Shown here in pieces: positions 1 to 39,834 of a stretch of DNA of 39,834 nucleotides. The notes under the pieces are model-generated. The model ran no database searches. It saw nothing but the letters and a program-made list of their open reading frames with translations, and had not been told where the DNA came from. The translations under genes were made by a program, and so were the position numbers. Each line of letters begins with the position of its first letter. Positions within the stretch are counted from its first letter, which is position 1. This DNA is from a virus (taxonomy: Duplodnaviria > Heunggongvirae > Uroviricota > Caudoviricetes). The stretch lies in IMG/VR virus record IMGVR_UViG_2563366858_000008. One strand, given 5' to 3'.

Positions 1-516
1 ATGAAATTTAAAAAATGTCTTCTGCCTGTGGCAATGTTAGCGTCATTCACTCTGGCAGGATGCCAGTCAAATGCTGATGATCATGCCGCCGATGTTTATC
101 AAACCGATCAACTGAATACCAAACAAGAAACTAAAACCGTTAATATTATTTCCATTCTTCCCGCAAAAGTTGCCGTAGACAACTCCCAAAATAAACGGAA
201 CGCACAAGCCTTCGGCGCGCTTATTGGTGCAGTCGCTGGCGGTGTAATCGGCCACAACGTGGGGTCTGGCAGCAATTCCGGAACGACGGCAGGTGCAGTT
301 GGCGGCGGAGCTGTTGGCGCGGCAGCGGGTTCTATGGTGAATGATAAAACCTTAGTGGAAGGTGTTTCTTTAACGTATAAGGAAGGCACCAAAGTGTATA
401 CCTCCACCCAGGTGGGTAAAGAGTGCCAGTTTACGACAGGTTTAGCCGTTGTTATTACCACGACGTATAACGAAACGCGTATTCAGCCAAATACGAAATG
501 TCCTGAAAAGAGCTAA
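1..516 (+). CDS. yfgH: Glycine-zipper outer-membrane lipoprotein (YfgH/YcfJ-like); host flank
   Basis: Signal peptide with lipobox LAGC; Gly/Ala-rich GAVAGGVIGH segment typical of YcfJ-type lipoproteins. Symbol from recalled similarity and 171-aa length, not verified. Confidence 0.6.
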   Translation: MKFKKCLLPVAMLASFTLAGCQSNADDHAADVYQTDQLNTKQETKTVNIISILPAKVAVDNSQNKRNAQAFGALIGAVAGGVIGHNVGSGSNSGTTAGAVGGGAVGAAAGSMVNDKTLVEGVSLTYKEGTKVYTSTQVGKECQFTTGLAVVITTTYNETRIQPNTKCPEKS

Positions 517-531
517 TGATCAGGAGGAGTC

Positions 532-1071
532 ATGAAGAAAGTTTTTCTTTGCGCCATCTTAGCCTCCTTAAGCTATCCGGCTATCGCCTCATCATTGCAG
601 GATCAACTCTCGGCTGTCGCAGAAGCGGAACAGCAAGGTAAAAATGAAGAGCAAAGGCAGCATGACGAATGGGTCGCGGAGCGCAACAGGGAAATCCAGC
701 AAGAGAAGCAACGTCGCGCAAACGCCCAGGCCGCGGCTAATAAAAGAGCGGCAACGGCAGCGGCGAATAAGAAAGCTCGTCAGGATAAACTGGACGCCGA
801 AGCCACTGCGGACAAAAAACGCGATCAAAGTTATGAAGATGAGCTACGCAGCTTAGAGATTCAGAAACAAAAACTGGCGCTGGCGAAAGAAGAAGCCCGC
901 GTCAAGCGCGAAAACGAATTTATCGATCAGGAACTGAAGCACAAAGCTGCGCAAACCGATGTGGTGCAATCTGAAGCTGACGCAAACAGAAATATGACTG
1001 AAGGCGGTCGCGATCTGATGAAAAGCGTGGGCAAAGCAGAAGAGAACAAATCGGACAGCTGGTTTAACTAA
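532..1071 (+). CDS. yfgI: Secreted coiled-coil protein (YfgI-like); host flank
   Basis: AGGAGG 6 nt upstream of ATG; signal peptide then charged coiled-coil; 179 aa. Symbol from recalled similarity, not verified. Confidence 0.6.
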   Translation: MKKVFLCAILASLSYPAIASSLQDQLSAVAEAEQQGKNEEQRQHDEWVAERNREIQQEKQRRANAQAAANKRAATAAANKKARQDKLDAEATADKKRDQSYEDELRSLEIQKQKLALAKEEARVKRENEFIDQELKHKAAQTDVVQSEADANRNMTEGGRDLMKSVGKAEENKSDSWFN

Positions 1072-1110
1072 GCGATGTCAGTAACTTCAAGCCTATGATT
1101 CGTGAGTATA

Positions 1111-1142
1111 AAAAACCCTCTGTAGTAACAGAGGGTTTTGTT
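1111..1142. terminator. Bidirectional intrinsic terminator between host genes and prophage lysis operon
   Basis: CCCTCTG-tagtaa-CAGAGGG stem-loop flanked by A5 upstream and TTTTGTT downstream. Confidence 0.7.
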
Positions 1143-1289
1143 CATTCATAGTGCAGGGTTCAAATCATTCCCACTCAATTATTTACGGACACCATAACCA
1201 ATTGAGTGATAACATTTTTCCAAAGATGAATTTTTCCCGTACCGTTTTATATACCGTCACCGGAAATCAGTACCATGAAAAATGCCATG

Positions 1290-1772
1290 CTATCTGGTCA
1301 GGGTGTCGTACTGTTTTTCGCAGACTCTTCCGGCTTCGGCTGCCCGGTCAGCATACTCTGCCAGTTGTCTGTTTCTCTCGAGAGATTTGCTGAGCACGTC
1401 GGCAAGCAAAACTCCGGTATCTGCGGCTGACGACCCAGCGCCGACAATGGCGTTATAGTGCCTGAGCTGCTCACGGATGGCAACGAGCTGTTGCTGCAAC
1501 CGGCCAGCGCGAGCGGCAGCATCAAGAGCATCATTGCGCGCCTGGTCGATCCTCTGCTGCGCTTCACGTTCATTGATCGATTTCTCCTGTTCGTAGTGCT
1601 GACGAACTCTCTCATCTTCGGTTTTGCGGTCTTCTTTCGCCTGTGCATACCCGGCGTCGTACTGACGACTGCCGTGCACATTCCAGGCAACAACTCCTGA
1701 TATGACCAGAACAGCAAGCACCGCCATGATAATCAACTGATTACGGTATGCTTTTACGAATGCCCAGATCAT
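1290..1772 (-). CDS. Rz-like i-spanin
   Basis: N-terminal TM helix then coiled-coil periplasmic domain; start overlaps endolysin stop (ATGA); Rz1 embedded in +1 frame. Confidence 0.75.
1298..1534 (-). CDS. Rz1-like o-spanin lipoprotein, embedded in Rz
   Basis: Internal Met of the 1298..1717 frame gives [13 protein letters not shown] signal with lipobox, then Pro/Ser-rich short protein. Exact start uncertain. Confidence 0.5.
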   Translation of the reverse strand: MMLLMLPLALAGCSNSSLPSVSSSGTITPLSALGRQPQIPEFCLPTCSANLSRETDNWQSMLTGQPKPEESAKNSTTP

Positions 1773-2398
1773 ACGGCCAGCACCTTACTGGCAGTAACGT
1801 ACCGCGCGCGCCGGTCGTCGATGCCGTTCCGGCCACCATTGATAATCAGAGTTACACGTGCAATATCTCCGGGATACTTCATGCATCCTTTGCTGGCGAA
1901 GAACCACGCCGCGCTACGAGCCGCATATTCGTCCTGCGCCAACAGTTCAGGATTCTCCAGCAGGTCCACTTTCAGGACGTTTCCGCAATCACGATAGTTA
2001 TTCAAACCGGTAATCTGGATAAGTCCGCGGCCACGGTAATTCCAGCCATCACCAGGGGCATTGTTCCCCATGCGTTTGCTGTACACCAGATTGGCGATCG
2101 CTCGCTGGCGCTCGAGTGGCAATGGTGGCTCACCAGCACGGCGACCCAGTGCATTAGCCTGCCCCTGAGTGAGACGCCCAGCCCGAACGAAGTTAGCCAG
2201 TCCGCTGACGCTGTAGTTGAAATTCTCCTGCAACCGGGTGAAGCCCCCAGACTCATGCCCGACTTGAGCAATAAACATTGCCTGATCTTCTGCTTTGCTG
2301 ATACCAAACTCTTTCATCGCAGAAGTTATATGCGAGAACCAGCGTGCGGCCAGCGCCTCGCTAATACCAGCAGCTCGCTGGAATTGTTTAATCTCCAT
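1769..2398 (-). CDS. Endolysin, glycoside hydrolase family 19 (chitinase-like lysozyme)
   Basis: Start [11 protein letters not shown] at ATG 2398 with GAGG RBS; motifs GHESGGF and GRGLIQITG typical of GH19 endolysins. The track's longer ORF to 2629 is an upstream extension. Confidence 0.85.
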
Positions 2399-2696
2399 GT
2401 TTAGACCTCGATATTTTGAAAATCTGAACAACGTTACCGCGTGTTTTAATAACCGCGGCAAGCATGACAGCGTTGATAATGACCTCAGATAAATCCACAG
2501 CCATTGGCGTGCGTAACCAGATTGCATAGACGACACGAACAGGAATACTGGCCGCAGCAACAATAAGGAAATAAGCAAGCCACCCTCCCCATCTTCGATG
2601 TTGAGAGCCGTTACGCCGGAATGTGACAACGCGAATTGCTATGCCAGTACAAATAACTGCATTGGTGATAAGCAAAAAAAACTCATGCGTTACCAT
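2388..2696 (-). CDS. Small membrane protein in lysis cassette (holin-like or antiholin)
   Basis: 102 aa with 2-3 hydrophobic helices; GGGGAG RBS; overlaps holin stop and ends at endolysin start. Confidence 0.5.
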
Positions 2697-3087
2697 CGTC
2701 TTTTCTCCCCGGAATTAAATCGCGTGGATTGTCTGAACGGTGGTAAAGCCATATACCAATACGCACAGCGACAATTGCTGACACGAATGCGCCAGCAGAG
2801 AAAACAATCCCTTTTTCAAAAGAGTCCTGCGTGATGGTAGGGATCAGGCTGGCTATGCCGATAAGAATTGATGCTGCTGGTTTGTAGAAAAGAAGTCCGC
2901 AGAGAAAGCTAAGCATCGATAAGAGTACGCGACGATGAATTGGGTACTCTACCGCAGAGGTAACAAAAATTACCGCACCAGCCAAAGACCCTAAAGCAAC
3001 CTCAGGAGGAACTCCTGCTATAACCGCAGCAAGAGAACTCATACTAAGCCATTGATTTAAAGATTCGCTGGTTAGCTGAACTGACAT
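2683..3087 (-). CDS. Holin
   Basis: About 134 aa with three predicted TM segments and charged C-terminus; GGTGG RBS before ATG 3087; upstream in-frame GTG at 3096 could give a dual start. Confidence 0.65.
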   Translation of the reverse strand: MSVQLTSESLNQWLSMSSLAAVIAGVPPEVALGSLAGAVIFVTSAVEYPIHRRVLLSMLSFLCGLLFYKPAASILIGIASLIPTITQDSFEKGIVFSAGAFVSAIVAVRIGIWLYHRSDNPRDLIPGRKDDGNA

Positions 3088-3190
3088 AAAGACCACCGTT
3101 TAATGTGCATGAAGCCCCACTTAGTTAGTGAAATAACACACATATTAAACCATATATGAATCACATTTAAACGGATAACTCTTCACGAAA

Positions 3191-3205
3191 TTACCCTATA
3201 GGTGA
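3191..3205. promoter_or_regulatory. Operator-like inverted repeat TTACCCTATAGGTGA (1 mismatch to TTACC-N5-GGTAA) upstream of the acetyltransferase gene
   Basis: 37 bp upstream of ATG 3242 in AT-rich promoter region. Confidence 0.4.
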
Positions 3206-3241
3206 TATCATTGGGTTATCCTATTCAAAACGATAGCAATT

Positions 3242-5182
3242 ATGTCTTATTTAAAATACAGAACAGATATTGATGGGCTGCGAGCTATTGCGGTTTTGCT
3301 GGTCGTGCTGTACCACGCAAACTTTCCTATTCATGGTGGTTTTATTGGTGTAGATGTTTTTTTCGTCATATCAGGATATCTCATTACCAACATCATATAT
3401 AAAGAGACTAAAAGAAATATTTTTTCATTCCTTAATTTTTACAAACGTCGAATAAAGCGATTGCTCCCAGCTTTTGCTTTTCTTCTTTTATTTTTATTTG
3501 TTTACTGCAAATTATATTTGATGCCAGATGAACTTATATCATTCTCTAAAAGTGCGGTATACGCTCTTCTTGGCATAAGCAATTTCTATTTTTTTAGTGG
3601 CACAGGTTACTTTAACTCAACCTCTTATGAACCGCTTTTACACACATGGTCGCTTTCCGTTGAAGAGCAGTTCTACATTGTATGGCCTTTCATCGTTTTC
3701 ATGCTCGCTCGGAACTCAGGGACAAAAAAAGCAATAATAATATCCTCATTACTATTTATTGTATTCCTTGGTATTTCACAGTATGGAGCAGTTAATTATA
3801 AAACAGCAGCGTATCTCCTACTGCCTTTTAGGTTCTTTGAGTTGCTCTCAGGTGCCCTACTTGCTATCTATAAAGATTCAATAACAAAACATCTGCGCCA
3901 CGGTTCTGTAATTTCACTGGTCGGCGTAATGCTGATTGTGTTGAGTTCATTATTTATAAATTCTAACACGCCATTTCCTGGGTTCACTGTTTTGCCTACA
4001 TGTTTAGGCGCTGTAATGCTTATTGCTGCAGGTGACTCATCCAAAAACTTCATTTCTAAAGTGCTGTCTTTAACTCCAGTTGTTTATGTAGGAAGAATTT
4101 CCTACTCTCTTTATTTATGGCACTGGCCTGTACTGATTCTTGCTGAATACAGGGGGATCGATCTTACGGCCTTAAATGCGACGGCGCTCATACTTATCGC
4201 ATTCATCATGGCAAGCATAAGCTATCACTTCGTTGAAAAGCCATTTAGGAAGGATTCGCTGCAATATTTCAGGACTGCATTTATAACCATCTACCTGATA
4301 CCATTAATAGTATCCGCTGCCTATGCAGCGTACATTTTAAAAAATGATGGTTTTCGCGCCAAAAGTTCAGAGTTAGTATCTGAATTAGAAGAGAGAAACG
4401 CGACAAATATTATGCGCCCACAGTGTATTGATAAATTATTTATCGGTAATGTAAATGACTGTCATCTTGGCGTTAATAAAGGCGAAGTAGATGGCGTGCT
4501 TCTTGGTGACTCCTTTGGTAATGCATATGCTTACTTTATTGATGAACTTGCGAAAGATGCTGGAATATCAATAACAGATACTACATATAGCTCAACACCT
4601 GTAATATCAGGAATTTATGTGCAGGATATCAGGAATAAGATATCTGACATAGATGCTAACCTGATAATGACATATACAAAAAACAGGCTGGAGTATGCAG
4701 CAAAACAAAAGTTCGCGATAATTTCCGTTTTTTGGGATCAGTACGGGCCACAAAATAATTACTTCCGTATCTTCGATAAAAACGGTGACGTATCGGAGAA
4801 TGCTTACCAGTTGCAATCTGAAGCAATAAAATATCTGCTGTCCAATGGCGTGAAAGTTTACATCATTGCAAGACCTTACCAGTCTATTGGCCCTGCTGCG
4901 ATAAACAAACTGCGCCAAATTAAGCTGCGGCATGGGGATGTAACTACTGAAAAATATGAATACGGCGTAAAGAAAGATGATCGGATAGAATACAAGTTAA
5001 AGCAGGAGTTCCCTCAGATAACGCTAATCGATCCTAACGATGTACTTTGCCACAAAGGGGAATGTGATGCCATCGTGGATGGAAAGATCATTTTCAGAAC
5101 TGATGGTTCACACCTGAATGCTGTTGGAGCAAAAAAAATCGGGGAAGAGTATTTGAAAAACTACGCAAACCCATTTCGATAA
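3242..5182 (+). CDS. O-antigen O-acetyltransferase, acyltransferase-3 membrane domain plus SGNH domain (OafA/Oac-like); lysogenic conversion
   Basis: N-terminal multi-TM domain with conserved YRxDIDGLRAIAV...H motif; C-terminal GDSFG (SGNH) motif; 646 aa; AT-rich relative to neighbours. Confidence 0.85.
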   Translation: MSYLKYRTDIDGLRAIAVLLVVLYHANFPIHGGFIGVDVFFVISGYLITNIIYKETKRNIFSFLNFYKRRIKRLLPAFAFLLLFLFVYCKLYLMPDELISFSKSAVYALLGISNFYFFSGTGYFNSTSYEPLLHTWSLSVEEQFYIVWPFIVFMLARNSGTKKAIIISSLLFIVFLGISQYGAVNYKTAAYLLLPFRFFELLSGALLAIYKDSITKHLRHGSVISLVGVMLIVLSSLFINSNTPFPGFTVLPTCLGAVMLIAAGDSSKNFISKVLSLTPVVYVGRISYSLYLWHWPVLILAEYRGIDLTALNATALILIAFIMASISYHFVEKPFRKDSLQYFRTAFITIYLIPLIVSAAYAAYILKNDGFRAKSSELVSELEERNATNIMRPQCIDKLFIGNVNDCHLGVNKGEVDGVLLGDSFGNAYAYFIDELAKDAGISITDTTYSSTPVISGIYVQDIRNKISDIDANLIMTYTKNRLEYAAKQKFAIISVFWDQYGPQNNYFRIFDKNGDVSENAYQLQSEAIKYLLSNGVKVYIIARPYQSIGPAAINKLRQIKLRHGDVTTEKYEYGVKKDDRIEYKLKQEFPQITLIDPNDVLCHKGECDAIVDGKIIFRTDGSHLNAVGAKKIGEEYLKNYANPFR

Positions 5183-5185
5183 GGA

Positions 5186-5203
5186 GTGCGCCTCGCGGCG
5201 CAC
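5186..5203. terminator. GC-rich stem-loop between convergent acetyltransferase and tailspike genes
   Basis: GTGCGCC-tcgc-GGCGCAC; no clear U-tract on either strand. Confidence 0.4.
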
Positions 5204-5212
5204 ATGCCTAAA

Positions 5213-7444
5213 TTAAGACTTCTTAAGGTACGACCATGTAACAGTGGTCGTACCGCTGCTGGTAATAGATATATACCTTTCTGATACGCTTGCTGTGAGG
5301 AACGCCGCAGTCTTCAGCGTCTGGATCATTGCTGTCGTACCATCATAAATTACCAGGAATGAAATCGCGTAGTTTGCACCTCCGCCAGAAACCCACACGT
5401 TAACATCATAAACTCCCTCAGAGTTTGGCAAAGTAAATAGCACGGACGCTACGTTAGCGTTGACCGATTTAGTACCCTTGTCGGTATAGACCGTGGGCAC
5501 CTGAAGCCCATTGGCATTTTTATTTTCTACATACCCACCAGCAATAACGCCTGACGTGATGCAGTTCGTGTAGTTAACGTTGCCGGTGCTCACAGTAGAG
5601 ATGGTTGGAGTTCCTCCGGCCGGAGCCTGGAACCGGCAGTTATCTGCATCAACCTGCGAGGTTACATCTGTGTGGATGAATGATGGATAGCCGGCCATTC
5701 CTTCAAAAGCGATCGGCGTACCATCGAAGCTATCTTTGCAGTTCAGCATCTTCACGCGAGATCCATTTATCGCGCGGTAAAAATCAACGATACCATTAGA
5801 ACCACCGAAAGATGTTTTCAACTTGTTGCCAGAACCAACTGCCCCGACTATCGAAACGGTTGAATTATCGAATGTCATAAACGCCACCTCAAGTGCTGAG
5901 TTGTTGTTTATAACGTTCGCCTCACCATCAAAACCGGAGATAAGAAATCCGTGACAATTCGAAAGGTAAATAGCAGACTGACCGATAGACTCGTTGGAGT
6001 TTACTGTCATCTTATCTGCTGCGCAGTTCGTCATCTGCCCTGAAAGGAGGTTTGTTAAATACCACGCGCATACACCCCCCATTACATAGCAGGACTCATA
6101 ATGGATCGTCGTGCCGGTGTTTTTGTAGAAACCACCGCGACTGCGACGCACCCATACATGCTCAAGCCTAGACATATAATTTCCAGAGTCGTCATATACT
6201 CCCCACCATGCCCCATCTATATCGACGTTTTTAATCCTTATCAAACCCGGCGATGTCTCACCACCATTTATAAGAATGCCAATTTTACCGTCGTTTGTGG
6301 CAGCATCTGTTGGATAGTCAATTCCATTCTGATCATAGAAAATATATAAATTCTCAATATTTCCTGAAGCAAAAGACTCTCCATAATGGAAGCACGCTTT
6401 ATTTCCAATTACGGAAATAAAAGTCCCTGATCTGTTTATTATGTTATTACACTCACCGTATACAGTTGCAGATGTATTCATCTTAATAGTGTCATTAACA
6501 AAATATGCATTTCCACCTGGAATAAACACATTTCGTCCAGTGTTAATAGCTGCCTGTATTCCTGCGTAGTCAAAAGACTGGGTAAGCGATGTCACAAATG
6601 GATATACCATTTGTGCTGCTGTCAATGTTGAAAACACTTCGCTTAACTGATGAAGTTTTCCATCGCCTGTAGCACCAAAATCTTTTGCACTAATAAAATC
6701 GCTGTTTTTATCATGCTGTGTACGAATAAATGAACTAATGAAAGGTTGCTTCACCGAGATCAGAGCATCGCCTTTCCCGTCCTCGCCGCTGGCCAACTGG
6801 TTGAATACATCAGCCGCCGTTCCTGAAGGCACAGGGAACGGAACGGGCTTACCGTTGGCGATGCCGATTATGCTTCCTTCAAGTTGAGCGAGAGGTGGCA
6901 GCGGATCGATATAAGAATCAGGAACACGGATTGTATGGTCGATATTCGATAAAACCGTACTGTCCACATAATTCTTTGTGGATGCATCCTGCGGGTTTAC
7001 CGGGTCTTTCAGGTTTCGAATATAGTTGTTCAGCGCGTTATAATAATTTGCCACGAATGACGGCTTGCGCAGCGCCAAGCTAAACCAACTTCGAACCTGC
7101 TGGATCAGCATCGTTAGCTTATCAAAAGCATCCTCATGCACTTCTGCAAAGAACTTCCCCTGATTACGCAAATCAGTTTCCTGCGTAACCGGGAGCTCTC
7201 GTGATATAGAAATCTGGTAACCGTTAGCTAACGCCTTCGACAGAATTACATTACCGCCGTTATATCCACCAGCCCCAGTGACAGTGTAATCAGTATCAAG
7301 AGCCAGCACAGCGATATTTTCGTCAAGGTCAACCACCTGCACTACCAGATCAGATTCCTTGAAAACCCTAAAGGTATAAGGGAATGAAGTCGTAACGCCA
7401 TTGCCTGTGTATTCGTTGTGGTCAACTTCGGTTGAGACCGTCAT
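5213..7444 (-). CDS. Tailspike protein
   Basis: 743 aa; N-terminal MTVSTEVDHNEYTGNGVTTSFPYTF resembles the particle-binding domain of epsilon15-type tailspikes (recalled); central region has beta-helix-like repeats; GGAG RBS. Confidence 0.75.
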   Translation of the reverse strand: MTVSTEVDHNEYTGNGVTTSFPYTFRVFKESDLVVQVVDLDENIAVLALDTDYTVTGAGGYNGGNVILSKALANGYQISISRELPVTQETDLRNQGKFFAEVHEDAFDKLTMLIQQVRSWFSLALRKPSFVANYYNALNNYIRNLKDPVNPQDASTKNYVDSTVLSNIDHTIRVPDSYIDPLPPLAQLEGSIIGIANGKPVPFPVPSGTAADVFNQLASGEDGKGDALISVKQPFISSFIRTQHDKNSDFISAKDFGATGDGKLHQLSEVFSTLTAAQMVYPFVTSLTQSFDYAGIQAAINTGRNVFIPGGNAYFVNDTIKMNTSATVYGECNNIINRSGTFISVIGNKACFHYGESFASGNIENLYIFYDQNGIDYPTDAATNDGKIGILINGGETSPGLIRIKNVDIDGAWWGVYDDSGNYMSRLEHVWVRRSRGGFYKNTGTTIHYESCYVMGGVCAWYLTNLLSGQMTNCAADKMTVNSNESIGQSAIYLSNCHGFLISGFDGEANVINNNSALEVAFMTFDNSTVSIVGAVGSGNKLKTSFGGSNGIVDFYRAINGSRVKMLNCKDSFDGTPIAFEGMAGYPSFIHTDVTSQVDADNCRFQAPAGGTPTISTVSTGNVNYTNCITSGVIAGGYVENKNANGLQVPTVYTDKGTKSVNANVASVLFTLPNSEGVYDVNVWVSGGGANYAISFLVIYDGTTAMIQTLKTAAFLTASVSERYISITSSGTTTVTWSYLKKS

Positions 7445-7600
7445 GTTAAATCTCCAGATAGTCGCAGCACCCGTTGCGCCGCATATCTGGTTATTCTATT
7501 ACCTGAAAAACCATATATGGATGGAAAGAGTGTTAATGTGAGCAGATATTACCTTTCAGGTGATTCGCAAAACGTGCTGGATAGCAAACAAATTATCTGC

Positions 7601-7620
7601 TACTGTATAAATATACAGTT
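7601..7620 (+). promoter_or_regulatory. LexA (SOS) box
   Basis: TACTGTATAAATATACAGTT matches CTGT-(A/T)8-ACAG; lies 20 bp upstream of the moron start codon. Confidence 0.75.
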
Positions 7621-7639
7621 ATTGCATGGAGAAGATAAG

Positions 7640-7897
7640 ATGCAGCAGTATCACTATCCACTGAAAGAGGGATTTACCGAAAGGATTCACACGCCGGGAG
7701 GCGTCAGGTCACTGGTGGAAGGATCGCACTTGATGAAATTACTCCGGGATCTCGATAAGGATGGATTTAATGTCGATGGCCCACTTGCCGAACTGACTGC
7801 ACTGATTAACTACGTCACCAGCTCACAGATGTCTATGCAGGATCTGCAAACACATCTCGACTATTGTGCCGAACAATTACGAAAACAAACCCGGTAA
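7640..7897 (+). CDS. Small SOS-regulated moron protein, unknown function (candidate antirepressor)
   Basis: GGAGAAG RBS 5 nt before ATG 7640; 85 aa; the track's longer ORF from 7517 would contain the LexA box. Confidence 0.6.
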   Translation: MQQYHYPLKEGFTERIHTPGGVRSLVEGSHLMKLLRDLDKDGFNVDGPLAELTALINYVTSSQMSMQDLQTHLDYCAEQLRKQTR

Positions 7898-7904
7898 ATT
7901 TAAA

Positions 7905-7920
7905 GGCCGCGAAAGCGGCC
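7905..7920 (-). terminator. Intrinsic terminator after the lipoprotein gene
   Basis: GGCCGC-gaaa-GCGGCC hairpin; on the minus strand followed by TTTAAATTT. Confidence 0.6.
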
Positions 7921-7921
7921 T

Positions 7922-7933
7922 GTGACATGTCAC
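7922..7933. repeat. 12-bp perfect palindrome GTGACATGTCAC, copy 1
   Basis: Between lipoprotein stop (7937) and terminator hairpin. Confidence 0.8.
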
Positions 7934-7936
7934 GAC

Positions 7937-8350
7937 TTATAAAGATGACTGATATTTTACAACTCTGTTCATGGCATCTTTTTTCACCGAGCTGATATCA
8001 GTTCTTATTTTGGCTTCGTCATTACTGTTTATCATGCTATTAACTTTTTGCACAGACATGCCGTTTCTTTCAGCCATTGCACATACAGCAGCATCGTATG
8101 AAGAACTCGCTGCGATGGATATAACCTTGTTACACTCAAACACAGCACCTTCAGCAATATCAGATGCCGATGATGCTGACTTGGTATAAGTCTTGACGTA
8201 GTGATCAATACAACTATCCTTCGCCGTCTTGGCAAGAGAAAAATCCATTTTAACCTTGTCGCAATATGCCTTATCAACACCGTCATAAACATCATAGGAT
8301 GTCGAGCAAGCGGATATCAAAAATACCGATAACAGCAATAATTCCTTCAT
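7937..8350 (-). CDS. Lipoprotein moron (possible superinfection exclusion)
   Basis: Signal peptide with lipobox ISAC; 137 aa; AT-rich; between ejection-protein genes and tailspike. Confidence 0.6.
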   Translation of the reverse strand: MKELLLLSVFLISACSTSYDVYDGVDKAYCDKVKMDFSLAKTAKDSCIDHYVKTYTKSASSASDIAEGAVFECNKVISIAASSSYDAAVCAMAERNGMSVQKVNSMINSNDEAKIRTDISSVKKDAMNRVVKYQSSL

Positions 8351-8359
8351 TGTTGTTCC

Positions 8360-10834
8360 TTATTGCGGAGTGACATCCTGAGGTCGCCACCAGTATGTCT
8401 GGTTAAACTCTTTCTTCGAACGTTGCTCCATTTTACGCAAATAGCCTGGTGAAAAATACTCCTGCATCTGGTTAAAGATCATGTGATCGAGAGCCGCCTT
8501 TAAGTACCAGAGATTCGCACCTGGCATCAGACCTTTCCCCAGCTTAACCAGATCACCACCAGTCTGCTCATTCTTCCCTTCCACAGCATTTAACGGTATG
8601 CCCTGAGCAATCTTCACTACGTCATCAACCAGACCAGCTACCGGGCCAAGCATCGACGCCAGCGCGCCGCTTCCGTACCTAGTGTGATCTGACAATAAAA
8701 AGTCACCGTAAAGGCCAAGACCACCACCTTTCAGTAGAGCACCAAGCCAAAATTTAGCAGCATCTTCTCCTGTCATCTCGCGATGATTACGACCAGACGC
8801 AAGGTCGTTAAGTTGCTGAGACAAAGCGCCAAGAATGGTCGTGCTGGCAATAAACGTCGCAATATATGCCGCACGCCCACCAGCAGACGGCATACCCATA
8901 GCGCGTGACCAGTGACGCATAACCACCGAGATAGGGAACGATTTAAACAGGAAAACACTTCTCGTTAATTCACCTTTCCATGTTCCACGCTGAATACCAG
9001 AACCGGTTATCAGTTGCTCACGTGCTCCCGGTGTAATAACAGCCATATCAACTTCTTCAGTTACGGCACCGAGCAGTTTACGCATTGCCTCAAATTTCAC
9101 GCGTTCAGGCTCACCAAGATGTTTAACTGCTGAATCAGGGATACGCATAATGCTTTCCGGTGTCAGCATCGTATTATTACCGTTCCCCCAGTCCTCCTGT
9201 TGCGCCAGCTTCCATACGCTCCAGTCTGTGTCAGTAATCCCTTTGCTTTTCAGGATACGAAAATCAGAGTCATCGAGGCTACGAAGGTCTGGTGTCCGTG
9301 ACACTACTTCTCCCAGGCTTCCCATCATGGTTACGCCATAGGCGCGCTTGTGCGCATCTGACCATGCTGTAAGCCCACTGGCACGCATTACCGCCGTTGC
9401 CGCCCAACGAGACACTGACGGCCCCATATTATCCATCGCCCAGCGGTTAACGCTGCCAAGTAGAGATTCCATCGCCAGACCAGCGCGGCGCGCCCGCGCA
9501 AGTTCTGTACGGTTCGTTGGGTCCATAGCTTCAAGCTGGTTGCGAAATAACTGGTTCATTGGAAGGTTGGTCACCTTCGCAGACAGATACATGGTTCCAA
9601 GATCAGAGAACGATGACAGCAACGCGGATCCGAGTCTGCTGGCAACCAGCCAGTTGCGGATAGTGTCAGACCATCGCGCGATGTGCGGATTCGCTACAGG
9701 CTGTGTCTTTCCGGAAATAAAGTTGTACAGATTCTCTGTGTTGTTCGCCAGCCGCTCGACTTTACCGGTTTTACTCGGGTTAGCTGTTGCCGTTTCTGCC
9801 TTAACCTGATCAAGAAGGGAGCGGAAAACATGATCGGGGTTTGGACCATATGTTTCCACCAGAGCAATATCTTTACTGATACCTTCCAGGTGACCGACCA
9901 TGATTTCCCATAGAGAGCGATCACCATAAAGTTGTTGATATTGGAGATAGGAATCTGCATCTTTGAAATGTATCTGTCGTGATGCATTACCACGGTTAGC
10001 ACGTGCGCCGGAAATTCGCATTCCGGTATCAGTAAGCTTATTCAGCCCACCAGTAGCGATCGTGTTATAAGCCTCTCCAAGAAATGCAGACAACTCGGCA
10101 TCGTTCATCAGTTGTCCATCGGCTCGGGTATAATATTTGCGATCCAGCTTACCTATAACATCGCCAACCCACTTATCCTTTGATACCGCCCCAACCTTTT
10201 CCATAGAATGATGTTGAGGGATCCCCCAGTTTTCGAGATAGCCAATGTCCCCACCAGCATCATTAAACCGGCGGCGCAGCAGCTCTGTAACTTCTCTCCA
10301 CGCCTTAGCACCTTTTCTTGCTTTAGCATTGCCAGTATTTTGCCCCCGCATTTCATATACCAGGTCACGTACGCCCGCTTCATCTTCAAACAGACCAAAA
10401 AAGCGAGGATCAACTGCTTCGAATGCCTCCTGCAATTGACTCAATGCATAATCACGGGTGGCTTTTGTTCTGGATTCAACAGAGAGGAAATTAGATTTAC
10501 CGTCTGCATTAAAAGCTATAGTACGGTTAAGAGCGCCAAGTTTACCATCAGCCCCTTGATAGCTATTGATAAATTTATCCAATCTCTGACGCGCGGCTAT
10601 AGTGAGAGCCACACGACGTTTCTTTAATGCCGCTTCTCGCTGTAATTCTTCAGATGCCAATTGTGCTGCTCGATATAGCCGCTCTGATTCGGAAAGTTGT
10701 CGCCACGACATCGGGTCATCACGAGCAATGGAGCGCATATTTCGATAAATGCGGTCTTCAATGTTCTGTATTTCTCGCGCCGTTAACGTGCGCTGCGCCG
10801 CCTGCTGGACCGCTTGTATACATTCCTGTCTCAT
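8360..10834 (-). CDS. Large internal virion / DNA-ejection protein
   Basis: 824 aa; last of a block of large co-directional genes between head and tailspike, as in T7/epsilon15-type podoviruses. Confidence 0.5.
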   Translation of the reverse strand: MRQECIQAVQQAAQRTLTAREIQNIEDRIYRNMRSIARDDPMSWRQLSESERLYRAAQLASEELQREAALKKRRVALTIAARQRLDKFINSYQGADGKLGALNRTIAFNADGKSNFLSVESRTKATRDYALSQLQEAFEAVDPRFFGLFEDEAGVRDLVYEMRGQNTGNAKARKGAKAWREVTELLRRRFNDAGGDIGYLENWGIPQHHSMEKVGAVSKDKWVGDVIGKLDRKYYTRADGQLMNDAELSAFLGEAYNTIATGGLNKLTDTGMRISGARANRGNASRQIHFKDADSYLQYQQLYGDRSLWEIMVGHLEGISKDIALVETYGPNPDHVFRSLLDQVKAETATANPSKTGKVERLANNTENLYNFISGKTQPVANPHIARWSDTIRNWLVASRLGSALLSSFSDLGTMYLSAKVTNLPMNQLFRNQLEAMDPTNRTELARARRAGLAMESLLGSVNRWAMDNMGPSVSRWAATAVMRASGLTAWSDAHKRAYGVTMMGSLGEVVSRTPDLRSLDDSDFRILKSKGITDTDWSVWKLAQQEDWGNGNNTMLTPESIMRIPDSAVKHLGEPERVKFEAMRKLLGAVTEEVDMAVITPGAREQLITGSGIQRGTWKGELTRSVFLFKSFPISVVMRHWSRAMGMPSAGGRAAYIATFIASTTILGALSQQLNDLASGRNHREMTGEDAAKFWLGALLKGGGLGLYGDFLLSDHTRYGSGALASMLGPVAGLVDDVVKIAQGIPLNAVEGKNEQTGGDLVKLGKGLMPGANLWYLKAALDHMIFNQMQEYFSPGYLRKMEQRSKKEFNQTYWWRPQDVTPQ

Positions 10835-10839
10835 TTAAT

Positions 10840-12642
10840 TTAACCTCTCAAGAAACACGCCACAGCAACATCAAACAGGCTGGAATCCTGTATTGCCTGC
10901 TCACTTTCCCTGTTCGCTTCATCCAGTACTTCACGCGCACTGCGCGATTGTGGATTACCATCATCATCCAGTACGGTGATTATCATGTCCGGAGATTCAA
11001 GCAGCGAGTCTTCAGCTATACGCAGATCAATATCTCCTGCCGGATCTGCCATCATTTTTTGTTCTGCCTGTTGCAATATTTTATCAGGCTCAAAAGGAGC
11101 TACTTCGTCTGGCGTCCTGACCTCTGCTGTTTTATAGAATGAAACAGCCTGAGCATTAAGTTCACTTTCTGCCTGCTGTCTCCGAGCCAGTTCTGCTCGA
11201 GCTTCAAAAAACTGACCGCCAGGCTCGTGCGGTGTCAACGCGTTACGGGAAAATTCCAGGCGTTCTTGTGCCTGCCGGATTCGTTGATCAATATCGCGAA
11301 GTCTGGCCTGTTTATCTGATCGAGCACGAGACAAAGCTTTACCGCTACCGGTTAGCTCTTCTGCAAGAATTTGTGCACGCTGTTCAGTGAGATTTTCAAT
11401 AATTCGTTGGCTATTAGCGATTTCAGACTGGTAAACCTGTCTATCTCCACGCGGCAAAAGCTGCGCGGCCTGTTCTTCAAGCAACCGATTTTCTATAGCG
11501 CGCGCCGTTACTCCATCATCTACAGATGACAGAGCCTCATTAACTGCCTGAGACAGCAGACTCTTGCGCCCTGGAATTTCACTGAAAGATGCAGACTCAA
11601 CAATGCTCGCAACGTCTACAGGTCTCCCCTGGCTAACATCAGACATAGCTTTTCGCAGAGCCTGAATGTGAGAATTGCGCGAAAGCACGTTGATCGGCAC
11701 GCCGGGCGCAATATCAATTTCAGCATGATGAGCGGCATTCGCCGCCAGTGCAGCATCGATATCAACTGGTGAAAAATTTGGTGCGCTTGTAGACTCGCCG
11801 CGAGAGTTAATAAATCTGCCGACACCACCAAACGCCACCCCAAGAACAGCATCAATAGCAATTGCCTGTCGATCCAACACATCATACTGGTTAGCCATTT
11901 CGCTATAGCCACCATCACGAAGCGTTTTTGCAGTAAGCCCACGCTGTGCCATACCGAACGCAATATTTGTACCTGCGGCATAGGCAATATCTGGCGTTGC
12001 ACGTACTGCTGTTGCTGCGGCGCGTCGCACTGAACTTTCACCCGTCCGCGCAAGCTGAGCCGCCACACCTTCCGCCAGCGCACCACCAGCACGTAACCCG
12101 AGGCTCATAGGGATCAGTGTTCCGGCACCAGCAGTAATACCCTGCACTAATCCCGCTTCCTGCGCCGTCCTGAAATCAACCCCCTGTGCTGTCAGCCGTT
12201 CAAACTCAGAAAAACCCTGTAGAGAAGTTACCGCCGCAGCACCTCCGACCGGACCACCGAGCGTTGTACCGACAACAGCCTGCCCGCCCATATCGAACAA
12301 CCCATGAAGGACCTGCCCGGCGGTTCCGGTTGTCGCGGCATCAGGCGTCAGCCGCTTAACCTGCTGCTCTGCTAGTTTTCTCTGCTCAGCAATGTATGAA
12401 ACTGAAGTGTCATTGAGCGAGGTGTTTTCGTTAACAAACTGAGCAATCGGGGATACGATTTTATCCATCCCTGCCCATAGCAACTGGTCTGGCTTTGCCA
12501 CCAGCCCGGAGTACAAACCAGACAATGCCGCTCCTACAGCATTGTCGAAAAAACCAACATCGCTGTTAAAGCCAGCTGGATTTGATGTTGCTTCGTCAAG
12601 CTGCTGATTCTGGTTTACTGGATTAAGGCCAAAGTAACTCAT
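10840..12642 (-). CDS. Internal virion / ejection protein, Gly/Ala-rich
   Basis: 600 aa; start overlaps upstream stop (ATGA); no tape-measure context. Confidence 0.45.
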   Translation of the reverse strand: MSYFGLNPVNQNQQLDEATSNPAGFNSDVGFFDNAVGAALSGLYSGLVAKPDQLLWAGMDKIVSPIAQFVNENTSLNDTSVSYIAEQRKLAEQQVKRLTPDAATTGTAGQVLHGLFDMGGQAVVGTTLGGPVGGAAAVTSLQGFSEFERLTAQGVDFRTAQEAGLVQGITAGAGTLIPMSLGLRAGGALAEGVAAQLARTGESSVRRAAATAVRATPDIAYAAGTNIAFGMAQRGLTAKTLRDGGYSEMANQYDVLDRQAIAIDAVLGVAFGGVGRFINSRGESTSAPNFSPVDIDAALAANAAHHAEIDIAPGVPINVLSRNSHIQALRKAMSDVSQGRPVDVASIVESASFSEIPGRKSLLSQAVNEALSSVDDGVTARAIENRLLEEQAAQLLPRGDRQVYQSEIANSQRIIENLTEQRAQILAEELTGSGKALSRARSDKQARLRDIDQRIRQAQERLEFSRNALTPHEPGGQFFEARAELARRQQAESELNAQAVSFYKTAEVRTPDEVAPFEPDKILQQAEQKMMADPAGDIDLRIAEDSLLESPDMIITVLDDDGNPQSRSAREVLDEANRESEQAIQDSSLFDVAVACFLRG

Positions 12643-15152
12643 TGCGGAATATCTCCGGAGAATCTCTGACGCTTCTGTGTCAGATTAAGAACAACGGGAG
12701 AACCATCATCTTTCAGCAGATAACCAGTACCAAGTTTCACCAGGTACTGACTATCGCCGTAACTTTGCAAACCATACTGACCAGGCGGTGTTTTTATCCC
12801 GGAGCCGACAACTTGTTCATTCCAAGCCTGATTAACCTGCTTATCGAATTGCTCTGCAGACATTCCCCACGGCAAAAGGACATTCCCCATTCCGTTATAG
12901 TCATGCACGCCACCTGTAGCTACGTTAACAGCCTGTTTCCAGACATCATTGTCAATTTCGCCTGATACCACGCCTTTTTTCGCCATCACACCAGCGTAAT
13001 AATCCTTTGCGATCTCGTATGCCATTGATGCCCCCTGAGCGTCACCAGCAAATGCATCCTTCACCATGTCAGAAAACTCAAGGCGAAGATCAGCATCTTT
13101 AGGCATCGGAATACCTTTCGCATCATCAGTACCTTTACGAGCCGCCGCGCCAGCAAGAATTGTCTGCGCAGCGGTTTCAGGAGACACGGAAACATCCGGA
13201 TTAAACCAGTTTTTTTCTGCCAAAATACCACCAGGCTTATCCATCAGTATCCCGGCAACGGCAGCAGATGGAGCGTTGGCACTGATCTGCTGTAGTGCTG
13301 ACATATACACCTGCCCACCACCAGTGCTCTGCCTGATGGTATCGAGATATGCTGCCTGTTGGGAAACTGGAGCATCACGAAAGAAAACACCTATCTGATT
13401 GGCCTCGTCTTTGGAAAAGAACGTCAGTGGAGTGCCATATGACTTAGCAAGGTCACTGACCTGAGCGGCACGCAAGGCAACGCTCTGTCCAAAGTTATCC
13501 TTATTGCTCATGTCGATAGGCTTTGCCTGTCCGGAGGCAAGAGAGAACTGCACAGGATCCGACTGCCGCTGCTTTATCACCTGATTTGCAGCCGAAACAA
13601 CGTTGTCATAAAGAGCTGCGCGTGCCGCATAGCCCTCCCCTGTATCACCAGTATCCGGGCGTAATTGCTCAACATATGCTGTAATGCTGCTTGTCGGCAT
13701 GTTGCGGAAAGAGCCTATATACTGTCCGGCGATCTGCGTATTTCTGAACTCGGTATATCGCAGGTTTCCTTCTCTGACGCCATAAGCTGCAATAAAATCA
13801 GCCTCACCAGGTGGATTAGGAAATTCAACGCCACGCATATACGCAGCCGTCGCATCGCGAACCTGGCTGTCAATCATCGTTTTATATTCAGCCTGCTGCT
13901 GCCGACGCAGTTGATCCGCCTGTCGCATAAAACTTGCCTGCGCCTCAGGAGATGCCGCATCGAATGCTGCATTACCGGTATAGCGTTTGGTGTTGGTTGG
14001 AATTGTTGATAAACCAAGTGCTGCACTGACACCAGCAGTTAACTGCTGATCACTGTATGGCTGGCTACCGTTCTCATGATGGATAATGGCTGCACAAAGC
14101 GCCTTCAGGGTATCAGGATTAGATGCATCGAGAGGCTCATCAGCAGAAACGCCAAGTTGTTCGCACACTGCTTTGATATACGACATAGTGTCATTTTTAT
14201 CAGTAGGCGGTGCCCAGCGATTAATTATCTCGCTGACGGTATCAATACCCTGCCTCTGATACGACATCAGGTTCCGCCCTAATGCACGAATCCCGTGTTC
14301 AGGTGTTTCGAATTTAGCAAATCGACCATCATCACCGGTCTGGCCTACCCACGGATTGGTTTTGCTGTATTCGAGATTTCCTGGGTTATTGTTGCGTATG
14401 CCACGGGCACGCTCGGAAGAATCACTATCTGCTACAGCACGGCGAGCTCCAGCAGCAGTATCACTTAACTCGCCATTACTTTGGATGAATGCGGTCGCAT
14501 TGTTTGCCGACCACTGGGACAATGCTGCATCAGCAACCTTCTCTTTAAACTCGATTTTCTTGGCCTGGATTTGCTCGTCGCTCCAGCCATGCGCAATGCC
14601 GTAATCCTCAATTTGCTGGAAAGTTTGCTTATTAGCCAATACGTATGCGGCGTTGTCGCCATACAATGCTGAGGCATTTTTACCATTGTTCAGCAGCGTC
14701 GCCTGAAACTGGCCTTCTTCGTAGGCATTTATTTGCCCTATCTCGTGCCGCCCGGCCTGCGTAGTGAACTGAATGCGCTGCTGCTGCGCCTGCTGCATGA
14801 AAGCATTACGAGCCTGTTCATCCGGCAGCGACATAGCCAGTTGCTCGACCTGGGCATCAAACTGCTGCGTATACTCCTGACCTTTTCCAATAGCATTTTT
14901 CCCTTTCAGGTTAAGCAAACCTGTTTCAGGGTTATTCAACAGATCGCTGCTTATCTGGCTTAAGCTAAGAGAAGCATCCTGAGCCATAGCAACATTCGCA
15001 CGCTGTTTTGCCTGCGCAATAATACCTGCATATTGCTCTGCAACATCGCCAAGTACATCACCGACATTTGGAGTCTGAAACGATGAGAATCCCTGAGTCG
15101 AAATCCCTCTGCTCTGAACCTGACGGCCCGATGTTGTTGGTACAACTGGCAT
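12639..15152 (-). CDS. Large internal virion (core) protein
   Basis: 837 aa; contains segment RGIRNNNPGNLEY of unknown function. Confidence 0.5.
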   Translation of the reverse strand: MPVVPTTSGRQVQSRGISTQGFSSFQTPNVGDVLGDVAEQYAGIIAQAKQRANVAMAQDASLSLSQISSDLLNNPETGLLNLKGKNAIGKGQEYTQQFDAQVEQLAMSLPDEQARNAFMQQAQQQRIQFTTQAGRHEIGQINAYEEGQFQATLLNNGKNASALYGDNAAYVLANKQTFQQIEDYGIAHGWSDEQIQAKKIEFKEKVADAALSQWSANNATAFIQSNGELSDTAAGARRAVADSDSSERARGIRNNNPGNLEYSKTNPWVGQTGDDGRFAKFETPEHGIRALGRNLMSYQRQGIDTVSEIINRWAPPTDKNDTMSYIKAVCEQLGVSADEPLDASNPDTLKALCAAIIHHENGSQPYSDQQLTAGVSAALGLSTIPTNTKRYTGNAAFDAASPEAQASFMRQADQLRRQQQAEYKTMIDSQVRDATAAYMRGVEFPNPPGEADFIAAYGVREGNLRYTEFRNTQIAGQYIGSFRNMPTSSITAYVEQLRPDTGDTGEGYAARAALYDNVVSAANQVIKQRQSDPVQFSLASGQAKPIDMSNKDNFGQSVALRAAQVSDLAKSYGTPLTFFSKDEANQIGVFFRDAPVSQQAAYLDTIRQSTGGGQVYMSALQQISANAPSAAVAGILMDKPGGILAEKNWFNPDVSVSPETAAQTILAGAAARKGTDDAKGIPMPKDADLRLEFSDMVKDAFAGDAQGASMAYEIAKDYYAGVMAKKGVVSGEIDNDVWKQAVNVATGGVHDYNGMGNVLLPWGMSAEQFDKQVNQAWNEQVVGSGIKTPPGQYGLQSYGDSQYLVKLGTGYLLKDDGSPVVLNLTQKRQRFSGDIPQ

Positions 15153-15164
15153 CTTATTATCCCC

Positions 15165-15704
15165 TTATCGACCGGTTGGAGTGCCAACAGCAGCAGAAAT
15201 CGGCGCAGCCTTCTGAGAGAACGGGCTCCACGTTCCGCCGCCCAACTTATATGCACCGTATGCTTTTAGTGGTGCCGTTAACAAAGTGCTGGTCATCGAT
15301 GATTTAGCAGCCGACTGAGCAGCAGCACCCTGTGCCTGAGCATTCATTCCCTGAACCTGATACCCATATGCCTCACGCTGAGCATTATTCACTGTCGTTA
15401 ACGCATCAAGAGTGCCGAACTGAGCATTATCCGCAAAAACGTCAAGAGCTGTTCCGCTACTTAATTCCGCACCGGTAGCCCCCATAGTGGCCGCCGCAGT
15501 GCCTGAGCGTTGACGCATTTCACGACGACGCTGATCCGCTTCAATATTCCCACGATTGATTGAATCCTGTGCCTGAGCTTCAGCAATTTCAGCATTCCGA
15601 TCAGCTATGGCTGACTGGTATTTTGCCTGCTTGCTCTGGCTGTACATTGACGCGGCTGTGGATGCCACTGTGACGGCAACCAAAGCGATGGCTGGGTTAC
15701 ACAT
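15165..15704 (-). CDS. Internal virion protein, Ala/Gln-rich
   Basis: 179 aa; N-terminal hydrophobic segment; start overlaps upstream stop by 1 nt. Confidence 0.45.
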   Translation of the reverse strand: MCNPAIALVAVTVASTAASMYSQSKQAKYQSAIADRNAEIAEAQAQDSINRGNIEADQRRREMRQRSGTAAATMGATGAELSSGTALDVFADNAQFGTLDALTTVNNAQREAYGYQVQGMNAQAQGAAAQSAAKSSMTSTLLTAPLKAYGAYKLGGGTWSPFSQKAAPISAAVGTPTGR

Positions 15705-16168
15705 TATTTTCTCTCCATGTGAAATCTGTGGAAATTAAGACCAAGAGCACCATAAGGCGCGGCTTCTTCAAGCCTGAATCCAAGCCAGTGGAGCCATGCT
15801 TTGGCAACATGGTTTCGCTCGTCGACGTAGTTTTCCAGACGCGGATAAACTGCCAGCATCTGCTGCAATACAGGGCGGCAGTGGCGAAGAAATGTCTTCT
15901 GATATTTTTCAATACGGCTGGTTCCTACCAGCCATGGCGTACCATTGCCACCGATCATTGACGCCGGAGATACACCAAACATGGTTACCAGTTCTCCGTT
16001 CGCGAACCCTGACCAGGCTATAGTCGCAGTGCGCAGACCAACACGCAGCGCATCTTCGGTAGTCATCAGTGATACCGCATACAGTTCGTCAATATCAGCC
16101 TGACGAACATCCGGCAAAATCATCTGAAGATGCTCTTCGGTAGCGGGAATAATTTGGACATCGATCAT
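15704..16168 (-). CDS. Virion structural protein
   Basis: 154 aa; 1-nt overlap junctions with neighbours. Confidence 0.45.
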   Translation of the reverse strand: MIDVQIIPATEEHLQMILPDVRQADIDELYAVSLMTTEDALRVGLRTATIAWSGFANGELVTMFGVSPASMIGGNGTPWLVGTSRIEKYQKTFLRHCRPVLQQMLAVYPRLENYVDERNHVAKAWLHWLGFRLEEAAPYGALGLNFHRFHMERK

Positions 16169-18639
16169 CAGAATCCCCCAACAGTAAGGCGAGGAATAAC
16201 GGCAAGAACAGACAGCGGCAACGGGTCAAGCTGACGGATTTTTACACGTCCGTTTTTGCCCCAGTTACTGTCCAGTTTCACTTCTACTTTTCCGGTAGCG
16301 TCATCAACAGGATCATCGTAGAACTCGAATTCACGCTGTGGATATTCGTACCATTTACCGCCGGGCGTAGTCGCCCAGATGCCGCGACTGGCATTCACAA
16401 CCAGAGTAACGGAGGGGATCACCTGTTTTTTGTCCAGCAGCGTTTCCTGTCCGTTAATGTTGATATCCAGTGTTTCGAATTCAGCAGTTATTGGCAGGCC
16501 GATGTGCACTACAGCCCCCGGAGATTCCAGTGTGACGGCACCTCCGGAAACAACTTTCTGTGGCTCAACATTCGCATCAGAAAGAATGTTTACGGTCTGT
16601 CCTTCAAGATGAGACAGGCCTCCAAATGTCCGGCGCGCCATCTGCCAGTTCGTGGTGGCCGCATTCCTGAGGGATGGCGGGACGTTCCTGTTAGCACGAA
16701 CCACTACAGCGGTATTGCTGGTTACAGAAATAATGTCGCAACGTAATTCTTTTGACACTTCATCGCCAGTATCAGGATCAGTTCCGGTATAAGGGAGCTG
16801 TAGTTGCGCGCCGACATCACTACTGGTGAAGTACGCACCACCAGAAACACTGATTGTATATTCCGTGCGGTAATCCCATTCACCAGAACCACCAGTGATG
16901 GTCATCGTTCTGTCAGACGTATTTCTTCCATCATAGCTAAGGCCAGAATCAACAAAGAAAGCATCTTCATCGCTGGTAAATAAACGGCTGGACAGTCTCT
17001 CGATGTATCTCACTGTTTGCCCGTTAACGGTTCGGTTAACGACGAAATACACCGCATCTTCATTGCCTTCGCTGATACTGCACGTGCTTTCATATTTTCC
17101 GGTACTGGACTGTGGTGCCCATGCAAAAACCTGTTGATCACGCAAATAGGTCATCACCAGTAATTTACCGTCATCACGAATGCAGAAGGCGCTGGAGTAA
17201 GGGACAATCGAGAAGCACCAGTCAACAATGCTGTGCTTCTGAAAAAGATGATTGGCAAGGATGGTCAGGTCGTTCCCCTGATAGCCATCAACATCGAATG
17301 AGTAGGCCAGATCACGGACAACACTGCCTTTCTCCTGGACGAACAGAGCAATATTCGCCACGGCAATTGGTGGGACGTTGCTTGAGCCATTTGATCCCTG
17401 AGAACTGAATGCAAATGATGATGGGGTTAATACTTTGTTCTGGTCGCCGGTGATGACGTACTCACCTCCGGAAGTCAGCGCCACCAGCGAACCAACATCA
17501 ATCAGGTGGCGGATCTCATTAACCTGACGTCCGGCATAGGTGTAGATAATTCTGTCGTCATCCTGCGTAGGATTGCTTTTGCCAAAATCCTTATAATCCC
17601 CGGTACGGCTGGCCCAGATAGTCTGAGGGAACGCAGTCGATGCGGCGAAGTAAAGACGTTGTTGATAATAAACAACAGTGCCAGGATAACCGTTAATACT
17701 GTTCCAGGCATATTTAGCCCATTTATAGCTGGCATTATCCTCGCCAACTACCTGCGAAGGGATATAGGAAATCACCTCGGCAGTTGCAGTAGTTCCATTT
17801 GCAGCAGAGATACGGGCAATGCCAAAACCACTGTGCAGATACTCCCACTCAATGCCGGTATCATCATCACCGGATCCGCCCCAGCCATCCCATGATGTGC
17901 CTTCTGTATGCGAAGGGCGCAAAGTGCCTGTTTTGCCTGCTGTAACGGCGCGATAGTAGTTACTGTCTGCACGGCGAATATCGCCAATCGACGTACTCTT
18001 ACTGGTTTCCCATACCGGCACAGAATCCACTGCAGGTTGTTCCAGATAGAACAATTTGCCTACCTGCTCCGCGCCAAAAATAGAGGCGCTTGCCGTTAAC
18101 GTAATTGTCCCGGTGCTGGCGCTGGCATAAACCGTCACTGACTCGTCAATATTGATATCTTCAAATGGCCCGTTCTTCGTTACCACATCAACCAGTTGCC
18201 AGTTGTCATGCGCATAGCGGCGCAACTCTTTCGGCGGGTATGCCGGATGAACCAGCGTAAGCACGTCGGCGCTTTGCGTGAATTTAATTCGGAACAGATC
18301 GGCTTCAGTATATGGTGTGGCAATTTCATAAATAACATTGCTGCTGTTCAGCACCAACGCACCATCTTTGATAACGCGCATGTACTGGTGTCCGAACTCC
18401 AGAGCATAGGTCTGAACCGTCGAGAACTGGAACGGGATCAGGCGGCATTTCCGATTTGGGTATTTGGCGGCACCGACAAAACGCGTACCAGGTCGATTCT
18501 CAACGCCGCCATACTGCCGCACAATAAAGTTATCGCACTTGCGCAATGCCACCTGGTACTTCGCCATGTCGATACGACCGTACAACGACGGTCCAATCTC
18601 ACCACCGGCAAAGCTGGGCTGGATCCAACTGATAGCCAT
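16168..18639 (-). CDS. Tail hub / tail tubular protein B-like (nozzle)
   Basis: 823 aa; immediately downstream of a gp11-like adaptor gene; call from position and size. Confidence 0.4.
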   Translation of the reverse strand: MAISWIQPSFAGGEIGPSLYGRIDMAKYQVALRKCDNFIVRQYGGVENRPGTRFVGAAKYPNRKCRLIPFQFSTVQTYALEFGHQYMRVIKDGALVLNSSNVIYEIATPYTEADLFRIKFTQSADVLTLVHPAYPPKELRRYAHDNWQLVDVVTKNGPFEDINIDESVTVYASASTGTITLTASASIFGAEQVGKLFYLEQPAVDSVPVWETSKSTSIGDIRRADSNYYRAVTAGKTGTLRPSHTEGTSWDGWGGSGDDDTGIEWEYLHSGFGIARISAANGTTATAEVISYIPSQVVGEDNASYKWAKYAWNSINGYPGTVVYYQQRLYFAASTAFPQTIWASRTGDYKDFGKSNPTQDDDRIIYTYAGRQVNEIRHLIDVGSLVALTSGGEYVITGDQNKVLTPSSFAFSSQGSNGSSNVPPIAVANIALFVQEKGSVVRDLAYSFDVDGYQGNDLTILANHLFQKHSIVDWCFSIVPYSSAFCIRDDGKLLVMTYLRDQQVFAWAPQSSTGKYESTCSISEGNEDAVYFVVNRTVNGQTVRYIERLSSRLFTSDEDAFFVDSGLSYDGRNTSDRTMTITGGSGEWDYRTEYTISVSGGAYFTSSDVGAQLQLPYTGTDPDTGDEVSKELRCDIISVTSNTAVVVRANRNVPPSLRNAATTNWQMARRTFGGLSHLEGQTVNILSDANVEPQKVVSGGAVTLESPGAVVHIGLPITAEFETLDININGQETLLDKKQVIPSVTLVVNASRGIWATTPGGKWYEYPQREFEFYDDPVDDATGKVEVKLDSNWGKNGRVKIRQLDPLPLSVLAVIPRLTVGGF

Positions 18640-19247
18640 CAGGACAACCTCGCAATGGTAAACTCATCAACCGGTGGCTGTGGTTCCTGTGATTCATTCT
18701 GGCTATGCGAGCCAGCACTAAGAATCACGCGATTGTACATATTGAGGGCAAACGTACCGAGGTCTGCATTCCCAGTCAGCGCCATGTTAATAGCTGCCGC
18801 AAGACGCCAGGCCAACGCCTCCATAAAAATGGCATCAAACATGTTCACATCTGTAACGCGAGAGACATACTTGAGCCATGCCTGAGGCTGGTCTGTGTAG
18901 ATCAACTTTCCTGTTCCGTTGGTGTCTGCACCAACTTCGTACTGAACGCGCATTGCTGCTGTTGGATTGCGTACACCAGGAAGCATAATTTCAGTAATGC
19001 GCAGACAATCTGACGGGTACTGGTACGCATATTCCCAGTCAGGCGGTGGATTGCTCGTATCTGCAAGCGCCACGCGTTTGGTAGCAAAGTTCCAGTCAAA
19101 ATCAGAAAGCACAGCATCACGGCAGGCCTCAAAGTGCAGCGAACATTCCCCCGCTTCCTTGCTGGCTTCCGTCAGGCTGTTAATGCTGCGGCTATTGCCA
19201 ATATTGGACAGCGCACGATTACAGATCTCTACTACAGAGGCCATCAC
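18639..19247 (-). CDS. Tail adaptor / tail tubular protein A-like (T7 gp11-like)
   Basis: 202 aa; N-terminal ALSNIGNSRSINSL resembles T7 gp11 N-terminus (weak, recalled); ATGA overlap with upstream gene. Confidence 0.4.
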   Translation of the reverse strand: MMASVVEICNRALSNIGNSRSINSLTEASKEAGECSLHFEACRDAVLSDFDWNFATKRVALADTSNPPPDWEYAYQYPSDCLRITEIMLPGVRNPTAAMRVQYEVGADTNGTGKLIYTDQPQAWLKYVSRVTDVNMFDAIFMEALAWRLAAAINMALTGNADLGTFALNMYNRVILSAGSHSQNESQEPQPPVDEFTIARLS

Positions 19248-19567
19248 TCACCTCCGTTACCGTACAGAGTTTCAGCCGCTGATTTTTCTACATCCCCGGA
19301 AACAGGAGCGATCGCCATATCAGTGATCTGCAGATCGGCGCTGCGATTAACACCATCGTCAGTTTCTCTGGCAGACAGGCCTCGAATAACAGCCTTTGCA
19401 GTTATCATCACTTCTGTTCCGACGCCCTGAGGTTGCGCCTTCAGCTTATTCAATGTGTCGTTATTAAGAGTGATGCACAGCCCCCACGGGTATTCATCGC
19501 GAGTTCTGGTTTCTCCGCTCTCATCCTGGTAGCTGTCAGTGCCGGTTTTGAGGTTTACGAGTTCCAT
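19244..19567 (-). CDS. Head-proximal structural protein
   Basis: AGGAG RBS 5 nt before ATG 19567; 107 aa. Confidence 0.5.
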   Translation of the reverse strand: MELVNLKTGTDSYQDESGETRTRDEYPWGLCITLNNDTLNKLKAQPQGVGTEVMITAKAVIRGLSARETDDGVNRSADLQITDMAIAPVSGDVEKSAAETLYGNGGE

Positions 19568-19585
19568 ATACACTCCTGCAATAAA

Positions 19586-19599
19586 GGGGCCGAAGCCCC
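19586..19599 (-). terminator. Intra-operon stem-loop (attenuator or mRNA stabiliser)
   Basis: GGGGC-cgaa-GCCCC; on the minus strand followed by TTTATTG, then the RBS of the next gene. Confidence 0.4.
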
Positions 19600-19617
19600 T
19601 TGTCTGATTCGCGAGGC

Positions 19618-19962
19618 TTACACGCCCAGTTCTTTACGCTTATCTGCGATCTTCTCGCGGAGCGTTTCGGCTTTGGCGTTATGGTGTGGCTTCTCGTTAA
19701 AGAGCAATTCGTACTCTTCACGGAGCTTATCCAGTTCACCATCATCTGACACATCGTTGATGATTTTGGTGCTGGTTGCTGCCATAGTCACCTTTCCTGC
19801 TACCTTTGCTTTTGCCTGTCTGGCTGCATCGTTAACAGGTTCCAGTGCGCTACCAGGCTCACCTTCGTATTCGATTTCTGCCCCCTCCGGCCACAGTGTG
19901 TTATGGATATGAGAGAGACGCAGAACGCGGTATCTTGGTTTCTCACCTGACATCGATATCAC
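19618..19962 (-). CDS. Head protein (possible decoration/staple)
   Basis: 114 aa, charged C-terminus; compact spacing after capsid genes. Confidence 0.45.
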   Translation of the reverse strand: MISMSGEKPRYRVLRLSHIHNTLWPEGAEIEYEGEPGSALEPVNDAARQAKAKVAGKVTMAATSTKIINDVSDDGELDKLREEYELLFNEKPHHNAKAETLREKIADKRKELGV

Positions 19963-19963
19963 C

Positions 19964-20401
19964 TTAACCAGTTACTTTTGAGCGGATCGGATACGGCGTA
20001 TTGGCATCAACATCAAGACTGATACCAGCAGTGAATTCGCCAGCCGTTAGCGGGCCAGTTGCGACGGAGTAGTTAACACGCAGATATCGCTGAACACCGG
20101 CAGGCACCTTTGCAGAAACAACTCGTTTACCTGCTGTCAGGGCGGTCTTTGCCAGTGCACCACTATCATAAATAGTGGTCCATGAGCTGTTATCATTACT
20201 CGTCTGCAACTGGATGTTTACAGTTGCATCACCGCTTGCTGCGGCAGCTGTGTTAACCAGCGCCCAAAACTCAAGCGGGTAACCCACGCCGATATCACGA
20301 CGTTTTCCGTCAATTGGACCGAGATCGATTACGTCAGTAGAAGCCGCGGTATTCGTAACCGCCTGAGCTTCGGAGAACATCAACAGTTTGTCGGTGATCA
20401 T
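19964..20401 (-). CDS. Head-associated structural protein
   Basis: 145 aa; GGAGAAAG RBS; immediately downstream of major capsid gene. Confidence 0.5.
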   Translation of the reverse strand: MITDKLLMFSEAQAVTNTAASTDVIDLGPIDGKRRDIGVGYPLEFWALVNTAAAASGDATVNIQLQTSNDNSSWTTIYDSGALAKTALTAGKRVVSAKVPAGVQRYLRVNYSVATGPLTAGEFTAGISLDVDANTPYPIRSKVTG

Positions 20402-20416
20402 CTTCTTTCTCCATTA

Positions 20417-20436
20417 GTGGGTCTGTTACGACCCAC
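20417..20436 (-). other. Stem-loop after the major capsid gene
   Basis: GTGGGTC-tgttac-GACCCAC, no U-tract; between capsid stop and next RBS. Confidence 0.35.
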
Positions 20437-20452
20437 AGGTTAATAACAGGCG

Positions 20453-21445
20453 TTACACCACGCGGGCTTCTGTTTCCAGAAGCGCATCAGTTTCACGGAT
20501 TGGTACACCACGGAATGACGTCCACCACTCGCCTTCTGTCTCTTTTACGCTGATCGCCAGAGATGTTTTCTCCAGAGATTGCAGATCAAGAGCCTGGCCT
20601 ACAGTGCGGTTCATGTAGAACACCGGGCGACCCATGCCACGATTTGGAATGCGATGCAGTGCTTTAACCATCAACTTCGCAATATTTGCGGCAGAGGAAG
20701 GTTCTGAAAGATTGCTGACATCGATGTTTGCAATGCGAACAACATAACGCCAGTCACGCAGAGCAAGTCCGTTGTCCCATTTGTAATGGGTACGGTAGCC
20801 TTCGTACTTGCCGCCATTCGCATCTTCCAGTGTCACCTGGCCTTTATCTTCCATCTGGATGCCAGCCTTCTGCCCTTTCGGGAAGATGCCATGCACGGTG
20901 TTTTCGCCCCACACCACTAACCAGATTGAGGTGTTATCTGTACCCGTGCCACCAGCATCAATGATGTTCTGAGCATTACCCGCAGACAGGCTGGAATAGC
21001 GGGAGGACAGTCCCATAAACTGCTGAGGGTTAACGCTGGAATCACCATAAAACAGTGTCTGCGCCATCTGCTGATTCATCGCTTCAATAAATGCGCGGTC
21101 TTCAGACAGGCGGAATTCGGCGGTATTACCGTTCAGATCAGCCAGTGACTTATCGACTTCAGCATAGGTTTCCAGCATGCCAACGGAATCGGTTACCTGC
21201 ACTGTGGTTGATTTGCTTGGCTGTACGCCATAGTTCAGCAAACGCCAGGTAGCTGAAGGTAAACCAGAACGAATGGTGGTTCGGTGTCCGGTAGGAAGGT
21301 TCCCTTCGACAAAAGGCATATCCTGAAGGATCGGGTTAGTTTGACCGAGAAGCTCGATAATCTTATCGACTTTCCCGTTTGGATCGACGCGCTTACCCCA
21401 GTCAGCCAGCGTTAGCGCAGTTAAGCCTTTAACAGCCATTGTCAT
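20453..21445 (-). CDS. Major capsid protein
   Basis: 330 aa; follows scaffold and portal in canonical head-gene order. Confidence 0.8.
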   Translation of the reverse strand: MTMAVKGLTALTLADWGKRVDPNGKVDKIIELLGQTNPILQDMPFVEGNLPTGHRTTIRSGLPSATWRLLNYGVQPSKSTTVQVTDSVGMLETYAEVDKSLADLNGNTAEFRLSEDRAFIEAMNQQMAQTLFYGDSSVNPQQFMGLSSRYSSLSAGNAQNIIDAGGTGTDNTSIWLVVWGENTVHGIFPKGQKAGIQMEDKGQVTLEDANGGKYEGYRTHYKWDNGLALRDWRYVVRIANIDVSNLSEPSSAANIAKLMVKALHRIPNRGMGRPVFYMNRTVGQALDLQSLEKTSLAISVKETEGEWWTSFRGVPIRETDALLETEARVV

Positions 21446-21453
21446 TTCCTCTC

Positions 21454-22149
21454 TTATTTGCCATAGAGCACTTCGGCCGCACTACGCTGGCCTTCATTAC
21501 CACCGGTGACCATGCCATCTTCAGACATCGCCTTTCCGATTTTCACGAACGTTTTGACCAGATCAGGGTGATTACCCAGCCCGGTGGTGTTCAGATATTC
21601 TTTGAGTTCAGGTGTCCCGAACTGGTCAAGCGCACGCTGTGCGGCGCTAAGGTTAGAAATCAACTTGTCGCCACCGATTTCTTTGTCAGCTTTTACATCA
21701 GCAGCCCACTGCTCGGTTGTTTTCTGCCAGGCTTCTGCCTGGCGCTGCTGCACACCTGCCAGAATCTTCGGATAAGCATCAACCAGCTTTTGCGCTTGCT
21801 CGTTGGTCAGGTTAAGTTCTCGCGCCACCGGCTCGAATTCCTTCAACGCTTCTGTATCCAGCTCTACGCCTTCGGCAGCCTGAAACTCGTACTTCTCAGG
21901 CGCACCCTCTGGTTTATCGCCGTCCTTTTTTTCATCCTGCTTATCGTTTTCAGGCTTTTTGTCATCAGCAGGTTTATCGCCATCAGCAACAGGTTGTGGC
22001 TTATCACCTTCCGATTGTGATGGATCACCAACTGGAGCAGGGTTATCACCTGCAGGCGCTGACGGTTCTGACGCAGCCGGAGCTGCTCCACCATCGACTG
22101 GTTGCTCATTGCAAAGACGGCGATACAGCAAACGCTCAAATAAATTCAT
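21454..22149 (-). CDS. Scaffolding protein
   Basis: Acidic, Pro/Ala-rich low-complexity N-terminal half and helical C-terminus; AGGAG RBS before ATG 22149 (track start 22155 is an in-frame GTG). Confidence 0.7.
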   Translation of the reverse strand: MNLFERLLYRRLCNEQPVDGGAAPAASEPSAPAGDNPAPVGDPSQSEGDKPQPVADGDKPADDKKPENDKQDEKKDGDKPEGAPEKYEFQAAEGVELDTEALKEFEPVARELNLTNEQAQKLVDAYPKILAGVQQRQAEAWQKTTEQWAADVKADKEIGGDKLISNLSAAQRALDQFGTPELKEYLNTTGLGNHPDLVKTFVKIGKAMSEDGMVTGGNEGQRSAAEVLYGK

Positions 22150-22151
22150 GA

Positions 22152-22448
22152 TCACTCCTGTTCACTGGCCTCTTTGGCCATCTTCAAATACTGTTCAGGG
22201 CAATGCGCCATAACGCGCTGAAACAGTTCCAGCGCCAGATTGCGTTGCCCCTCATTAAATGCCATAGCCATAGCGTCCATCGGTGAGATAGCAGAAAACA
22301 CACGGCCTTTCTCCAGCACCGACCAGACAACGCGACGCCCCTGTTCACTGCTCATGACAAAGCGAATGTCATCAATTTCACGCTGTGCCATGTCACGTTG
22401 CTTACGGGCGTTTTCTTCTTTCAGTTGATCGTCTTCGTAATCTGTCAT
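22152..22448 (-). CDS. Small head-assembly protein
   Basis: 98 aa; ATGA overlap with portal stop. Confidence 0.5.
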   Translation of the reverse strand: MTDYEDDQLKEENARKQRDMAQREIDDIRFVMSSEQGRRVVWSVLEKGRVFSAISPMDAMAMAFNEGQRNLALELFQRVMAHCPEQYLKMAKEASEQE

Positions 22449-24124
22449 TGTGATTGCCCACCCTGACCACTAACTGCATTCGCCATAGCTGACAAAACAC
22501 TCGGATCCGAAGTTTTAGCTTCGCTTAGCGTCTTGGCACCCTGTGCCGCCGCCATCCCCATCGCCATCATTTGTTGCTGCTGTTGCTGCTGTGCCCGTTG
22601 CTGGCGAGCCTGCTCAACCTGTTCCTGCGGAACAATGACGGTTGGAGACACTCCAGACATATCAGCGAATGCATCGATTGCCTGATCAACGTTGAGTTTG
22701 TCGAGAGCTTCTGGTTTCGCTTGCGCAAGTTGACCAATGAAGTTGACCGTAGACGCCAGACTGGACAGGCCGATAGACTTCTGCGCCTGAGCCATGACGG
22801 AAATGTATTCGACCTTCAGGGGCATACCTTCCATCGCGTCAGGCGGGGGCGGCAGCATGTTTTTACGCACCATCATCGAGAAAGCGCGGTCAATGAGAGG
22901 ATTAAGACATTCGTCGTTCAGACGCTCCAGAACCGGCCCCAACATCAGAAGTTTTTCTTCTTTCATTTCGATCACCGCTTCAACAGGCATCGAACGGGTA
23001 TTGATGTTCTGCAACATCATGAACAGATCGACAAAGTAGGCACTGTTAATGATTTGACGAGTGTCCTGAATGTCTGCCACCAGATCTGCTGTACTGGGGT
23101 TAACCAGATAAGCAGGCCTGAAACCATCCTGACCAGTAATCTGATCGATATACGTGATGTCGCCAGGAAGAAGGGAGGCGCGCTGATTCTTGAGGGAAGT
23201 CGGAGCAATCATCGGCGGATTGGTGGCTTTATCAATCAACTGCGACTTGCGCTTCTGGAGAAGCTGCAATGCCTTAACAGGTCCAAGCGCCAGCATACCC
23301 GGGCATGATGATCCATAAACATCTTCGCCGTTAACTTCCCAGCGCGGAGCCATAATTGGAAACTCATCGAATCCTGACTCACGCAACAACTTGTCGTTAT
23401 CACCGCCAACCTCGTAATAAACCGATTTGAATGGCTTGTTCTTGCTATCCAGCTTCGATGTATCGCGGTCAATGTTCGGGTAAACCGAATGCATCACTTC
23501 AATCCACTTCTCGTAGGTGCCGCTTTCCCACATGCTTTTTACGGATTCGCTGACGTTATTTAGCCCGAACTCCTGAACAAGCTGACGAACAGTCATAGAG
23601 AACTTGCGAAAACAGGTGTCCACACTGCCACGAGGTGAGTTAGCCAGGTAGTAACTGCCTATAGGGAATGGCATTGTGCGAATGATGTCCTCGTCATCCT
23701 CCAGCACCGCCATTGCACCAGTGCTGTATGTGCCGAGGCTTCCGTATAACTGCGGCAGCGACTGATAGAGATTCGACTTATTGAACATATCGTTCATGCG
23801 GTTCTGCACCGCCTCAAGCCACAACTTAACAGGGCCATAATCCATCATTTCAGGATCTGGCGTAGCCAGGCGAAACCACGGACGCGCGGGGCTTGTGATG
23901 CCTGACATCATGCCGCTGGCGAGAGTGCGCGCCGCCATAGTCCCGGTCGAATCAATAATGCGTGTATTCCGTCGATCGTTACGGTTGACCTCAGAAGTCA
24001 GAAAGCGGGAACCACGCGGGTTGATGTAATCACTCAACTCGCGCCAGTGCGGCTCGAACGACTGACGCTCGCTTTCAAGTTGTGCGAACTGTTTGTTCAA
24101 TCGCTCTTTAGTTGTTTCCGCCAT
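22445..24124 (-). CDS. Portal protein, podovirus head-to-tail connector type
   Basis: 559 aa; Gln-rich C-terminal tail (QQQQQQQMMAMGMAAAQ) as in T7 gp8-type connectors. Confidence 0.85.
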   Translation of the reverse strand: MAETTKERLNKQFAQLESERQSFEPHWRELSDYINPRGSRFLTSEVNRNDRRNTRIIDSTGTMAARTLASGMMSGITSPARPWFRLATPDPEMMDYGPVKLWLEAVQNRMNDMFNKSNLYQSLPQLYGSLGTYSTGAMAVLEDDEDIIRTMPFPIGSYYLANSPRGSVDTCFRKFSMTVRQLVQEFGLNNVSESVKSMWESGTYEKWIEVMHSVYPNIDRDTSKLDSKNKPFKSVYYEVGGDNDKLLRESGFDEFPIMAPRWEVNGEDVYGSSCPGMLALGPVKALQLLQKRKSQLIDKATNPPMIAPTSLKNQRASLLPGDITYIDQITGQDGFRPAYLVNPSTADLVADIQDTRQIINSAYFVDLFMMLQNINTRSMPVEAVIEMKEEKLLMLGPVLERLNDECLNPLIDRAFSMMVRKNMLPPPPDAMEGMPLKVEYISVMAQAQKSIGLSSLASTVNFIGQLAQAKPEALDKLNVDQAIDAFADMSGVSPTVIVPQEQVEQARQQRAQQQQQQQMMAMGMAAAQGAKTLSEAKTSDPSVLSAMANAVSGQGGQSQ

Positions 24125-24138
24125 TTCAATGACTCCGG

Positions 24139-24345
24139 TTACTGACCAAGCAGCGTTTTACCGCTGGCATTAGCGGTTGATGTGTCGCCCTGAGAACCGG
24201 TAAGCAGCGTAGAACTACGACCAGCAGCAGCGCGACGGCGACGTGTTTCTTCGTCGCGGGCATCAACAACGGCGGCATCCTGCTCCTGTGGTGCTGCCTG
24301 AACTTCTGGTGTTGCAGGCACTGATGGTGAGCTACCCATGCACAT
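24139..24345 (-). CDS. Small protein upstream of portal
   Basis: GGAG RBS 9 nt upstream of ATG; 68 aa, Ala/Arg-rich. Confidence 0.45.
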   Translation of the reverse strand: MCMGSSPSVPATPEVQAAPQEQDAAVVDARDEETRRRRAAAGRSSTLLTGSQGDTSTANASGKTLLGQ

Positions 24346-24413
24346 ATCAATGACTCCGTACGCAATTAAATTATTACCAATTTAACCACATATGATTTAT
24401 TTATCGTAGATAG

Positions 24414-24419
24414 TTGACA
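24414..24419 (+). promoter_or_regulatory. TTGACA -35-like hexamer upstream of the tRNA; -10 unclear
   Basis: Consensus -35 located 16 bp before the operator-like repeat at 24436. Confidence 0.35.
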
Positions 24420-24435
24420 TTTAACGCACAAATTA

Positions 24436-24450
24436 TTACCTTTAAGGTAA
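24436..24450. promoter_or_regulatory. Operator-like inverted repeat TTACCTTTAAGGTAA (perfect)
   Basis: Perfect TTACC-N5-GGTAA in the noncoding region upstream of the tRNA. Confidence 0.6.
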
Positions 24451-24772
24451 CCAAAGAGTTCATTCCGGTTACTAACCTGACTGGCTTGTCGTTAAATTGA
24501 ACAGGTGGAGTGAGCTTTTATTTTGAGCAGTACGGCGTATGGCACATGCGCCGATAGCGGTCTGGATACGTTTAAGGGGCACCCTCCCTTGCTCGGGCAA
24601 ACGAACCAGGTAGCCGGAATGTGCAAGTCGAGCGGTTTTATTCCGCGCACGGGGATTCACCATCCCGGCGATTCGGTGTGACGCCTCGGAAGAGACGAGG
24701 GTACAACGATGAGAGCATTTATGGAGCCGCGACAAAGTGTGGTGCCTTAACAGGCTAAGTGCTCTCAGCGTT

Positions 24773-24849
24773 GTGGCATTAGCTCAGTTGGACAGAGCAA
24801 CCGCCTTCTAAGCGGTTGGTCGCAGGTTCGAATCCTGCATGCCACGCCA
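24773..24849 (+). tRNA. tRNA-Arg (anticodon UCU), phage-encoded
   Basis: Full cloverleaf: acceptor GTGGCAT/ATGCCAC, D-arm GCTC/GAGC, anticodon stem ACCGC/GCGGT with loop CTTCTAA, T-arm GCAGG-TTCGAAT-CCTGC, discriminator G and encoded CCA. Confidence 0.95.
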
Positions 24850-24892
24850 GAATCACGCATAAGGACCGTGATGCCAGAAGTTCCAGGGGCTT

Positions 24893-24934
24893 GGCGGTGA
24901 TGGTTTCCCTTGAAGGACTATCACCGCCCTTTTT
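24893..24934 (+). terminator. Intrinsic terminator after the tRNA
   Basis: 9-bp stem GGCGGTGAT/ATCACCGCC followed by CTTTTT. Confidence 0.7.
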
Positions 24935-25012
24935 ACAGCAGGACGCCATTGCGATGACTTCATGCTGTAAACCAGTACAGCCACGGAAGGCATAACTCAT
25001 TGCTTCCAGTTC

Positions 25013-25036
25013 GCCCGGTTCGCCGGGCATTTTTTT
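25013..25036 (+). terminator. Terminator-like hairpin in the 5' leader of the 25053 gene
   Basis: GCCCGG-ttcg-CCGGGC followed by ATTTTTTT; RBS AAGGTGAG directly after. Confidence 0.6.
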
Positions 25037-25052
25037 AAGGTGAGATTAGACT

Positions 25053-25424
25053 ATGAGTGACAAAGACATTGAATCTGAAATTCAGGCTAAAGGTTTAGCC
25101 GCGCCGCGCGTTACGCCAGACCATATCGAGAGCATTATTGCTCAGGAGGCATATTTCACAGCAGAAGATGGTGTCTTTGGCGTAGCCATAAAAGCGAAAC
25201 ATACTGGCGGAGAGGTAAACTACCAGCCGCACGAATCACTTTCTCTGCTGACGTTCTGCGTTCTGGTGCTGCGCAACGGCTTCACCGTCACCGGAGAGAG
25301 CGCCTGTGCAAGCCCGGAAAACTTTGATGCGGAAATTGGTCGGAAGATTGCCCGGCAGAATGCTGTAAACAAAATCTGGATGCTTGAAGGTTACTTGCTG
25401 AAGCAGAAGTTAAGCGAGCAATAA
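25053..25424 (+). CDS. Moron protein of unknown function, co-located with the tRNA
   Basis: AAGGTGAG RBS; 123 aa; opposite strand to flanking terminase and portal genes. Confidence 0.65.
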   Translation: MSDKDIESEIQAKGLAAPRVTPDHIESIIAQEAYFTAEDGVFGVAIKAKHTGGEVNYQPHESLSLLTFCVLVLRNGFTVTGESACASPENFDAEIGRKIARQNAVNKIWMLEGYLLKQKLSEQ

Positions 25425-25428
25425 CACC

Positions 25429-25440
25429 GTGACATGTCAC
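25429..25440. repeat. 12-bp perfect palindrome GTGACATGTCAC, copy 2
   Basis: 4 bp after the stop of the 25053 gene, immediately before a terminator. Confidence 0.8.
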
Positions 25441-25444
25441 AAAC

Positions 25445-25471
25445 AGCCAGCCGATGAGCTGGCTTTGTTTT
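25445..25471 (+). terminator. Intrinsic terminator
   Basis: AGCCAGC-cgatga-GCTGGCT followed by TTGTTTTAT. Confidence 0.7.
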
Positions 25472-25514
25472 ATCCTCACCAGAGGATATCTCCGTCATTA
25501 TCCCCGCTAACGGA

Positions 25515-26990
25515 TTAAGCATAGGGATCGTAATCTATAATGGCCTTGCCTTGCTGGTTCTGCTGCCCGGGAATTCGCAGACGCTTAGACACAGGGAACG
25601 CAAACGTCAGCAGTAGCGCATCGCCTTTACCCGGCGAACGCCCAAGCCGCTCCTTGATATCTTCCTTCGGTTCGATAACGATTTTACCGTCCACTCGAAC
25701 TTTGTACTCTGCCGCCGACAGGTCGTCCGCTGTTTCCTGGTCATCCAGCATGCCGCCCAGCCTCAGCCATGTCTTGCATGAGTTGAACATCTCCCCACGC
25801 TTGTTGAGCATCTGCGGGTCAGTAGACGCGCCACCGAACGGAACAAGTTGCCATGTGCGCCCCCAACCGTCACCGATTGACTTCAGCCCGGTACCGTAAC
25901 CGAAGTCGATGAACACCGCGTCAGCCTGATACTGGTCTTCAAAGTCAGCGATACGCTTTGCCATAATCAGATCGTCAGTGGTCTTGTTGCCGGTCCACAG
26001 CACCTTACTGTGCAGCCCCTGCCGCAGGTATATCACCGCGTCATCAACACCGGAGTATGCAGGGTCAACGCCGATTATCACCGGAGCATGTGCCACCTGC
26101 GCAGCAGTTACCACCCGTTTCATTGCCTCGTCAGTAAGACCGGTAGGGATAAACTGCAATTCAGATGCATCCGGGAATATGCCGCGCACACGGATTTTAA
26201 CGAAGTCGCTGTCTTCCCCGTAGTCATCAACCCATTTCTGCAACTGCTGTTTGTTAGTGCCTTCCACCGTCCGGCTGTCAATCTGCGCAGTTTTCCAGCG
26301 GTGTTTATATTTGCGGAAACATTCGCGGAAACGCCCGGTGTTACGTGTAGGGTTTCCGAATGCCACCCAGATAATCTCAGTGTCTTCGTCCGTCAGCGCC
26401 CCCTCAGCAACTTCCCACACCAGATCCGCAATGTTCGACGCTTCATCGAATACCACGATGATGCGTTTGCGCTCGTTGTGTAGTCCGGCGAATGCCTCAG
26501 TGTTGTGCTCAGACCAGGGTATTGCGTCAGCCCGCCACCGCTTGTCGTGCCCTGGGTCATTGCTGTACATCGCGGTAGCGGTACAGGTAAACCAGTCTTT
26601 CGTGATAGCAAGGTTCGACCACTTGATAATTTCCGGCCAGGTCTTCGTTCGTAGCTGGTTGTCGGTGTTGGCGGTCACCACGACCTTACAATCCTCGCAA
26701 GTGGACATGCCCCAGTTGATCAGCATTGAGATAAATGCGGATTTACCAATACCGTGACCAGAAGCGCGTGCCAGCATAAGCGGCTGATAGCGCGTCTCCG
26801 GATTCTGCAGGTGATCACGTATCTCTCGGAACGCATCAGCCTGCCACTGACGTGGGCCGGTAGCATGTGCCAGTTCAGTCCCCTCTTCCCCCCACGGGAA
26901 CGCATAGAGGGCATAGCCAAGCGGATCGTGAGTGAACCCTGCAATATCCTCGATCAACTGCTCTTCAGGAGATAACGCTGTATCTGTCAC
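25515..26990 (-). CDS. Terminase large subunit
   Basis: 491 aa; N-terminal ATPase region with P-loop-like GHGIGKS and C-terminal nuclease-like region; ATGA overlap with small subunit. Confidence 0.9.
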   Translation of the reverse strand: MTDTALSPEEQLIEDIAGFTHDPLGYALYAFPWGEEGTELAHATGPRQWQADAFREIRDHLQNPETRYQPLMLARASGHGIGKSAFISMLINWGMSTCEDCKVVVTANTDNQLRTKTWPEIIKWSNLAITKDWFTCTATAMYSNDPGHDKRWRADAIPWSEHNTEAFAGLHNERKRIIVVFDEASNIADLVWEVAEGALTDEDTEIIWVAFGNPTRNTGRFRECFRKYKHRWKTAQIDSRTVEGTNKQQLQKWVDDYGEDSDFVKIRVRGIFPDASELQFIPTGLTDEAMKRVVTAAQVAHAPVIIGVDPAYSGVDDAVIYLRQGLHSKVLWTGNKTTDDLIMAKRIADFEDQYQADAVFIDFGYGTGLKSIGDGWGRTWQLVPFGGASTDPQMLNKRGEMFNSCKTWLRLGGMLDDQETADDLSAAEYKVRVDGKIVIEPKEDIKERLGRSPGKGDALLLTFAFPVSKRLRIPGQQNQQGKAIIDYDPYA

Positions 26991-27583
26991 TGATTGCCAT
27001 CCTGACGTTCTTTCAGTCTCTTCCTGGCTGCCGCTATGCGATCAGCAATTGTCACATTCACATTAACATCCAGGCGTTCTTTGAACGCGTTGACATCAAC
27101 ATGCTTACCAATCAGCTCAAGGTTCTTCACCTTGTCAGGCCATTTAATTTTTTTGAGGATTGTCTCTATCGAATCCTCGTTCATGTTCATGATGGTCGAT
27201 GACAGATCAAAGCCACTAAGCGTAGTGCGCCAGATTTTCGGCCACTCACGGATTGGTTTAAGGCTCCCATCGTCGTTGAGGATATCGATCACGTCCATCT
27301 GGTCGATCTCCACCAGGCGCATGAGAACGTAATCAGCACTGACGCGCATTCGTTTGTTGCGCTCCTCCATCAACTCGGCAATCCGTTTTTGAATGCGTAC
27401 ATCGCGCATCATGACACTGGCTTTAACTGCCGCTGTATTTGGGGAGAACCCTGCGTTAATCGCTGCCTGAGTCTGGTTTTCAGGCGTTTTGATGTATGAC
27501 TGGCAATAAGCCTCCTGCATTGCTGTGAGCGGCTTAAATTGCGTTGATTTGCGTTTATAGGTTTTAGGTTCAGCAGGCATCAT
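26987..27583 (-). CDS. Terminase small subunit
   Basis: Start MMPAEPK at ATG 27583 (the track's N-terminal extension to 27661 crosses a terminator and operator repeats); motif QEAYCQSYIKT...AAINAGFS typical of small subunits. Confidence 0.75.
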   Translation of the reverse strand: MMPAEPKTYKRKSTQFKPLTAMQEAYCQSYIKTPENQTQAAINAGFSPNTAAVKASVMMRDVRIQKRIAELMEERNKRMRVSADYVLMRLVEIDQMDVIDILNDDGSLKPIREWPKIWRTTLSGFDLSSTIMNMNEDSIETILKKIKWPDKVKNLELIGKHVDVNAFKERLDVNVNVTIADRIAAARKRLKERQDGNQ

Positions 27584-27597
27584 AACCACCGTGGTAA
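27583..27597. promoter_or_regulatory. Operator-like repeat TAACCACCGTGGTAA (1 mismatch), overlapping terS start
   Basis: Adjacent to the perfect copy at 27601; 18 bp centre-to-centre. Confidence 0.45.
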
Positions 27598-27600
27598 TAG

Positions 27601-27615
27601 TTACCGTTGTGGTAA
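27601..27615. promoter_or_regulatory. Operator-like inverted repeat TTACCGTTGTGGTAA (perfect)
   Basis: Between the late-leader terminator and the terS start codon. Confidence 0.6.
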
Positions 27616-27622
27616 TAGTACC

Positions 27623-27652
27623 ATGCAAAATAAAGCCGCCATAGTTGGCGGC
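27623..27652 (-). terminator. Intrinsic terminator immediately upstream of the terminase genes (tR'-like)
   Basis: GCCGCC-aactat-GGCGGC followed by TTTATTTTG on the minus strand. Confidence 0.65.
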
Positions 27653-27657
27653 AGTAT

Positions 27658-27870
27658 TCAAAGTCCATCAAATTCATCGTAAAAACTCTCGTCAAGATAC
27701 CCTTCCCATTTACCGCGAATGAAAATTACATCCTCGCCGCAAGGGTGCTGACTGTCGATAACTATATCCCTCCTGGCGCAACCATACTTATGCATGAGAA
27801 ATTTAACCTCTTTCGGAAAATTTGCTGAGTTATCTCTCATATCTTCAAGGTCGTAGCGTATTTTTGGCAT
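27658..27870 (-). CDS. Small protein of unknown function
   Basis: Start MPKIRYD at ATG 27870 with GAAGGTG RBS; 70 aa; the track start at 27891 is a GTG inside the palindrome. Confidence 0.5.
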   Translation of the reverse strand: MPKIRYDLEDMRDNSANFPKEVKFLMHKYGCARRDIVIDSQHPCGEDVIFIRGKWEGYLDESFYDEFDGL

Positions 27871-27879
27871 AACACCTTC

Positions 27880-27891
27880 GTGACATGTCAC
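27880..27891. repeat. 12-bp perfect palindrome GTGACATGTCAC, copy 3
   Basis: Contains the TGA stop of the 27888..28226 gene and abuts the RBS of the 27658..27870 gene. Confidence 0.8.
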
Positions 27892-28226
27892 ACTATTAAT
27901 TTTGTTTCATGCCAGCCTTTAGTCACCCAGCATTGCGAGTCACCATTGCACGGGCATGAATTAACTGGAACTCTCTCGCCGCACTTACCGCAACGTTTTC
28001 TGCTGATCGATTTTATACGCCCGCGCACGCGTGCATCATCCTGGCGGATCAGTAACGCTATATACTCACCAAATTCGTAAGGCACACGCCCGGGGCGACG
28101 CGTGGCGCAGTTCCGCTCCAGCATTTCAATTTCCTGAGCATCAAGCACAATCTCCAGCTTACGTACACCGGATGCAGCTTGTCTGGCTCTCTGAGCGGCT
28201 TTGCGCTCTGCTGCTGATTTAGCCAT
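27888..28226 (-). CDS. Zinc-ribbon protein (candidate late-gene regulator)
   Basis: Start MAKSAAERK at ATG 28226 (in-frame ATG 28232 and GTG 28238 upstream); C-terminal CGKCG...CPCNG four-Cys motif; last regulatory-sized gene before the late-operon terminator. Confidence 0.5.
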   Translation of the reverse strand: MAKSAAERKAAQRARQAASGVRKLEIVLDAQEIEMLERNCATRRPGRVPYEFGEYIALLIRQDDARVRGRIKSISRKRCGKCGERVPVNSCPCNGDSQCWVTKGWHETKLIV

Positions 28227-28311
28227 TACCATATCCACCCAATTTCACCAGACATAATTCTCGCAATCACTATCATAACCAAAGTGATAATCACAACTTT
28301 AACTGGCGGCA

Positions 28312-29259
28312 TTATTCACCATCCTGCTCAGGCGGTTCTGGCAGCGGCATCCAGTGTGATGGAATCCACGACGCACCAGGAATTATCCAACCATCATTAG
28401 CGTCAGGATGTCCCGGTATGTAAGTCGCCCATTTCATTCGCCAGTCACCTTTCCTGTCAAACTCCACGGCAACAAGAACGGCTGTTTTGGTATCCGGCAT
28501 TCGCTCACTACAGCTTATCCAACCATCCGGAGTTACCGGATAGTTGCCAGCCAGTCTACGCAAAACAGCCTTAACAGCCTCAATACGGTCATCATCGCAA
28601 TTTTCCAGCGTATCTATGCGGTCGAGCATGATGATTGCGTTATCAATATCAGGATTGCCGGTCCACTCATTACCGCGATTGGATTCGGCAGCCTGGTTGC
28701 CACGTACTGGTTGATTCTCGGCTTTACCCTGTCTGTCGTCGCTGCATGAATGCCCTTCCAGCCAGACCAGTGCTTGTCGCATGAAATACGCAATATGCTT
28801 GCCGTGGTAATCGTCTTCATCGATGTGAAAAGCGATACTGCGGATATATTCAATTGCGTTTTCAATGGCCTCTAACGCTATCGGTGCTGGCGGAGTGGTA
28901 TATAGTTTTCGACATTTGTTTATCCAACCGGCATGGTCAGGCGTGTCTGTAAAGCGCAAATCGTCTTCGTAGCCCTCACGACTACGTTCTTTCCATTCCG
29001 TCCACGGAACACCGCTATTCCAAGTGGGGCGAGTGCAGGACTGATACAGAACAGGCTCTGCTTCCAGCGATGCCAGCACAATTCGTGCCAGCTCACGCAC
29101 TACTTCCGGGGGCGCGTAACGGTCATTCAGGTCATCCCACAGGCGTAGCATGTTATCGCTACTAGGGTGAACATCCTCGTTAGTTCCGGCAAGCGCACTA
29201 ATAACCTCATCGGCTGCCTCAATAATTTTCAGAGCTTGTTCTCTGGTAATAGTGGTCAT
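28312..29259 (-). CDS. DUF551-type phage protein
   Basis: 315 aa; C-terminal WMPLPEPP motif typical of DUF551 (recalled); ATGA overlap with upstream gene. Confidence 0.55.
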   Translation of the reverse strand: MTTITREQALKIIEAADEVISALAGTNEDVHPSSDNMLRLWDDLNDRYAPPEVVRELARIVLASLEAEPVLYQSCTRPTWNSGVPWTEWKERSREGYEDDLRFTDTPDHAGWINKCRKLYTTPPAPIALEAIENAIEYIRSIAFHIDEDDYHGKHIAYFMRQALVWLEGHSCSDDRQGKAENQPVRGNQAAESNRGNEWTGNPDIDNAIIMLDRIDTLENCDDDRIEAVKAVLRRLAGNYPVTPDGWISCSERMPDTKTAVLVAVEFDRKGDWRMKWATYIPGHPDANDGWIIPGASWIPSHWMPLPEPPEQDGE

Positions 29260-29771
29260 GCCGCGTTTCCTTCTTTCTTATTAACAATTACACCGTCATA
29301 TATTTCATTAAGGTGCCCTCTCAACTCCATGCGCCTTAATGCAGATAACATGTAATCGCATTCAACCTGCTTATTTCCAGTAAATGGCTTATCGTCAGGA
29401 TTACCCCAACAGCAATTACCCTTGGGCCACCCATGTACTTTCCGTACTCTTCCGTTAACAACGTGAAGTAATCCCCAGCCAGGTGGTAAATCCTCAATTG
29501 AAATAATTCCCGGCTCACTAATAAAGAATCGCCAGTCGCCCATTCCAAGAGACGGATTTTTACGAAAACGCTTTTTTCTATCTGCCAACAAGTCAGCACG
29601 AGAACATTTCGCCTCTATCAGGCATGATGCTGAATTTCTGAATCCCATAGCATCTGGCTGTTCTCCGGTACTGGTTACAGCTATAAAGCGGTCATGAAAA
29701 CAAACCTTGAACCCGTTGCGCTTAAGGAACTTGTACGCAATCTGACAGAGTTCGCGGTGTGTTAACGCCAT
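29256..29771 (-). CDS. PD-(D/E)xK nuclease-like protein
   Basis: Start MALTHRELC at ATG 29771; motif PDAMGF...CLIEAKC resembles a PD-(D/E)xK catalytic core. Confidence 0.45.
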   Translation of the reverse strand: MALTHRELCQIAYKFLKRNGFKVCFHDRFIAVTSTGEQPDAMGFRNSASCLIEAKCSRADLLADRKKRFRKNPSLGMGDWRFFISEPGIISIEDLPPGWGLLHVVNGRVRKVHGWPKGNCCWGNPDDKPFTGNKQVECDYMLSALRRMELRGHLNEIYDGVIVNKKEGNAA

Positions 29772-29772
29772 A

Positions 29773-30405
29773 TCACTCTCCTTTGATGCGAATGCCAGCG
29801 GCGCGTGGCACATTAACTTCCACGATGCGCACAGTTGGTTTGTACATCTCAATCGCTGTCAGCCAGTCAGCGCCAGTCATGCGCTTTTCTGCATCGCCAT
29901 TAGTCCACTTAACCGGTACACCAATAGCCTTCATCGCGATTTCTATTTCCCCGGCAATGGCGCTTTTTCCGCAACCAGTAAAACCAGAAACAACGACAAG
30001 AACTTCACCTTTGGCTGGTTTTATTTCCCGTGCTTCCAGTTCAGCAATACGCTTACTCCCATCCGAGATAACACCTTCGTAATACTCGCGTTGCTCGTTG
30101 AGTTTTGATTTTGCTTCCTCAAGCTCAACACGCAGTTTCCCTACCGTTAGCGCAATATCCTCGTTCTCCTGATCGCGGCGTTTTATGTATTGCTGGTTTC
30201 TTTCCCGTTCATCCAGCAGCGCCAGCACGGTTTCTGGTCCGGCCAGAAATTTGAAGGCGTTGAGCGCATCAATATCCACACCGTAATCTTTAAGTTCCTG
30301 TTCACTTAACAAATCATCATCAGATGGCAACATTAACAGGCGTTCCATTGCTGGAATTGCACGTTCCGCCACCTCACGCAGTGCCTGGTAATTAATTTCG
30401 CTCAC
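29773..30405 (-). CDS. Ea22-like early protein with C-terminal P-loop-like motif
   Basis: N-terminus MSEINYQALREVAE resembles ead/Ea22-like proteins (recalled); C-terminal VVVSGFTGCGKS is Walker-A-like. Confidence 0.5.
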   Translation of the reverse strand: MSEINYQALREVAERAIPAMERLLMLPSDDDLLSEQELKDYGVDIDALNAFKFLAGPETVLALLDERERNQQYIKRRDQENEDIALTVGKLRVELEEAKSKLNEQREYYEGVISDGSKRIAELEAREIKPAKGEVLVVVSGFTGCGKSAIAGEIEIAMKAIGVPVKWTNGDAEKRMTGADWLTAIEMYKPTVRIVEVNVPRAAGIRIKGE

Positions 30406-31022
30406 TGGTTGCCTCCTTTGCGAAGCTGGGCAGCAAAGTCAACTAACCACTCAGTCATTTCAACCTTCCCTACCAGGTCTGAACCAGGGTGCATACAGCA
30501 ATCACTCTGCGCCGCTTTGAAATCCTTATACTCATATTCTTGGGCCACCAGATTTTTTGCAGCTTCTATAGCAGCATCCACCCCCTGCGCCCGTACTTCA
30601 GCCAGAAAAGCATCGGTGGCTGGGGTGTCAACACGGATACTGTCGCGCAAGATGAAAAATGCATTGAGCATCCCAGTCTCCGGCACTTCATCCTGATACT
30701 TCTCATACGCATCAAGAGCCTTCATCATCTCAGGTCCGAATGGTTGAGGGTGCGCAGCCTTCAGCGCCGCATTCTCCGCTGCCAACGCCGAAAACTTCTC
30801 GTGTGCCAACTTAACAGCCGCATCAGCCTGCTTAATTGACTCAATCGCGCTCTGGTGGTCTTCGGCCAGCGCATTAGCACGCACCAGTTGCACTTCCAGT
30901 TGCGTTGCCAAATCGCTGAGCAGCTTTGCCACACTGCGCATATCAACGGCACCACATTCAGCTTTCAGTTCCGAAGCCATCTCATGCCCGGCGGCAACTA
31001 ACCCTTTGATATTACTTTCCAT
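30402..31022 (-). CDS. Hypothetical early protein
   Basis: 206 aa; ATGA overlap with downstream gene. Confidence 0.5.
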   Translation of the reverse strand: MESNIKGLVAAGHEMASELKAECGAVDMRSVAKLLSDLATQLEVQLVRANALAEDHQSAIESIKQADAAVKLAHEKFSALAAENAALKAAHPQPFGPEMMKALDAYEKYQDEVPETGMLNAFFILRDSIRVDTPATDAFLAEVRAQGVDAAIEAAKNLVAQEYEYKDFKAAQSDCCMHPGSDLVGKVEMTEWLVDFAAQLRKGGNQ

Positions 31023-31083
31023 CTTTACCCTCGCTTATCCACATAACTTATTGATTACATTGATAACTAAAAAGATCGTCGAT

Positions 31084-31428
31084 TCAGAACTCTTCGATGT
31101 TCCAGCCACCACCTGCTTTCTTTGGTTTAACCGTTACCCCGATGATTCGGAACGGATACTGATCTGCGGCGACTTTGGTTTTCACCCTGGCGTCGTCGGT
31201 CCAGAAACCTTTCACTTCGTGCAGTTCCATCTCGCCGGTGGCGAGCATCACAGCGAAATCGGGCGTATAGAACGTGTTGTCAGCTAACCGCAGCTTGATA
31301 CCCTCGAATCGATACCAGGCGATTTCCCCTGCACGTTTACGCTGCTCAAGGTGCTGGCAATACACAGATTCTGTTTTGTTCATCTGGCCTGTTTTGAGTC
31401 GACCAAGAGCCTGTATCTGTTTTCTCAT
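31084..31428 (-). CDS. DUF1064-type nin-region protein
   Basis: GAGGT RBS 5 nt before ATG 31428; 114 aa; family assignment from memory. Confidence 0.5.
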   Translation of the reverse strand: MRKQIQALGRLKTGQMNKTESVYCQHLEQRKRAGEIAWYRFEGIKLRLADNTFYTPDFAVMLATGEMELHEVKGFWTDDARVKTKVAADQYPFRIIGVTVKPKKAGGGWNIEEF

Positions 31429-31431
31429 GAT

Positions 31432-31446
31432 TTACCTCTAAGGTAA
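31432..31446. promoter_or_regulatory. Operator-like inverted repeat TTACCTCTAAGGTAA (perfect)
   Basis: Overlaps RBS/leader of the 31084..31428 gene. Confidence 0.6.
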
Positions 31447-31474
31447 TTAAAAACCACATAAGACACGAAATCAA
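31446..31474 (-). promoter_or_regulatory. Candidate sigma70 promoter for the nin-like operon
   Basis: Minus strand TTGATT, 17-bp spacer, TTTAAT; flanked by operator-like repeats at 31432 and 31494. Confidence 0.4.
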
Positions 31475-31493
31475 TAGAGCTTAGAATATTTTA

Positions 31494-31508
31494 TTACCCG
31501 ACAGGTAA
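31494..31508. promoter_or_regulatory. Operator-like inverted repeat TTACCCGACAGGTAA (perfect)
   Basis: Just downstream (minus strand) of the terminator-like hairpin after the P-like gene. Confidence 0.6.
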
Positions 31509-31520
31509 TTGTTGAGACGT

Positions 31521-31540
31521 AAAAAAATGCGCTATCGCGC
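31521..31540 (-). terminator. Weak terminator-like hairpin after the P-like gene (tR2-like position)
   Basis: GCGC-gata-GCGC followed by T7 on the minus strand; stem is short. Confidence 0.35.
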
Positions 31541-31545
31541 TGGTA

Positions 31546-32331
31546 TTACTTGATAAATCCTGACGCCTTTCCCCGCCTGTATTCCTCCATCAGCCACTGC
31601 GCCGGTGTTATTCCCCCCAGGGTGGCGGCGTTAGGCATGCACCCGAAACTTCGCCCTGGCGGGTGGTAAACGTCTCTCCCTGTGTCCGGAGGCGTACTCA
31701 TGGGTTCTGGCTTTGCCTGTATGCTGATCACCGGATCGGGTATCTGCTGCCCGGAAGCCACCTTTTTCGCCCAATCATCGAGCAGCCTGCGCGCGTGTTT
31801 CTCAACCTCAATCTCGCTAAGCTGGCGCTGATACATTGCACGGCGGGTATCACATACGACCCAGTACATAACCGGATGCCGCCACGGGAATCTTTCGGGA
31901 CCACCAGGATATAAACTTTTTTCCTTGCTGTACCGGTGAAACTCCGCCATCACATCGTCAATGGTGACGCCAAGAACCATCTTGCTGTCTTTACACCACT
32001 TGATAAATTGCCCTGGCGACGGCCAGAACGGAGATTCACTGGCGCGGGCGTGGCGCATACCAGCAGAAACCTGTTCACGGGTTCGGATCCCCCCTTCGGC
32101 AAACGCAGCAATCCACTGCTGTTTTGCAGCAACTTCCTGCTCTGGCGTCTTCAGGTTGGTTACTACTGCCGCCGGAAACAGTTGTTTCAGCTGTTTGAAA
32201 AGGGCATCAACAAGCCTCTCTGCTGACATGTTCACCACATTGTCATTGTTGACGTACTGATGCTCATAACCTGACATGCGAGAAAGGGCTTCTCCGTCAC
32301 GGTTTTGTATCGCGGTAAAAACGTTGTTCAC
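31546..32331 (-). CDS. Replication protein P-like (helicase loader)
   Basis: Segment FPAAVVTNL...WIAAFAEGGIRTREQVSAGMRHARASESPFWPSPGQFIKWCK aligns with lambda P (recalled); GGAGGA RBS before GTG 32331, overlapping the O-like stop (GTGA). Confidence 0.8.
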   Translation of the reverse strand: MNNVFTAIQNRDGEALSRMSGYEHQYVNNDNVVNMSAERLVDALFKQLKQLFPAAVVTNLKTPEQEVAAKQQWIAAFAEGGIRTREQVSAGMRHARASESPFWPSPGQFIKWCKDSKMVLGVTIDDVMAEFHRYSKEKSLYPGGPERFPWRHPVMYWVVCDTRRAMYQRQLSEIEVEKHARRLLDDWAKKVASGQQIPDPVISIQAKPEPMSTPPDTGRDVYHPPGRSFGCMPNAATLGGITPAQWLMEEYRRGKASGFIK

Positions 32332-33167
32332 AAGAAATCCTCCCACGCTTCAGGGCTGTTCCAGTGCGGAACGTTGTTATCAGGTAATGTTGATTGCTTC
32401 TGTCTGCTAATCTGCAGCCGCCTTCCCAGCTTCTGCTCCCACTGTGCCTGATGGTATGCCTTACCCTCAGCCATCCAGTAAATTCTGAACTCTGCAAGTT
32501 CCTGTGCCGTTGGCAGACTGTCCAGGTAGATCCCCTGCAATGAGCTTTTCCGAAGAAAGTCATCTGATGGTTGCCATTGTTCATGCATGACAAATTTGCC
32601 TAATTGCCCTGGCCCACCAGGAGGAACAAAGTTATTCATCACGGCGTTGTTTGCGCCGGGGTCATGAGGCACAGAATCCCCGGTTTTTGTCCTGCTCTCC
32701 CTCTCTTGGTTAAATGACTGGTTATATGACTGGTTCTGGATCCCGTTTTTGGGATCATTCAACATCCCGTTTTTGGGATCATTCAACATCCCGTTTTTGG
32801 GATCATTCAACATCCCGTTTTTGGGTATATTCCCGTTTTCGGGAACATTACCGTTTTCGGGTTCATTACGTCCTTCTAGGTTGCCTTTAATGTTCCCTTT
32901 TTTGGTTATATTAAGAGAGAAAACCCGCACTCTTTTCGTCGCTCCCTTTCTCTCTCCGGTATCTGAAATAAGCCCCATTTTCATGAGCGATATAAGCCCG
33001 GCCTGCACGGTTTTTTTATTCAGGCAAGTGTCTTTAACGAGGCGTTCTATGCTGGGGTAGCAGAGGTTATATTCATCGGCTCTGTCAGCCATCGAGAGCA
33101 GTATGAGCTTTAATGACGAGCTACCTGGATCTGTCTCCCAGGCCCAATCTGTTGCATGTCTGCTCAT
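32328..33167 (-). CDS. Replication initiator O-like, with internal origin iterons
   Basis: N-terminal helix-turn-helix-like region; central NGMLNDPK x3 repeat encoded by DNA iterons; directly upstream of P-like gene. Confidence 0.7.
   Translation of the reverse strand: MSRHATDWAWETDPGSSSLKLILLSMADRADEYNLCYPSIERLVKDTCLNKKTVQAGLISLMKMGLISDTGERKGATKRVRVFSLNITKKGNIKGNLEGRNEPENGNVPENGNIPKNGMLNDPKNGMLNDPKNGMLNDPKNGIQNQSYNQSFNQERESRTKTGDSVPHDPGANNAVMNNFVPPGGPGQLGKFVMHEQWQPSDDFLRKSSLQGIYLDSLPTAQELAEFRIYWMAEGKAYHQAQWEQKLGRRLQISRQKQSTLPDNNVPHWNSPEAWEDFL
32741..32866. repeat. Origin-like iteron array inside the O-like gene
   Basis: Three exact 24-bp units TCCCGTTTTTGGGATCATTCAACA (32741, 32765, 32789) then three degenerate 18-bp units, each with a CCCG-T(4-5)-GGG dyad; AT-rich stretch follows. 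Confidence 0.75.
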
Positions 33168-33182
33168 GATTAATCTCCGCTA

Positions 33183-33383
33183 TCAGCTTGAGTGTTGTGG
33201 GGAGGAATTAATCATGATCTGCTTAATCTCTGCCCTGATGCGACGGTTTGATTCCATGGTGCACTCAACACAGTGTCCGTTGTAAACCCAGCGTTCACTG
33301 TCATGTCCGTGCTTACATGGTTTTCCGGTGTAGTAGCGTTTAAGTCCGCGCTTTGCGGCATCAATACGTGTAATGATTTCCAT
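33183..33383 (-). CDS. Small zinc-binding protein
   Basis: Start MEIITRIDAAKRG at ATG 33383; CKHGH...CVEC motif; 66 aa. Confidence 0.45.
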   Translation of the reverse strand: MEIITRIDAAKRGLKRYYTGKPCKHGHDSERWVYNGHCVECTMESNRRIRAEIKQIMINSSPQHSS

Positions 33384-33463
33384 GGTAAGCCCTGTTATTA
33401 GTATTGGGATTACGGTTATTTTGTGCTGACACAAAAAAAAGATCAACCAGATTTGGTTTTTTG

Positions 33464-33478
33464 TTACCTTTTAGGTAC
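33464..33478. promoter_or_regulatory. Operator-like repeat TTACCTTTTAGGTAC (1 mismatch)
   Basis: Between the terminator after the cro-like gene and the next gene. Confidence 0.45.
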
Positions 33479-33480
33479 GA

Positions 33481-33511
33481 ATAGATATGAAAAGACCGCC
33501 GGATGGCGGTC
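33481..33511 (-). terminator. Intrinsic terminator after the cro-like gene (tR1-like position)
   Basis: GACCGCC-atcc-GGCGGTC followed by TTTTCATATCTAT on the minus strand. Confidence 0.65.
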
Positions 33512-33533
33512 TACAGAGGGTTGTGGCTGGATA

Positions 33534-33764
33534 TCATGAGTAGAAGAAGTACGCCAGTTCTGCTTTTGAGCGCAGCCATCGTCTTGTTTTACAGGCTTTA
33601 AAAAGCCCATTCATCAATACCTTACCTGGCATTTTGCGCTTACCTGTTAAGTGAGTCTGGATATAGTGACTCGTCGTTCCGGCTTCCTGTGCGAAGGCTT
33701 CACGCTCATCCGGAGTAAGTGCAAGCCAGTGTTTTTTGAAATCGAAATGTCCGTTATCGCTCAT
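33534..33764 (-). CDS. Cro-like small regulator
   Basis: 76 aa; divergent from the repressor gene across the three-site operator region. Confidence 0.5.
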   Translation of the reverse strand: MSDNGHFDFKKHWLALTPDEREAFAQEAGTTSHYIQTHLTGKRKMPGKVLMNGLFKACKTRRWLRSKAELAYFFYS

Positions 33765-33800
33765 AGCTATTGCCTGATATTTATTTCAGATAATAAATAT

Positions 33801-33815
33801 TCACCCATAAGGTAA
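33801..33815. promoter_or_regulatory. Operator site TCACCCATAAGGTAA (1 mismatch)
   Basis: First of three sites in the cro/cI intergenic region. Confidence 0.55.
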
Positions 33816-33831
33816 CAAAAATCAAGGATAG

Positions 33832-33846
33832 TTACCCATGGGGTGC
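33832..33846. promoter_or_regulatory. Operator site TTACCCATGGGGTGC (2 mismatches)
   Basis: Middle site; 17 bp centre-to-centre from the next. Confidence 0.45.
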
Positions 33847-33848
33847 AT

Positions 33849-33863
33849 TTACCTGTTGGGTAA
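33849..33863. promoter_or_regulatory. Operator site TTACCTGTTGGGTAA (perfect)
   Basis: Third site of the tripartite operator. Confidence 0.65.
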
Positions 33864-33918
33864 TATTGCTTTAAATTGAATCATCTACTGATTCATATAT
33901 GAGGCGATTTTCCAGAAA

Positions 33919-34503
33919 ATGAAAAGTATCCAGGACGTCCGCAGGCAAAATCTCAACGACTTGATCGACCGTGAATTCAATGGTGTTCAGACGCGGATGG
34001 CAGAAAAACTTGGAACTCAGGCAAATCTGGTAAACCGCTGGGCTCTTGGCAAGAAGGTTATCGGCGACCAGGTTGCGCGAAAAATTGAAGCTGCCGCCAA
34101 TAAACCCCGTAACTGGCTTGATATCGATCGCTCGCTTTCTCAGGAAGGTTTTCAGCCTGTCGGCCCAAGCGACATTGGTCAGCTGGCGGCTCACAACCTG
34201 GAACGCTGGATGAGCGAAAGCCGCGACCTTTCAACACAGGGAAAACTTCACCGCGCATCCGGCGTCGCCCAGGTGACAATCAGCCGCCTGTTAAACAATG
34301 AGGTCAGCGTTTCCATTTCCACCCTGGAGAATGTTGCATCCGCATTCGGGCGTCACGGCTATGAATTACTGATTCACCCGCACGACCCTGCGACTATCAA
34401 CTATGACCGCTCGCGCTACGCATTGTTACCCGAAACAGAGAAGGCAAAGATCGAAAGTTACATTGAATTTGTCATCAGCCAGAACGAAAAAAACAAACAA
34501 TAA
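33919..34503 (+). CDS. Prophage repressor, tandem HTH (XRE-type), no autocleavage domain (cI-like)
   Basis: Two HTH-like segments (QTRMAEKLGTQANLVNRW and ASGVAQVTISRLL); 194 aa, no room for an S24 peptidase domain; divergent from cro-like gene. Confidence 0.7.
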   Translation: MKSIQDVRRQNLNDLIDREFNGVQTRMAEKLGTQANLVNRWALGKKVIGDQVARKIEAAANKPRNWLDIDRSLSQEGFQPVGPSDIGQLAAHNLERWMSESRDLSTQGKLHRASGVAQVTISRLLNNEVSVSISTLENVASAFGRHGYELLIHPHDPATINYDRSRYALLPETEKAKIESYIEFVISQNEKNKQ

Positions 34504-34523
34504 AATCATATTTTTCAGTAAGT

Positions 34524-34550
34524 AAGCCGCCTCATGGCGGCTTTTTTATT
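34524..34550 (+). terminator. Intrinsic terminator after the repressor gene
   Basis: AAGCCGCC-tcat-GGCGGCTT followed by TTTTTATT. Confidence 0.75.
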
Positions 34551-34560
34551 GCCAGCAAGA

Positions 34561-34575
34561 TTACCTTATGGGTAA
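34561..34575. promoter_or_regulatory. Operator site TTACCTTATGGGTAA (perfect)
   Basis: Upstream flank of the early-left promoter. Confidence 0.65.
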
Positions 34576-34594
34576 TTTTTTTAACTCATATCTA

Positions 34595-34622
34595 TTGACA
34601 TCAAACCAGATACGCATAATCA
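34595..34622 (+). promoter_or_regulatory. Early-left promoter (PL-like)
   Basis: TTGACA, 16-bp spacer, TAATCA; bracketed by operator sites at 34561 and 34623. Confidence 0.55.
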
Positions 34623-34637
34623 TTACCTCAACGGTAA
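34623..34637. promoter_or_regulatory. Operator site TTACCTCAACGGTAA (perfect)
   Basis: Immediately after the -10; would cover the transcription start. Confidence 0.65.
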
Positions 34638-34656
34638 CAGACCGAGGTAACAAATT

Positions 34657-34809
34657 ATGCAGTGGAAAATCATCAACGGTTGGTACTGCGTTACTGCATG
34701 CGGATTCATGAGCTGGAAGTTCCGCACCTTACAGGAAGGCATTAAGTGGGCTTTCGTCAGCAAAGAAGCTCGCGATGTGGCCAACGATAACGAGATATGG
34801 GAGGGCTGA
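34657..34809 (+). CDS. Small first gene of the early-left operon (50 aa)
   Basis: GAGGTAA RBS 6 nt before ATG; Trp-rich peptide; below the ORF-track length cut-off. Confidence 0.4.
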   Translation: MQWKIINGWYCVTACGFMSWKFRTLQEGIKWAFVSKEARDVANDNEIWEG

Positions 34810-34811
34810 TA

Positions 34812-35111
34812 ATGAACGTTAATCAGCAGAAAAATCTTCAAAAAATCATGCTGGCATTCGACAAGGACTACCGCCTGTCAGAACAGCTATATGACCGACA
34901 AGTTGAACTGATTGAGAGCATCCGACTTCATCAACTGTCCTCAACTTTCGACGTTGTAACAGGCAAAGGCGTTCGCCAGGAAGTACTGGAGGCTGCTAAA
35001 GACAGCCCTGAGTTCGAAGAACTGATGGATGCCTATCGGCGAGAGGCAATGGCAATTATCGCCCGCTGGGATCTGGCGGATCAGCTTGATGGACAGAGGG
35101 ACGCGGCATGA
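34812..35111 (+). CDS. Hypothetical early protein
   Basis: Start MNVNQQK with GGGAGGG RBS; stop overlaps exonuclease start (ATGA). Confidence 0.5.
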   Translation: MNVNQQKNLQKIMLAFDKDYRLSEQLYDRQVELIESIRLHQLSSTFDVVTGKGVRQEVLEAAKDSPEFEELMDAYRREAMAIIARWDLADQLDGQRDAA

Positions 35112-36007
35112 TGCGGAACGCTGGAATCATGGATAGAACAAAATACATCGGAGGAAGCGATGTTGCAGGGATTCTTGGAATTAGCCCATGGCGCACCCCG
35201 CTTGAGGTTTATCTGGATAAGGTCCAGCCACGTGTCAAACCAGTAGACCCAAGCAAGCAGAAAGTTTTCACGCGTGGCCAGCGTATGGAGCCATACGTAA
35301 TAGACCTGCTTTCTGAGGAAACAGGGATGGAAATCGTTCATCGCGGAAACCGCTATATCCACCGTGATTACGATTTTATTGCAGCTGAGATCGATGCAGA
35401 AGCAGCGTCAGGCGAGAACATTGAGATCAAAACAGTTAGTCCGTTCAAAGCCAAAGAATGGGGAGAAATCCAGACAGATGCAATTCCTGTGCATTACACG
35501 GCCCAGGCCATGCACGGGTTGATGGTTACAAACAAACAGGTATGCGTTTTCGGTGTGCTTATCGGTGGCGACGACTTCCGAATCTATCGGGTTGAGCGTG
35601 ATGAAGAAACTATCCAGGCGATCTTAGAAAAAGAAATCGCTTTCTGGGACCGAGTGAAAAATCTTAACCCGCCGGAAGCTACCAGCGTAAGCGATGTATC
35701 GCTGATGTTTGAGAAAGATGCCGGGACAAGTATCGAGGCTGACGGAAAGGCACTCTCACTATTCAACGATCTACGAGACATGAAGTCACGCAGAAAATCA
35801 CTGGAAGAAGAAATAGCTATATCAGAAGAGAAGCTGAAGATGTACATGCAAGAGCACTCAGTCCTGACCCTGGACGGAAAGCCGCTCTGCACATGGAAAT
35901 CTCAGATCAGCAACAGATTCGACCAGAAGCTATTCCAGTCAGTACACCCTGAGTTATTCGAAAAATTCAAAACAACAACGACACAACGCGTCTTCAGAAT
36001 GAAGTAA
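35108..36007 (+). CDS. YqaJ-like recombination exonuclease (lambda Exo-type)
   Basis: N-terminal YIGGSDVAGILGISPWRTPLEVY motif typical of YqaJ-type exonucleases; immediately upstream of RecT. Confidence 0.8.
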   Translation: MMRNAGIMDRTKYIGGSDVAGILGISPWRTPLEVYLDKVQPRVKPVDPSKQKVFTRGQRMEPYVIDLLSEETGMEIVHRGNRYIHRDYDFIAAEIDAEAASGENIEIKTVSPFKAKEWGEIQTDAIPVHYTAQAMHGLMVTNKQVCVFGVLIGGDDFRIYRVERDEETIQAILEKEIAFWDRVKNLNPPEATSVSDVSLMFEKDAGTSIEADGKALSLFNDLRDMKSRRKSLEEEIAISEEKLKMYMQEHSVLTLDGKPLCTWKSQISNRFDQKLFQSVHPELFEKFKTTTTQRVFRMK

Positions 36008-36016
36008 GGAGAAAAA

Positions 36017-37039
36017 ATGTCTATCAATGCACTTAAGGCAGCGGCTACCGGTAACCAAGTTGCACATCATAATGAGAAACCAACAACTCTGGCCGGACTT
36101 CTGGCAGACCCAAAAATTAAAGCTCAGATGGCTTTGGCACTTCCAAAGCACATGACAGCAGACCGTCTGGCGCGCATAGCAACCACAGAGATCCGAAAGG
36201 TTCCAAAACTTGCATCATGCGACCAAGCCAGCTTCCTGGGGGCAATTATGCAATGTGCCCAATTGGGTCTTGAACCAGGCGGAGCTCTTGGACACGCTTA
36301 CCTGATACCGTTCGACAAACGCCAGAAAGTAAATGGAAGATGGGAAACCGTATCTACAGAAGCACAGCTGATTATCGGCTATCGCGGAATGATTGACCTT
36401 GCCCGCCGCTCTGGGCAGATCCTGAGTATCTCAGCTCGTACCGTACATACAAACGACAAATTCAGCTACTCATACGGCATGGAAGAAACGCTCGAGCATT
36501 TACCTTGCGAAACAGGTGACCGCGGAGAATTAACACACGTTTACGCCGTTGCACGACTGAAAGATGGCGGAGTCCAATTTGAAGTTATGAGCCGGGCAGA
36601 CGTTGAGAAAGTTCGTGCACTGAGCAAAGCCGGTAGCAGTGGCCCATGGGTTGATCACTTCGATGAGATGGCTAAAAAAACAGTAATTCGCCGACTGTTC
36701 AAATATCTTCCTGTTTCTATTGAAATGCAGAAGGCTGTTGTTATGGATGAGCGCGCTGAAGCTGGACTTAGCCAAGATAACGCAGCTGTTATCACTGGTG
36801 AATATTCCGTAGTTGACGATGAGCGTCAACACCTATCGCCAATTTCAGATTCAGAACGAGAAGAAGCTCGAGAATATATCATCGCGATACTTAATAGCCT
36901 GGATCCATCTGCTGAAGATGCAAAAACGATGTTCAAGCGCGCTGAAAATGAAATTAACACCATGGCTGAAAAGCTCGGTGATGAATATCACCAAAAATTC
37001 ATGATGACGCTTAACGATATGCGTCCAGAATTCGAGTAA
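36017..37039 (+). CDS. recT: RecT-family single-strand annealing recombinase
   Basis: Long segments (LPKHMTADRLARIATTEIRKVP, LIIGYRGMIDLARRSGQI, VYAVARLKDGG, GPWVDHFDEMAKKT) match E. coli RecT as recalled; AGGAG RBS. Confidence 0.9.
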   Translation: MSINALKAAATGNQVAHHNEKPTTLAGLLADPKIKAQMALALPKHMTADRLARIATTEIRKVPKLASCDQASFLGAIMQCAQLGLEPGGALGHAYLIPFDKRQKVNGRWETVSTEAQLIIGYRGMIDLARRSGQILSISARTVHTNDKFSYSYGMEETLEHLPCETGDRGELTHVYAVARLKDGGVQFEVMSRADVEKVRALSKAGSSGPWVDHFDEMAKKTVIRRLFKYLPVSIEMQKAVVMDERAEAGLSQDNAAVITGEYSVVDDERQHLSPISDSEREEAREYIIAILNSLDPSAEDAKTMFKRAENEINTMAEKLGDEYHQKFMMTLNDMRPEFE

Positions 37040-37088
37040 CCACCACCGCGGCGCCACGTGCGCCTCACTGCAACCAAGAGAGGTATTC

Positions 37089-37337
37089 ATGAAAGGTGCA
37101 TTAGGTAAGAAAGAACTCCTGGCGGTGGTGCCACTGTCATGGAGCACTATCGACCGTATGGAGCGCGCAGGGGAATTTCCTAAACGCTGGTATATCACCG
37201 ATAAACGCTGCGCATGGAACCGTGACGAAGTTGAGCGTTGGCTTGATGAACGTCAGGCAGCAAGCCCGGCAGAGTTCCAGGGTAAAAAGCCTCCTGTTCA
37301 GCAACGTGTATATCGTCCTGTGAGCAACGCTGCATGA
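37089..37337 (+). CDS. AlpA-family DNA-binding protein (excisionase/regulator-like)
   Basis: Motif MERAGEFPKRWYITDKRCAWNRDEVERWL typical of AlpA-type proteins; GAGAGG RBS. Confidence 0.65.
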   Translation: MKGALGKKELLAVVPLSWSTIDRMERAGEFPKRWYITDKRCAWNRDEVERWLDERQAASPAEFQGKKPPVQQRVYRPVSNAA

Positions 37338-37446
37338 GTGCGCTGCTAAGGCACTGGAGCAAATGGTCAGGATGGTACTTATTCCTGGCCTCTGTTTCAG
37401 CATGGCTTTATCTGCTGGCATTAATTTTCAGAGAGGGTTGGATTAA

Positions 37447-37746
37447 GTGAGAAAGTTAAGCCGACTTGAAAAATATCACATGAACAAGGTTTCAATGCGC
37501 AGTCCGTCAAAGATTGTCGCCGTTACTCCTGCGGCGATAGAGATCGAAAAACGCGCGATTGAAAGAGAGAAAAAAGGGCAGTTCCGCATTGCCGCTCACC
37601 TTTGGCTTCAGTGTATGGATGTTGCTTCTGGTGATGTTGAGCGTGCAAGGATCGCGGTTCGCAGGGACCAATGTATCACAAAAGGTAACGGCCTTCGCCG
37701 TGGCGACTATAGCGGCATAGGATGTTGTGGGGTGGTTTATGACTAA
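37447..37746 (+). CDS. Hypothetical protein
   Basis: ORF with GTG start (alternative ATG at 37480); overlaps methyltransferase start; no recognised motifs. Confidence 0.35.
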   Translation: MRKLSRLEKYHMNKVSMRSPSKIVAVTPAAIEIEKRAIEREKKGQFRIAAHLWLQCMDVASGDVERARIAVRRDQCITKGNGLRRGDYSGIGCCGVVYD

Positions 37747-38389
37747 GAAATACACACTAATCTATGCAGATCCACCCTGGGTATACCGGGACAAAGCCGC
37801 AGATGGTAATCGCGGTGCCGGTTTTAAATATCCGGTTATGAGTGTGCTGGACATCTGCCGCCTTCCTGTGTGGGATTTGGCCGATGAAAACTGTCTGTTG
37901 GCCATGTGGTGGGTGCCAACACAACCACTCGAAGCACTAAAAGTTGTTGAAGCCTGGGGATTCCGTCTGATGACCATGAAGGGATTCACGTGGATAAAAT
38001 GTGGTAGTCGACAACCAGATAAACTGGTTATGGGTATGGGTCACATGACTCGCGCCAATAGTGAAGATTGCCTGTTTGCGGTAAAGGGAAAACTACCTCC
38101 GCGCATTAATGCAGGGATCGTTCAGTCATTTACCGCACCGCGACTTGAGCATTCAAGAAAACCAGATGTCGTTCGTGAAAAACTTGTGCAATTGTTAGGC
38201 GATGTTTCTCGCATTGAACTGTTCGCCCGCCAGTCGTCTCATGGCTTCGATGTTTGGGGTAATCAGTGCGAAGACTCGGCAGTGCAACTACACCCTGGAT
38301 ACGCGTTGGATATTGGCGGATTAACAAATGCATTCAGCAATTCTCCGCTGTCACCAACAGACAACCAGGGGCGGGAGCGTGCAGCATGA
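37739..38389 (+). CDS. DNA N6-adenine methyltransferase, MT-A70-like
   Basis: Catalytic DPPW motif near N-terminus (LIYADPPWVY); about 216 aa; alternative GTG start at 37727. Confidence 0.8.
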   Translation: MTKKYTLIYADPPWVYRDKAADGNRGAGFKYPVMSVLDICRLPVWDLADENCLLAMWWVPTQPLEALKVVEAWGFRLMTMKGFTWIKCGSRQPDKLVMGMGHMTRANSEDCLFAVKGKLPPRINAGIVQSFTAPRLEHSRKPDVVREKLVQLLGDVSRIELFARQSSHGFDVWGNQCEDSAVQLHPGYALDIGGLTNAFSNSPLSPTDNQGRERAA

Positions 38390-38580
38390 ACAGGGCATCA
38401 CCAGCAGATTTAAGGAAATGCCTTGAAACTGCAAACATGCTTGCACACAGCGGGATCAGGTTTGTTCCAATTCCCGCTGTCACTGATGCTGAATTTGCAA
38501 CACTGTCAGCAATATTCACAGATAAAATTGAATCACTGGCAGCAGAAGCCGAGATGGAAGAAAATCAGCAGAATAATTAA
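38386..38580 (+). CDS. Small protein translationally coupled to the methyltransferase
   Basis: ATG overlaps methyltransferase TGA (ATGA); 64 aa. Confidence 0.45.
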   Translation: MNRASPADLRKCLETANMLAHSGIRFVPIPAVTDAEFATLSAIFTDKIESLAAEAEMEENQQNN

Positions 38581-38583
38581 ACG

Positions 38584-39834
38584 TTATTCCTCCGCCATCC
38601 ACTTCTCAAACTTCGACGGGGAGAACGGAATCAGATCCGTATGCTCCCCGTTAATCCAGGAATCAATCATATCGGCCCACTGCTGCAACATGTAGGCGCG
38701 CTGTCTGGCGTATTCCGCTTTGTTATATACGGCGCGCACACCTTTCTGCTCATGTGCCAGAGCCTTTTCAATCCAGTCTGAAGGATAACCAGCCTCATGC
38801 AACAACGTACTGGCTGTACGGCGCATATCATGTACAGTGAAGTCCTGAATATGATCACCATCTTCATTTATTATTTTCACCGTTCTGTCGATCAGAGAGT
38901 TCAGCGCGGCATTAGATAATGGCTTCCGGAAATTGTAACGACCAGGAACCAGATATTCACTTCCACCAGCGCACATCTGCAACCCGATTAATATATCCTG
39001 TGCCTGTTTAGGCAGGTAAATAACGTGCGCCCGACTTCCCTTCATGCGGTCTGAAGGAATTGTCCATGTCCATTTTTTAAAATCTATTTCATCCCACGTT
39101 GCATTGGTGAATTCGCCTTTACGAACCATAGTGATAAGCACCAGCTTTAAAGCCATTTTCATAGTGCCCATAGCACCAATGGCATCCAGCGTGCGGAAGA
39201 ACAGACCAATTTCTTCTGGTGTCAGTGTTCGCTCTCGTGGTTTAAATATGGCGATAGACGAAGGTTTAATGTCAGCCGCAGGATTAAACAAACCATGACC
39301 ACGGTCATTGGCGTGACGGTATACGCTGCTGATGATCTCCCTGGCCTGCACTGCTGTTGCCCGACCACCGCGTTCGACAATCCGGTCACACAAATCACGA
39401 ACCATCGATGTGGTAATTTCAGCCATTATTTTGTTGCCAAGAACCGGAAGTATGTCACGGTCGATCACCGCCTGCTTCATTGCGCGGGTACTGTCAGCCA
39501 GGATGACGTGTTTCATATAACTGTCGGTATGTACCGCAAACGTCTCGGCACCACGAATCTTTTTGATACCGTCACGTTTAGCCGCAGCCGGCGACTGGCC
39601 TGCTTTAAGCAGCTTCTTTGCAGCAATCAGTTCTTCTCGCGCTTCTGCCAGGCTGATACCGTCACGCCCATACTGCCCGATTACCAGTGTTTCGCGGCGA
39701 CCGTTGATACGGTAGTCATAGCGAAACGAGACCGTGCCTGACGTAAGCACAGCTACATACAGCCCGTCACGATCGGAGACCTTGTACAGTTTGTCCTGCG
39801 GCTTGAGGTTTTTTAATTTTGTATCGGTAAGCAC
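38584..39834 (-). CDS. int: Tyrosine integrase, P4-like; start at window edge
   Basis: N-terminal LTDTKLKNLKP...YKVSDRDGLYVAV arm-binding-like domain; C-terminal HDMRRT and VYNKAEY catalytic Tyr region; GTG at 39832..39834, upstream context not visible. Confidence 0.9.
   Translation of the reverse strand: MLTDTKLKNLKPQDKLYKVSDRDGLYVAVLTSGTVSFRYDYRINGRRETLVIGQYGRDGISLAEAREELIAAKKLLKAGQSPAAAKRDGIKKIRGAETFAVHTDSYMKHVILADSTRAMKQAVIDRDILPVLGNKIMAEITTSMVRDLCDRIVERGGRATAVQAREIISSVYRHANDRGHGLFNPAADIKPSSIAIFKPRERTLTPEEIGLFFRTLDAIGAMGTMKMALKLVLITMVRKGEFTNATWDEIDFKKWTWTIPSDRMKGSRAHVIYLPKQAQDILIGLQMCAGGSEYLVPGRYNFRKPLSNAALNSLIDRTVKIINEDGDHIQDFTVHDMRRTASTLLHEAGYPSDWIEKALAHEQKGVRAVYNKAEYARQRAYMLQQWADMIDSWINGEHTDLIPFSPSKFEKWMAEE

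Follow-up and report, generated by a model that had tools for sequence, protein, structure and literature searches.

The dyad at 24436-24450 is well supported by its sequence family as an operator of the phage lysogeny repressor, Rep, and it probably lies over a sigma-70 promoter whose induced early transcript would consist of a structured leader RNA followed by a tRNA-Arg(UCU). The leader belongs to an RNA family that was previously unannotated and is absent from Rfam, and it is the part of the arrangement that deserves follow-up. The argument draws on sequence elements, enrichment, conservation, geometry and RNA covariation that were observed directly. The window, by which we mean the whole analysed stretch of 39,834 nucleotides, represents a temperate podovirus of the phiV10/epsilon15 type (Uetakevirus) with 99% identity to Escherichia phage phiV10, and its orientation is opposite to that of the phiV10 record. 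The interval before the tRNA gene, described in the first-pass annotation as an about 400-bp noncoding region, measures 427 bp from the gp06 start codon on the minus strand to the tRNA-Arg, and far from being empty it encodes a conserved pseudoknotted RNA.

Predicted operator dyads of the phage repressor

The dyad TTACCTTTAAGGTAA is formed by two perfect 7-bp arms, TTACCTT and AAGGTAA, separated by one central base, and it follows a plus-strand TTGACA hexamer after a 16-nt stretch (tttaacgcacaaatta), exactly as first described. Sites of the form TTACC-N5-GGTAA with at most one mismatch were found 13 times in the window against 0.62 ± 0.65 expected, an enrichment of about 20-fold that was reached in none of 100 shuffles and that places the dyad far from chance. 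The TTACC/N5 family also ranked first in an unbiased count of 5-mer dyads with spacers of 3 to 7 in the window, phiV10, epsilon15, SPC32H and Tyrion, and its sites are intergenic and syntenic (Table 1). The site at 24436-24450 has no mismatch to TTACC-N5-GGTAA and agrees at 16 of 17 positions with the consensus A-TTACC-WWWWW-GGTAA-T, which summarizes 37 sites from four genomes.

The Rep protein encoded in the window, which is expected to act in trans on the dyad, is homologous to the repressor of phage SPC32H (PDB 5D50, E = 4e-42, residues 1-190). As described in a citing paper, SPC32H Rep binds palindromic operators as a tetramer and is disassembled by the antirepressor Ant (PMC9638917). SPC32H shares with the window a full-length Rep homolog (PDB 5D50/5D4Z), the same dyad family and the same order of promoter, operator, RNA and tRNA-Arg; the two Rep proteins are clearly diverged, with an N-terminal domain that is well conserved in the alignment. 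The TTACC half-site was the same in each of the five full genomes, even where the repressors are clearly diverged. Epsilon15, in turn, carries the dyad as ATTACC-N5-GGTAAT at syntenic sites, and its depositors annotated these in the GenBank record (NC_004775.2) as 'repressor': the homologous dyad at 2931-2947 before gp3/portal (a protein_bind feature), and others at OL and ahead of terS, the tailspike gene and the RuvC gene in the gp45 slot. The operator at 24436-24450 is thus not new, its epsilon15 homolog having already been annotated. We infer Rep binding and regulation at this site from the motif family, its conservation and that annotation; the same dyad might also be bound by Cro or another regulator. 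A paper on vB_EcoP_ZX5 reports reduced holin and endolysin mRNA when the repressor is overexpressed, the operators not being defined there.

Other members of the family stand at positions of interest in their own right. A tandem pair, TAACCACCGTGGTAA and TTACCGTTGTGGTAA, separated by 3 bp at 27583-27615, is flanked by the terminator that closes the early-right operon and by the first ATG in frame with the terS ORF (about 27580), a position from which the repressor may directly gate read-through into the packaging and late genes. The dyad at 31432-31446 stops 3 nt short of the start codon (31428, minus strand) of the gp45 (DUF1064) homolog and contains the likely Shine-Dalgarno sequence GAGGT of that gene, so that the operator would overlap the gp45 -10, start site and ribosome-binding site. 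A LexA-box-like sequence, CTGT-N8-ACAG, lies directly upstream of an ant-like gene at about 7603-7618, adjoining the dyad at 7549-7563 and the tailspike promoter box. This resembles the antirepressor arrangement of SPC32H, in which ant is reportedly controlled by LexA through an adjoining LexA box. Three dyads of a different kind, ATCCC-N6-GGGAT, were seen at 32740, 32764 and 32788, with exact 24-bp spacing, inside the replication-initiator gene (32328..33167, minus strand); the copies are iteron-like and suggest a replication origin inside the initiator gene, as in lambda O.

Table 1 Features of the window and related RNA copies, with coordinates, strand and basis.
Feature	Coordinates	Strand	Basis or remark
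-35 hexamer TTGACA of promoter toward leader RNA and tRNA	24414..24419	+	kept in relatives
Putative -10 TACCTT, within left dyad arm, 17-nt spacer	24437..24442	+	relaxed scan
Operator dyad TTACCTTTAAGGTAA, predicted Rep binding site	24436..24450	.	motif family, conservation, epsilon15 annotation
Structured leader RNA ('element B')	about 24512..24772	+	covariance model and covariation
H1	24533-24541/24545-24553	+	
H2	24560-24565/24603-24608	+	
Invariant single strand CCGGAATGTGCAAG	24614-24627	+	
H4	24652-24655/24663-24666	+	
Pseudoknot	24658-24661 with 24675-24678	+	
H5	24684-24688/24696-24700	+	
3' helix	24711-24717/24760-24766	+	read from alignment A2, outside the statistical test
tRNA-Arg, anticodon TCT, reads AGA	24773..24849	+	ARAGORN; Rfam tRNA, 73 bits
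Intrinsic terminator t1, 3' of tRNA	24893..24936	+	14-bp stem, then T run
Intrinsic terminator t2, just 5' of gp49/66-family ORF	25013..25036	+	6 G-C pairs, then ATTTTTTT
ORF, N4 Gp49/Sf6 gene 66 family	25053..25424	+	PF13876, E = 2e-35; homologous to phiV10 gp03
Late-type promoter candidate for gp06/portal: box TCATATGTGGTT (24395..24384), 7-nt spacer, -10-like TAATAA (24376..24371)	24371..24395	-	predicted promoter function
Recurring box, roughly CCATATGTGGTT, then 7 nt and -10-like hexamer	24384-24395, 7509-7520, 3148-3159, 31452-31463, 33445-33456	all -	
gp06	24345..24139	-	start codon at 24345
Portal gene	24124..22445	leftward	
terS and terL	27661..25515	leftward	
Tandem dyads directly 5' of terS	27601, 27583		
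Dyads 5' of gp45 homolog	31494, 31432		
Dyad after cro terminator	33464		
cro-like gene	33764..33534	-	
OR dyads	33801, 33832, 33849		beside rep and cro
rep, gene of the 194-aa repressor expected to act on the dyad	33919..34503	+	SPC32H repressor homolog; HTH_3 domain
OL dyads	34561, 34623		beside rep
PL, TTGACA-17-AATCAT; dyad 34623-34637 begins at last -10 base	34595..34637	+	promoter scan 10/12
Further RNA copies	P1 (L003) 1997-2271; cdtI (L004) 1996-2270; epsilon15 (L005) 2740-2524		

A probable conserved promoter beneath the dyad

In a relaxed scan, TTGACA-17-TACCTT scored 9/12 and was the best plus-strand candidate between gp06 and the tRNA gene, with a -35 matching at 6/6 positions, a spacer of 17 and a -10 matching at 3/6, in which the key bases A2 and T6 are retained. 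A standard promoter scan made no call at this site because its -10 matches at only three of six positions. The start site is predicted near 24449-24450. Comparison of nine Uetakevirus genomes from Escherichia, Salmonella, Enterobacter and Klebsiella hosts gave TTGACA in six and TTGACC in the three Klebsiella phages, always 16 nt before the dyad; the spacer is fixed in length and drifts in sequence, the dyad is kept, and homology collapses directly past it. The TAnnnT core of the -10 is kept in all relatives, as TACCTT or, in Tyrion, TACCCT. The conservation of -35, spacer length and dyad, with homology ending after the dyad, points to a sigma-70 promoter with an operator over its -10 and start. 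The overlap of the dyad with a promoter-like element, which had been proposed from the window sequence, is borne out by this conserved geometry, the dyad covering the putative -10 and start region.

A lone TTGACA carries no significance in the window, where the hexamer occurs 12 times, and the -10 at this site is poor, so the dyad might be thought to stand beside TTGACA by chance and without regulatory role. This we find hardly credible, given a dyad family enriched 20-fold, a position and spacing kept in nine genomes and a sequence at 24436-24450 close to the operator consensus. The dyad follows the hexamer in only two of the 12 cases, this site and PL (34595). At PL, the dyad starts 22 nt past TTGACA and extends from about -7 to +8, as compared with about -13 to +2 at the 24436-24450 site, and at the PR candidate, which the promoter scan also called, it spans the -35 and spacer. 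Dyads thus overlap core promoter elements at all three sites, which fits direct exclusion of RNA polymerase, and a rightward early promoter under the operator is likely on these sequence grounds.

The same relaxed scan returned another promoter-like site of lower score between the dyad and the tRNA gene, TTGAAC-16-TATTTT (24497-24524, 8/12), which could drive Rep-independent transcription. If Rep bound the dyad and the tRNA were nevertheless transcribed from such an internal promoter, tRNA synthesis would be independent of the repressor. The predicted start of this site, near 24531 at the 5' edge of H1, would suit that explanation, which we nonetheless hold to be quite improbable: the site is weaker than the upstream one, it is not conserved, since relatives carry CCAGGTGTG in place of TATTTT, and the covariance match to the RNA begins at 24512, upstream of its predicted start. 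The segment that contains most of it, 24451-24511, amounts to about 60 to 75 extra nucleotides between operator and RNA in the window, phiV10 and the Klebsiella phages, is missing from SPC32H, and includes a weak hairpin at 24465-24484.

A structured leader RNA between operator and tRNA

The conserved product of the likely rightward promoter would be a structured RNA, matched by the covariance model at 24512-24739 with 164 bits. It measures 228 nt, or about 260 nt when the 3' helix is included, and the tRNA-Arg begins 6 nt past the last leader helix. Fold statistics were obtained from 50 non-redundant copies of the RNA. Under the model of five helices and a pseudoknot, 96% of cells were paired, as opposed to 29-48% with slid partners. 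Compensatory changes were found at 13 pairs, against 7.2 ± 1.3 in shuffles, and in 99 cells, against 26, values that none of 500 shuffles reached. The invariant core of the family is CCGGAAUGUGCAAG.

Several identities for this RNA were considered and rejected. A known Rfam RNA was ruled out, as the plus strand of 24450-24772 gave nothing in Rfam 15 at the gathering threshold or at E up to 10, the tRNA being the only match. A small protein gene was equally untenable, no frame being open in more than 14 of the 50 copies and no reading frame being conserved; the products of Tyrion 'gp54' and cdtI orf39 gave no Pfam match. A literature text search for the invariant core sequence returned irrelevant matches only. 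A 5' leader specific to tRNAs was discarded as well: a tRNA is missing between -700 and +900 in 104 of 152 copies, and in a further 18 it lies upstream. Where tRNA genes do accompany the RNA, a tRNA-Arg(TCT) lies just downstream in 28 copies, and a tRNA(CAT) just upstream in 18, as in P1.

The 3' half of the RNA is about 80% identical to unannotated DNA in cdtI, mEp460, Stx2c phages and P1. The pattern of the invariant 14-mer occurs in more than 120 viral contigs and at 21 genuine loci of enterobacterial genomes; two further matches, one in an Arthrobacter sequence (L133) and the other in a Binatia MAG (L145), failed to align and were set aside as coincidental. By megablast, the RNA was detected in 1071 of 5426 complete E. 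coli genomes (about 20%), and it was unannotated in nearly all of the matches listed. It is also present in P1-like plasmids and in prophages of Klebsiella, Salmonella, Citrobacter, Kosakonia and other enterobacteria. Every Uetakevirus examined has the RNA, always in the same orientation, and the diverged copy of epsilon15 was recovered by the covariance model (46 bits, E about 1e-12) in the matching place and direction.

Genomic context of the RNA

Outside Uetakevirus, the RNA lies right after the repressor gene of cdtI, mEp460 and mEp390, on the strand of the early-left genes. The order in cdtI and mEp390 is repressor gene, terminator, strong TTGACA promoter and, 30-50 nt later, the RNA. In 87 non-redundant RNA contexts, same-strand promoter-like sites peak 100-200 nt upstream of the invariant core, with 51 in this bin and at most eight in any other, the opposite strand having none in the same bin; a strong promoter-like site was found just upstream in 42 of the 87. 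The window, SPC32H, cdtI and mEp390 all have the RNA just downstream of a predicted repressor-controlled early promoter. The RNA is typically a promoter-proximal leader of repressor-controlled early transcripts, and its conservation and promoter-proximal position, with two-thirds of the copies lacking a nearby tRNA, make the tRNA optional cargo.

A full-length copy (135 bits) was also found in Klebsiella phage SopranoGao (Lastavirus; L158, 2418-2635), whose genome measures 61 kb and shows no obvious sign of a temperate lifestyle; the copy follows the lysis genes and lies close to the end of that genome. This copy indicates that the RNA is not confined to repressor-controlled settings.

A candidate divergent promoter for gp06/portal

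On the opposite strand, a box followed by 7 nt and a -10-like hexamer forms a candidate late-type promoter for gp06/portal (Table 1). Box and -10 lie inside a 29-nt block that is invariant in nine genomes and stops 18 bp short of the -35 on its left side, and each genome examined has the same arrangement ahead of the tailspike gene, the lysis cassette and gp45. The box occurs ten times in the window against 3.5 expected, its best copies all being intergenic and on the late-gene strand, and it is conserved in phiV10, epsilon15, SPC32H and Tyrion. The five sites listed in Table 1 were seen at gp06/portal, the tailspike gene, the lysis cassette, gp45 and after the cro terminator. As judged from their sequence, the box sites probably represent one class of promoter, late or middle, whose use requires an activator.

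Four of the five boxes have a repressor dyad 28-41 nt upstream, the distance being 28-31 nt for the tailspike, lysis and gp45 boxes and about 40 nt for that of gp06/portal, from where the dyad may act on the gp06/portal promoter too. Taken further, in the chief alternative or complement to the rightward reading, this would make the dyad mainly a control site for the opposite strand, centred about -79 of gp06/portal, with TTGACA not being a working promoter. The block invariant in nine genomes with the dyad 40 nt from the box, the similar dyads upstream of the other boxes, and the annotation of epsilon15, in which the site is assigned to the late-gene strand alongside IHF and RNase III sites and no promoter in the other direction is named, would all accord with such a role. 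A site at -79 cannot block polymerase directly; the means could be looping to other operators through a tetrameric repressor or the blocking of an upstream activator or UP contact. SPC32H Rep is described as tetrameric in PMC9638917, and the tandem terS dyads are about 3.1 kb away. We consider a mainly opposite-strand role unlikely, as it leaves unexplained why TTGAC(A/C) is fixed 16 nt beyond the dyad in 9/9 genomes while the spacer drifts, and why a conserved RNA always follows in the rightward orientation. The opposite-strand and rightward roles are, in our analysis, not mutually exclusive. In lambda, OR serves both PR and PRM.

Comparison with known systems

Among the relatives, epsilon15 differs from the window in having no tRNA at the locus and only a diverged copy of the leader RNA. 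The likeness to lambda OL/PL and OR/PR lies in a palindromic operator placed over the core promoter so as to exclude polymerase, and in one protein serving several early promoters. Unlike the cooperative operator triplet of lambda, the 24436-24450 site is a single operator, and the operators of the window are scattered genome-wide, including before late-gene operons. The repressor further differs in architecture from that of lambda, having two HTH-type domains and, by the description in PMC9638917, being tetrameric.

The P1 ban operon, which is controlled by the C1 repressor, resembles the window in carrying a tRNA gene, trnI, in the same direction as a member of the same RNA family. The order is reversed in P1, where trnI is followed directly by the RNA and then by ban, and its repressor and operator are unrelated to those of the window.

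The put RNAs of HK022, of about 70 nt and with two stem-loops, act as nascent RNA and modify RNA polymerase for processive antitermination (PMC9378689); they suppress termination through contact with the zinc-binding domain of the polymerase beta-prime subunit. HK022 putL is like the leader RNA in position only, lying directly downstream of a repressor-controlled early promoter. The leader RNA, by contrast, is about 230-260 nt long, folds into five or more helices with a pseudoknot, and is present in one copy per phage where HK022 has putL and putR. Homology to put was tried and rejected: the HK022 genome gave no match by blastn or nhmmer, and none with the covariance model at E up to 1. Being unlike put in sequence, size and structure, the leader is not a member of the put family.

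We regard it as possible, though doubtful, that the RNA is an undescribed, cis-acting element of processive anti-termination or anti-Rho type, put-like but unrelated to put, which would allow read-through of t1 and t2, the tRNA being a later addition that makes use of the promoter of the RNA and provides a site for RNase P processing. Antitermination activity of the structured RNA is speculation. Terminators are enriched 400-900 nt downstream of the RNA overall, but are absent or weak in cdtI and mEp390; two terminators follow the RNA in the window, whereas no strong same-strand ones follow it in cdtI or mEp390.

Proposed mechanism and significance

In the lysogen, bound Rep would block RNA polymerase at the 24414-24450 promoter, as at PL and PR. 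Once Rep is inactivated, the rightward promoter would fire as an early unit, directed away from the portal operon. The 5' part of the transcript would be the pseudoknotted leader RNA, continuing into the tRNA-Arg(UCU), which would be released by RNase P. Most transcripts would stop at t1 and t2, and read-through would reach the gp49/66-family ORF, which lies beyond the two terminators and so could be expressed from this promoter only in that way. The back-to-back late-type promoter of gp06/portal may come under the influence of this operator as well. Promoter activity, expression timing and RNA function are predicted here from sequence features.

The proposal that the tRNA cassette is under the same regulator as the early promoters holds insofar as the dyad belongs to the operator family of OL and OR. 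This kinship, together with the overlap with a conserved promoter directed toward the tRNA, makes co-regulation with the early promoters the most economical reading. The tRNA is not the conserved target, however, since the -35, spacer and dyad persist in four relatives that lack the tRNA (epsilon15, PAT1, Kp4865-1 and Tyrion). AGA, the codon read by the tRNA, is used 6.2 times per 1000 codons in late genes and 13.9 times per 1000 in early-right genes; its usage in E. coli is about 2 per 1000. With these frequencies, an early supply of tRNA-Arg(UCU) gated by the repressor would be useful. With a phage tRNA placed directly under lysogeny control, the capacity to decode AGA is predicted to go up only once the prophage is induced.

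The operator as such is ordinary, one more repressor site in its family, and the RNA behind the promoter is the larger payoff. If the RNA is a cis-acting regulator of transcription, it would represent a second, independent RNA solution to early-operon control beside HK022 put.

Follow-up and report, generated by a model that had tools for sequence, protein, structure and literature searches.

Three exact copies of a perfect 12-bp palindrome occur in the window, by which we mean the whole stretch of DNA analysed here (39,834 nucleotides), and this three-copy palindrome is a real and strongly conserved feature. Judging from comparisons of sequence across phages, the explanation that we find most likely is a conserved regulator–operator pair with an unusual placement and with half-sites like those of matS, the site of MatP. 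We propose, at a probability of roughly 0.55, that the palindrome is the operator of a 112-aa protein of the phrog_536 type and acts as a transcription-unit boundary element. Taken separately, the first part of this proposal, that the motif is the binding site of the phrog_536 protein, is probable, and the second, that its role lies in marking a boundary or reinforcing termination, is a tentative suggestion.

The palindrome and its three sites

The window is a temperate podophage of the phiV10/epsilon15 type (genus Uetakevirus), and its stretch from 24100 to 27000 is 98% identical to phage phiV10. Late genes lie on the minus strand. A plus-strand cassette sits between the large terminase gene (terL, 25515–26990, minus strand), with which it is convergent, and the portal operon on its other side (portal, PF12236, 22445–24124, minus strand); the first-pass annotation had described a tRNA cassette between terminase and portal genes, and that description holds. 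The cassette starts with tRNA-Arg(TCT) at its head (24773–24849, plus strand; the sole match in an Rfam search of the window) and continues through a long hairpin, a strong terminator (T1) with a ribosome-binding site directly after it, a gene of 123 aa and the palindrome to a second terminator (T2). T1 consists of a hairpin at 25013–25028 (GCCCGGTTCGCCGGGC), which covaries in epsilon15, followed by T7; with the ribosome-binding site AAGGTG it forms the left arm of the slot that holds the gene (25013–25052, plus strand), and this arm is kept up to the start codon across cargo variants. The 123-aa cargo gene itself (25053–25424, plus strand) belongs to PF13876, the phage N4 gp49/Sf6 gp66 family, whose function is unknown, and is replaced in close relatives. 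A consensus scan found no plus-strand promoter between 24346 and 25052, and 24 nt separate T1 from the start codon of the cargo, which would thus have to be expressed by read-through or from an unrecognised promoter. PADLOC assigned the cargo proteins to no known defence family and returned a weak coiled-coil match alone.

The palindrome under study, GTGACATGTCAC, occupies 25429–25440 (site B; it has no strand of its own), 4 nt past the TAA stop codon (25422–25424) of the plus-strand accessory gene and directly before T2, so that 25421–25471 reads A-TAA-CACC-GTGACATGTCAC-AAAC-AGCCAGC-CGATGA-GCTGGCT-TTGTTTT. T2 (25441–25471, plus strand), which stands between the convergent cargo and terL genes, has a stem of seven pairs, five of them G-C, at 25445–25464, and then TTTGTTTT; the hairpin and the U-tract that follows it (TTGTTTTATC) make it an intrinsic terminator. 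The region folds at -16.5 kcal/mol with the terminator stem as the centroid structure, and a consensus scan calls a terminator here on the plus strand only, strong in the cargo direction.

The exact 12-mer starts at 7922, 25429 and 27880, against a chance expectation of about 0.002 copies in 39.8 kb by simple arithmetic. Allowing one mismatch gives four matches, where shuffled sequence is expected to give 0.06 and none of 100 shuffles reached four. The fourth match, at 22385, has one mismatch, falls within an open reading frame and has no counterpart in epsilon15, and we treated it as chance. The three exact copies share the motif and one base on each side and nothing more (12–14 bp), and their flanks and hairpins differ.

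Site A (27880–27891, strandless) overlaps the end of the last gene of the early-right operon, which encodes the 112-aa candidate binding protein (27888–28226, minus strand): bases 2–4 of the palindrome, read on the minus strand, are the TGA stop of this phrog_536 gene, and the site lies upstream of terS. Between it and the terminator that closes both the early-right operon and the site A slot (27635–27652, minus strand) lies a 70-aa cargo open reading frame (phrog_1541, 27658–27870, minus strand); that terminator in turn is upstream of the probable true start of terS (ATG at 27583/27580). Site C (7922–7933, strandless) is found where the long late operon ends, 3 nt past the stop of its last gene, a variable late-strand open reading frame of 137 aa (phrog_8691, 7937–8350, minus strand). 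On the minus strand the order is stop, 3 nt, palindrome, a terminator hairpin from 7921 to 7904 and TTAAATTT; it is the same stop, palindrome and hairpin order that the first-pass annotation had recognised in this copy and at site B. From the opposite side, site C is faced by a convergent open reading frame (7517–7897, plus strand) with an anti-repressor-like C-terminus (phrog_450/phrog_1760), in whose place phage Tyrion has an annotated anti-repressor.

Repressor-type operators of the form ATTACC-N5-GGTAAT are annotated in epsilon15 and have matches in the window at 27582–27616, 24435–24451 and 7548–7564, and it seems that every late unit has a promoter region of its own that contains such operators. 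Since these operators mark the late promoter regions, the palindromes belong to unit ends and not to promoters. We considered the immunity repressor as the reader of the palindrome and rejected it, the epsilon15 "repressor" sites being a different palindrome. The literature searched, including a full-text search for the 12-mer, held no description of the palindrome, and the ZX5 paper, which covers the repressor, anti-repressor and integrase, does not include the phrog_536-type protein.

Conserved sites and exchangeable cargo

Phages epsilon15, SPN1S and Tyrion each carry three exact palindromes at sites homologous to A, B and C, and a Klebsiella Uetakevirus also carries three, two of them at the homologous sites A and B; in Kp4865-1 there is an exact copy at site B. 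The terL genes of the epsilon15, SPN1S, Tyrion and Klebsiella relatives are about 78–83% identical to that of the window in nucleotide sequence. Across relatives the palindrome stays constant and the adjoining hairpins change by compensatory substitution and differ in their loops: the stems at the T2 position are CCAGC/GCTGG, CCCGC/GCGGG and GCCCGCG/CGCGGGC, with the structure kept. A comparison of the terminase–portal interval in related phages had been suggested as a check on the palindrome, and in epsilon15, SPN1S, Tyrion and the Klebsiella relative it finds the palindrome at the corresponding edge of the cassette. In a few relatives, to all appearance intact phages, site B is missing or differs by one base.

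We compared 79 intervals from TerL to the portal operon, comprising IMG/VR relatives with TerL at least 99% identical, epsilon15 and the window. Interval lengths lie between 820 and 1986 nt. Starting at terL, the sequences can be aligned across hairpin T2 and the palindrome, up to a point 4 nt past the palindrome on the cargo side. The ending is the same for at least six types of cargo, one of them an empty form that has an eight-codon open reading frame: stop, 4 nt, palindrome and hairpin. At the opposite edge of the slot homology returns at the ribosome-binding site and terminator T1, and with homology breaking at both arms the exchanged unit is almost exactly one open reading frame. One relative (L030) carries two units in tandem, with the palindrome and hairpin after each open reading frame. 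The other two sites also border variable DNA: the palindrome-plus-hairpin island of site C is kept in most of 80 relatives while the open reading frames on either side vary, and the 70-aa open reading frame of site A is missing from epsilon15 and from 42 of the 59 close relatives that could be scored. On this comparative evidence, the palindromes mark the fixed edges of accessory-gene slots.

Like a moron, the site B cargo is found, missing or exchanged for another between the conserved terL gene and portal operon of close relatives, and it ends in an intrinsic terminator. It differs in that the slot has fixed, reusable arms (T1 and the ribosome-binding site on one side, the palindrome and T2 on the other), in that exchange is precise to the open reading frame and in that a tandem array is possible, which makes it more cassette-like. 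The first-pass annotation had suggested that the palindrome marks moron boundaries or a shared termination-associated site. Because homology between cargo variants, of at least six types, breaks at the palindrome, the first idea stands as a description; it fails as a generic mark of morons, since the palindrome is linked to the stop of the phrog_536 gene. The second idea fares similarly. Across 135 distinct contexts, a long open reading frame ends within 12 nt of the palindrome in 117, and a terminator in the same direction follows the palindrome in 60, all of them among the 117; against it, phages related to ZF40 carry intragenic copies with no terminator, and the palindrome is invariant where the hairpins covary.

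A candidate binding protein and the linked sites in other phages

What ties the protein to the site is their co-occurrence across genomes, which we tested from the gene side. In 75 of 77 TerL loci with a full phrog_536 gene an exact palindrome lies on the stop of that gene, and in the other two it has a single mismatch. In the myophage ZF40 the structural genes are unrelated, yet there is a homolog of the protein (gp22, 67% identical) and there are three exact palindromes: one 3 nt past the gp22 stop, one within a YdaT-like gene (a cII analogue) and one within a leftward early gene. The two intragenic copies flank the immunity region and have no terminator nearby. When ZF40 gp22 was used as the query, 46 diverse IMG/VR loci (51–100% identity) were recovered; most have the palindrome on the stop or within 10 nt of it, and in most another one or two copies lie within 10 kb. 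When the YdaT-like genes of eight ZF40-like phages are aligned, there is a single long invariant run, namely the palindrome plus one base, and the third codon positions around it vary. A scan of IMG/VR for the 14-mer, by comparison, returned partial stretches (about 75 contexts), with a homolog in 32 of 120, and some of these matches may be due to chance.

Phage N15 and a second Ravinvirus encode more distant homologs (about 35% protein identity) and carry three copies each of a variant, GTGAC-TG/CA-GTCAC, in which the half-sites are unchanged and the central pair is different. In N15 the variant sites lie at the stop of gene 46, inside repA and at the end of the repA operon, where the site precedes the operon terminator and an anti-repressor operon. 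The site thus changes in the most divergent branch of the protein only, and all three sites of a genome change together, a pattern that would fit a cognate pair of protein and site. Taken at the level of sequence, the same pairing of gene and site is carried by ZF40-like, N15-like and Uetakevirus phages in spite of their unrelated architectures.

The 112-aa protein matches phrog_536 in PHROGs, where it is annotated as a "transcriptional regulator"; it has no Pfam or NCBIfam family, and no Pfam match appears even at E values up to 10. An AlphaFold model built with an alignment of 52 sequences (pLDDT 91.7) has a basic helix at residues 5–19, an extended segment at 22–28, helices at 30–42 and 52–74 and, ahead of a last helix, a zinc knuckle formed around the invariant C79 and C82; the N-terminal helix contains the basic, conserved stretch ERKAAQRARQ. 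Foldseek searches of this model against the PDB and BFVD gave nothing significant except a fragment of the same family. The best structural matches have low scores, include the MatP–matS complex and are of a generic ribbon–helix–helix type, and a ribbon–helix–helix core is likely on the strength of the model. Homology to MatP was considered and rejected (hhalign probability 0.2%, BLASTP E = 12, no match to PF06303 or PF17414). For the C-terminal half, residues 47–107 align with residues 6–66 of TraR at an hhalign probability of 76%, and a profile search against the PDB places TraR and YbiI at E values of about 0.1; the second cysteine pair is not a CxxC and there is no PF01258 match, and we take the TraR-like assignment of this half as a lead. 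The likeness to TraR and DksA lies in a long helix, a CxxC zinc knuckle and a short helix, and the difference is that TraR, which acts in the secondary channel of RNA polymerase, has neither a DNA-binding domain nor a cognate DNA site.

In its predicted fold and in the short palindromic DNA target proposed for it, the protein resembles ribbon–helix–helix repressors such as Arc, Mnt, CopG and the ParD/TacA antitoxins. It differs from them in lacking a Pfam ribbon–helix–helix match and in its additional elements, a basic helix at the N-terminus and a zinc module at the C-terminus, and the palindromes lie at the 3' ends of genes or within genes, not at its own promoter.

Alternative readings, related systems and a proposed mechanism

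The palindrome could instead work as RNA, either as a transcribed hairpin read by a factor (as nut/boxB is by N or Nun, or by an antiterminator of the RAT type) or as a stabiliser of mRNA 3' ends, with the basic N-terminal helix of the protein as an RNA-binding arm. We hold this to be unlikely, although the order of stop, palindrome and terminator follows the direction of transcription at all three sites, the basic ERKAAQRARQ helix is conserved and the intragenic copies of ZF40-like phages lie in the leftward and rightward early operons at roughly the positions of the lambda nut sites. The RNA hairpin of the palindrome itself has 4 bp and -2.7 kcal/mol with a z-score of 0, no better than shuffles, and the palindrome does not fit the definition of a nut/boxB element, a strand-specific RNA hairpin recognised by an arginine-rich peptide. 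The full site is a 14-bp dyad, Y-GTGAC-AT-GTCAC-R, whose -1 position is a pyrimidine in 95–98% of half-sites, including 39 well-separated contexts; the two flanks combine independently and show no Watson–Crick covariation, the commonest combination (C..A) being a mismatch in RNA, and the half-sites never covary, even across very divergent phages. The N15 variant, moreover, has a centre that is not self-complementary and is transcribed both ways, so that two different RNA loops would arise from what is each time the same duplex site. These observations favour duplex DNA read by a symmetric dimer, and within the alignments they show that sequence rather than RNA structure is conserved, under selection at the nucleotide level. 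A further possibility is that the palindrome is a functionless, duplicated piece of a terminator module that hitch-hikes with hairpins, as the terminator that usually adjoins it might suggest. This is extremely improbable and is already contradicted by the comparative alignments: the window copies have 12–14 bp in common but neither flanks nor hairpins, the palindrome stays the same where the hairpins vary, and it is kept in coding regions that have no terminator.

The variable DNA beside all three copies raises the question of whether the palindrome is instead a site of recombination or cleavage, resembling integron attC or a nuclease target, that makes cargo hot spots; breakpoints precise to the open reading frame, a constant 4-nt gap between stop and palindrome for unrelated cargo, and the tandem array with a palindrome after each open reading frame are what it would predict. 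We consider it quite unlikely, as the motif has neither a recombinase nor a nuclease linked to it, the gene that does go with it is modelled as a small DNA-binding protein, and the copies in N15 repA and within genes of ZF40-like phages that look essential do not bound any cargo. Visual inspection of the sequence showed no attC-like core boxes, and the sole recombinase-type genes seen, for a YqaJ-type exonuclease and a RecT annealing protein (PF09588 and PF03837; 35108–37039, plus strand), lie more than 10 kb away, which is not the arrangement of an integron cassette. For homologous exchange, the conserved arms, about 40 bp long, would be enough when combined with RecT and the exonuclease, and we regard these two genes as the probable cargo-swapping machinery; in epsilon15 the corresponding place has an annotated phage integrase. 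Also quite unlikely is a reading in which each of the three late operons has a palindrome as its upstream activator site, and in which these podophages, having no Q, use the linked protein to activate their late genes. Its gene is the last of the early-right operon and directly precedes terS, the usual position of a late regulator; in the late direction each palindrome is upstream of a promoter region with operator-like sites (the three matches given above); the C-terminal half aligns with TraR, which binds RNA polymerase; and a promoter closely follows one of the copies in the Klebsiella relatives and N15. The palindromes nevertheless lie anywhere from about 80 to about 1000 bp from the promoters, with a terminator and whole cargo genes in between, and ZF40 and N15, which have Q-like antiterminators, keep the system at sites that are not promoters. 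Very unlikely, finally, is a role in chromosome organisation rather than transcription, with the sites read by host MatP or the phage protein mimicking MatP on the host Ter region. The spacer of 2 bp rather than 3 means that there is no matS match, the protein has no sequence similarity to MatP or its Pfam families and only a generic ribbon–helix–helix match in structure, and a phage gene so closely linked to the sites speaks for a reader encoded by the phage.

MatP is a ribbon–helix–helix protein that organises the Ter region of Escherichia coli through the site GTGAC-RNY-GTCAC (PMC6907758). A survey of 500 Escherichia and Salmonella prophages reported no true matS motifs in them (PMC3603311), and the phage motif would escape the pattern used in that study. 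The likeness to MatP and matS consists in identical half-sites (GTGAC and GTCAC), in the ribbon–helix–helix dimer that we propose for the phage and in a small number of sites dispersed over a replicon that are not promoter operators. The differences are that the phage spacer is 2 bp, in a site of 12–14 bp, whereas it is 3 bp in the 13-bp matS (GTGACRNYGTCAC), which places the phage site outside the matS definition, and that the phage protein has a zinc module instead of the four-helix bundle and coiled coil of MatP. The resemblance lies in a possible mode of action and not in family membership. With half-sites identical to those of matS, itself a motif otherwise excluded from prophages, the sites pose the question of whether phages use, avoid or imitate the host system that organises the terminus.

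Another point of comparison is the stoperators of cluster A mycobacteriophages, the sites of L5 gp71, which are asymmetric, orientation-dependent, bound by the immunity repressor and present in about 20–30 copies per genome. The role usually given to them is to halt an elongating polymerase and not to regulate a promoter. The phage palindromes share with them a short site repeated in short gaps at the ends of genes and operons of a temperate phage, a resemblance in function only. In contrast to stoperators, there are three sites here and these are symmetric, and the immunity repressor has its own ATTACC-N5-GGTAAT operators, so the palindromes do not belong to the stoperator class.

Under our preferred reading, in which the palindrome is the operator of the phrog_536 protein and a boundary element, the protein would be made from the early-right operon, and a dimer would occupy the three sites, each at a junction of two transcription units beside an intrinsic terminator. 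We infer that the bound dimer would hinder RNA polymerase at the junction and so reinforce the adjoining terminator. At site A this would limit read-through from the early-right operon into terS; at site B it would limit read-through from the tRNA and cargo cassette into terL in the antisense direction; and at site C it would separate the late operon from the convergent anti-repressor-like gene. Cargo the size of an open reading frame would be swapped in the slot, probably through recombination by the phage exonuclease and RecT on short arms. Because the palindrome and hairpin must be kept, they would form a fixed arm of about 40 bp that, together with the arm of T1 and the ribosome-binding site, frames the slot. 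On the sequence evidence, then, the boundary role looks like a consequence of a conserved protein-binding site and not like the primary explanation.

Two considerations weigh against a simple roadblock. A polymerase stalled near the stop codon, upstream of the terminator, is not obviously useful, and the intragenic sites of ZF40-like phages and N15 repA have no adjoining terminator, so that help with termination would not be the whole story. A broader function is possible and could include shut-off of early transcription, bridging of DNA or effects on promoters. Worth entertaining, doubtful as it is, is the wider idea of a system shared by at least three unrelated architectures of enterobacterial temperate phages, in which the three matS-like dyads of each genome are read by a ribbon–helix–helix protein fused to a TraR-like module, possibly one that binds RNA polymerase. 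This protein would act either as a DNA-tethered factor for termination or insulation that partitions the genome and fixes the edges of the slots, or as a miniature organiser in the style of MatP and matS that bridges the sites.

Should the protein bind these sites, a function would follow for a widespread prophage protein so far labelled "hypothetical": phrog_536-type proteins form hundreds of clusters at 90% identity in Escherichia, Salmonella, Klebsiella, Citrobacter and Enterobacter. Such binding would also provide a 14-bp landmark for locating accessory-gene slots in this phage group, as well as a testable regulator whose operators lie at the ends of genes rather than at promoters. Phages of the phiV10 type are used as reporter phages for E. 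coli O157, and the conserved arms on either side of the cargo slot offer natural landing pads for engineering cargo into them.

Short ORFs and larger cargo in the slots

In relatives in which the slots for exchangeable cargo ORFs are 'empty', 8-codon ORFs that are near-identical to each other are retained (loci L004 and L017). At site A, where the 12-bp palindrome GTGAC-AT-GTCAC lies on the stop of the phrog_536 gene, the empty slot encodes MHDEFDGF, with the palindrome on one side and a terminator on the other, as found in 42 of 59 scorable relatives; at site B, the end of the tRNA/cargo cassette, it encodes MKYEFDGF, flanked by terminator T1 and the palindrome. The 70-aa site-A cargo of the window (27658–27870, minus strand) has ...FYDEFDGL as its C-terminal end; in epsilon15, a ...DEFDRF remnant persists but is not translated (L002, 2588–2615). 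These 8-codon ORFs could be scars from the deletion of a single ancestral cargo gene or, alternatively, a leader-peptide-like element.

One relative (L030; 1130–1180 and 1523–1570 of the interval in cargo orientation) carries two tandem cargo ORFs, each repeat unit running from terminator hairpin, T-run and ribosome-binding site through ORF and stop to the palindrome 4 nt further on; these units form a small cassette array within the phage late region. At three other loci (L046, L060 and L070), bigger cargo lies between TerL and the cassette, encoding proteins of 246–310 aa with membrane segments at the N-terminus and long coiled coils. PADLOC gave a weak match to LmuB for one of these proteins, and their genes are possible exclusion or abortive-infection genes. 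The window cassette has a plus-strand hairpin with a 14-bp stem followed by CTTTTT (24893–24928), 44 nt downstream of tRNA-Arg; two terminator-like hairpins stand upstream of its cargo gene, for which no promoter of its own is recognisable.

Palindrome copies in other phages

In Klebsiella-type relatives, a consensus-like promoter directly follows palindrome A and is overlapped by a LexA box, TACTGTTTAAATATACAGTA (12697–12790 in Kp4865-1, L088; also loci L099–L115, L109 and L091), and the cargo in this slot is a predicted SOS-controlled gene. A degenerate fourth copy adjoins the attachment region and overlaps the Rz spanin stop codon in SPN1S (GTGACATGTCAT; L084, 26722) and, with two mismatches, in epsilon15 (L003, 26618); the window has no counterpart.

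The variant GTGAC-TG/CA-GTCAC occurs three times in the linear plasmid-prophage N15 (L216, 28550, 33237 and 39269), at the gene 46 stop, within repA, and in the stretch that separates the repA operon from the promoter of the anti-repressor operon, sites that its record leaves unannotated. In a second Ravinvirus (L089), the positions are 35719, 41078 and 45461.

Repressor-type operators and the terS start

A second palindrome family, ATTACC-N5-GGTAAT, matches sites annotated as epsilon15 repressor operators and recurs in the window at 27582–27616, 24435–24451, 7548–7564, 31431–31509 and 34560–34638. Copies are found both in the immunity region and 5' of every late operon, a placement suggesting separate promoters under repressor control for the individual late units.

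The mechanical call for terS (26987–27661, minus strand; TTG start at 27661) is the same long ORF of 675 nt as in the phiV10 annotation, and it encloses a terminator (27652–27635) and two operator-like sites. The true start is probably the ATG at 27583 or 27580, like that of epsilon15.

Follow-up and report, generated by a model that had tools for sequence, protein, structure and literature searches.

The leader of the terminase small-subunit gene (terS) in the 39,834-nucleotide stretch of DNA analyzed here (hereafter the window) is, in our moderately confident view, an operon-boundary module composed of a terminator, a repressor-controlled promoter devoid of a -35 element, an operator dyad (O1), and an auxiliary dyad (O2). 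According to this model, the terminator would end an upstream operon of ~3.8 kb, which extends from the promoter Pnin and DUF1064 through a gp49-like regulator and a small open reading frame (ORF), and an extended -10 promoter (TGgTACTAT, 27623-27615) lacking a -35 would drive terS-terL from a start near 27608. As O1 is centered on the predicted +1 and shares a T with the -10, bound repressor would occlude RNA polymerase at this site, and O1 would also act as a roadblock to any polymerase leaking through the terminator. The second dyad, O2, located 18 bp downstream over the Shine-Dalgarno sequence, would be a weaker auxiliary site, dispensable in some lineages, and a multimeric Rep may engage both dyads. 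In the lysogen, a repressor of the SPC32H Rep type would silence terminase through O1 and possibly O2, and an SOS-induced antirepressor would free the promoter, which the terminator would insulate from the upstream operon. With a promoter of its own insulated in this way, the leader would not need obligatory read-through. From sequence features, conservation, the match to the OL/OR sites, and repressor homology, we infer promoter activity, the start site, repressor occupancy, termination, and any need for an activator.

Table 1. Features of the terS leader and associated genes, with their positions in the window
Feature	Position	Strand	Remarks
Whole control region			Terminator, then a repressor-binding site probably on a small promoter; precedes the DNA-packaging genes
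gp49-like small "transcriptional regulator" (phrog_536), 112 aa	27888..28226	-	C-terminal Cys cluster
Perfect 12-bp palindrome GTGACATGTCAC	27880..27891	.	Overlaps the regulator stop codon
Upstream small ORF, 70 aa (phrog_1541)	27658..27870	-	From ATG 27870; stop TGA 27660-27658
Terminator stem-loop GCCGCC-aactat-GGCGGC	27635..27652	-	-12.6 kcal/mol; kept in most relatives
Terminator U-tract TTTATTTT	27627..27634	-	Directly 3' of the stem-loop
Extended -10 element TG-g-TACTAT	27615..27623	-	Predicted, without -35; inferred start ~27608
Operator O1, TTACC-acaac-GGTAA	27601..27615	-	Perfect dyad, centered on the predicted +1
Operator-like dyad O2, TTACC-acggt-GGTTA	27583..27597	-	One arm mismatch; weak, lineage-specific
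terS Shine-Dalgarno GGTGG	27586..27590	-	Inside O2; the Tyrion record annotates an RBS
terS (terminase small subunit, PF03592)	26987..27580	-	Conserved ATG 27580-27578
Prophage repressor, presumed dyad-binding protein	33919..34503	+	SPC32H Rep homologue

Prophage context and related loci

The window represents a prophage of the Uetakevirus type (epsilon15/phiV10-like) positioned beside guaA. The 1.5 kb around the leader were 100% identical to an E. coli chromosome, inside a prophage next to guaA, and 97-98% identical to phages of the phiV10 type (among them PAS61, O157 typing phages 9 and 10, TL-2011b, and ZX5). Similar DNA was detected in 877 of 5426 complete E. coli genomes (~16%), and this prophage type is also found in many other Enterobacteriaceae. 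The gene order is that of epsilon15 and phiV10, comprising integrase, recT, repressor, cro-like gene, and replication genes, then DUF1064, DUF551, and the small regulator, followed by terS, terL, portal, virion genes, tail fibre, and lysis, with the late genes on the minus strand of the window. Unlike both phages, the prophage has an additional ORF of 70 aa that separates the regulator from the terminator. This ORF (70/77 aa) is the last gene of the upstream operon, and phiV10 keeps only its last ~7 codons, which points to a variable insertion. Farther along the late region, the units for portal, tail fibre, and lysis each lie behind opposite-strand inserts that cut them off from the late genes before them, and each of these units has a dyad of its own, so that late transcription would in any case be divided among several promoter units.

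For comparison, 93 related loci were gathered by terS protein similarity and not by motif. These comprise 80 E. coli-type viral contigs, 10 prophages from other genera with terS identities of 67-89% (hosts: Pseudocitrobacter, Citrobacter, Erwinia, Klebsiella, Scandinavium, Superficieibacter, Kluyvera, Pseudescherichia, and Buttiauxella), and phiV10, Tyrion, and one epsilon15-like phage. Two hybrid loci (L034 and L008) carry lambda-like CI and N and yet retain the dyads; their late regions are 99% identical, derive from a single metagenome, and contain a frameshifted regulator, and they are probably recent recombinants or assembly chimeras.

The predicted terminator and the question of read-through

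On the minus strand, the terminator as a whole spans 27652-27627 and begins 5 nt past the TGA of the upstream ORF, its stem consisting of 6-7 bp with six G-C pairs. Under a strict definition (a 6-bp all-GC stem with at least 6/8 T), three terminators were found in the window versus 0.035 expected from first-order Markov shuffles. The strong hairpin and U-tract that the original prediction placed straight after the upstream stop and ahead of terS are borne out by this short gap, the folding energy, and the rarity of such sites. The element combines a GC-rich stem-loop and a U-tract with a position at the 3' end of a unit and with conservation, as is characteristic of intrinsic terminators, and the phiV10 (NC_007804.2) and epsilon15 (NC_004775.2) records annotate a rho-independent terminator at the homologous position, which in epsilon15 corresponds to 39646..39672, after gp49. 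Judged by these features, it is a bona fide-looking predicted intrinsic terminator. The annotations in the two phage records are themselves predictions.

The hairpin was nearly invariant in the relatives that have one and was absent from three lineages (L085, L087, and L098, the last being Klebsiella phage ST11-OXA245phi3.2). In these lineages a different gene ends ~25 nt ahead of the TGn, and both the TGn/-10 and the O1 core are retained. Within the prophage, a terminator followed by a dyad is present not only before terS but also downstream of cI, of cro, and of the replication genes, which suggests that the terminators are insulators between separately repressed units.

The same arrangement could be read in another way. 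The original prediction had proposed that late expression needs read-through of the terminator; the leader would then have no promoter, terS-terL would be transcribed from Pnin or PR with the terminator overridden, for example by the gp49-like regulator, and the dyads would be elongation roadblocks in the lysogen, like stoperators. The recurrence of terminator-then-operator pairs would agree with such a scheme, as would the order of a small regulator gene, a strong terminator, and the late genes, which is also the order of the lambda Q/PR'/tR' module. The gp49-like regulator indeed occupies the place where lambdoid phages carry Q, and the conserved palindrome GTGACATGTCAC, present in three copies each beside a terminator (the other two being late-region terminators), could be a loading or binding site. 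However, the regulator had no Pfam match, and hence no match to the Q or N families, and no PDB sequence match; its sole NCBIfam match, to an unrelated "LexA regulated protein" model, was sub-threshold (E 0.085), its AlphaFold model was poor (pLDDT 58.6), and phage Chlobot has only a fragment of it, at a non-late position. The distance between palindrome and terminator varied from 24 to ~240 nt in the relatives, with no conserved promoter between them in the relatives compared, and the other late units, each with its own dyad, lie beyond the reach of read-through from this point.

In lambda, the late operon is untouched by CI and is controlled by Q at PR'/tR'. The present leader departs from that module in several respects: the search for a Q-family protein was negative, three lineages do without the terminator, no conserved promoter with a qut-like site was found ahead of the terminator, and a promoter-like element that is conserved follows it. 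Read-through also leaves unexplained why TG and TA..AT are invariant around a free n, and why the TGn/-10 and O1 are kept where the terminator is absent. These observations, added to the occurrence of the invariant TGnTAsTAT downstream of the terminator in the register of PL and Pnin (see below), argue against a need for read-through, which we regard as an unlikely account although the -10 hexamer, with only four of six consensus matches, speaks in its favor. A separate candidate, a promoter of the PR' kind for which the palindrome would supply the -35 (GTGACA-17-TAAATT), was rejected, being plausible only in the epsilon15-type and not conserved in the phiV10-type.

Operator dyads and the presumed repressor

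The leader reads, on the minus strand, GCA TGg TACTAT|TACC acaac GGTAA cta TTACC acggt GGTTA tg ATG. Both dyads that had been proposed between the terminator and the start codon, a perfect one at 27601 and one with a single mismatch at 27583, were verified; they lie 18 bp apart from center to center, and O2 overlaps the Shine-Dalgarno sequence. Throughout the 39.8 kb, the pattern TTACC-N5-GGTAA has seven perfect copies versus ~0.04 by chance (our own estimate), and allowing up to two mismatches gave 34 matches versus 11.3 in shuffles. All 7/7 perfect dyads are intergenic, with an intergenic share of the prophage of only 7.6% (P ~1.5e-8). Dyads of this motif are located at OR, between the cro-like gene and the repressor gene (33801, 33832, and 33849), at OL (34561 and 34623), at the start of the DUF1064 operon (31432 and 31494), after cro (33464), at the portal operon (24436), and in the tail-fibre (7549) and lysis (3191) regions.

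A position weight matrix (PWM) was trained on these 11 intergenic sites only, leaving out O1 and O2. Scored with this matrix, O1 reached 16.0 bits (rank 11/39,815), a value within the range of the OL/OR sites and the highest of any untrained site, the next reaching 9.6. The O2 dyad scored 1.3 bits (rank 86), which is not significant alone; the support for O2 comes from its conservation in relatives. A third candidate dyad over the U-tract (27618-27632) was rejected with a score of -10.4.

The arms of O1, which is conserved across at least 10 genera, were invariant in the 35 unique leaders except for two singletons, and all 5/5 spacer columns varied. The linker between O1 and O2 was variable in sequence and 3-5 nt long, and O2 itself kept TTAC(C/T) and GGT(A/T)A in these leaders, with degenerate forms in two lineages (L092 and L098). 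In 10 other genera the dyads were found at the same places (OL, OR, and other junctions), also where the repressors share only 41% identity, and down to that identity the dyad arms were identical in all relatives, leaving no arm variation to compare with immunity type. The conservation of the right arm of O2 may reflect only the Shine-Dalgarno sequence.

The orthologous leaders of epsilon15 (NC_004775.2) and phiV10 (NC_007804.2) provide a direct comparison. In the epsilon15 record, a "protein_bind: repressor" feature at 12..27, ahead of terS, is exactly O1, and further repressor sites are annotated before gp3/portal, the tail fibre, OL (three sites), and RuvC; both records annotate neither O2 nor a promoter in the leader. 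The repressor of the present prophage matched SPC32H Rep (PDB 5D50) over its full length (E = 4e-42) and contains two HTH-like regions and no peptidase domain, and repressor identity between the phiV10 and epsilon15 classes was 41-45%. A paper discussing Kim et al. 2016 (PMC9638917) describes Rep as binding palindromic DNA as a tetramer and as being dismantled by an antirepressor. SPC32H, whose Rep/Ant pair is represented by PDB 5D50 and 5D4Z, has the same leader before terS as found here, and according to secondary accounts the published SPC32H work deals with the immunity switch rather than with the terS leader. An antirepressor-like gene is preceded, at a distance of ~20 nt, by a LexA box (7601-7620) close to the consensus, which fits induction by the SOS response via an antirepressor. 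On these sequence comparisons, O1 is a solid predicted operator of an epsilon15/SPC32H-type repressor, and O2 a weak one. The original suggestion that a dyad-binding protein may directly block late expression is likewise the best reading of the equivalence of O1 to the OL/OR sites, its presence in at least 10 genera, and the epsilon15 repressor annotation. The cro-like protein may bind the same dyads. Whereas the OL/OR half-sites have T or C at position 6, those before terS in this phage have A or G, and given this difference the affinity of O1 and O2 may be lower than that of OL/OR.

Headful phages have their pac sites within or close to terS, and several phage records are opened at this very point, so that the repeated CTATTACCAC units beside terS might be terminase (pac) recognition sites rather than operators. 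This we consider extremely improbable: with ~11 further occurrences, OL and OR among them, the dyad cannot mark a unique pac site, and the epsilon15 annotators gave the site to the repressor. Moreover, the record openings differ slightly relative to the regulator stop codon and the terminator, and thus likely follow an annotation convention rather than mapped ends.

Taking the dyads as operators, the scheme resembles lambda OL/OR (CI and Cro) in that dyad operators lie over -10/+1, adjacent pairs are spaced 17-18 bp, and repression would act by promoter occlusion; it differs in that the terminase leader itself carries an operator, as do the starts of all other operons. Phage P1 has many dispersed repressor sites, a style resembled here. 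A further parallel is L5, in which one repressor also serves many scattered sites in short intergenic spaces, including late regions, and could stop both initiation and elongation. The sites of L5 and cluster A are asymmetric 13-mers, orientation-dependent and monomer-bound (PMC9283540), whereas the sites described here are dyad-symmetric and stand where operons begin, and the related Rep is reported to be a tetramer; they are thus distinct from stoperators of the L5 type.

The predicted promoter, terminase control, and the terS start

The extended -10 element lies between the U-tract and O1, and its hexamer (27620-27615) ends with the T that is the first T of O1. It has the TGn and TAnnnT of sigma-70 extended -10 promoters, with TG, A-11, and T-7 fixed and n free among the relatives, although the hexamer TACTAT agrees with the consensus at only 4/6 positions. 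An automated promoter scan made no call on this -10, as no -35 is present; the -35 position is filled by the 3' arm of the terminator, which fits a reliance on TGn. A sigma-70 promoter with a -35 was rejected for the leader on the same ground, namely that this position sits in the terminator stem.

The motif TGnTAsTAT fused to O1 was found in 93/93 loci, and TG, TA, and TAT were invariant in 35/35 unique leaders, in which the n position was G21/T8/A6 and hexamer position 3 was C27/G6/T2. Variation falls on n, on hexamer position 3, and on the dyad spacers and linkers, and spares TG, TA..AT, and the arms. Fisher tests of constrained against free columns gave p = 7e-6, 2e-3 in the E. coli types alone, and another 2e-3, values to be read with the extended -10 class having been defined post hoc, after the alignment had been seen, and the dyad classes in advance. 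One E. coli variant changes TACTAT to TATTAT, nearer the consensus, and the Klebsiella lineage that lacks the terminator has TGgTATTAT.

The register of this element has counterparts elsewhere in the prophage. In 11 relatives, PL and Pnin (before DUF1064/RuvC) share a common design consisting of a distal dyad, 19 nt, a -35 (TTGACA or TTGATT), 17 nt, a -10, and a proximal dyad, with the two dyads spaced 61-63 bp apart. In both promoters, the -10 hexamer and the proximal dyad have one T in common, which ends the hexamer and begins the dyad, the same register as in the terS leader. Taken together, these features indicate that the leader most likely holds its own repressor-controlled promoter. A bare repressor-controlled promoter would provide no early/late timing, and an activator may be required, for which the gp49-like protein would be a candidate.

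Part of this leader is already known, since the epsilon15 annotators recognized the terminator and O1 and the present leader is an orthologue of those recognized features; the ZX5 and phiV10 papers make no statement on operators or late control. Added here are the probable extended -10 promoter, whose register is that of PL and Pnin, the assessment of O2 as a weak and lineage-specific site, the evidence that some lineages can dispense with the terminator, and a corrected terS start. Both phiV10 and SPC32H serve as reporter phages, and the prospect that terminase is under a small, directly repressor-controlled promoter rather than a lambda-style antitermination cascade could guide phage engineering, such as the choice of reporter insertion sites and the making of lytic derivatives, besides aiding the reading of prophage transcriptomes and the mending of mis-annotated terS starts. 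Conceptually, this would be one more temperate phage, here an enterobacterial one, with a repressor that reaches all of its operons.

The tandem dyads also raise the possibility of control at the RNA level, in which the four dyad arms would form a nested hairpin hiding the Shine-Dalgarno sequence and AUG, so that terS translation would be regulated; in a variant, read-through transcripts would be translationally silent and promoter-proximal ones active. The leader segment 27634-27560 folds at -20.7 kcal/mol (z = -3.3) with a stem covering GGUGG and AUG, and a transcript from 27608 lacks the long nested stem (-9.3 kcal/mol, z = -1.0), although at minimum energy it still forms a weak local hairpin that pairs the GGUGG region. 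Similar folds were obtained for two relatives (L090 and L087), whereas a third (L094) folded no better than shuffles. However, any two tandem palindromes fold in this manner, the RNAalifold covariation term was only -0.13 with arms that are simply invariant, the two lineages with a degenerate O2 are at odds with it, and the leader had no Rfam match. On balance, translational control by the dyad arms appears very unlikely.

A broader reading, which we deem distinctly doubtful, would join several of these elements into a genome-wide distributed-operator scheme. Each Uetakevirus operon junction would carry a terminator and a Rep dyad (~13 sites), and a single Rep tetramer would span the two members of a dyad pair, spaced at 18 bp or 62 bp. 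The dyad-arm RNA would have a dual use, masking the Shine-Dalgarno sequence and AUG in transcripts that arise by read-through and in no others, such that terminase would be made only from its own promoter, and the conserved modules of GTGACATGTCAC and a terminator, present at three boundaries of late operons, would serve as targets for the gp49-like regulator, coupling or uncoupling the late operons.

The RefSeq and phiV10 annotations start terS at TTG 27661, a choice that would translate the hairpin and the dyads, and the changes in linker/gap length among the relatives disrupt the upstream frame from this TTG. The comparison of leaders indicates that this widespread start annotation is wrong and that the conserved ATG at 27580 is the predicted start instead. 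Another ATG, at 27583, is missing in other genera, which have CAATG there. The original prediction had O2 overlapping the start ATG, a detail that did not hold, for O2 ends 2 nt short of the conserved ATG 27580 and overlaps only the non-conserved ATG 27583. For a repressor that acts by binding DNA, it is in any case of no direct consequence whether its site covers a start codon.

Operator arrangement and the terS leader

Two promoters, PL (at OL) and Pnin (ahead of the DUF1064 gene), carry paired copies of the dyad TTACC-N5-GGTAA, the predicted operator of the prophage repressor. Their layout, conserved across 11 relatives, runs as distal dyad, 19 nt, -35, 17 nt, -10 and proximal dyad, and in these same relatives the last T of the -10 is also the start of the proximal dyad. 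The distal and proximal dyads are 61-63 bp apart, and this spacing of about six helical turns suggests that a single repressor multimer may loop the DNA between them.

A dyad also follows the terminator past the repressor gene, as it does in the leader of terS (terminase small subunit), and the stem of this terminator (GCCGCC...GGCGGC) is identical to that of the terS-leader terminator. Further terminator-then-dyad pairs were found after cro and after the replication genes. In the RefSeq and phiV10 records, terS starts at TTG 27661 (224 aa), a choice by which the terminator hairpin and both dyads (27581-27661) would be translated. Among relatives, this same stretch exhibits frame-breaking length changes, and the downstream ATG is the annotated start in Tyrion and epsilon15. 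Judged from these sequences, ATG 27580 is almost certainly the true start, and the terS product would have 197 aa.

Features of the window
Feature	Position	Detail
LexA box AACTGTATATTTATACAGTA	7601-7620	near-consensus, 1 mismatch
p24-like gene	7640-7897	phrog_450
Palindrome GTGACATGTCAC	7922-7933, 25429-25440, 27880-27891	12 bp, perfect; three copies
Block TGGTTAAATTGGTAATAATTTAAT	24365-24388	24 nt; upstream of portal operon
tRNA-Arg(TCT) gene	24773-24849	opposite strand to late genes; between terL and portal operon
Gp49-family gene	25053-25424	opposite strand to late genes; between terL and portal operon
Pnin	31432-31508	promoter with paired dyads
Terminator-dyad pair	~31535-31494	after replication genes
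Terminator-dyad pair	~33511-33450	after cro
Terminator	34526-34549	past repressor gene
PL	34561-34637	promoter with paired dyads

Conserved elements of the late region

The opposite-strand insert with the tRNA-Arg(TCT) and Gp49-family genes divides the late region into distinct transcription units. The TGGTTAAATTGGTAATAATTTAAT block, which lies about 47 nt downstream of the portal dyad and contains the inverted repeat TTAAATT-N6-AATTTAA, was invariant in each of the 14 genus-level relatives. Such conservation exceeds what a promoter needs, and the block may serve as an RNA element or as the site of an activator. The tail-fibre and lysis units are preceded by a related motif, CATATRTGGTT.

The palindrome GTGACATGTCAC, for which we estimate a chance number of ~0.002 each, is located at the stop codon of the small regulator gene upstream of terS (the gp49-like regulator), past terL and Gp49, and past the virion operon. 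All three copies are at operon ends, 3-24 nt away from an intrinsic terminator, and each adjoins a variable inserted gene. Corresponding copies are conserved in phiV10, Tyrion, an epsilon15-like phage and eight prophages of other genera. The palindrome could mark a module-exchange boundary, act as an RNA 3'-end element or be bound by the gp49-like regulator.

Induction and hybrid loci

The LexA box precedes the p24-like gene, whose antirepressor similarity is weak, by ~20 nt, and domain annotation of the prophage repressor protein revealed no peptidase domain. This placement implies that SOS induction would proceed via an antirepressor, the mode by which SPC32H is induced. In two related loci, L085 and L086, a further LexA-box-like module is located between the regulator and terS.

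Two IMG/VR contigs from metagenome 3300045988 (L034 and L008) combine an early region encoding N and a lambda-like CI, with peptidase domain, with the same late region as the present prophage, the two being joined by ead/Ea22- and DUF551-like genes. These contigs represent either recent recombinants or assembly chimeras; in both, the gp49-like regulator is frameshifted and the terS leader is unchanged.

Follow-up and report, generated by a model that had tools for sequence, protein, structure and literature searches.

In the lambdoid PR' layout, a promoter, a sigma-dependent pause element and tR' together constitute the substrate of Q. The locus analysed here belongs to a phiV10/epsilon15-like prophage (Uetakevirus) of Escherichia coli that is integrated beside guaA and is represented by a stretch of 39,834 nucleotides (in the following, the window). 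It resembles the Q-lambda, Q82 and Q21 systems in that the gene for a 112-aa protein is the last of the delayed-early operon and lies directly upstream of the late genes. Moreover, in many relatives the homologous gene precedes a promoter, a –10-like repeat and one or several terminators, corresponding to the PR'-tR' layout. In contrast to Q, the 112-aa protein is predicted to adopt a ribbon-helix-helix (RHH) and not the Q fold, shows no sequence similarity and is only about half the size, and its putative binding site, a symmetric palindrome, is located at the stop codon of its gene instead of lying inside a promoter. This palindrome is found 90–150 bp (other relatives) or 70–430 bp (Uetakeviruses) upstream of the nearest promoter, and in the window the terminator precedes the putative promoter.

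Three other groups of described regulators share single properties with the 112-aa protein. The half-sites of the palindrome are identical to those of matS, the site of the host protein MatP, whereas the spacer comprises 2 instead of 3 bp, resulting in a 12-bp and not the 13-bp site GTGAC(A/G)N(T/C)GTCAC, which is present neither in the window nor in phiV10 or epsilon15. Besides, the model of the 112-aa protein lacks the N-terminal four-helix bundle and the C-terminal coiled coil of MatP and shows a Cys4 module instead, and the protein is phage-encoded, with sites tied to transcription-unit boundaries. With RHH repressors (Arc/Mnt, CopG, omega, ParD/TacA) it shares a predicted beta-alpha-alpha core following a basic N-terminal segment as well as a short palindromic target, and two 5-bp half-sites spaced 7 bp apart resemble the heptad logic of omega. 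It differs from these repressors by an additional long helix and the zinc module, by the lack of a Pfam RHH match and by a site located at the 3' end of its own gene and not in a promoter. With Ogr of the Ogr/Delta group (P2/P4) it has in common its small size, its phage origin and a Cys4 motif, while neither sequence nor fold similarity to that group was found. Finally, it resembles AlpA-type regulators as a small DNA-binding protein for which an action on polymerase at terminators is proposed.

The relevant genes of the locus all have minus-strand orientation. Listed as they are transcribed, the replication genes are followed by a terminator with two operators and then by a DUF1064 gene, which in turn is followed by several accessory genes and a DUF551 gene (28312-29259), the 112-aa gene (27888-28226), a 70-aa gene (27658-27870), a terminator (27652-27623) and the terminase genes terS and terL. 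The features of the segment are as follows:

28239..28311, minus strand: intergenic gap with the dyad GTGATTATCAC (28284-28294), a mosaic joint in which a promoter is unsupported
27888..28226, minus strand: 112-aa gene of the epsilon15 gp49/phiV10 gp55/N15 gp46 family, product with predicted RHH and Cys4 zinc module
27658..27870, minus strand: 70-aa accessory (cargo) gene between palindrome site A (see below) and the terminator, phrog_1541
27623..27652, minus strand: intrinsic terminator with a 7-bp GC stem, 4-nt loop and U-tract, kept in phiV10 and epsilon15
27615..27623, minus strand: extended –10-like element TGGTACTAT downstream of the terminator, putative terS promoter
27600-27616 (O1) and 27582-27598 (O2), no strand: tandem repressor-type operators of the ATTACC-N5-GGTAAT family, 17-bp palindromes
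26987..27580, minus strand: terminase small subunit gene terS (Pfam Terminase_2, E 6.6e-30)

Both small genes that a preliminary description of this DNA had placed upstream of the terminase leader are present as minus-strand ORFs and are annotated by PGAP with 112 and 70 aa, respectively. The first ORF (27888-28238) encodes 116 aa when starting from GTG at 28238 and 112 aa from ATG at 28226, the latter being the start chosen by PGAP, and the second (27658-27891) encodes 77 aa from a GTG and 70 aa from the annotated ATG at 27870. The queried region is 100% identical to E. coli AF5, and matches to this region were obtained in 873 of 5426 complete E. coli genomes. Further downstream, between terL and the portal block, the plus strand carries a cargo island (24773-24849 and 25053-25424) composed of a tRNA-Arg (Rfam, 73 bits) and a Gp49-family gene (N4 gp49/Sf6 gene 66), each with its own terminator; the tRNA-Arg at 24773-24846 is the sole match of an Rfam RNA search of the region.

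The profile of phrog_536 matches the 112-aa protein over its full length (E 2.6e-54, residues 5-115), and homologues identified by tblastn include epsilon15 gp49, phiV10 gp55, the product of N15 gene 46 and phiKO2 gp45. With 149 clusters at 50% identity among 1.84 billion representatives, the family is small, and its members are publicly named "hypothetical protein" or, derived from PHROG, "transcriptional regulator". Scanning Pfam (E ≤ 0.1) gave only a sub-threshold match to DUF4457 and neither a Pfam family assignment nor an RHH family, PDB sequences gave no match, and in NCBIfam a weak N-terminal resemblance to a CopG-like LexA-regulated protein was seen (E 0.085). The cysteines already noted in the preliminary description are part of the motif C79-x2-C82 ... 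C91-x-C93 ... C99, which is conserved. Among 56 aligned diverse homologues, the most distant having 27% identity, C79 and C82 do not vary and C99 hardly does, an additional cysteine is found at 91/93, and in a distant subgroup four cysteines are invariant. AlphaFold2, when supplied with the family alignment, gives a confident model (pLDDT 91) with a basic helix (5-19), an extended segment (20-29) and a helix (30-42) in the N-terminal half, followed by a helix (52-75), a cysteine-rich loop region (76-99) and a last helix (100-107). Hence, the order of a beta-strand and two helices by which RHH proteins form a dimeric DNA-reading beta-ribbon is found in the model, and the 112-aa protein is, as modelled, an RHH domain with a C-terminal module of four conserved cysteines predicted to bind zinc. 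Foldseek with this model returned nothing significant.

By none of the testable properties does the protein belong to the Q family. Pfam (E ≤ 0.1) does not place it in Phage_antitermQ/Phage_antiter_Q or related families, bearing out the earlier statement that similarity to Q is not visible in the sequence, and neither a Q protein nor an Ogr-like protein was among the matches of the fold searches. The structure prediction against Q folds that had been suggested as a check thus shows a protein lacking a Q-type fold, and the comparison with Q originally drawn fails in sequence as well as in fold, since an RHH with a Cys4 module is predicted instead.

A feature overlooked in the preliminary description is a palindrome at the stop codon of the 112-aa gene (27880-27891), which recurs at two further positions of the window:

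27880..27891, no strand: site A, exact palindrome GTGACATGTCAC, overlapping the TGA stop of the 112-aa gene (27890-27888)
25429..25440, no strand: site B, exact GTGACATGTCAC, separated by 4 nt from the hairpin of the bidirectional terminator downstream of terL
7922..7933, no strand: site C, exact GTGACATGTCAC, directly adjoining (0 nt) the hairpin (7904-7921) of the terminator at the end of the structural-gene block

These sites are statistically real, as three exact copies in the 39.8-kb window compare with 0.01 expected from shuffled sequence. Variants with one or two mismatches occur at background frequency, and the palindrome therefore represents three discrete sites. In phiV10 and epsilon15, copies are found at the same three positions, the one at the phiV10 stop codon having a single mismatch, while BUCT554 carries the palindrome at both positions covered by the retrieved part of its genome, including that of site B. 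In all resolved close relatives from IMG/VR, the copy at the stop codon is exact. All three window sites lie just 5' of a terminator in functional orientation, A and C on the late strand and B on the opposite strand; with respect to the late strand, site B follows its hairpin and does not precede it. In the window as well as in N15, a further small gene follows, whose ribosome site comes shortly after the stop-codon palindrome.

The palindrome is co-inherited with the gene in unrelated phages too, GTGAC-N2-GTCAC accompanying it in at least 11 of the 16 phage lineages examined (designated below by L numbers where they have to be told apart). It overlaps the TGA stop of the homologue in N15, a P2-like Yersinia myovirus, L010/L098/L099, L092/L095, L106 and L109, and is situated 4-230 nt past the stop in L096, L009, L105 and Vibrio phage K303, whereas L107 and L093 show versions with one mismatch. 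Only L006, L011 and a Mu-like prophage (L094) lack it among the lineages examined. A perfect GTGAC-N2-GTCAC is expected by chance within 300 nt of a given point at about 1 in 1,700 loci, and the association between gene and palindrome is therefore not due to chance. While the half-sites are invariant, the two central bases vary (AT, CT, TG, AG, GG, GC, AC), which is the signature of a dimeric DNA-binding protein and not of an RNA stem. Accordingly, an RNA hairpin was dismissed as an explanation of the palindrome, given invariant half-sites without covariation and a variable centre. From these sequence comparisons, GTGAC-N2-GTCAC is probably the binding site of the 112-aa RHH-zinc protein, and the latter is very probably a sequence-specific DNA-binding regulator.

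The placement of the palindrome differs among lineages. In epsilon15, L009 and L096, the site is followed by 22-23 AT-rich nt and then a GC hairpin. In K303 and L009, one copy is found about 10-20 nt upstream of the terS start inside the late operon, and the P2-like Yersinia phage has a single palindrome with none at its late promoters. A 12-bp and a 13-bp form occur together in K303 (L102), with three 12-bp GTGAC-N2-GTCAC sites, one of them in the gap between the HNH gene and terS about 20 nt before the terS start, and one 13-bp matS-consensus site overlapping a stop codon (19491-19503, 21342-21353, 33227-33238 and 35942-35953). N15 (L104) has a second 12-bp copy inside repA (3238-3249).

The best argument that the 112-aa family controls late genes is its position at the early/late boundary, i.e., in the slot occupied by Q in lambdoid phages. 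In L009, L010, L093, L105, L107, L109 and the 36-kb Vibrio phage K303, the homologue is the last or next-to-last gene of the early operon and is followed by an intergenic region and then by holin, endolysin and terminase genes. This intergenic region holds a cassette common to at least seven lineages. It opens with a sigma-70 promoter whose –35 is good; a –10-like hexamer (TAnnGT or CAACGT, then GGTG) comes exactly 6 nt behind the –10, and beyond it lie a leader and between one and three intrinsic terminators:

L010, 4450-4646: cassette, holin gene downstream
L092, 5430-5553: cassette, holin gene downstream
L109, 3460-3630: cassette, holin gene downstream
L009, 4600-4741: cassette, holin gene downstream
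L102 (K303), 33330-33510: cassette, holin gene downstream
L096, 3490-3640: cassette, holin gene downstream
L105, 1180-1340: cassette, holin gene downstream

In L092, the –10-like hexamer is an exact repeat of the promoter's own TATCGT. The –10 hexamers of these predicted late promoters are poor (TATCTT, TATCGT, TAAGGT), and the palindrome lies upstream, its centre being about 93-146 bp from the predicted start in the lambdoid-type relatives. Such PR'/tR'-like cassettes occur in phages without a recognisable Q, and in the early-right operon of K303 no Pfam Q family was detected. In the window, no PR'-like cassette is present. N15, however, encodes a canonical Q (gene 40) and has an annotated late promoter and terminator, alongside gene 46 and the palindrome at its stop codon, and the 112-aa family is therefore not universally "the" antiterminator; in the Mu-like prophage, Mor is encoded besides the homologue. 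Hence, the proposal of a late-gene regulator at this position is reasonable for the 112-aa protein, whose homologues occupy the Q slot, and not for the 70-aa protein.

In several distant lineages, a tyrosine-integrase gene is found inside the early operon, either immediately or a few small genes upstream of the RHH-zinc gene, and a gene for an Rv2179c-like exonuclease is often located just before the RHH-zinc gene or the integrase gene. The loci concerned are:

L009, 2193-3431
L010, 1102-2379
L092, 3688-4968
L109, 1689-2945
L102, 29784-31016

The terminator previously proposed at 27623-27652 is a genuine intrinsic terminator, whose stem (27652-27635, minus strand) reads GCCGCCAACTATGGCGGC and is followed by the U-tract TTTATTTTG, with z = –4.75 over the surrounding 126 nt; in BUCT554, no terminator is present at the equivalent position. 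Its stem (27635-27652, GCCGCCaactatGGCGGC) is identical to that of the terminator after the gene of the 194-aa repressor (33919-34503), located at 34520-34545 (GCCGCCtcatGGCGGC followed by a T-run), and both same-stem terminators precede operators of one family. Immediately downstream, the sequence TGnTA(C/G)TAT corresponding to 27623-27615 is conserved in the window, phiV10, epsilon15 and BUCT554 and may represent a terS promoter, although it is not accompanied by a –35. A promoter employing GTGACA of the palindrome as –35 was also considered. Although it would be plausible for epsilon15 (N17-TAAATT) and for phiV10 (N18-CATGAT), such an element is not general and, in the window, is disrupted by the 70-aa gene.

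Also overlooked were the two operators between the terminator and terS, which account for the "direct repeat" visible in the terS leader, as this consists of two tandem 17-bp operators. O2 overlaps the ribosome site and start of terS, which likely begins with ATG at 27583 or 27580. PGAP and the phiV10 record let terS start with TTG at 27661 and run through the terminator and both operators, whereas the epsilon15 record has the ATG equivalent to 27580, preceded by a GGTGG ribosome site; the long form (26987-27661) is probably an annotation error. The equivalent ATTACC-N5-GGTAAT site is annotated as repressor-binding in the epsilon15 record, and it is on this annotation together with the placement of such sites at PL and PR that their assignment to the repressor is based. 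The members of this family in the window are:

24436-24450: ATTACC-N5-GGTAAT site
27582-27616: ATTACC-N5-GGTAAT sites (O1 and O2)
31432-31446 and 31494-31508: ATTACC-N5-GGTAAT sites
33849-33863: ATTACC-N5-GGTAAT site
34561-34575 and 34623-34637: ATTACC-N5-GGTAAT sites
3190-3206 and 7548-7564: one-mismatch operator copies near the tailspike and lysis blocks

Operators lie on both sides of an obvious promoter that follows the repressor gene (TTGACA at about 34598; PL) and of promoter-like sequence before the DUF1064 gene; others are present in the divergent cro/repressor region and ahead of the portal block. This distribution suggests that the prophage repressor directly controls late operons besides the early ones. 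In the simplest reading, each block including terS may have its own repressor-controlled promoter, and because the conserved extended –10 and two operators lie downstream of it, the terminator at 27623-27652 is possibly just the end of the upstream operon. Such an arrangement leaves room for read-through as a second route into the late genes. The idea of a regulator sitting directly upstream of "its" late terminator is weakened by the extended –10 and the operators following that terminator.

The gap upstream of the 112-aa gene (28239-28311, 73 bp) contains the TATGAT element and the GTGATTATCAC dyad described earlier, whereas their role in a promoter is unsupported. Scanning for sigma-70 promoters revealed none on the minus strand, i.e., the strand of the gene, and epsilon15 and phiV10 have no such gap, since the preceding gene overlaps the start of the regulator gene. 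Together with the first 8 codons, the gap recurs at about 95% identity downstream of the DUF551 gene in Stx2 phage 1717, in the form of a truncated remnant (MAKAAAERN*), and thus represents a recombination joint and not a demonstrable control region; a sigma-70 promoter within it was rejected on the same grounds. In Stx2-converting phages, the retained segment comprises 128 bp (window 28201-28328 versus 1501-1628 of Stx2 phage 1717, L101), extending from the 3' end of DUF551 through the 73-bp gap to codon 8 of the RHH-zinc gene, after which the sequences diverge. PHROG 34005 (40 aa) appears to be made up of such N-terminal remnants.

The 70-aa gene, put forward earlier as a further late-regulator candidate, is dispensable cargo and not a candidate for such a role. 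Its absence from most relatives had not been recognised: it is lacking in phiV10, which keeps only the last ~20 bases, in epsilon15, in about two thirds of the close relatives and in most phage relatives, and is present in about a third of the close IMG/VR relatives. Among the 873 E. coli genomes matching the region, 102 cover at least 80% of the query, a coverage seen only in records carrying the 70-aa gene. In other phages, the slot after the palindrome is filled by unrelated genes, such as a UmuD-like gene (BUCT554, Chlobot), gp47 (N15) or an ORF starting with MRLSH (Vibrio-type phages). The family is tiny (7 clusters), the model is poor (pLDDT 69), and neither an informative fold match nor a DNA-binding signature was found. 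A function of the 70-aa protein as late regulator or co-regulator, which its position between the RHH-zinc gene and the terminator might be taken to indicate, is extremely improbable, considering that phiV10, epsilon15 and most close relatives have the same late region without it, along with the replacement of the gene elsewhere and the lack of recognisable features. A toxin-antitoxin pair was likewise rejected, as the genes downstream of the 112-aa gene are non-homologous across lineages and often absent, and PADLOC, searching for defence systems, gave no match; in contrast to RHH antitoxins, no conserved partner toxin is encoded beside the 112-aa gene.

In the mechanism we prefer, the 112-aa gene would be the last conserved gene of a repressor-controlled "middle" operon beginning at the DUF1064 gene, and its product a dimeric RHH DNA-binding protein with a zinc module and GTGAC-N2-GTCAC as cognate site. 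Once accumulated, it would occupy the site at its own stop codon and those by the terminators of the terS-terL and structural blocks, so that RNA polymerase arriving from the upstream operon could read through the terminators at the boundaries and transcribe the packaging and structural genes. In logic, albeit not in structure, such antitermination would resemble that by lambda Q. That the 112-aa protein is in this manner the early-to-late switch of the phage is a real possibility falling somewhat short of an even chance, whereas antitermination as the mechanism, although preferred, is in itself doubtful, and an outcome of read-through rather than activation, insulation or repression is speculative. 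The preference is due to all three palindromes of the window lying just 5' of a terminator in functional orientation, and to the succession of site, AT-rich stretch and GC hairpin shared by epsilon15, L009 and L096. Several observations speak against it. The extended –10 and two operators downstream of the terminator may mean that terS is served by a promoter of its own, making read-through unnecessary; BUCT554 does without the terminator altogether, and on the late strand site B comes after its hairpin. Besides, N15 and the Mu-like prophage have a canonical Q with annotated late promoter and Mor, respectively, in addition to the homologue, and the single site of the P2-like Yersinia phage is not at a late promoter. 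Moreover, a distance of about 93-146 bp is too far for a Q-style contact with promoter-proximal paused polymerase, and the Q-type cassette is missing from the window.

The same sites could instead serve an element acting as boundary, roadblock or autoregulator at the 3' ends of transcription units, with the late genes driven only by their own repressor-controlled promoters. This fits the location of every window site at a transcription-unit end beside a terminator, the overlap with the gene's own stop codon just before the next ribosome site in the window and in N15, and the repressor-type operators ahead of each late block; in addition, RHH proteins are most often repressors, and the P2-like and N15 contexts require no new late activator. 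We nevertheless regard it as unlikely, as a roadblock would be redundant where strong intrinsic terminators already exist (sites A and C) and would shut off packaging in K303 and L009, where a site is just upstream of the terS start, and it would not be explained why the gene consistently occupies the Q slot ahead of promoter-terminator cassettes. Unlikely as well is an activator for which the palindrome is an upstream activating site, with polymerase being recruited to weak late promoters by class-I contact or looping. The good –35 and poor –10 hexamers of the relatives' late promoters downstream of the palindrome, and the putative terS promoter having no –35, would suit such a protein, and site centres at about –72 (epsilon15) and –92 (phiV10) from the putative terS start are compatible with class-I activation. 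Yet the distance between site and promoter ranges from about –72 to about –430 in Uetakeviruses, owing to cargo insertions, and from –93 to –146 in other lineages, helical phasing being inconsistent, the operator/promoter region of the next block is 0.4-1 kb away from sites B and C, and the terminators after the promoters in relatives would be left unaccounted for. Considering the matS-like half-sites, the protein might finally have a MatP-like role outside transcription, bridging or marking a small number of sites in the phage genome and thereby serving its organisation, replication or packaging. This is quite improbable in view of the 12-bp instead of 13-bp spacing, the absence of the MatP bundle and coiled coil, and a placement at the gene's own stop codon and at terminators and promoters that is more typical of transcription control. 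Homology to MatP was also rejected, as hhalign of the family profile against E. coli MatP gave E 0.13 over 24 columns, which is not significant.

Returning to antitermination, it may be asked whether the epsilon15 gp49/N15 gp46 proteins constitute a fourth class of phage late antiterminators structurally unrelated to Q. In this case, a matS-like palindrome at the 3' end of the regulator's gene would serve as the site from which an RHH-zinc dimer is loaded onto RNA polymerase, with re-loading at block-end terminators in Uetakeviruses, and the dimer would control the cassettes of PR'-like promoter, pause element and terminator in many Q-less siphoviruses. We consider the existence of such a class rather doubtful.

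A literature search yielded no paper on the function of the 112-aa family or on its palindrome. What is new is a probable late-boundary regulator built on a different fold and having a distinctive operator at its own stop codon, and it is plausible that the 112-aa protein and the palindrome represent a new kind of late-gene switch. Podoviruses of the epsilon15/phiV10 type are common prophages of E. coli and Salmonella. If the protein is indeed their early-to-late switch, it would be a new structural solution to a classic problem, common to podo-, sipho- and myoviruses of enterobacteria, Vibrio and Aeromonas, and the gene together with its stop-codon palindrome would provide a signature by which late-control regions can be annotated in Q-less prophages. 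The half-sites identical to those of matS, moreover, raise the question of cross-talk with the Ter-organising protein of the host. Even on modest readings, a clean pair of gene and site emerges from the sequence comparisons, putatively a new regulator-operator system.

What the first reader, a model, noticed from the sequence alone, without database searches (positions are those of the whole stretch)
27880..27891. Second dispersed motif: 12-bp perfect palindrome GTGACATGTCAC, three exact copies at gene 3' ends (copy 3)
The same palindrome occurs at 7922, 25429 and 27880, far above chance for 40 kb. Each copy lies within 5 bp of a stop codon; two are followed by a terminator hairpin at the edge of an opposite-strand moron; this copy contains the stop codon and sits just upstream of the next RBS. 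With only a 2-nt possible loop it is unlikely to act as an RNA hairpin, so it is more likely a protein-binding DNA site or a module-boundary recombination site. A related dyad GTGATAATCAC occurs at 28284..28294 upstream of the zinc-ribbon gene.
Basis: seen in the sequence. Interest (0 to 1): 0.7.

Follow-up and report, generated by a model that had tools for sequence, protein, structure and literature searches.

The report
Operator of a phage ribbon-helix-helix regulator
The thrice-repeated palindrome is real and is very probably the DNA docking site of a small, uncharacterised phage DNA-binding protein encoded right next to copy 3; this gene-plus-site pair recurs in many unrelated phages, where the site sits at operon ends and at the edges of swappable accessory-gene slots.

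Summary
Confirmed: GTGACATGTCAC occurs exactly three times (7922, 25429, 27880; 0.02 expected). The window is a phiV10/epsilon15-like podophage, and the same 12-mer sits at the three homologous positions in epsilon15, phiV10 and Tyrion while the flanks diverge. Copy 3 overlaps the TGA stop of a 112-aa gene (27888-28226, minus strand). This gene has no Pfam family. Its model shows a probable ribbon-helix-helix core plus a four-cysteine C-terminus. Wherever I found homologues, GTGAC-NN-GTCAC recurs 50- to 160-fold above expectation: Uetakeviruses, Pantoea AH07, N15/phiKO2, P2-like, Mu-like, lambdoid and Vibrio phages, and a Paraglaciecola prophage. It usually overlaps that gene's stop codon and also occurs at 1-3 non-homologous places. 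The full site is 14 bp (Y-GTGAC-NN-GTCAC-R). It differs from the prophage-repressor operator. Where a terminator hairpin is adjacent, the site lies on its 5' side (31 of 32). In this phage group copies 1 and 2 close hypervariable single-gene slots. Best reading: the cognate operator of this protein, controlling transcription across operon boundaries. Binding and its direction of effect are inferred, not shown. The 'related dyad' at 28284 is not conserved. I found no description of the motif or a characterised family member: a new variant of a known kind.

The parts
7922..7933 (.). Site S1, GTGACATGTCAC. It closes the late (minus-strand) structural operon, 3 nt after the stop of ORF 7937-8350, and abuts the terminator stem.
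   Evidence: The same 12-mer is at the homologous place in epsilon15 (19517), phiV10 (19493) and Tyrion (20377).
25429..25440 (.). Site S2. It lies 4 nt after the stop of plus-strand cargo ORF 25053-25424 and 4 nt before its terminator hairpin. TerL (minus strand) ends at 25515.
   Evidence: Homologous copies are in epsilon15 (2142), phiV10 (2262) and Tyrion (2702).
27880..27891 (.). Site S3 (the finding). It overlaps the TGA stop of the RHH/zinc-ribbon gene and ends 9 nt upstream of the ATG of orf70.
   Evidence: The register is the same (G = last base of the final sense codon, then TGA) in epsilon15, Tyrion, AH07, N15, phiKO2 and a Paraglaciecola MAG.
27888..28226 (-). Gene for the 112-aa candidate binder (epsilon15 gp49 / phiV10 p55 / N15 gp46 family, phrog_536). 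It has an N-terminal basic helix, a ribbon-helix-helix-like core and a four-cysteine C-terminus.
7904..7921 (-). Intrinsic-terminator hairpin AGGCCGC-TTTC-GCGGCCT followed by TTAAATTT, immediately 3' of S1 on the late strand.
25445..25464 (+). Intrinsic-terminator hairpin AGCCAGC-CGATGA-GCTGGCT followed by TTGTTTTAT, 4 nt 3' of S2 on the cargo strand.
27635..27652 (-). Terminator hairpin GCCGCCAACTATGGCGGC plus T run. It separates the early-right operon (RHH gene, S3, orf70) from the terminase genes and is homologous to the epsilon15 terminator that lies 22 nt after its S3.
27658..27870 (-). orf70 (phrog_1541), a small ORF inserted between S3 and the terminator. It is deleted to a remnant in phiV10 and absent in epsilon15.
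7937..8350 (-). Variable ORF of the S1 slot (137 aa, lipobox LISAC, phrog_8691). Relatives carry at least 7 unrelated ORFs here.
25053..25424 (+). Variable cargo ORF of the S2 slot (PF13876, N4 gp49 / Sf6 gene 66 family). Relatives carry more than 12 unrelated ORFs at exactly this place.
25013..25045 (+). Conserved 5' edge of the S2 slot: hairpin GCCCGGTTCGCCGGGC, T7, then the Shine-Dalgarno sequence AAGGTGA used by every cargo ORF.

Best explanation
The palindrome (full form Y-GTGAC-NN-GTCAC-R) is the cognate double-stranded DNA operator of the small protein encoded at 27888-28226. This protein probably binds as a dimer, with a ribbon-helix-helix-like core, a conserved N-terminal basic helix and a C-terminal zinc-binding knuckle.

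Gene and site form a portable cassette, with the site overlapping the gene's own stop codon. Further copies are placed in other transcription units. In this phage the three copies sit at the 3' ends of three units: the early-right operon, the cargo gene after the large terminase gene, and the structural operon. Each is just upstream of an intrinsic terminator.

My committed mechanism is that the bound protein acts on RNA polymerase crossing these boundaries. Most likely it is a physical barrier (roadblock or insulator) that stops read-through between convergent or successive units, and, in other phages, inside early genes. Less likely it is a factor that lets polymerase read through the neighbouring terminator.

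Shown: the motif, its conservation, its statistical link to the gene family, and its position rules. Inferred: binding, oligomeric state, and the direction of the effect.
For: 1. Non-chance and conserved. There are 3 copies against 0.02 expected. The same 12-mer is at the 3 homologous positions in epsilon15, phiV10 and Tyrion, whose flanks are diverged or unrelated.

2. Link to the gene family in unrelated lineages, including copies that are not next to the gene:
- AH07: the stop-codon copy plus one inside the Q-like gene.
- N15 and phiKO2: the stop-codon copy, one in repA, and one in the ant-operon leader.
- A P2-like Yersinia phage: two sites 33 bp apart.
- Vibrio K303: three sites.
- Mu-like phages: 54 sites in 347 kb against 0.33 expected, including two in the transposase gene.
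- 71 further loci: 115 sites against 1.2 expected.
- A Paraglaciecola MAG.

3. GTGAC is the only recurrent 5-N2-5 palindrome arm in 12 representative genomes: 28 copies, next best 4.

4. Reverse test. Of 80 short IMG/VR stretches picked by a 14-mer alone, 20 encode the protein. The family has only 149 representative clusters among 1.84 billion.

5. The extra positions -1 and +13 are Y and R in 96% of sites, although the search did not select for them. They do not pair-covary, which fits two half-sites read on duplex DNA.

7. Position. 45% of 82 distinct-context sites have a terminator-like hairpin within 40 nt, against 14% of other gene ends. In 31 of 32 the site is 5' of the terminator.

8. 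It is not the prophage-repressor operator, which is ATTACC-N5-GGTAAT.
Against: - No binding experiment exists. The co-occurrence is partly by construction, because most loci were fetched through the gene.
- 29 of 78 CII-type lambdoid loci keep the sites without the gene within 10 kb downstream.
- The residues expected to face DNA on the beta-strand vary, although the site arms are invariant.
- The site is dispensable in places. phiV10 carries GTGACATGTTAC at S3. In 10 of 48 relatives with the gp66-like moron, S2 is point-mutated, and about a third of relatives lack S2 altogether.
- A roadblock placed just before a working terminator seems redundant.
- In phages that have their own Q protein (AH07, N15) the protein cannot be the main late switch.
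Confidence: 0.6

Rival explanations
1. Loading site for a terminator read-through factor, analogous to Q. The protein binds the site, joins RNA polymerase as it passes, and makes it ignore the terminator that follows. At S3 this would let early-right transcripts enter the terminase and late genes once the protein has accumulated. At S1 it would let late transcripts run on to the tailspike and lysis genes.
For: The order is regulator gene, then site, then (0-30 nt) intrinsic terminator. It recurs with different terminators in epsilon15 and at least five other contexts, and the site is always 5' of the terminator (31 of 32). In L139 the site plus terminator lies inside a late operon, between the scaffold/protease and capsid genes. 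There is a weak profile match of residues 49-112 to the RNA-polymerase-binding TraR/YbiI zinc-finger proteins (E 0.04-0.05).
Confidence: 0.15
2. Recombination or cassette-boundary site. The motif, perhaps with its binding protein, is the crossover point at which accessory genes are swapped, making it a 'landing pad' for morons.
For: Homology between relatives breaks within 0-7 bp of the S2 edge, and more than 12 unrelated cargo ORFs all stop 2-5 nt before it. The other edge of the slot is equally precise, a conserved Shine-Dalgarno sequence plus hairpin. At least 7 unrelated ORFs end 0-8 nt before S1. The content after S3 also varies: orf70, a UmuD-like moron, or nothing.
Against: The site also lies inside conserved essential genes, where no cassette boundary exists. 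In other phages the gp66-like cargo gene is not followed by the motif, so cargo and site do not travel together. A ribbon-helix-helix protein has no catalytic domain. Sharp junctions can arise from ordinary homologous exchange in the conserved flanks plus selection for compactness.
Confidence: 0.12
3. RNA-level element in the 3' untranslated region. This could be a small hairpin or a processing or stability signal just upstream of the terminator, possibly bound by the protein's arginine-rich N-terminus.
For: The site is transcribed between the stop codon and the terminator, and it often lies 9-19 nt before the next start codon. The N-terminus is arginine-rich.
Against: The hairpin is marginal at -1.2 kcal/mol, and there is no consistent pairing with the terminator. 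The arms are invariant rather than covarying, and the flanks avoid Watson-Crick combinations. The protein core resembles duplex-DNA binders.
Confidence: 0.05
4. Site for a host factor or for a methylation or restriction system, unrelated to the neighbouring gene.
For: The phage encodes an MT-A70 adenine methyltransferase, and the core contains CATG and GTNAC-type sequences.
Against: The central two bases vary (AT, CG, CA/TG, GC, AC), so CATG is not required. Hosts range from Enterobacteria to Vibrio, Mu-like prophages of unidentified hosts (the one weak DNA match was a Pseudomonas phage) and Paraglaciecola. Two to four copies per genome at fixed boundaries is unlike a modification motif.
Confidence: 0.05

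Closest known systems
Phage P22 Arc and Mnt (ribbon-helix-helix repressors) and their operators; MetJ and the met-box
   Different: There is no detectable sequence relationship. The protein has an extra conserved N-terminal basic helix and a C-terminal four-cysteine module. Its sites are not at a promoter but at gene 3' ends, at terminators and inside genes. One site overlaps the gene's own stop codon.
Mycobacteriophage L5 'stoperators' (from memory: dispersed repressor sites that stop read-through)
   Same: Short sites dispersed in intergenic positions of a temperate phage and proposed to block elongating polymerase.
   Different: Stoperators are asymmetric, orientation-dependent and number around 20-30, and the prophage repressor binds them. 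Here the site is palindromic, there are 3 copies, it differs from the repressor operator, and it is linked to a different protein.
Lambda Q, its binding element, and the terminator tR'
   Same: The regulator gene lies at the distal end of the early-right operon, its DNA site follows immediately, then an intrinsic terminator and the late genes.
   Different: No promoter or pause signal was seen at the site. There is no homology to any Q family. There are several sites per genome, some inside genes. Phages with their own Q also carry this system.
KorA/KorB global operators of IncP plasmids (from memory)
   Same: 12-13 bp palindromes scattered over a mobile element's backbone and bound by small global regulators.
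   Different: The proteins and sequences are different. The plasmid operators lie mostly at promoters, and there are many more copies.
'Boundary sequences' between modules of lambdoid phages, and integron attC sites (from memory)
   Same: A short conserved sequence lies exactly at the junction of exchangeable genes.
   Different: No recombinase is associated with it. The site also occurs inside conserved genes, and cargo genes elsewhere lack it.

Membership tests
Ribbon-helix-helix (Arc/MetJ/CopG) DNA-binding superfamily (for the protein) | Strand, helix, helix topology of about 45 residues | tested here: inconclusive
Ribbon-helix-helix superfamily | Obligate dimer with an antiparallel two-stranded sheet inserted in the major groove of a dyad-symmetric site | not testable with these tools
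   Only monomer prediction was available. The dyad symmetry of the 14-bp site fits.
Operator of the prophage repressor / stoperator | Same sequence as the operators in the immunity region | tested here: not met
   The epsilon15 record annotates ATTACC-N5-GGTAAT as repressor sites. The window has 13 such sites, none overlapping the palindrome.
Stoperator | Asymmetric, in one orientation relative to transcription, with tens of copies | tested here: not met
   The site is a perfect palindrome with 3 copies.
Q-type antitermination module | Protein belongs to a Q family (Pfam Phage_antitermQ, Antiterm or Phage_antiter_Q) | tested here: not met
   No Pfam hit for the protein or for 54 relatives.
Q-type antitermination module | The site is embedded in a promoter with a promoter-proximal pause and followed by a terminator | tested here: inconclusive
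   A terminator follows in epsilon15-type contexts. The scan found no sigma-70-like promoter at or near S3.
Part of the intrinsic terminator itself | The sequence contributes to the G+C-rich stem or the U tract | tested here: not met
   The site lies outside the stem in all contexts, 0-22 nt to the 5' side. Its own fold is only -1.2 kcal/mol.
DksA/TraR C4 zinc-finger family (for the C-terminal half) | CxxC-x17-CxxC finger matching Pfam zf-dskA_traR | tested here: not met
Site-specific recombination site (attC/att-like) | An associated recombinase, and presence at both ends of the exchanged cassette | tested here: not met
   The other edge of the S2 slot is a different sequence, a hairpin plus Shine-Dalgarno sequence. 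The only recombinase in the window is the integrase at 38584-39834.

The most novel reading that the evidence does not exclude
The protein and its 14-bp site form a dedicated system that defines and polices 'cargo slots' in temperate phage genomes. A site-bound factor next to a terminator would insulate interchangeable accessory genes from the essential operons around them, and might promote their precise ORF-for-ORF exchange. This would be a phage counterpart of an integron-like cassette platform or a programmable terminator.
Probability: 0.12. Interest if true: 0.9.

Novelty: new variant of a known kind. Interest (0 to 1): 0.68.

Why it matters
- It gives a testable function and a precise 14-bp target to a protein family that has no Pfam family and carries only generic labels ('hypothetical protein', or an untested 'transcriptional regulator' in PHROGs and some phage records). 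The family occurs in podo-, myo- and siphoviruses, Mu-like and P2-like phages, and telomere phages.
- It adds a second layer of dispersed regulatory sites to epsilon15/phiV10-type phages, beside the repressor operators.
- It points to a rule (stop codon, site, terminator) that may explain how temperate phages keep convergent accessory genes and essential operons from interfering with each other.
- The same sites mark hypervariable single-gene slots with base-precise junctions. These are useful landmarks for finding phage cargo genes, and possibly for engineering insertions.

Tried and rejected
- Repressor operator: rejected, because the motif is different.
- pac or terminase site: the site lies before the small terminase gene in Uetakeviruses and K303, but not in N15, AH07, Mu-like or P2-like phages.
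- Late-promoter activator site: copies 1 and 2 have no gene to activate on either side. The promoter-like TTGACT after S3 in Salmonella relatives belongs to a LexA-controlled UmuD-like moron.
- Partner gene: orf70 and N15 gp47 are unrelated.
- Cargo and site moving as one unit: rejected for the gp66-like gene. S2 presence is not tied to that moron: both 38, site only 34, moron only 10, neither 23.
- TraR/DksA relationship: only a weak profile hit, not confirmed.
- Related dyad at 28284: not conserved.
- Literature: no paper contains the motif or its variants in a phage context. The epsilon15 genome paper could not be read.
- Searches that failed: alignment-based locus searches, P0192 and P0215 scans, a 12-mer collection scan, and the afdb50 fold library.

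Full report
**Observation.** GTGACATGTCAC occurs exactly three times in the window, at 7922, 25429 and 27880. Dinucleotide-preserving shuffles give 0.02, and no shuffle reaches three. Relaxing the centre to GTGAC-NN-GTCAC adds no further copy. A single 1-mismatch copy at 22385 lies inside an ORF and is probably chance.
- Copy 1 lies 3 nt after the stop of minus-strand ORF 7937-8350 and touches the hairpin 7904-7921.
- Copy 2 lies 4 nt after the stop of plus-strand ORF 25053-25424 and 4 nt before the hairpin 25445-25464.
- Copy 3 contains the TGA of minus-strand ORF 27888-28226 and ends 9 nt before the next ATG.

**What the window is.** It is a phiV10/epsilon15-like temperate podophage (genus Uetakevirus), with the late genes on the minus strand. 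In epsilon15, phiV10 and Enterobacter phage Tyrion the same 12-mer stands at the three homologous places: after the large terminase gene, at the end of the structural operon, and over the stop codon of the last early-right gene. The surrounding sequence is diverged or unrelated. phiV10's third copy spans the ends of the deposited record and carries one change, GTGACATGTTAC. The motif is not the repressor operator. The epsilon15 record annotates ATTACC-N5-GGTAAT as repressor sites, and the window has 13 such sites of its own.

**The neighbouring gene.** The ORF whose stop codon lies in copy 3 encodes 112 aa (epsilon15 gp49, phiV10 p55, N15 gp46; phrog_536). It has no Pfam or NCBIfam family, and database entries call it hypothetical. 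An exhaustive search finds only 149 representative clusters among 1.84 billion. An alignment of 54 full-length members shows:
- an invariant R8 and a nearly invariant R13 in an N-terminal basic helix;
- an invariant CxxC pair (C79, C82), a nearly invariant third cysteine (C99) and a fourth cysteine whose position shifts between members.

**Link between gene and motif.** Phages of quite different kinds that encode a homologue also carry GTGAC-NN-GTCAC:

| Lineage | Sites found |
|---|---|
| Pantoea myovirus AH07 | over the homologue's TGA, plus an exact copy inside the Q-like gene |
| N15 and phiKO2 | over the TGA of gp46/gp45, inside repA, and in the leader of the antirepressor operon |
| P2-like Yersinia phage | two sites 33 bp apart |
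| Vibrio phage K303 | three sites, two of them 19 nt before a start codon |
| Mu-like prophages | 54 sites in 347 kb (0.33 expected); one inside the homologue's 3' end, where it encodes VTGH, and two in the transposase gene |
| 71 further viral loci | 115 sites (1.2 expected), most overlapping the stop codon |
| 80 close E. coli relatives | 128 sites in 1.4 Mb |
| Paraglaciecola MAG | the same stop-codon register |

The copies away from the gene are at non-homologous places in each lineage, so the link is not mere hitch-hiking of the gene's 3' end. In 12 representative genomes GTGAC is the only recurrent 5-N2-5 palindrome arm: 28 copies in all 12, with the next best at 4.

In the reverse direction, a scan of IMG/VR with the 14-mer TGTGACATGTCACA returned short stretches, of which 20 of 80 encode the protein. 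Many of the others are the structural-operon copy of Uetakeviruses. Another group is lambdoid phages with one site inside the 3' part of a CII-like gene and one in the early-left operon. In that lambdoid group 78 of 80 loci have the sites and 51 of 80 have the gene 2.5-5 kb downstream. The remaining 29 are an unexplained exception.

**Anatomy of the site.** Positions -1 and +13 were not part of the search pattern, yet they are pyrimidine and purine in 96% of 82 distinct-context sites. The site is therefore a 14-bp dyad, and the central two bases are free. The flanking bases do not favour Watson-Crick combinations: C..A is seen 15 times against 8.5 expected. As RNA the 12-mer folds at only -1.2 kcal/mol and shows no consistent pairing with the terminators. 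This fits two half-sites read on duplex DNA by a symmetric dimer, not a hairpin.

**Position rules.**
- 45% of the 82 sites have a terminator-like hairpin within 40 nt, against 14% of other gene ends and 9% of random positions in the same loci.
- In 31 of the 32 sites that have an adjacent G+C-rich hairpin and T tract, the site lies 0-22 nt on the 5' side of the hairpin, in the direction with the better T tract. This holds in about eight or nine independent contexts.
- In the window the order is therefore stop codon, site, terminator for S1 (late strand) and S2 (cargo strand).
- At S3 a 70-codon ORF is inserted before the terminator 27652-27635. That terminator is followed by two repressor-type operators and the probable true start of the small terminase gene at 27580.
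- In other lineages sites lie inside early genes: repA, the transposase gene, a CII-like gene and a Q-like gene.

**Variable slots.** S2 and S1 each close a hypervariable single-ORF slot.
- At S2, homology between relatives stops within 0-7 bp of the site and resumes at a conserved hairpin, T7 and Shine-Dalgarno sequence AAGGTGA. More than a dozen unrelated convergent ORFs occupy the slot. They all start 4-5 nt after that Shine-Dalgarno sequence and stop 2-5 nt before the site.
- At S1, at least seven unrelated small membrane or lipoprotein ORFs follow the conserved virion gene and end 0-8 nt before the site.
- The site belongs to the slot, not to the cargo. The gp66-like gene in other phages has no such site, and S2 is present with many other cargos.
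- S2 is also dispensable. It is point-mutated in 10 of 48 relatives that have the same moron, and about a third of relatives lack it entirely.

**Interpretation.** The best-supported statement is that the palindrome is the operator of the neighbouring ribbon-helix-helix/zinc protein, inherited with it as a cassette and copied to other boundaries. What binding does is inferred.
- I favour a barrier to polymerase (roadblock or insulator). This is the only reading that fits sites at operon ends, between convergent genes and inside early genes, and phages that already have a Q protein.
- The rival is terminator read-through, which the gene-site-terminator order and the strict 5' position suggest.
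- A recombination role cannot be excluded, given the base-precise slot edges.
- RNA-level and host-factor readings are weak.

**Known or new.** Phage ribbon-helix-helix repressors with dyad operators are a known kind (Arc, Mnt). Here the family is uncharacterised, and its target had not been described in any paper I could search. The placement is also unusual: over its own stop codon, 5' of terminators, and at the edges of cargo slots. I rate it a new variant of a known kind, with interest 0.68.

Noticed in passing
window 25013-25440; relatives L010, L015, L032, L059, L112, L126-L144, L166, L179, L003: A hypervariable single-ORF slot lies after the large terminase gene. More than 12 unrelated convergent ORFs are placed between a conserved hairpin+T7+Shine-Dalgarno sequence (AAGGTGA) and site S2, with base-precise junctions. 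There is no room for a promoter, so how these cargo genes are transcribed is unclear.
   Followed up: partly
window 7937-8350; L001, L002, L003, L184, L192, L226, L238, L242: A second variable slot lies at the end of the structural operon. At least 7 unrelated small membrane, secreted or lipoprotein ORFs (46-137 aa) occupy it. The window's ORF has a lipobox (LISAC), so it may be a superinfection-exclusion-type moron.
   Followed up: partly
window 2949, 3191, 7549, 24436, 27583, 27601, 31432, 31494, 33464, 33801, 33849, 34561, 34623: There are 13 TTACC-N5-GGTAA sites (0.6 expected). They match the sites annotated as repressor-binding in epsilon15. They occur in pairs at likely promoters and singly ahead of the late units.
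   Followed up: partly
window 27580-27661; phiV10 record positions 41-120: The annotated TTG start of the phiV10 small terminase gene lies upstream of a terminator hairpin and two operators. The real start is probably the ATG that matches epsilon15 (window 27580).
   Followed up: partly
L119-L147, 10 to 110 nt after the stop-codon site: Salmonella, Citrobacter and Klebsiella relatives carry a TTGACT promoter with a perfect LexA box (TACTGTTTAAATATACAGTA), followed by a UmuD-like gene. This is inserted between the regulator gene and the terminase genes.
   Followed up: no
protein 27888-28226, residues 49-112: There is a weak profile similarity to the RNA-polymerase secondary-channel proteins TraR and YbiI (E 0.04-0.05). 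If real, the protein would join a DNA-binding domain to a polymerase-binding module. Pfam and fold searches do not confirm it.
   Followed up: partly
L300-L379 (lambdoid prophages): One site lies inside the 3' part of the CII-like gene, read as (C/R)-D-M-S-(Q/H), and a second lies about 5 kb to the left in the early-left operon. 29 of 78 such loci have no recognisable regulator gene within 10 kb downstream.
   Followed up: partly
window 22385-22396: A one-mismatch copy, GTGCCATGTCAC, lies inside the gp5-like ORF. It is also present in phiV10 but not in epsilon15, and is probably chance.
   Followed up: no
window 1-1071 and 3242-5182: These are cargo-like genes: a TraT/glycine-zipper lipoprotein-like ORF, a DUF5384 ORF, and an AT3+SGNH acyltransferase that is probably O-antigen modifying.
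   Followed up: no

Follow-up and report, generated by a model that had tools for sequence, protein, structure and literature searches.

In phage lambda, each early promoter is served by three adjacent operators, cleavage of the CI repressor is aided by RecA, and the nin genes are reached by N antitermination and not from a second repressed promoter; we know of no lambda operators beyond the immunity region. The Rep-Ant-LexA switch of phage SPC32H was reportedly described by Kim and Ryu in 2013 and by Kim et al. in 2016, with structures said to be PDB 5D50 and 5D4Z. According to two papers citing that work, Rep binds DNA as a tetramer, one tetramer being sufficient for repression (PMC9638917), and Ant binds two Rep dimers, breaking the tetramer (PMC9986798). 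The C1 repressor of phage P1, which an antirepressor inactivates, directly controls lytic promoters at many places in the genome through 22 dispersed operators (PMC8546580); the stoperators of L5-type mycobacteriophages comprise many repressor sites genome-wide, beyond the immunity region (PMC9283540); and in N15 the CB repressor acts at the repA promoter, which lies outside the cB-cro intergenic region and is overlapped by two OL operators (PMC4488713). The RefSeq record of phage epsilon15 (NC_004775.2) carries a 'protein_bind repressor' annotation at 35906-35922, as well as further repressor sites at OL and upstream of TerS, gp3 and the tailspike gene, all of these annotations being predictions. 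In this work we describe a cassette of a related prophage (positions 31432-31540) whose distal dyad aligns with this annotated epsilon15 site, and which is probably a Rep-repressed sigma-70 promoter that restarts transcription of a second early unit, with a Rep tetramer likely bridging its two operators.

The window analysed here is a stretch of 39,834 nucleotides from a virus of the class Caudoviricetes (IMG/VR record IMGVR_UViG_2563366858_000008), and all coordinates refer to it unless stated otherwise. It represents a phiV10/epsilon15-like temperate podophage of the genus Uetakevirus, the type member of which is epsilon15, and 1.1 kb around the cassette shares 97-98% identity with Escherichia phages phiv142-3, phiV10, ZX5 and their relatives. 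E. coli O157, Salmonella, Klebsiella and Citrobacter commonly carry prophages of the epsilon15/phiV10 type. The cassette lies between the stop codon of a lambda-P-like replication gene (31548-31546) and the start of a gene encoding a DUF1064 protein (Table 1). Upstream of the P-like gene is an O-like gene encoding DnaT and HTH_36 domains (Pfam), while 3' of the DUF1064 gene lie Eae-like, Ead/Ea22-like and DUF551 genes as well as small ones (Pfam Ead_Ea22 and DUF551; ORF list). No late regulator or antiterminator was found by Pfam among the neighbouring genes. The interior of the O-like gene also contains three tandem 24-bp direct repeats at 32750-32817 (TGGGATCATTCAACATCCCGTTTT), which look like origin iterons by analogy with lambda O.

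Table 1. Coordinates of the cassette, the immunity region and related features in the window
Feature	Position	Strand	Details
Single operator copy	3191-3205		before lysis genes, divergent from O-antigen acetylase gene
Single operator copy	7549-7563		before tailspike gene, divergent from ant
LexA box CTGTATAAATATACAG and ant	7603..7897	+	box 7603-7618, near-consensus; ant 7640-7897
Single operator copy	24436-24450		before gp3/portal genes
Two adjacent operator copies	27583-27615		just 5' of small terminase start, after terminator 27652-27635
Terminator closing nin-like unit	27652-27635		terminator scanner
DUF1064 protein gene, 114 aa	31084..31428	-	Pfam DUF1064, E 8e-7; first gene of unit
Proximal dyad TTACCTCTAAGGTAA	31432-31446	.	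TTACCT-CTA-AGGTAA, perfect 6+6, 3-bp centre; candidate Rep operator
-10-like hexamer TTTAAT	31451-31446	-	17-bp spacer from -35
-35 hexamer TTGATT	31474-31469	-	inside CTATTGA context, also present at PL
19-bp A+T-rich stretch TAAAATATTCTAAGCTCTA	31475..31493	-	between distal operator and -35
Distal dyad TTACCCGACAGGTAA	31494-31508	.	TTACC-CGACA-GGTAA, perfect 5+5, 5-bp centre; candidate Rep operator
Weak terminator-like hairpin after P-like gene	31521..31540	-	GCGC-GATA-GCGC 31540-31529, A, T7 31527-31521
Lambda-P-like replication gene	31546..32346	-	Pfam Phage_lambda_P, E 1.5e-56; last gene of upstream PR operon
Single operator copy	33464-33478		after terminator following cro-like gene
Cro-like gene, small product	33534-33764		in Cro position
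PR	33818-33790		TTGTTA-17-TATTAT; promoter scanner
OR operators, cro-like gene to rep	33801..33863	.	33801-33815 (1 mismatch), 33832-33846 (2 mismatches), 33849-33863 (exact)
Repressor gene rep	33919..34503	+	full-length match to SPC32H Rep, PDB 5D50, E 4e-42, residues 1-190
Early-left promoter PL, bracketed	34561..34637	+	operators 34561-34575 and 34623-34637; TTGACA 34595-34600; AATCAT 34618-34623

The two perfect dyads that the initial annotation had placed around a promoter are both present in the sequence as described, and they carry the same operator as the immunity region, where the pattern TTACC-N5-GGTAA recurs exactly at both PL sites and at one OR site, and with one mismatch at another (Table 1). 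When this pattern (TTACCNNNNNGGTAA) was scored with up to one mismatch, 13 matches were found in the window against 0.62 expected. Furthermore, when every perfect 5+5 dyad in the window was counted without bias, TTACC-N5-GGTAA ranked first, with 7 copies compared to 3 for the next best, and the same dyad was also top-ranked in epsilon15, in BUCT711 and in six prophages of other genera. The motif is short, and the dyads could in principle be chance palindromes of no function; however, none of 100 shuffled sequences reached the observed count of 13, the arms are invariant amid hypervariable neighbours, and their spacing is kept in seven genera, which leaves chance with a negligible probability. 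By virtue of the shared dyad and its conservation, the two dyads after the P-like gene are presumed to be operators of Rep.

The proximal dyad ends 3 nt from the 5' edge of the ATG of the DUF1064 gene and contains its Shine-Dalgarno sequence GAGG (31438-31435). A palindrome in this position might act in RNA instead of DNA, as a hairpin in a read-through transcript that hides the Shine-Dalgarno sequence, since its 6-bp stem takes in the AGG of GAGG. However, the predicted hairpin amounts to just -4.2 kcal/mol (z = -0.09), which does not exceed the stability of shuffled sequence, and the same dyad occurs at the distal site, at OR and at OL, where no such role is possible. We consider action in RNA to be highly improbable, and take the dyad as a presumed protein-binding site in what follows.

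The presumed binder is the product of rep. In addition to its full-length match to SPC32H Rep, the protein yielded only HTH domains in Pfam, an S24 peptidase domain not being found, and NLVNRW, the helix predicted to recognise DNA, does not change even in relatives of only 42% identity. A search for heteroimmune relatives among the full-length Rep homologs of the phage collection, IMG/VR and GTDB genomes returned none, NLVNRW and the TTACC/GGTAA arms always being kept together, and no such dyads accompanied those matches from Hydrogenovibrio, Thiomicrospira and Paraburkholderia that were confined to the DNA-binding domain. At the other end of the switch, a LexA box stands directly 5' of an 85-aa ORF whose product is closely similar to Ant of SPC32H, a phage in which ant is an annotated gene; the tailspike gene with its operator is oriented divergently from this box/ant pair. 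Because a Rep homolog, an Ant homolog and a LexA box are all present, the window carries a switch of the SPC32H type, in which the LexA box and ant presumably form the input for induction, freeing all operators of Rep. A lambda-type tripartite operator with a RecA-cleavable CI was ruled out as a description of the cassette, which has two sites 62 bp apart and is paired with a Rep for which Pfam gives HTH domains only.

Cro and the repressor act on shared operators in switches of the lambda type, and the small cro-like gene of the window occupies the Cro position. The two sites might therefore serve mainly the Cro-like protein in lytic growth, damping early transcription, with control by Rep in the lysogen being secondary. 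No evidence links this protein to the dyad, the cro-like product has no Pfam hit, and the Cro protein of PY54 binds a single operator only (PMC4488713), which we count against such a role. It appears rather improbable that the sites exist mainly for Cro, and because binding by Rep would not be excluded if they did, a contribution of Cro would supplement control by Rep and not replace it.

The resemblance to the early-left promoter that the initial annotation had drawn, a succession of terminator, operator, promoter, operator and gene, holds to the base. At PL the order is operator, 19 bp, TTGACA, 17 bp and AATCAT, which abuts the second operator; after the replication genes it is operator, 19 bp, TTGATT, 17 bp and TTTAAT, which abuts the second operator in the same way, the final T of TTTAAT being the first T of the proximal dyad. 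The distance between operator centres is 62 bp in both, and that from the -35 hexamer to the second operator is 22 bp in both; likewise, a terminator is followed after about 12 bp by the first operator, and the -35 hexamer is surrounded by the context CTATTGA. The promoter scanner picked out PL independently, at 10 of 12 consensus matches. That two promoters have an identical bracket is consistent with the tetrameric, two-site binding reported for SPC32H Rep, and the bracket therefore offers a natural substrate for testing the 'noncanonical' model of binding.

The hexamers TTGATT and TTTAAT and their exact 17-bp spacing were also confirmed in the sequence, on the minus strand as proposed. Together they match the consensus at 9 of 12 positions, and since the -10 hexamer has T in place of A at its second position, the element is absent from the list of the consensus scanner. 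In relatives this hexamer reads TTAAAT, and in Klebsiella relatives TATAAA or ATAAAT. The 19-bp A+T-rich stretch that separates the distal operator from the -35 hexamer possibly resembles an UP element, and its AAAATAT (alignment columns A57-T63) is almost invariant across genera. Transcription from this element would be predicted to start near 31439, which places the proximal dyad at about -7 to +8 and the centre of the distal dyad at about -62. The predicted leader is tight, at only about 11 nt with the Shine-Dalgarno sequence at +2 to +5; no usable transcript data for Uetakevirus emerged from a literature search. A scanner-listed alternative, TCAACA-16-TAAAAT (31515-31488), places its -35 hexamer in a hypervariable linker and was for this reason discarded as the main promoter.

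The terminator-like hairpin reported 3' of the P-like gene was correctly described but is weak. Its stem consists of just 4 G-C pairs, and as the pattern scanner requires 5 pairs the hairpin is absent from its list. With 4 additional outer pairs counted in, the segment 31515-31550 folds at -8.4 kcal/mol (z = -2.0), whereas the terminator that follows rep reaches -15.4 kcal/mol (z = -4.8). In the phiV10 record the hairpin is annotated as a putative terminator, and it is the only element of the cassette annotated there.

To examine the conservation of the cassette, 74 loci encoding a 99-100% identical Rep were extracted and 64 distinct sequences compared; because extraction was anchored only in flanking coding sequence, it involved no selection on the dyads themselves. 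Among these close relatives three of the four dyad arms are intact in 64/64 sequences and the fourth, an arm of the proximal dyad, in 63/64; TTGATT is intact in 64/64 and TTTAAT in 63/64. The centre of the distal dyad, on the other hand, occurs as 26 different 5-mers in the 64 sequences (1.17 bits per column), compared to 0.56 bits at the centre of the proximal dyad and 0.13 bits at third codon positions in the genes on either side. Invariant arms around a variable centre are the pattern expected of half-sites contacted by a protein and a centre that is not, and the retention of the hexamers is what selection on a promoter would be expected to produce. Conservation at PL follows the same pattern.

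Across a wider range of taxa the whole cassette was found in 11 lineages from seven genera, which include the phages epsilon15, SPC32H, BUCT554 (Enterobacter) and BUCT711 (Klebsiella), together with prophages of Superficieibacter, Erwinia dacicola, K. pneumoniae, Citrobacter werkmanii, C. braakii and Scandinavium, with an operator spacing of 61-62 bp throughout. The terminator stems, the T7 run, the four dyad arms, CTATTGA and the AAT of the -10 hexamer are invariant in 11/11 lineages, while the terminator loops vary, and the proximal dyad lies 2-5 nt 5' of the ATG in all 11. The first gene after the cassette encodes a DUF1064 protein in 7 lineages and an unrelated RuvC-like resolvase in the other 4; as two unrelated first genes follow it, the cassette belongs to the post-replication position and not to the gene downstream. 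Homology between lineages was also seen to break at the start codon (window 31426-31431; epsilon15 35984-35990), which marks the cassette as a module junction.

These data bear on the possibility that the dyads are true Rep sites without a working promoter between them, the nin-like genes being expressed by read-through from PR and Rep serving as a roadblock or as a stoperator-like silencing clamp. The 4-bp stem of the terminator, the lack of an A at the second position of the -10 hexamer, the missing scanner entry, and the almost complete lack of a leader between the proximal dyad and the ATG would all agree with such an arrangement. However, TTGATT, CTATTGA and the AAT of the -10 hexamer are invariant across the 64 relatives and the 11 lineages while adjacent bases vary freely, the hexamers occupy the exact positions relative to the operators that they have at PL, and in Klebsiella relatives the -10 hexamer takes the forms given above. 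Moreover, a roadblock at the cassette would have little to block, because PR is already off in the lysogen. We regard the absence of a working promoter as unlikely, although, as the terminator is weak, read-through from PR could still supply much of the nin-like transcription.

On the preferred reading, that of a Rep-repressed promoter, we infer from the anatomy of the locus the following course of events. Transcription from PR through the cro-like, O-like and P-like genes would be at least partly stopped by the weak terminator at 31540-31521, and the TTGATT-17-TTTAAT promoter, recognised by host sigma-70, would restart rightward (minus-strand) transcription at the predicted start. The restarted unit would comprise the DUF1064, Eae, Ead and DUF551 nin-like genes and extend to the terminator at 27652-27635. 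In the lysogen, Rep would be expected to occupy the two dyads of 15 bp, whose centres lie near +1 and -62, and to shut the promoter: at the proximal site through steric occlusion of the -10 hexamer and the start, and at the distal site from a position adjoining the A+T-rich, UP-like stretch. Were one Rep tetramer to hold both sites, the promoter would be enclosed in a 62-bp loop, as at PL. Such a loop is short; as the tetramer offers two pairs of DNA-binding domains, bridging by a single tetramer is both the simplest model and the most likely one. Induction would follow the course described for SPC32H, in which LexA cleavage allows Ant to be made and Ant takes the Rep tetramer apart. Upon release of Rep the promoter would fire at the same time as PL, PR and the remaining units that have an operator. 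A cassette of this kind would explain how the nin-like genes are expressed past a terminator without an N-like antiterminator.

Compared to the systems introduced above, the cassette most resembles those of epsilon15 and SPC32H. Epsilon15, of the same genus, has the dyad ATTACC-N5-GGTAAT (15-17 bp) in the same position after the replication gene, and its annotated site at 35906-35922 aligns with the distal dyad at 31494-31508; it differs in having a RuvC-like resolvase downstream in place of DUF1064. The epsilon15 record holds no annotation of the proximal site (35969-35983), of a promoter, or of the 62-bp bracket shared with PL. SPC32H has the same cassette, and its Rep is matched over the full length by that of the window, whose Ant is also closely similar and is encoded just 3' of a LexA box. 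With lambda OL/OR and CI the cassette would share the occlusion of early promoters by a repressor and the cooperative binding of a higher oligomer to separated sites, whereas Rep, unlike the RecA-cleaved CI, is without an S24 peptidase domain. P1 is a functional analogue only, with an asymmetric 17-mer operator and unrelated proteins, and the repA promoter of N15 is the counterpart of an early-left promoter, which the window also has, and not of a third, downstream unit. Stoperators of the kind found in mycobacteriophage cluster A were ruled out, as these are asymmetric, orientation-dependent, monomer-bound sites that stop elongation in transcribed regions, whereas the sites of the window are symmetric dyads that bracket promoter hexamers.

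The initial annotation had also held that a second repressor-controlled early promoter beyond the immunity region falls outside the lambda paradigm. The arrangement does depart from the lambda layout, but its novelty was overstated, as it is normal for the epsilon15-like group. Novelty is low because a repressor site is already annotated in the epsilon15 record at the counterpart of the distal site, and because dispersed operators have long been known from P1 and mycobacteriophages. The post-replication cassette is an ordinary and well-supported feature of the epsilon15/phiV10 group and not a new type of control, and the general picture of phage repression is left unchanged. What the analysis provides is a concrete and testable map of how a prophage of the epsilon15/phiV10 type silences genes outside its immunity region. 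A side observation from the epsilon15 genome concerns three further dyad copies at 33341-33402, between rep and the cro-like gene; these, like the proximal copy at 35969-35983, are exact or 1-mismatch copies of the dyad annotated elsewhere in the RefSeq record and are unannotated there.

More copies of the operator head almost every other lytic unit of the window (Table 1), and those before the terminase, gp3/portal and tailspike genes correspond to annotated epsilon15 repressor sites. Just 5' of the terminase operators, TGGTACTAT (27616-27625) reads as an extended -10 element (TGn followed by TACTAT) with no -35 hexamer, and is possibly a late promoter; the final T of TACTAT is the first T of the terminase operator, an abutment of the kind seen at PL and at the post-replication cassette. 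A second motif, ATRTGGTTT, has 4 hits on the minus (lytic) strand, at 31451-31459, 24383-24391, 7508-7516 and 3147-3155, always 32-44 bp downstream of an operator and just 5' of an A+T-rich, -10-like hexamer. Similar copies occur at the same four places in epsilon15, the one at the tailspike gene being off by one base, while the looser form ATNTGGTTW also matches many sites in coding regions. ATRTGGTTT may be part of an extended -10 element (TGn), as in TGGTACTAT, or the target of some factor.

The distribution of operators raises the possibility, which we advance tentatively and with some doubt, that the whole lytic programme is run without an antitermination cascade. Each lytic unit would then have its own operator (PL, PR, the unit after the cro terminator, the post-replication unit, terminase, gp3/portal, tailspike and lysis), 62-bp Rep micro-loops would form at PL and at the cassette, and one antirepressor would release them all simultaneously. 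If such a scheme is true, the variability of operator centres and of terminator-operator linkers would reflect loop tuning or diversification.

This variability was observed in prophages that are otherwise 97-100% identical, and involves the centre of the distal operator together with the 11-12 bp linker from the T-run of the terminator to the operator (31499-31520). At the distal centre the entropy is about 9 times that of third codon positions, and free drift seems too slow to be its cause; candidates include tuning of operator strength, recombination at module junctions and a locally raised mutation rate. The same hypervariability was found at PL (34550-34570), while the OR region is, by contrast, nearly invariant.

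Follow-up and report, generated by a model that had tools for sequence, protein, structure and literature searches.

A putative iteron-type replication origin within the initiator gene of a phiV10-like temperate phage

The 39,834-nt stretch of DNA analysed here (the window) belongs to a phiV10-like (Uetakevirus) temperate phage of E. coli, and our analysis indicates that the repeated boxes inside its replication initiation gene very probably mark an origin of replication. Six strong boxes (32741-32867), together with one or two degenerate ones, are best explained as iterons for the phage's own initiator, and they would mark a theta-type origin lying within the initiator gene itself. There is nothing unusual in an origin inside this gene; the initiator family that shows it here is a less studied one. 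The original prediction had proposed origin iterons within the initiator gene as in lambda, and comparative evidence supports this through the genomic context, the position in the gene, a match to phage phi80, and the pattern across the initiator family. No origin is annotated in the phiV10 record, and origin annotation was absent from the records of this phage group that we inspected. A literature search on phiV10 and epsilon15 origins, on the box sequence, and on HTH_36/DnaT iterons returned nothing relevant, and no binding, replication, or origin-mapping experiment was found for phiV10-type phages in the literature searched.

Tandem Repeats Finder recovered the array as a 24-bp unit present 3.6 times with 100% matches (32740-32825, score 172) and an 18-bp unit present 3.1 times with 83% matches (32815-32869, score 75), which bears out the three exact 24-bp and three degenerate 18-bp repeats described originally. 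These are by far the top tandem repeats of the 39.8-kb window; the third-ranking one (score 51) is an adjoining 12-mer repeat at 32707-32735, and no second iteron-like cluster was found within the window by the same program. A repeat search placed seven 19-nt copies in register, with spacings of 24, 24, 24, 18, 18, and 45 bp. Six of these direct repeats are strong boxes and the seventh is degenerate; they occupy 32741-32912 inside the initiator gene and have internal dyad symmetry. The core CCCRAAAACGGK (at most one mismatch) occurs six times between 32742 and 32861, on the minus strand only, whereas 0.57 occurrences would be expected by chance, judged from 100 dinucleotide-preserving shuffles, none of which had six. 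On the plus strand this core reads CCCGTTTTTGGG or CCCGTTTTCGGG, in agreement with the CCCG-T(4-5)-GGG dyad that had been predicted, and in the 24-mers the dyad arms reach ATCCC-N6-GGGAT.

All of the individual boxes lie on the minus strand. In gene order, iteron 1 is located at 32849-32867 (core CCCGAAAACGGT at 32850-32861, 18-bp spacing), iteron 2 at 32831-32849 (core CCCGAAAACGGG at 32832-32843; sense strand GTTCCCGAAAACGGGAAT), and iteron 3 at 32813-32831 (core CCCAAAAACGGG at 32814-32825). They are followed by iterons 4-6 (32741-32807), three identical units at a 24-bp spacing with cores at 32790-32801, 32766-32777, and 32742-32753, each of which carries the dyad ATCCC-AAAAAC-GGGAT and the 3' flank TGTTGAAT. 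The seventh copy is a degenerate upstream box at 32894-32912 (sense ACCAAAAAAGGGAAC; ACCAAAAACGGGAAC in phiV10), 45 bp before iteron 1, and a degenerate downstream box that matches weakly is present at 32676-32690 (sense ACAAAAACCGGGGAT; ACAAAAAACGGGGAT in phiV10).

The gene that contains these boxes is a minus-strand ORF of 279 aa (32328-33167), identified as the initiator gene from the ORF list together with Pfam and PHROG matches, and it shares 97% DNA identity with phiV10 gene p43, annotated as "replication initiation protein". The repeats are in frame within it and encode the peptide ...PENGNVPENGNIPKNGMLNDPKNGMLNDPKNGMLNDPKNG..., so the three in-frame copies of NGMLNDPK that had been read from the sequence are correct. 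Genes resembling cro and cII lie on one side and a lambda-P-family gene on the other, in lambda order, and this gene order together with promoter-like and terminator-like sites corresponds to the lambda layout. The P-family gene (31546-32346, minus strand) encodes a helicase loader (PF06992, E 1.5e-56; phrog_109 "P-like helicase loader", E 7.2e-92), and homology with the phiV10 annotation places its start at a GTG at 32331, overlapping the initiator stop codon. A DnaA-box cluster was also sought across the whole window, which yielded one perfect TTATCCACA at 31035 against 1.46 expected; this single box is at chance level and was dismissed as the mark of another origin. Genomes of phiV10-like phages also occur as 41-kb circular extrachromosomal records, to which PLSDB assigns no plasmid replicon type, and related prophages are found in roughly 8% of complete E. 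coli genomes (424/5426).

The initiator protein matches phrog_1032 ("replication initiation protein") with an E-value of 5.8e-112 and combines two Pfam domains. The N-terminal HTH_36 domain (PF13730, residues 18-67, E 2.5e-10), which is of the winged-helix type and is presumed to bind the iterons, is encoded at 32967-33116 on the minus strand according to the Pfam coordinates, and its region shares 40-56% identity over the first 95 residues with the initiators of H20, Edno5, AB1, and EPP-1. The C-terminal DnaT-like domain (PF17948, residues 192-259, E 9.1e-15; PDB DnaT C-terminal domain, E 2.5e-20) is encoded at 32391-32594 on the same strand and presumably contacts the P protein or ssDNA. The repeats make up codons 100-143, part of the linker between these domains, and in 11 of 78 relatives the extreme C-terminal tail and the N-terminus of P covary. 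Both lambda O and phi80 gp15 belong to PF04492 (Phage_rep_O), a family that does not include the window initiator; the earlier designation "O-like gene" therefore holds for function and position but not for the Pfam assignment, which is HTH_36 plus DnaT. Neither lambda O nor phi80 gp15 showed significant similarity to the initiator in BLASTP, and hhalign of the N-terminal alignments reached a probability of only 41%, in the recognition-helix region, a value too weak by itself to establish homology. Since all three proteins match phrog_678 and phrog_345 alike, these common profiles suggest that their N-terminal halves may be remotely homologous. A single-sequence AlphaFold2 model of the initiator (mean pLDDT 36.6) was unusable.

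Two segments next to the iterons could be the place where the duplex opens. An AT-rich stretch had been predicted to follow the repeats, and one does exist at 32885-32924 (33% G+C vs 48.7% for the window), but in the sense of the gene it lies upstream of the iterons, on the opposite side to lambda's. In a nearest-neighbour stability profile this patch, which overlaps the degenerate seventh box, falls among the least stable 0.8% of the window's 40-bp segments (z 2.6). The downstream flank (32701-32739) is mildly AT-rich, with 41% G+C and a stability at the 6.5th percentile, and it lacks the A-run present in most relatives. Within this flank is a triple 12-mer, GAACCAGTCATA / TAACCAGTCATT / TAACCAAGAGAG (32701-32736, minus strand), which begins 5 nt after the last iteron core, has a unit spacing of 12+12, and was reported by Tandem Repeats Finder as a 12-bp unit present 2.4 times. 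It is the window's copy of a family motif, GAAYC-N6-8-KAAYC-N6-8-KAAYC, and such a triple of 12/13-mers is found right after the last iteron, at exactly the same position, in 50 of 65 family genes, while control flanks totalling 187,640 nt held a single cluster. In 46 of these 50 genes the units of the triple are split between two reading frames, and the 12-mer triple has zero variable sites across 71 distinct close relatives. A GAAY motif also occurs at +5 of every iteron core in the window (GGG-ATGTT-GAAT).

This conserved GAAYC triple next to the last iteron is a new observation of the present analysis, and we found no published description of it. We regard it as a candidate unwinding or loading element. 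Homology with the family would favour the triple as the side of unwinding, with the AT-rich patch as the alternative, and family-wide the more AT-rich flank is the downstream one at 34 loci and the upstream one at 14. It is possible, although we hold this tentatively and at somewhat less than even odds, that there is a broad family of phage and prophage origins with HTH_36-type initiators and a second sequence-specific element, in which three GAAYC 12/13-mers would hand the initiator from the iterons to the unwinding element. Such an element would start 5 nt after the last iteron, usually span 25 nt in total, and be kept as DNA across reading frames, whatever C-terminal domain or helicase loader is paired with it; possible parallels are the DnaA-trios that adjoin DnaA boxes and the 13-mers to which TrfA and RepE bind.

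The number of boxes varies among close relatives. Units of the iteron 4-6 type are present in one to four copies among 78 close relatives, and the total per relative is 4-8 boxes when the degenerate upstream box is counted. The scan of viral contigs gave near-identical relatives only, a set fit for copy number and not for divergence, and per-site diversity across the 71 distinct relatives is too low for a test of constraint on the boxes; a variable spacer was seen at gene nt 290-300. The length of the initiator is also polymorphic (263-287 aa) because of the repeat region. The perfect 24-bp units are probably recent in-frame duplications, which the protein tolerates since they fall in its low-complexity linker. 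Variable copy number would suit dosage tuning, and a role of this kind is the foremost alternative to an origin: the boxes may bind the initiator mainly for regulation (by titration, handcuffing, or autoregulation, or as a transcriptional roadblock in the O-P operon), with opening and helicase loading at another site. Secondary control functions of this sort are established for the iterons of iteron plasmids, and the flank that matches lambda's AT-rich region is only mildly AT-rich in the window. We nevertheless consider this unlikely, because the GAAYC triple, joined by the A-run in most relatives, abuts the last box in the layout of an origin core, because no other iteron-like cluster is available in the window, and because the in-gene iterons of lambda and phi80, which have the same layout and an almost identical box, serve as the origin itself (PMC7466680).

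All boxes in the window share one frame, and the unit lengths in bp are all divisible by three; selection on the peptide and selection on the DNA therefore cannot be told apart from the window alone. The array might on this basis be a peptide repeat only, an N/P/G/K-rich linker grown by replication slippage with no role as DNA, the origin then lying elsewhere or being undefined. The 24-mers are 100% identical and their copy number is polymorphic in close relatives, as is typical of slippage, and residues 99-200 had no secondary structure in the single-sequence AlphaFold model, which was of poor quality. Evidence from beyond the window makes this reading very improbable. At least three copies of an 11-mer were found at gene nt 241-560 in 52 of 58 distant homologues from many genera (the window has six), whereas controls gave 0/58, 2/57, and 0/58; these homologues carry 3-10 repeats at the matching gene position, and the family ranges over Enterobacterales, Vibrio, Pseudoalteromonas, Marinomonas, Acinetobacter, Desulfovibrionaceae, and Sphingobium. 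Among the 52 repeat-bearing homologues, 40 have repeats in mixed reading frames, their spacings not being multiples of three, and phi80, Edno5, EPP-1, PPompW, and H20 translate the same box in frames other than the window's. The dyad arms also covary, changing mirror-wise across the family (ATCCC/GGGAT, ACCCCC/GGGGGT, AGTACC/GGTACT, GTCGGA/TCCGAC, and others).

Codon usage is in line with this, as the boxes use rare codons: CCC, which makes up 11.6% of Pro codons in the long ORFs of the window, in six of six cases, and GGG (17.4%) in five of six. This is a supportive test in which the copies are not independent and nominal probabilities are overstated. Because of the other-frame boxes, mixed-frame repeats, mirrored arms, and rare box codons, the comparison supports selection on the DNA of the box and not on the encoded peptide. 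A peptide-only origin of the repeats is further opposed by the minimum in the close relatives, none of the 78 having fewer than four boxes, and by the match to a known binding site, as iteron 2 contains the exact 16-bp TTCCCGAAAACGGGAA that is annotated in the phi80 GenBank record as a gp15-binding site. The boxes also appear to travel with the N-terminal domain, which is supported by the co-inheritance of HTH_36 and repeats across the family and by two individual cases: phage Tyrion, which shares the DnaT-like C-terminal domain and the P protein with the window, has another N-terminal domain and no boxes, and Edno5 has an HTH_36 N-terminal domain and these iterons joined to the right arm of the lambda ori and a lambda-O C-terminal domain. 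Finally, the suggestion that the repeats act as plus-strand hairpins, in which GGGAT pairs with the ATCCC of the next unit ahead of T5 to give three antisense terminators, is the least credible of all and was rejected, since the three sites given by a terminator scan (32750-32817) have short stems (six pairs, three of them G-C, with 8-nt loops), the five terminator-like sites in the region are no excess over 3.5 +/- 2.0 in shuffles, relatives with other spacings do not keep the structures, and the hairpins are an automatic by-product of tandem dyads.

With the boxes taken as iterons of an in-gene origin, a lambda-like course of initiation can be proposed. Early rightward-type transcription from a promoter on the cro side would express the initiator and P, and dimers of the HTH_36 N-terminal domain would then occupy the ATCCC-N6-GGGAT dyads, each with an A5 tract at its centre. 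The bound dyads may together form a nucleoprotein complex resembling the O-some, whose strain would open a neighbouring segment that melts easily; the favoured site would be the GAAYC triple at 32701-32736, given its homology across the family, with the patch at 32885-32924 as the alternative. The DnaT-like C-terminal domain and the tail would recruit P-DnaB, and the host helicase would be loaded as in lambda.

If correct, this assigns a putative replication origin to phiV10 and the Uetakevirus group, temperate phages that are used as O157 reporters, and extends lambda-style in-gene repeats to HTH_36-type initiators with an iteron core nearly that of phi80. The region would also mark a determinant of incompatibility and replication specificity, and its repeats form a locus that assemblers and annotators may mishandle. 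The GAAYC triple offers a concrete candidate for how an initiator passes from its duplex sites to the unwinding element.

Among the closest known origins is that of phi80. It lies inside gene 15 (the O analogue), accompanied by gene 14 (the P analogue), and shares an identical iteron core, TTCCCGAAAACGGGAA. As in the window, the central part of the initiator gene holds at least four direct repeats at intervals of about 20 bp, with a P-family loader directly downstream. The box is read there as F-P-K-T-G, whereas the window reads it in another frame as P-E-N-G; gp15 is a Phage_rep_O protein with a C-terminal domain of the lambda-O type, in contrast to the HTH_36 and DnaT-like domains of the window protein; and phi80 conserves a right arm, GAGAATTCTGACGAATCCTCTGAC, that is missing in the window, while the strict GAAYC triple is missing in phi80.

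Lambda shares with the window the order cro - cII-like - O - P, dyads with G/C-rich arms and an A-rich centre, and a matching relative position of the iterons (gene nt 349-433 in lambda, 301-427 in the window), as is also the case in phi80. Its iterons, ATCCCTCAAAACGAGGGA, are close to ATCCCAAAAACGGGAT and TTCCCGAAAACGGGAA of the window, but their arms are longer (TCCCTC/GAGGGA) and, being spaced 20, 24, and 23 bp apart, they occupy all three frames, whereas the window's 18- and 24-bp spacings keep all iterons in frame and three of them are identical. Lambda has a strongly AT-rich run downstream of the iterons, while the strongest AT-rich patch of the window is upstream in gene sense, and the lambda O C-terminal domain differs from the DnaT-like one. 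The number of iterons is itself variable in lambdoid origins, with four in lambda and six in Stx phages (PMC7466680).

A more distant likeness, which we infer by analogy, is to iteron plasmid origins and oriC. In RK2 oriV, F oriS, and E. coli oriC, initiator sites stand beside an unwinding element of repeated 13-mers, and the Rep proteins of RK2 and F bind one of the two strands of these 13-mers (PMC4081077). Iteron plasmid origins resemble the window in having direct sites for a winged-helix initiator followed by three or four repeated 12/13-mers, with the GAAYC triple in the equivalent place. The 13-mer consensus (GATCTnTTnTTTT in oriC, TAAACnTTnTTTT in RK2) differs from the triple, however, and unlike those origins the window has no DnaA-box cluster, carries the element within a coding region, and uses phage P as the loader. 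The C-terminal ssDNA-binding domain of E. coli DnaT matches initiator residues 188-273 (PDB 9zbt, 6aep, 4ou6; E ~1e-20), and because of this match the protein is listed in databases as "primosomal protein I" or "DnaT-like". The whole initiator scores 82 bits against a cut-off of 201 for the NCBIfam DnaT equivalog (NF002770), as it is only the C-terminal domain that matches. Unlike DnaT, the initiator has an unrelated HTH_36 domain as its N-terminal half, and its context is a phage O-P module and not replication restart.

Inside the initiator gene (32328-33167, minus strand), the original prediction had placed in-frame direct repeats at 32741-32866, and the tandem-repeat finder check that it asked for recovered both units: TRF reported a 24-bp unit in 3.6 copies (32740-32825, 100% identity, score 172) and an 18-bp unit in 3.1 copies (32815-32869, 83%, score 75). 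The 12-nt core of these iterons, CCCRAAAACGGK, occurs six times in the window, always on the minus strand (32742-32861), against 0.57 copies expected by chance; a count of six was not reached in any of 100 shuffles. A degenerate seventh box lies 45 bp beyond the six (32894-32912), and a weak eighth box is found at 32676-32690. The units translate in frame as PENG-NV-PENG-NI-PKNG-MLND-PKNG-MLND-PKNG-MLND-PKNG, which agrees with the NGMLNDPK x3 peptide predicted within the initiator. Terminator-like hairpins seen antisense at the repeats are a by-product of how tandem dyads are arranged.

The layout around the initiator is that of a lambdoid early-right operon: a divergent repressor (33919-34503, plus strand), a cro-like gene (33534-33764, minus strand), a small ORF upstream of the initiator (33183-33446, minus strand), the initiator itself, a lambda-P-family gene (31546-32346, minus strand), and a DUF1064 gene, also on the minus strand. 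Promoter-like and terminator-like sites are found in the divergent region and ahead of the small ORF, respectively. A perfect 11-nt inverted repeat (TCATGATTAAT / ATTAATCATGA; 33164-33174 and 33207-33217, arms 32 nt apart) covers both the end of the upstream ORF and the start codon of the initiator (33167), and may act as an operator or as a hairpin for translational coupling. The sole perfect consensus DnaA box of the window, TTATCCACA (31035-31043), lies in an AT-rich intergenic stretch (31023-31083) between a 206-aa ORF and the DUF1064 gene, and a single match is at chance level.

Because every unit is a multiple of three, the window by itself cannot separate DNA sites from a peptide repeat, and relatives were used to distinguish conservation at the two levels. 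The GenBank record of phi80 annotates four gp15-binding sites within gene 15, and the site sequence TTCCCGAAAACGGGAA is found exactly inside box 2 of the window (32831-32849, counted in gene order); the lambda iterons, ATCCCTCAAAACGAGGGA, have the same design with longer arms. As the box is translated F-P-K-T-G in phi80 and P-E-N-G in the window, the DNA is common to both phages but the peptide is not. That the putative initiator-binding sites serve a purely regulatory role is the less economical reading in view of phi80 and lambda. We also surveyed complete homologues of the gene, 58 in all, drawn from contigs that represent each species by one genome (Vibrio, Acinetobacter, Pseudoalteromonas, Marinomonas, Proteus, Providencia, Desulfovibrionaceae, Sphingobium, and others). 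An 11-mer was present three or more times within gene nt 241-560 in 52 of them, compared to 0/58 upstream flanks, 2/57 downstream segments, and 0/58 shuffles. In 40 of these 52, the copies are spread over at least two reading frames, spaced for example by 17, 22, or 23 bp, and Edno5, EPP-1, PPompW, and Vibrio phage H20 carry extra CCCAAAAACGG(G/A) copies in other frames, read as TQKRD, PQKRD, and DPKTE. The dyad arms co-vary between lineages (ATCCC/GGGAT, ACCCCC/GGGGGT, AGTACC/GGTACT, GTACCA/TGGTAC, GTCGGA/TCCGAC, GTTCCA/TGGAAC), and mirrored changes of this kind are what a symmetric protein dimer site would predict. The view that the repeats are a peptide repeat only is contradicted by these frame and dyad data.

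Over 1.9 kb around the repeats, phiV10 and other Uetakevirus genomes are 97% identical to the window and an E. coli chromosomal prophage is 100% identical; of 5426 complete E. coli genomes, 424 contain related copies. In a comparison of seven phage records, the window exceeds phiV10, PAS61, phiv142-3, and PH444 by one 24-mer and BP9 by two, and phiV10 has an additional 12-mer. Among 78 close relatives from IMG/VR, complete 24-mers number from 1 to 4 (two being the commonest form, and the form of the window occurring in three), the 18-mers vary too, and the proteins are mostly 263-287 aa; with the upstream degenerate box counted, each relative has 4-8 boxes and none has fewer than four. Because copy number varies yet at least four boxes are always kept, the perfect identity of the 24-mers reflects recent slippage or unequal exchange over an older, constrained array. 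In phage YDC107_2 (CP025713; 1580-1900 of locus L004), the initiator ORF is broken by single-base indels in iteron homopolymer runs (CCGGAAAAC, CCCAAAAAACGGG) and is annotated as several small CDS, representing either sequencing error or a decayed prophage. The records of Escherichia phage BP9 (PP488543, a 138-kb Vequintavirus record with a phiV10-like replication module at 134-137 kb) and phage PH444 (PP350014, UNVERIFIED_ORG, 115 kb, with such a module within an unrelated large-phage record) may be assembly chimeras or contamination by induced prophage. Circular 41-kb phiV10-like genomes are present in two assemblies, with no plasmid replicon type given by PLSDB, and are consistent with autonomous replication, although they do not locate the origin.

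The N-terminal part of the window initiator contains an HTH_36 domain (residues 18-67), and the C-terminal part a DnaT-type domain (residues 192-259). The latter hits DnaT C-terminal ssDNA-binding domains of known structure with E-values of about 1e-20, but the whole protein scores 82 bits, far under the DnaT equivalog cut-off of 201 bits. The gene had been called O-like, which does not hold for Pfam: lambda O and phi80 gp15 belong to PF04492, the window initiator falls outside this family, and BLASTP found no similarity between it and either protein. Two ‘replication initiation O-like’ families, phrog_678 and phrog_345, match the N-terminal halves of lambda O and phi80 gp15 as well as residues 1-153 (E 2.2e-13) and 3-169 (E 7.5e-9) of the window initiator, respectively, and because of these shared matches the origin-binding modules of the three proteins likely have a remote common ancestry. 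In Enterobacter phage Tyrion, the DnaT-like C-terminal domain and the P protein are the same but the N-terminal domain differs, and the initiator gene has no box of the window type. The Tyrion linker region (3143-3166 of locus L013) contains short repeats, GGATCAG x3.4 and TCCCTGATCC x2, that may be its own, different initiator sites. Edwardsiella phage Edno5 (L009, 1501-2343) has an HTH_36 N-terminal domain and CCCAAAATTGGG iterons, and continues with the lambda ori right arm TCCGAGAATTCTAACGAATCCTCAGAC (coding for SENSNESSD), a lambda-O-type C-terminal domain, and then a P gene. By sequence, Edno5 is a natural chimera with the HTH_36/iteron module exactly in the place of the lambda module, and both phages indicate that the boxes associate with the N-terminal domain. 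At the other end of the protein, 11 of 78 close relatives (L024 and 10 other IMG/VR loci within L016-L095) have unrelated sequence in place of both the C-terminal ~25 residues of the initiator and the first ~60 residues of P (window equivalent ~32250-32420, at the 3' end of the initiator gene and the 5' end of the P gene), the remainder being ~99% identical. Because both are replaced together, this suggests that the initiator tail and the P N-terminus touch each other.

Directly after the last iteron, at 32736-32701 on the minus strand, lie three GAAYC-containing units, GAACCAGTCATA TAACCAGTCATT TAACCAAGAGAG, which TRF also found as a 12-bp repeat. Surveyed as GAAYC, 6-8 nt, KAAYC, 6-8 nt, KAAYC at gene nt ~370-560 in loci of many genera (L096-L160), this triple is present in 50 of 65 genes of the HTH_36-type initiator family, at the same offset of 5 nt past the core GGG; 187,640 nt of control flanks contained one such cluster. 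Since the usual spacing is 12+13 or 13+12, the units fall in two reading frames (46/50), and among 71 distinct close relatives the triple shows no variation. In most lineages it is followed by an A-run such as AAAAATAAAAA, which is absent from the window. Each iteron core is likewise followed at +5 by GAAY (GGG ATGTT GAAT in the window, GGT ACTTT GAAT in H20, GGG ATTTT GAAT in Edno5). Repeated 13-mers of oriC, RK2, and F are bound single-stranded by their initiators (PMC4081077). By analogy with these 13-mers, we read the triple as a candidate part of the origin core, probably as the start of an unwinding or loading region. In the proposed mechanism, the N-terminal domain would bind the dyads as dimers, the DNA would be bent around the A5 tracts to form an O-some-like complex, melting would follow in a flank of the array, and the DnaT-like C-terminal part would bring in P-DnaB.

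In lambda, the AT-rich region lies downstream of the iterons along O transcription (PMC7466680). Across the family, AT content is on average higher in the downstream flank (minimum 30-bp G+C 0.26 vs. 0.33 upstream; downstream in 34 loci vs. upstream in 14), but the window shows the opposite. The AT-rich stretch of the original prediction does exist after the repeats on the plus strand, at 32885-32924 (33% G+C, within the least stable 0.8% of 40-bp windows), but this patch is upstream in gene order and is not the positional equivalent of that of lambda; the triple has 41% G+C and lies at the 6.5th stability percentile. The 40-bp windows with the lowest stability and highest AT content anywhere in the sequence form a cluster at 3130-3770, with others at 6326-6365 and 24365-24404, and the cluster at ~3.1-3.8 kb may mark foreign or moron DNA.

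The reading of the repeats as origin iterons inside the initiator gene, as in lambda, is supported by anatomy, homologies, DNA-level conservation, and the association of the boxes with the N-terminal domain; the window differs from lambda in the side of its AT-rich stretch. We found neither a description of the origin of phiV10-type phages in the literature searched nor an annotation of it. For lambda, phi80, P22-type phages, and several phages of Gram-positive bacteria, it is textbook knowledge that the origin lies inside the initiator gene, and PHROG already labels relatives of the window initiator ‘O-like’. Because of these precedents and labels, we class the candidate origin of the window with the known in-gene origins; the family-wide GAAYC triple is the sole feature here that may be new. 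Judged on sequence, the candidate origin would be the arrangement known from lambda and phi80, served by an initiator from a different Pfam family.
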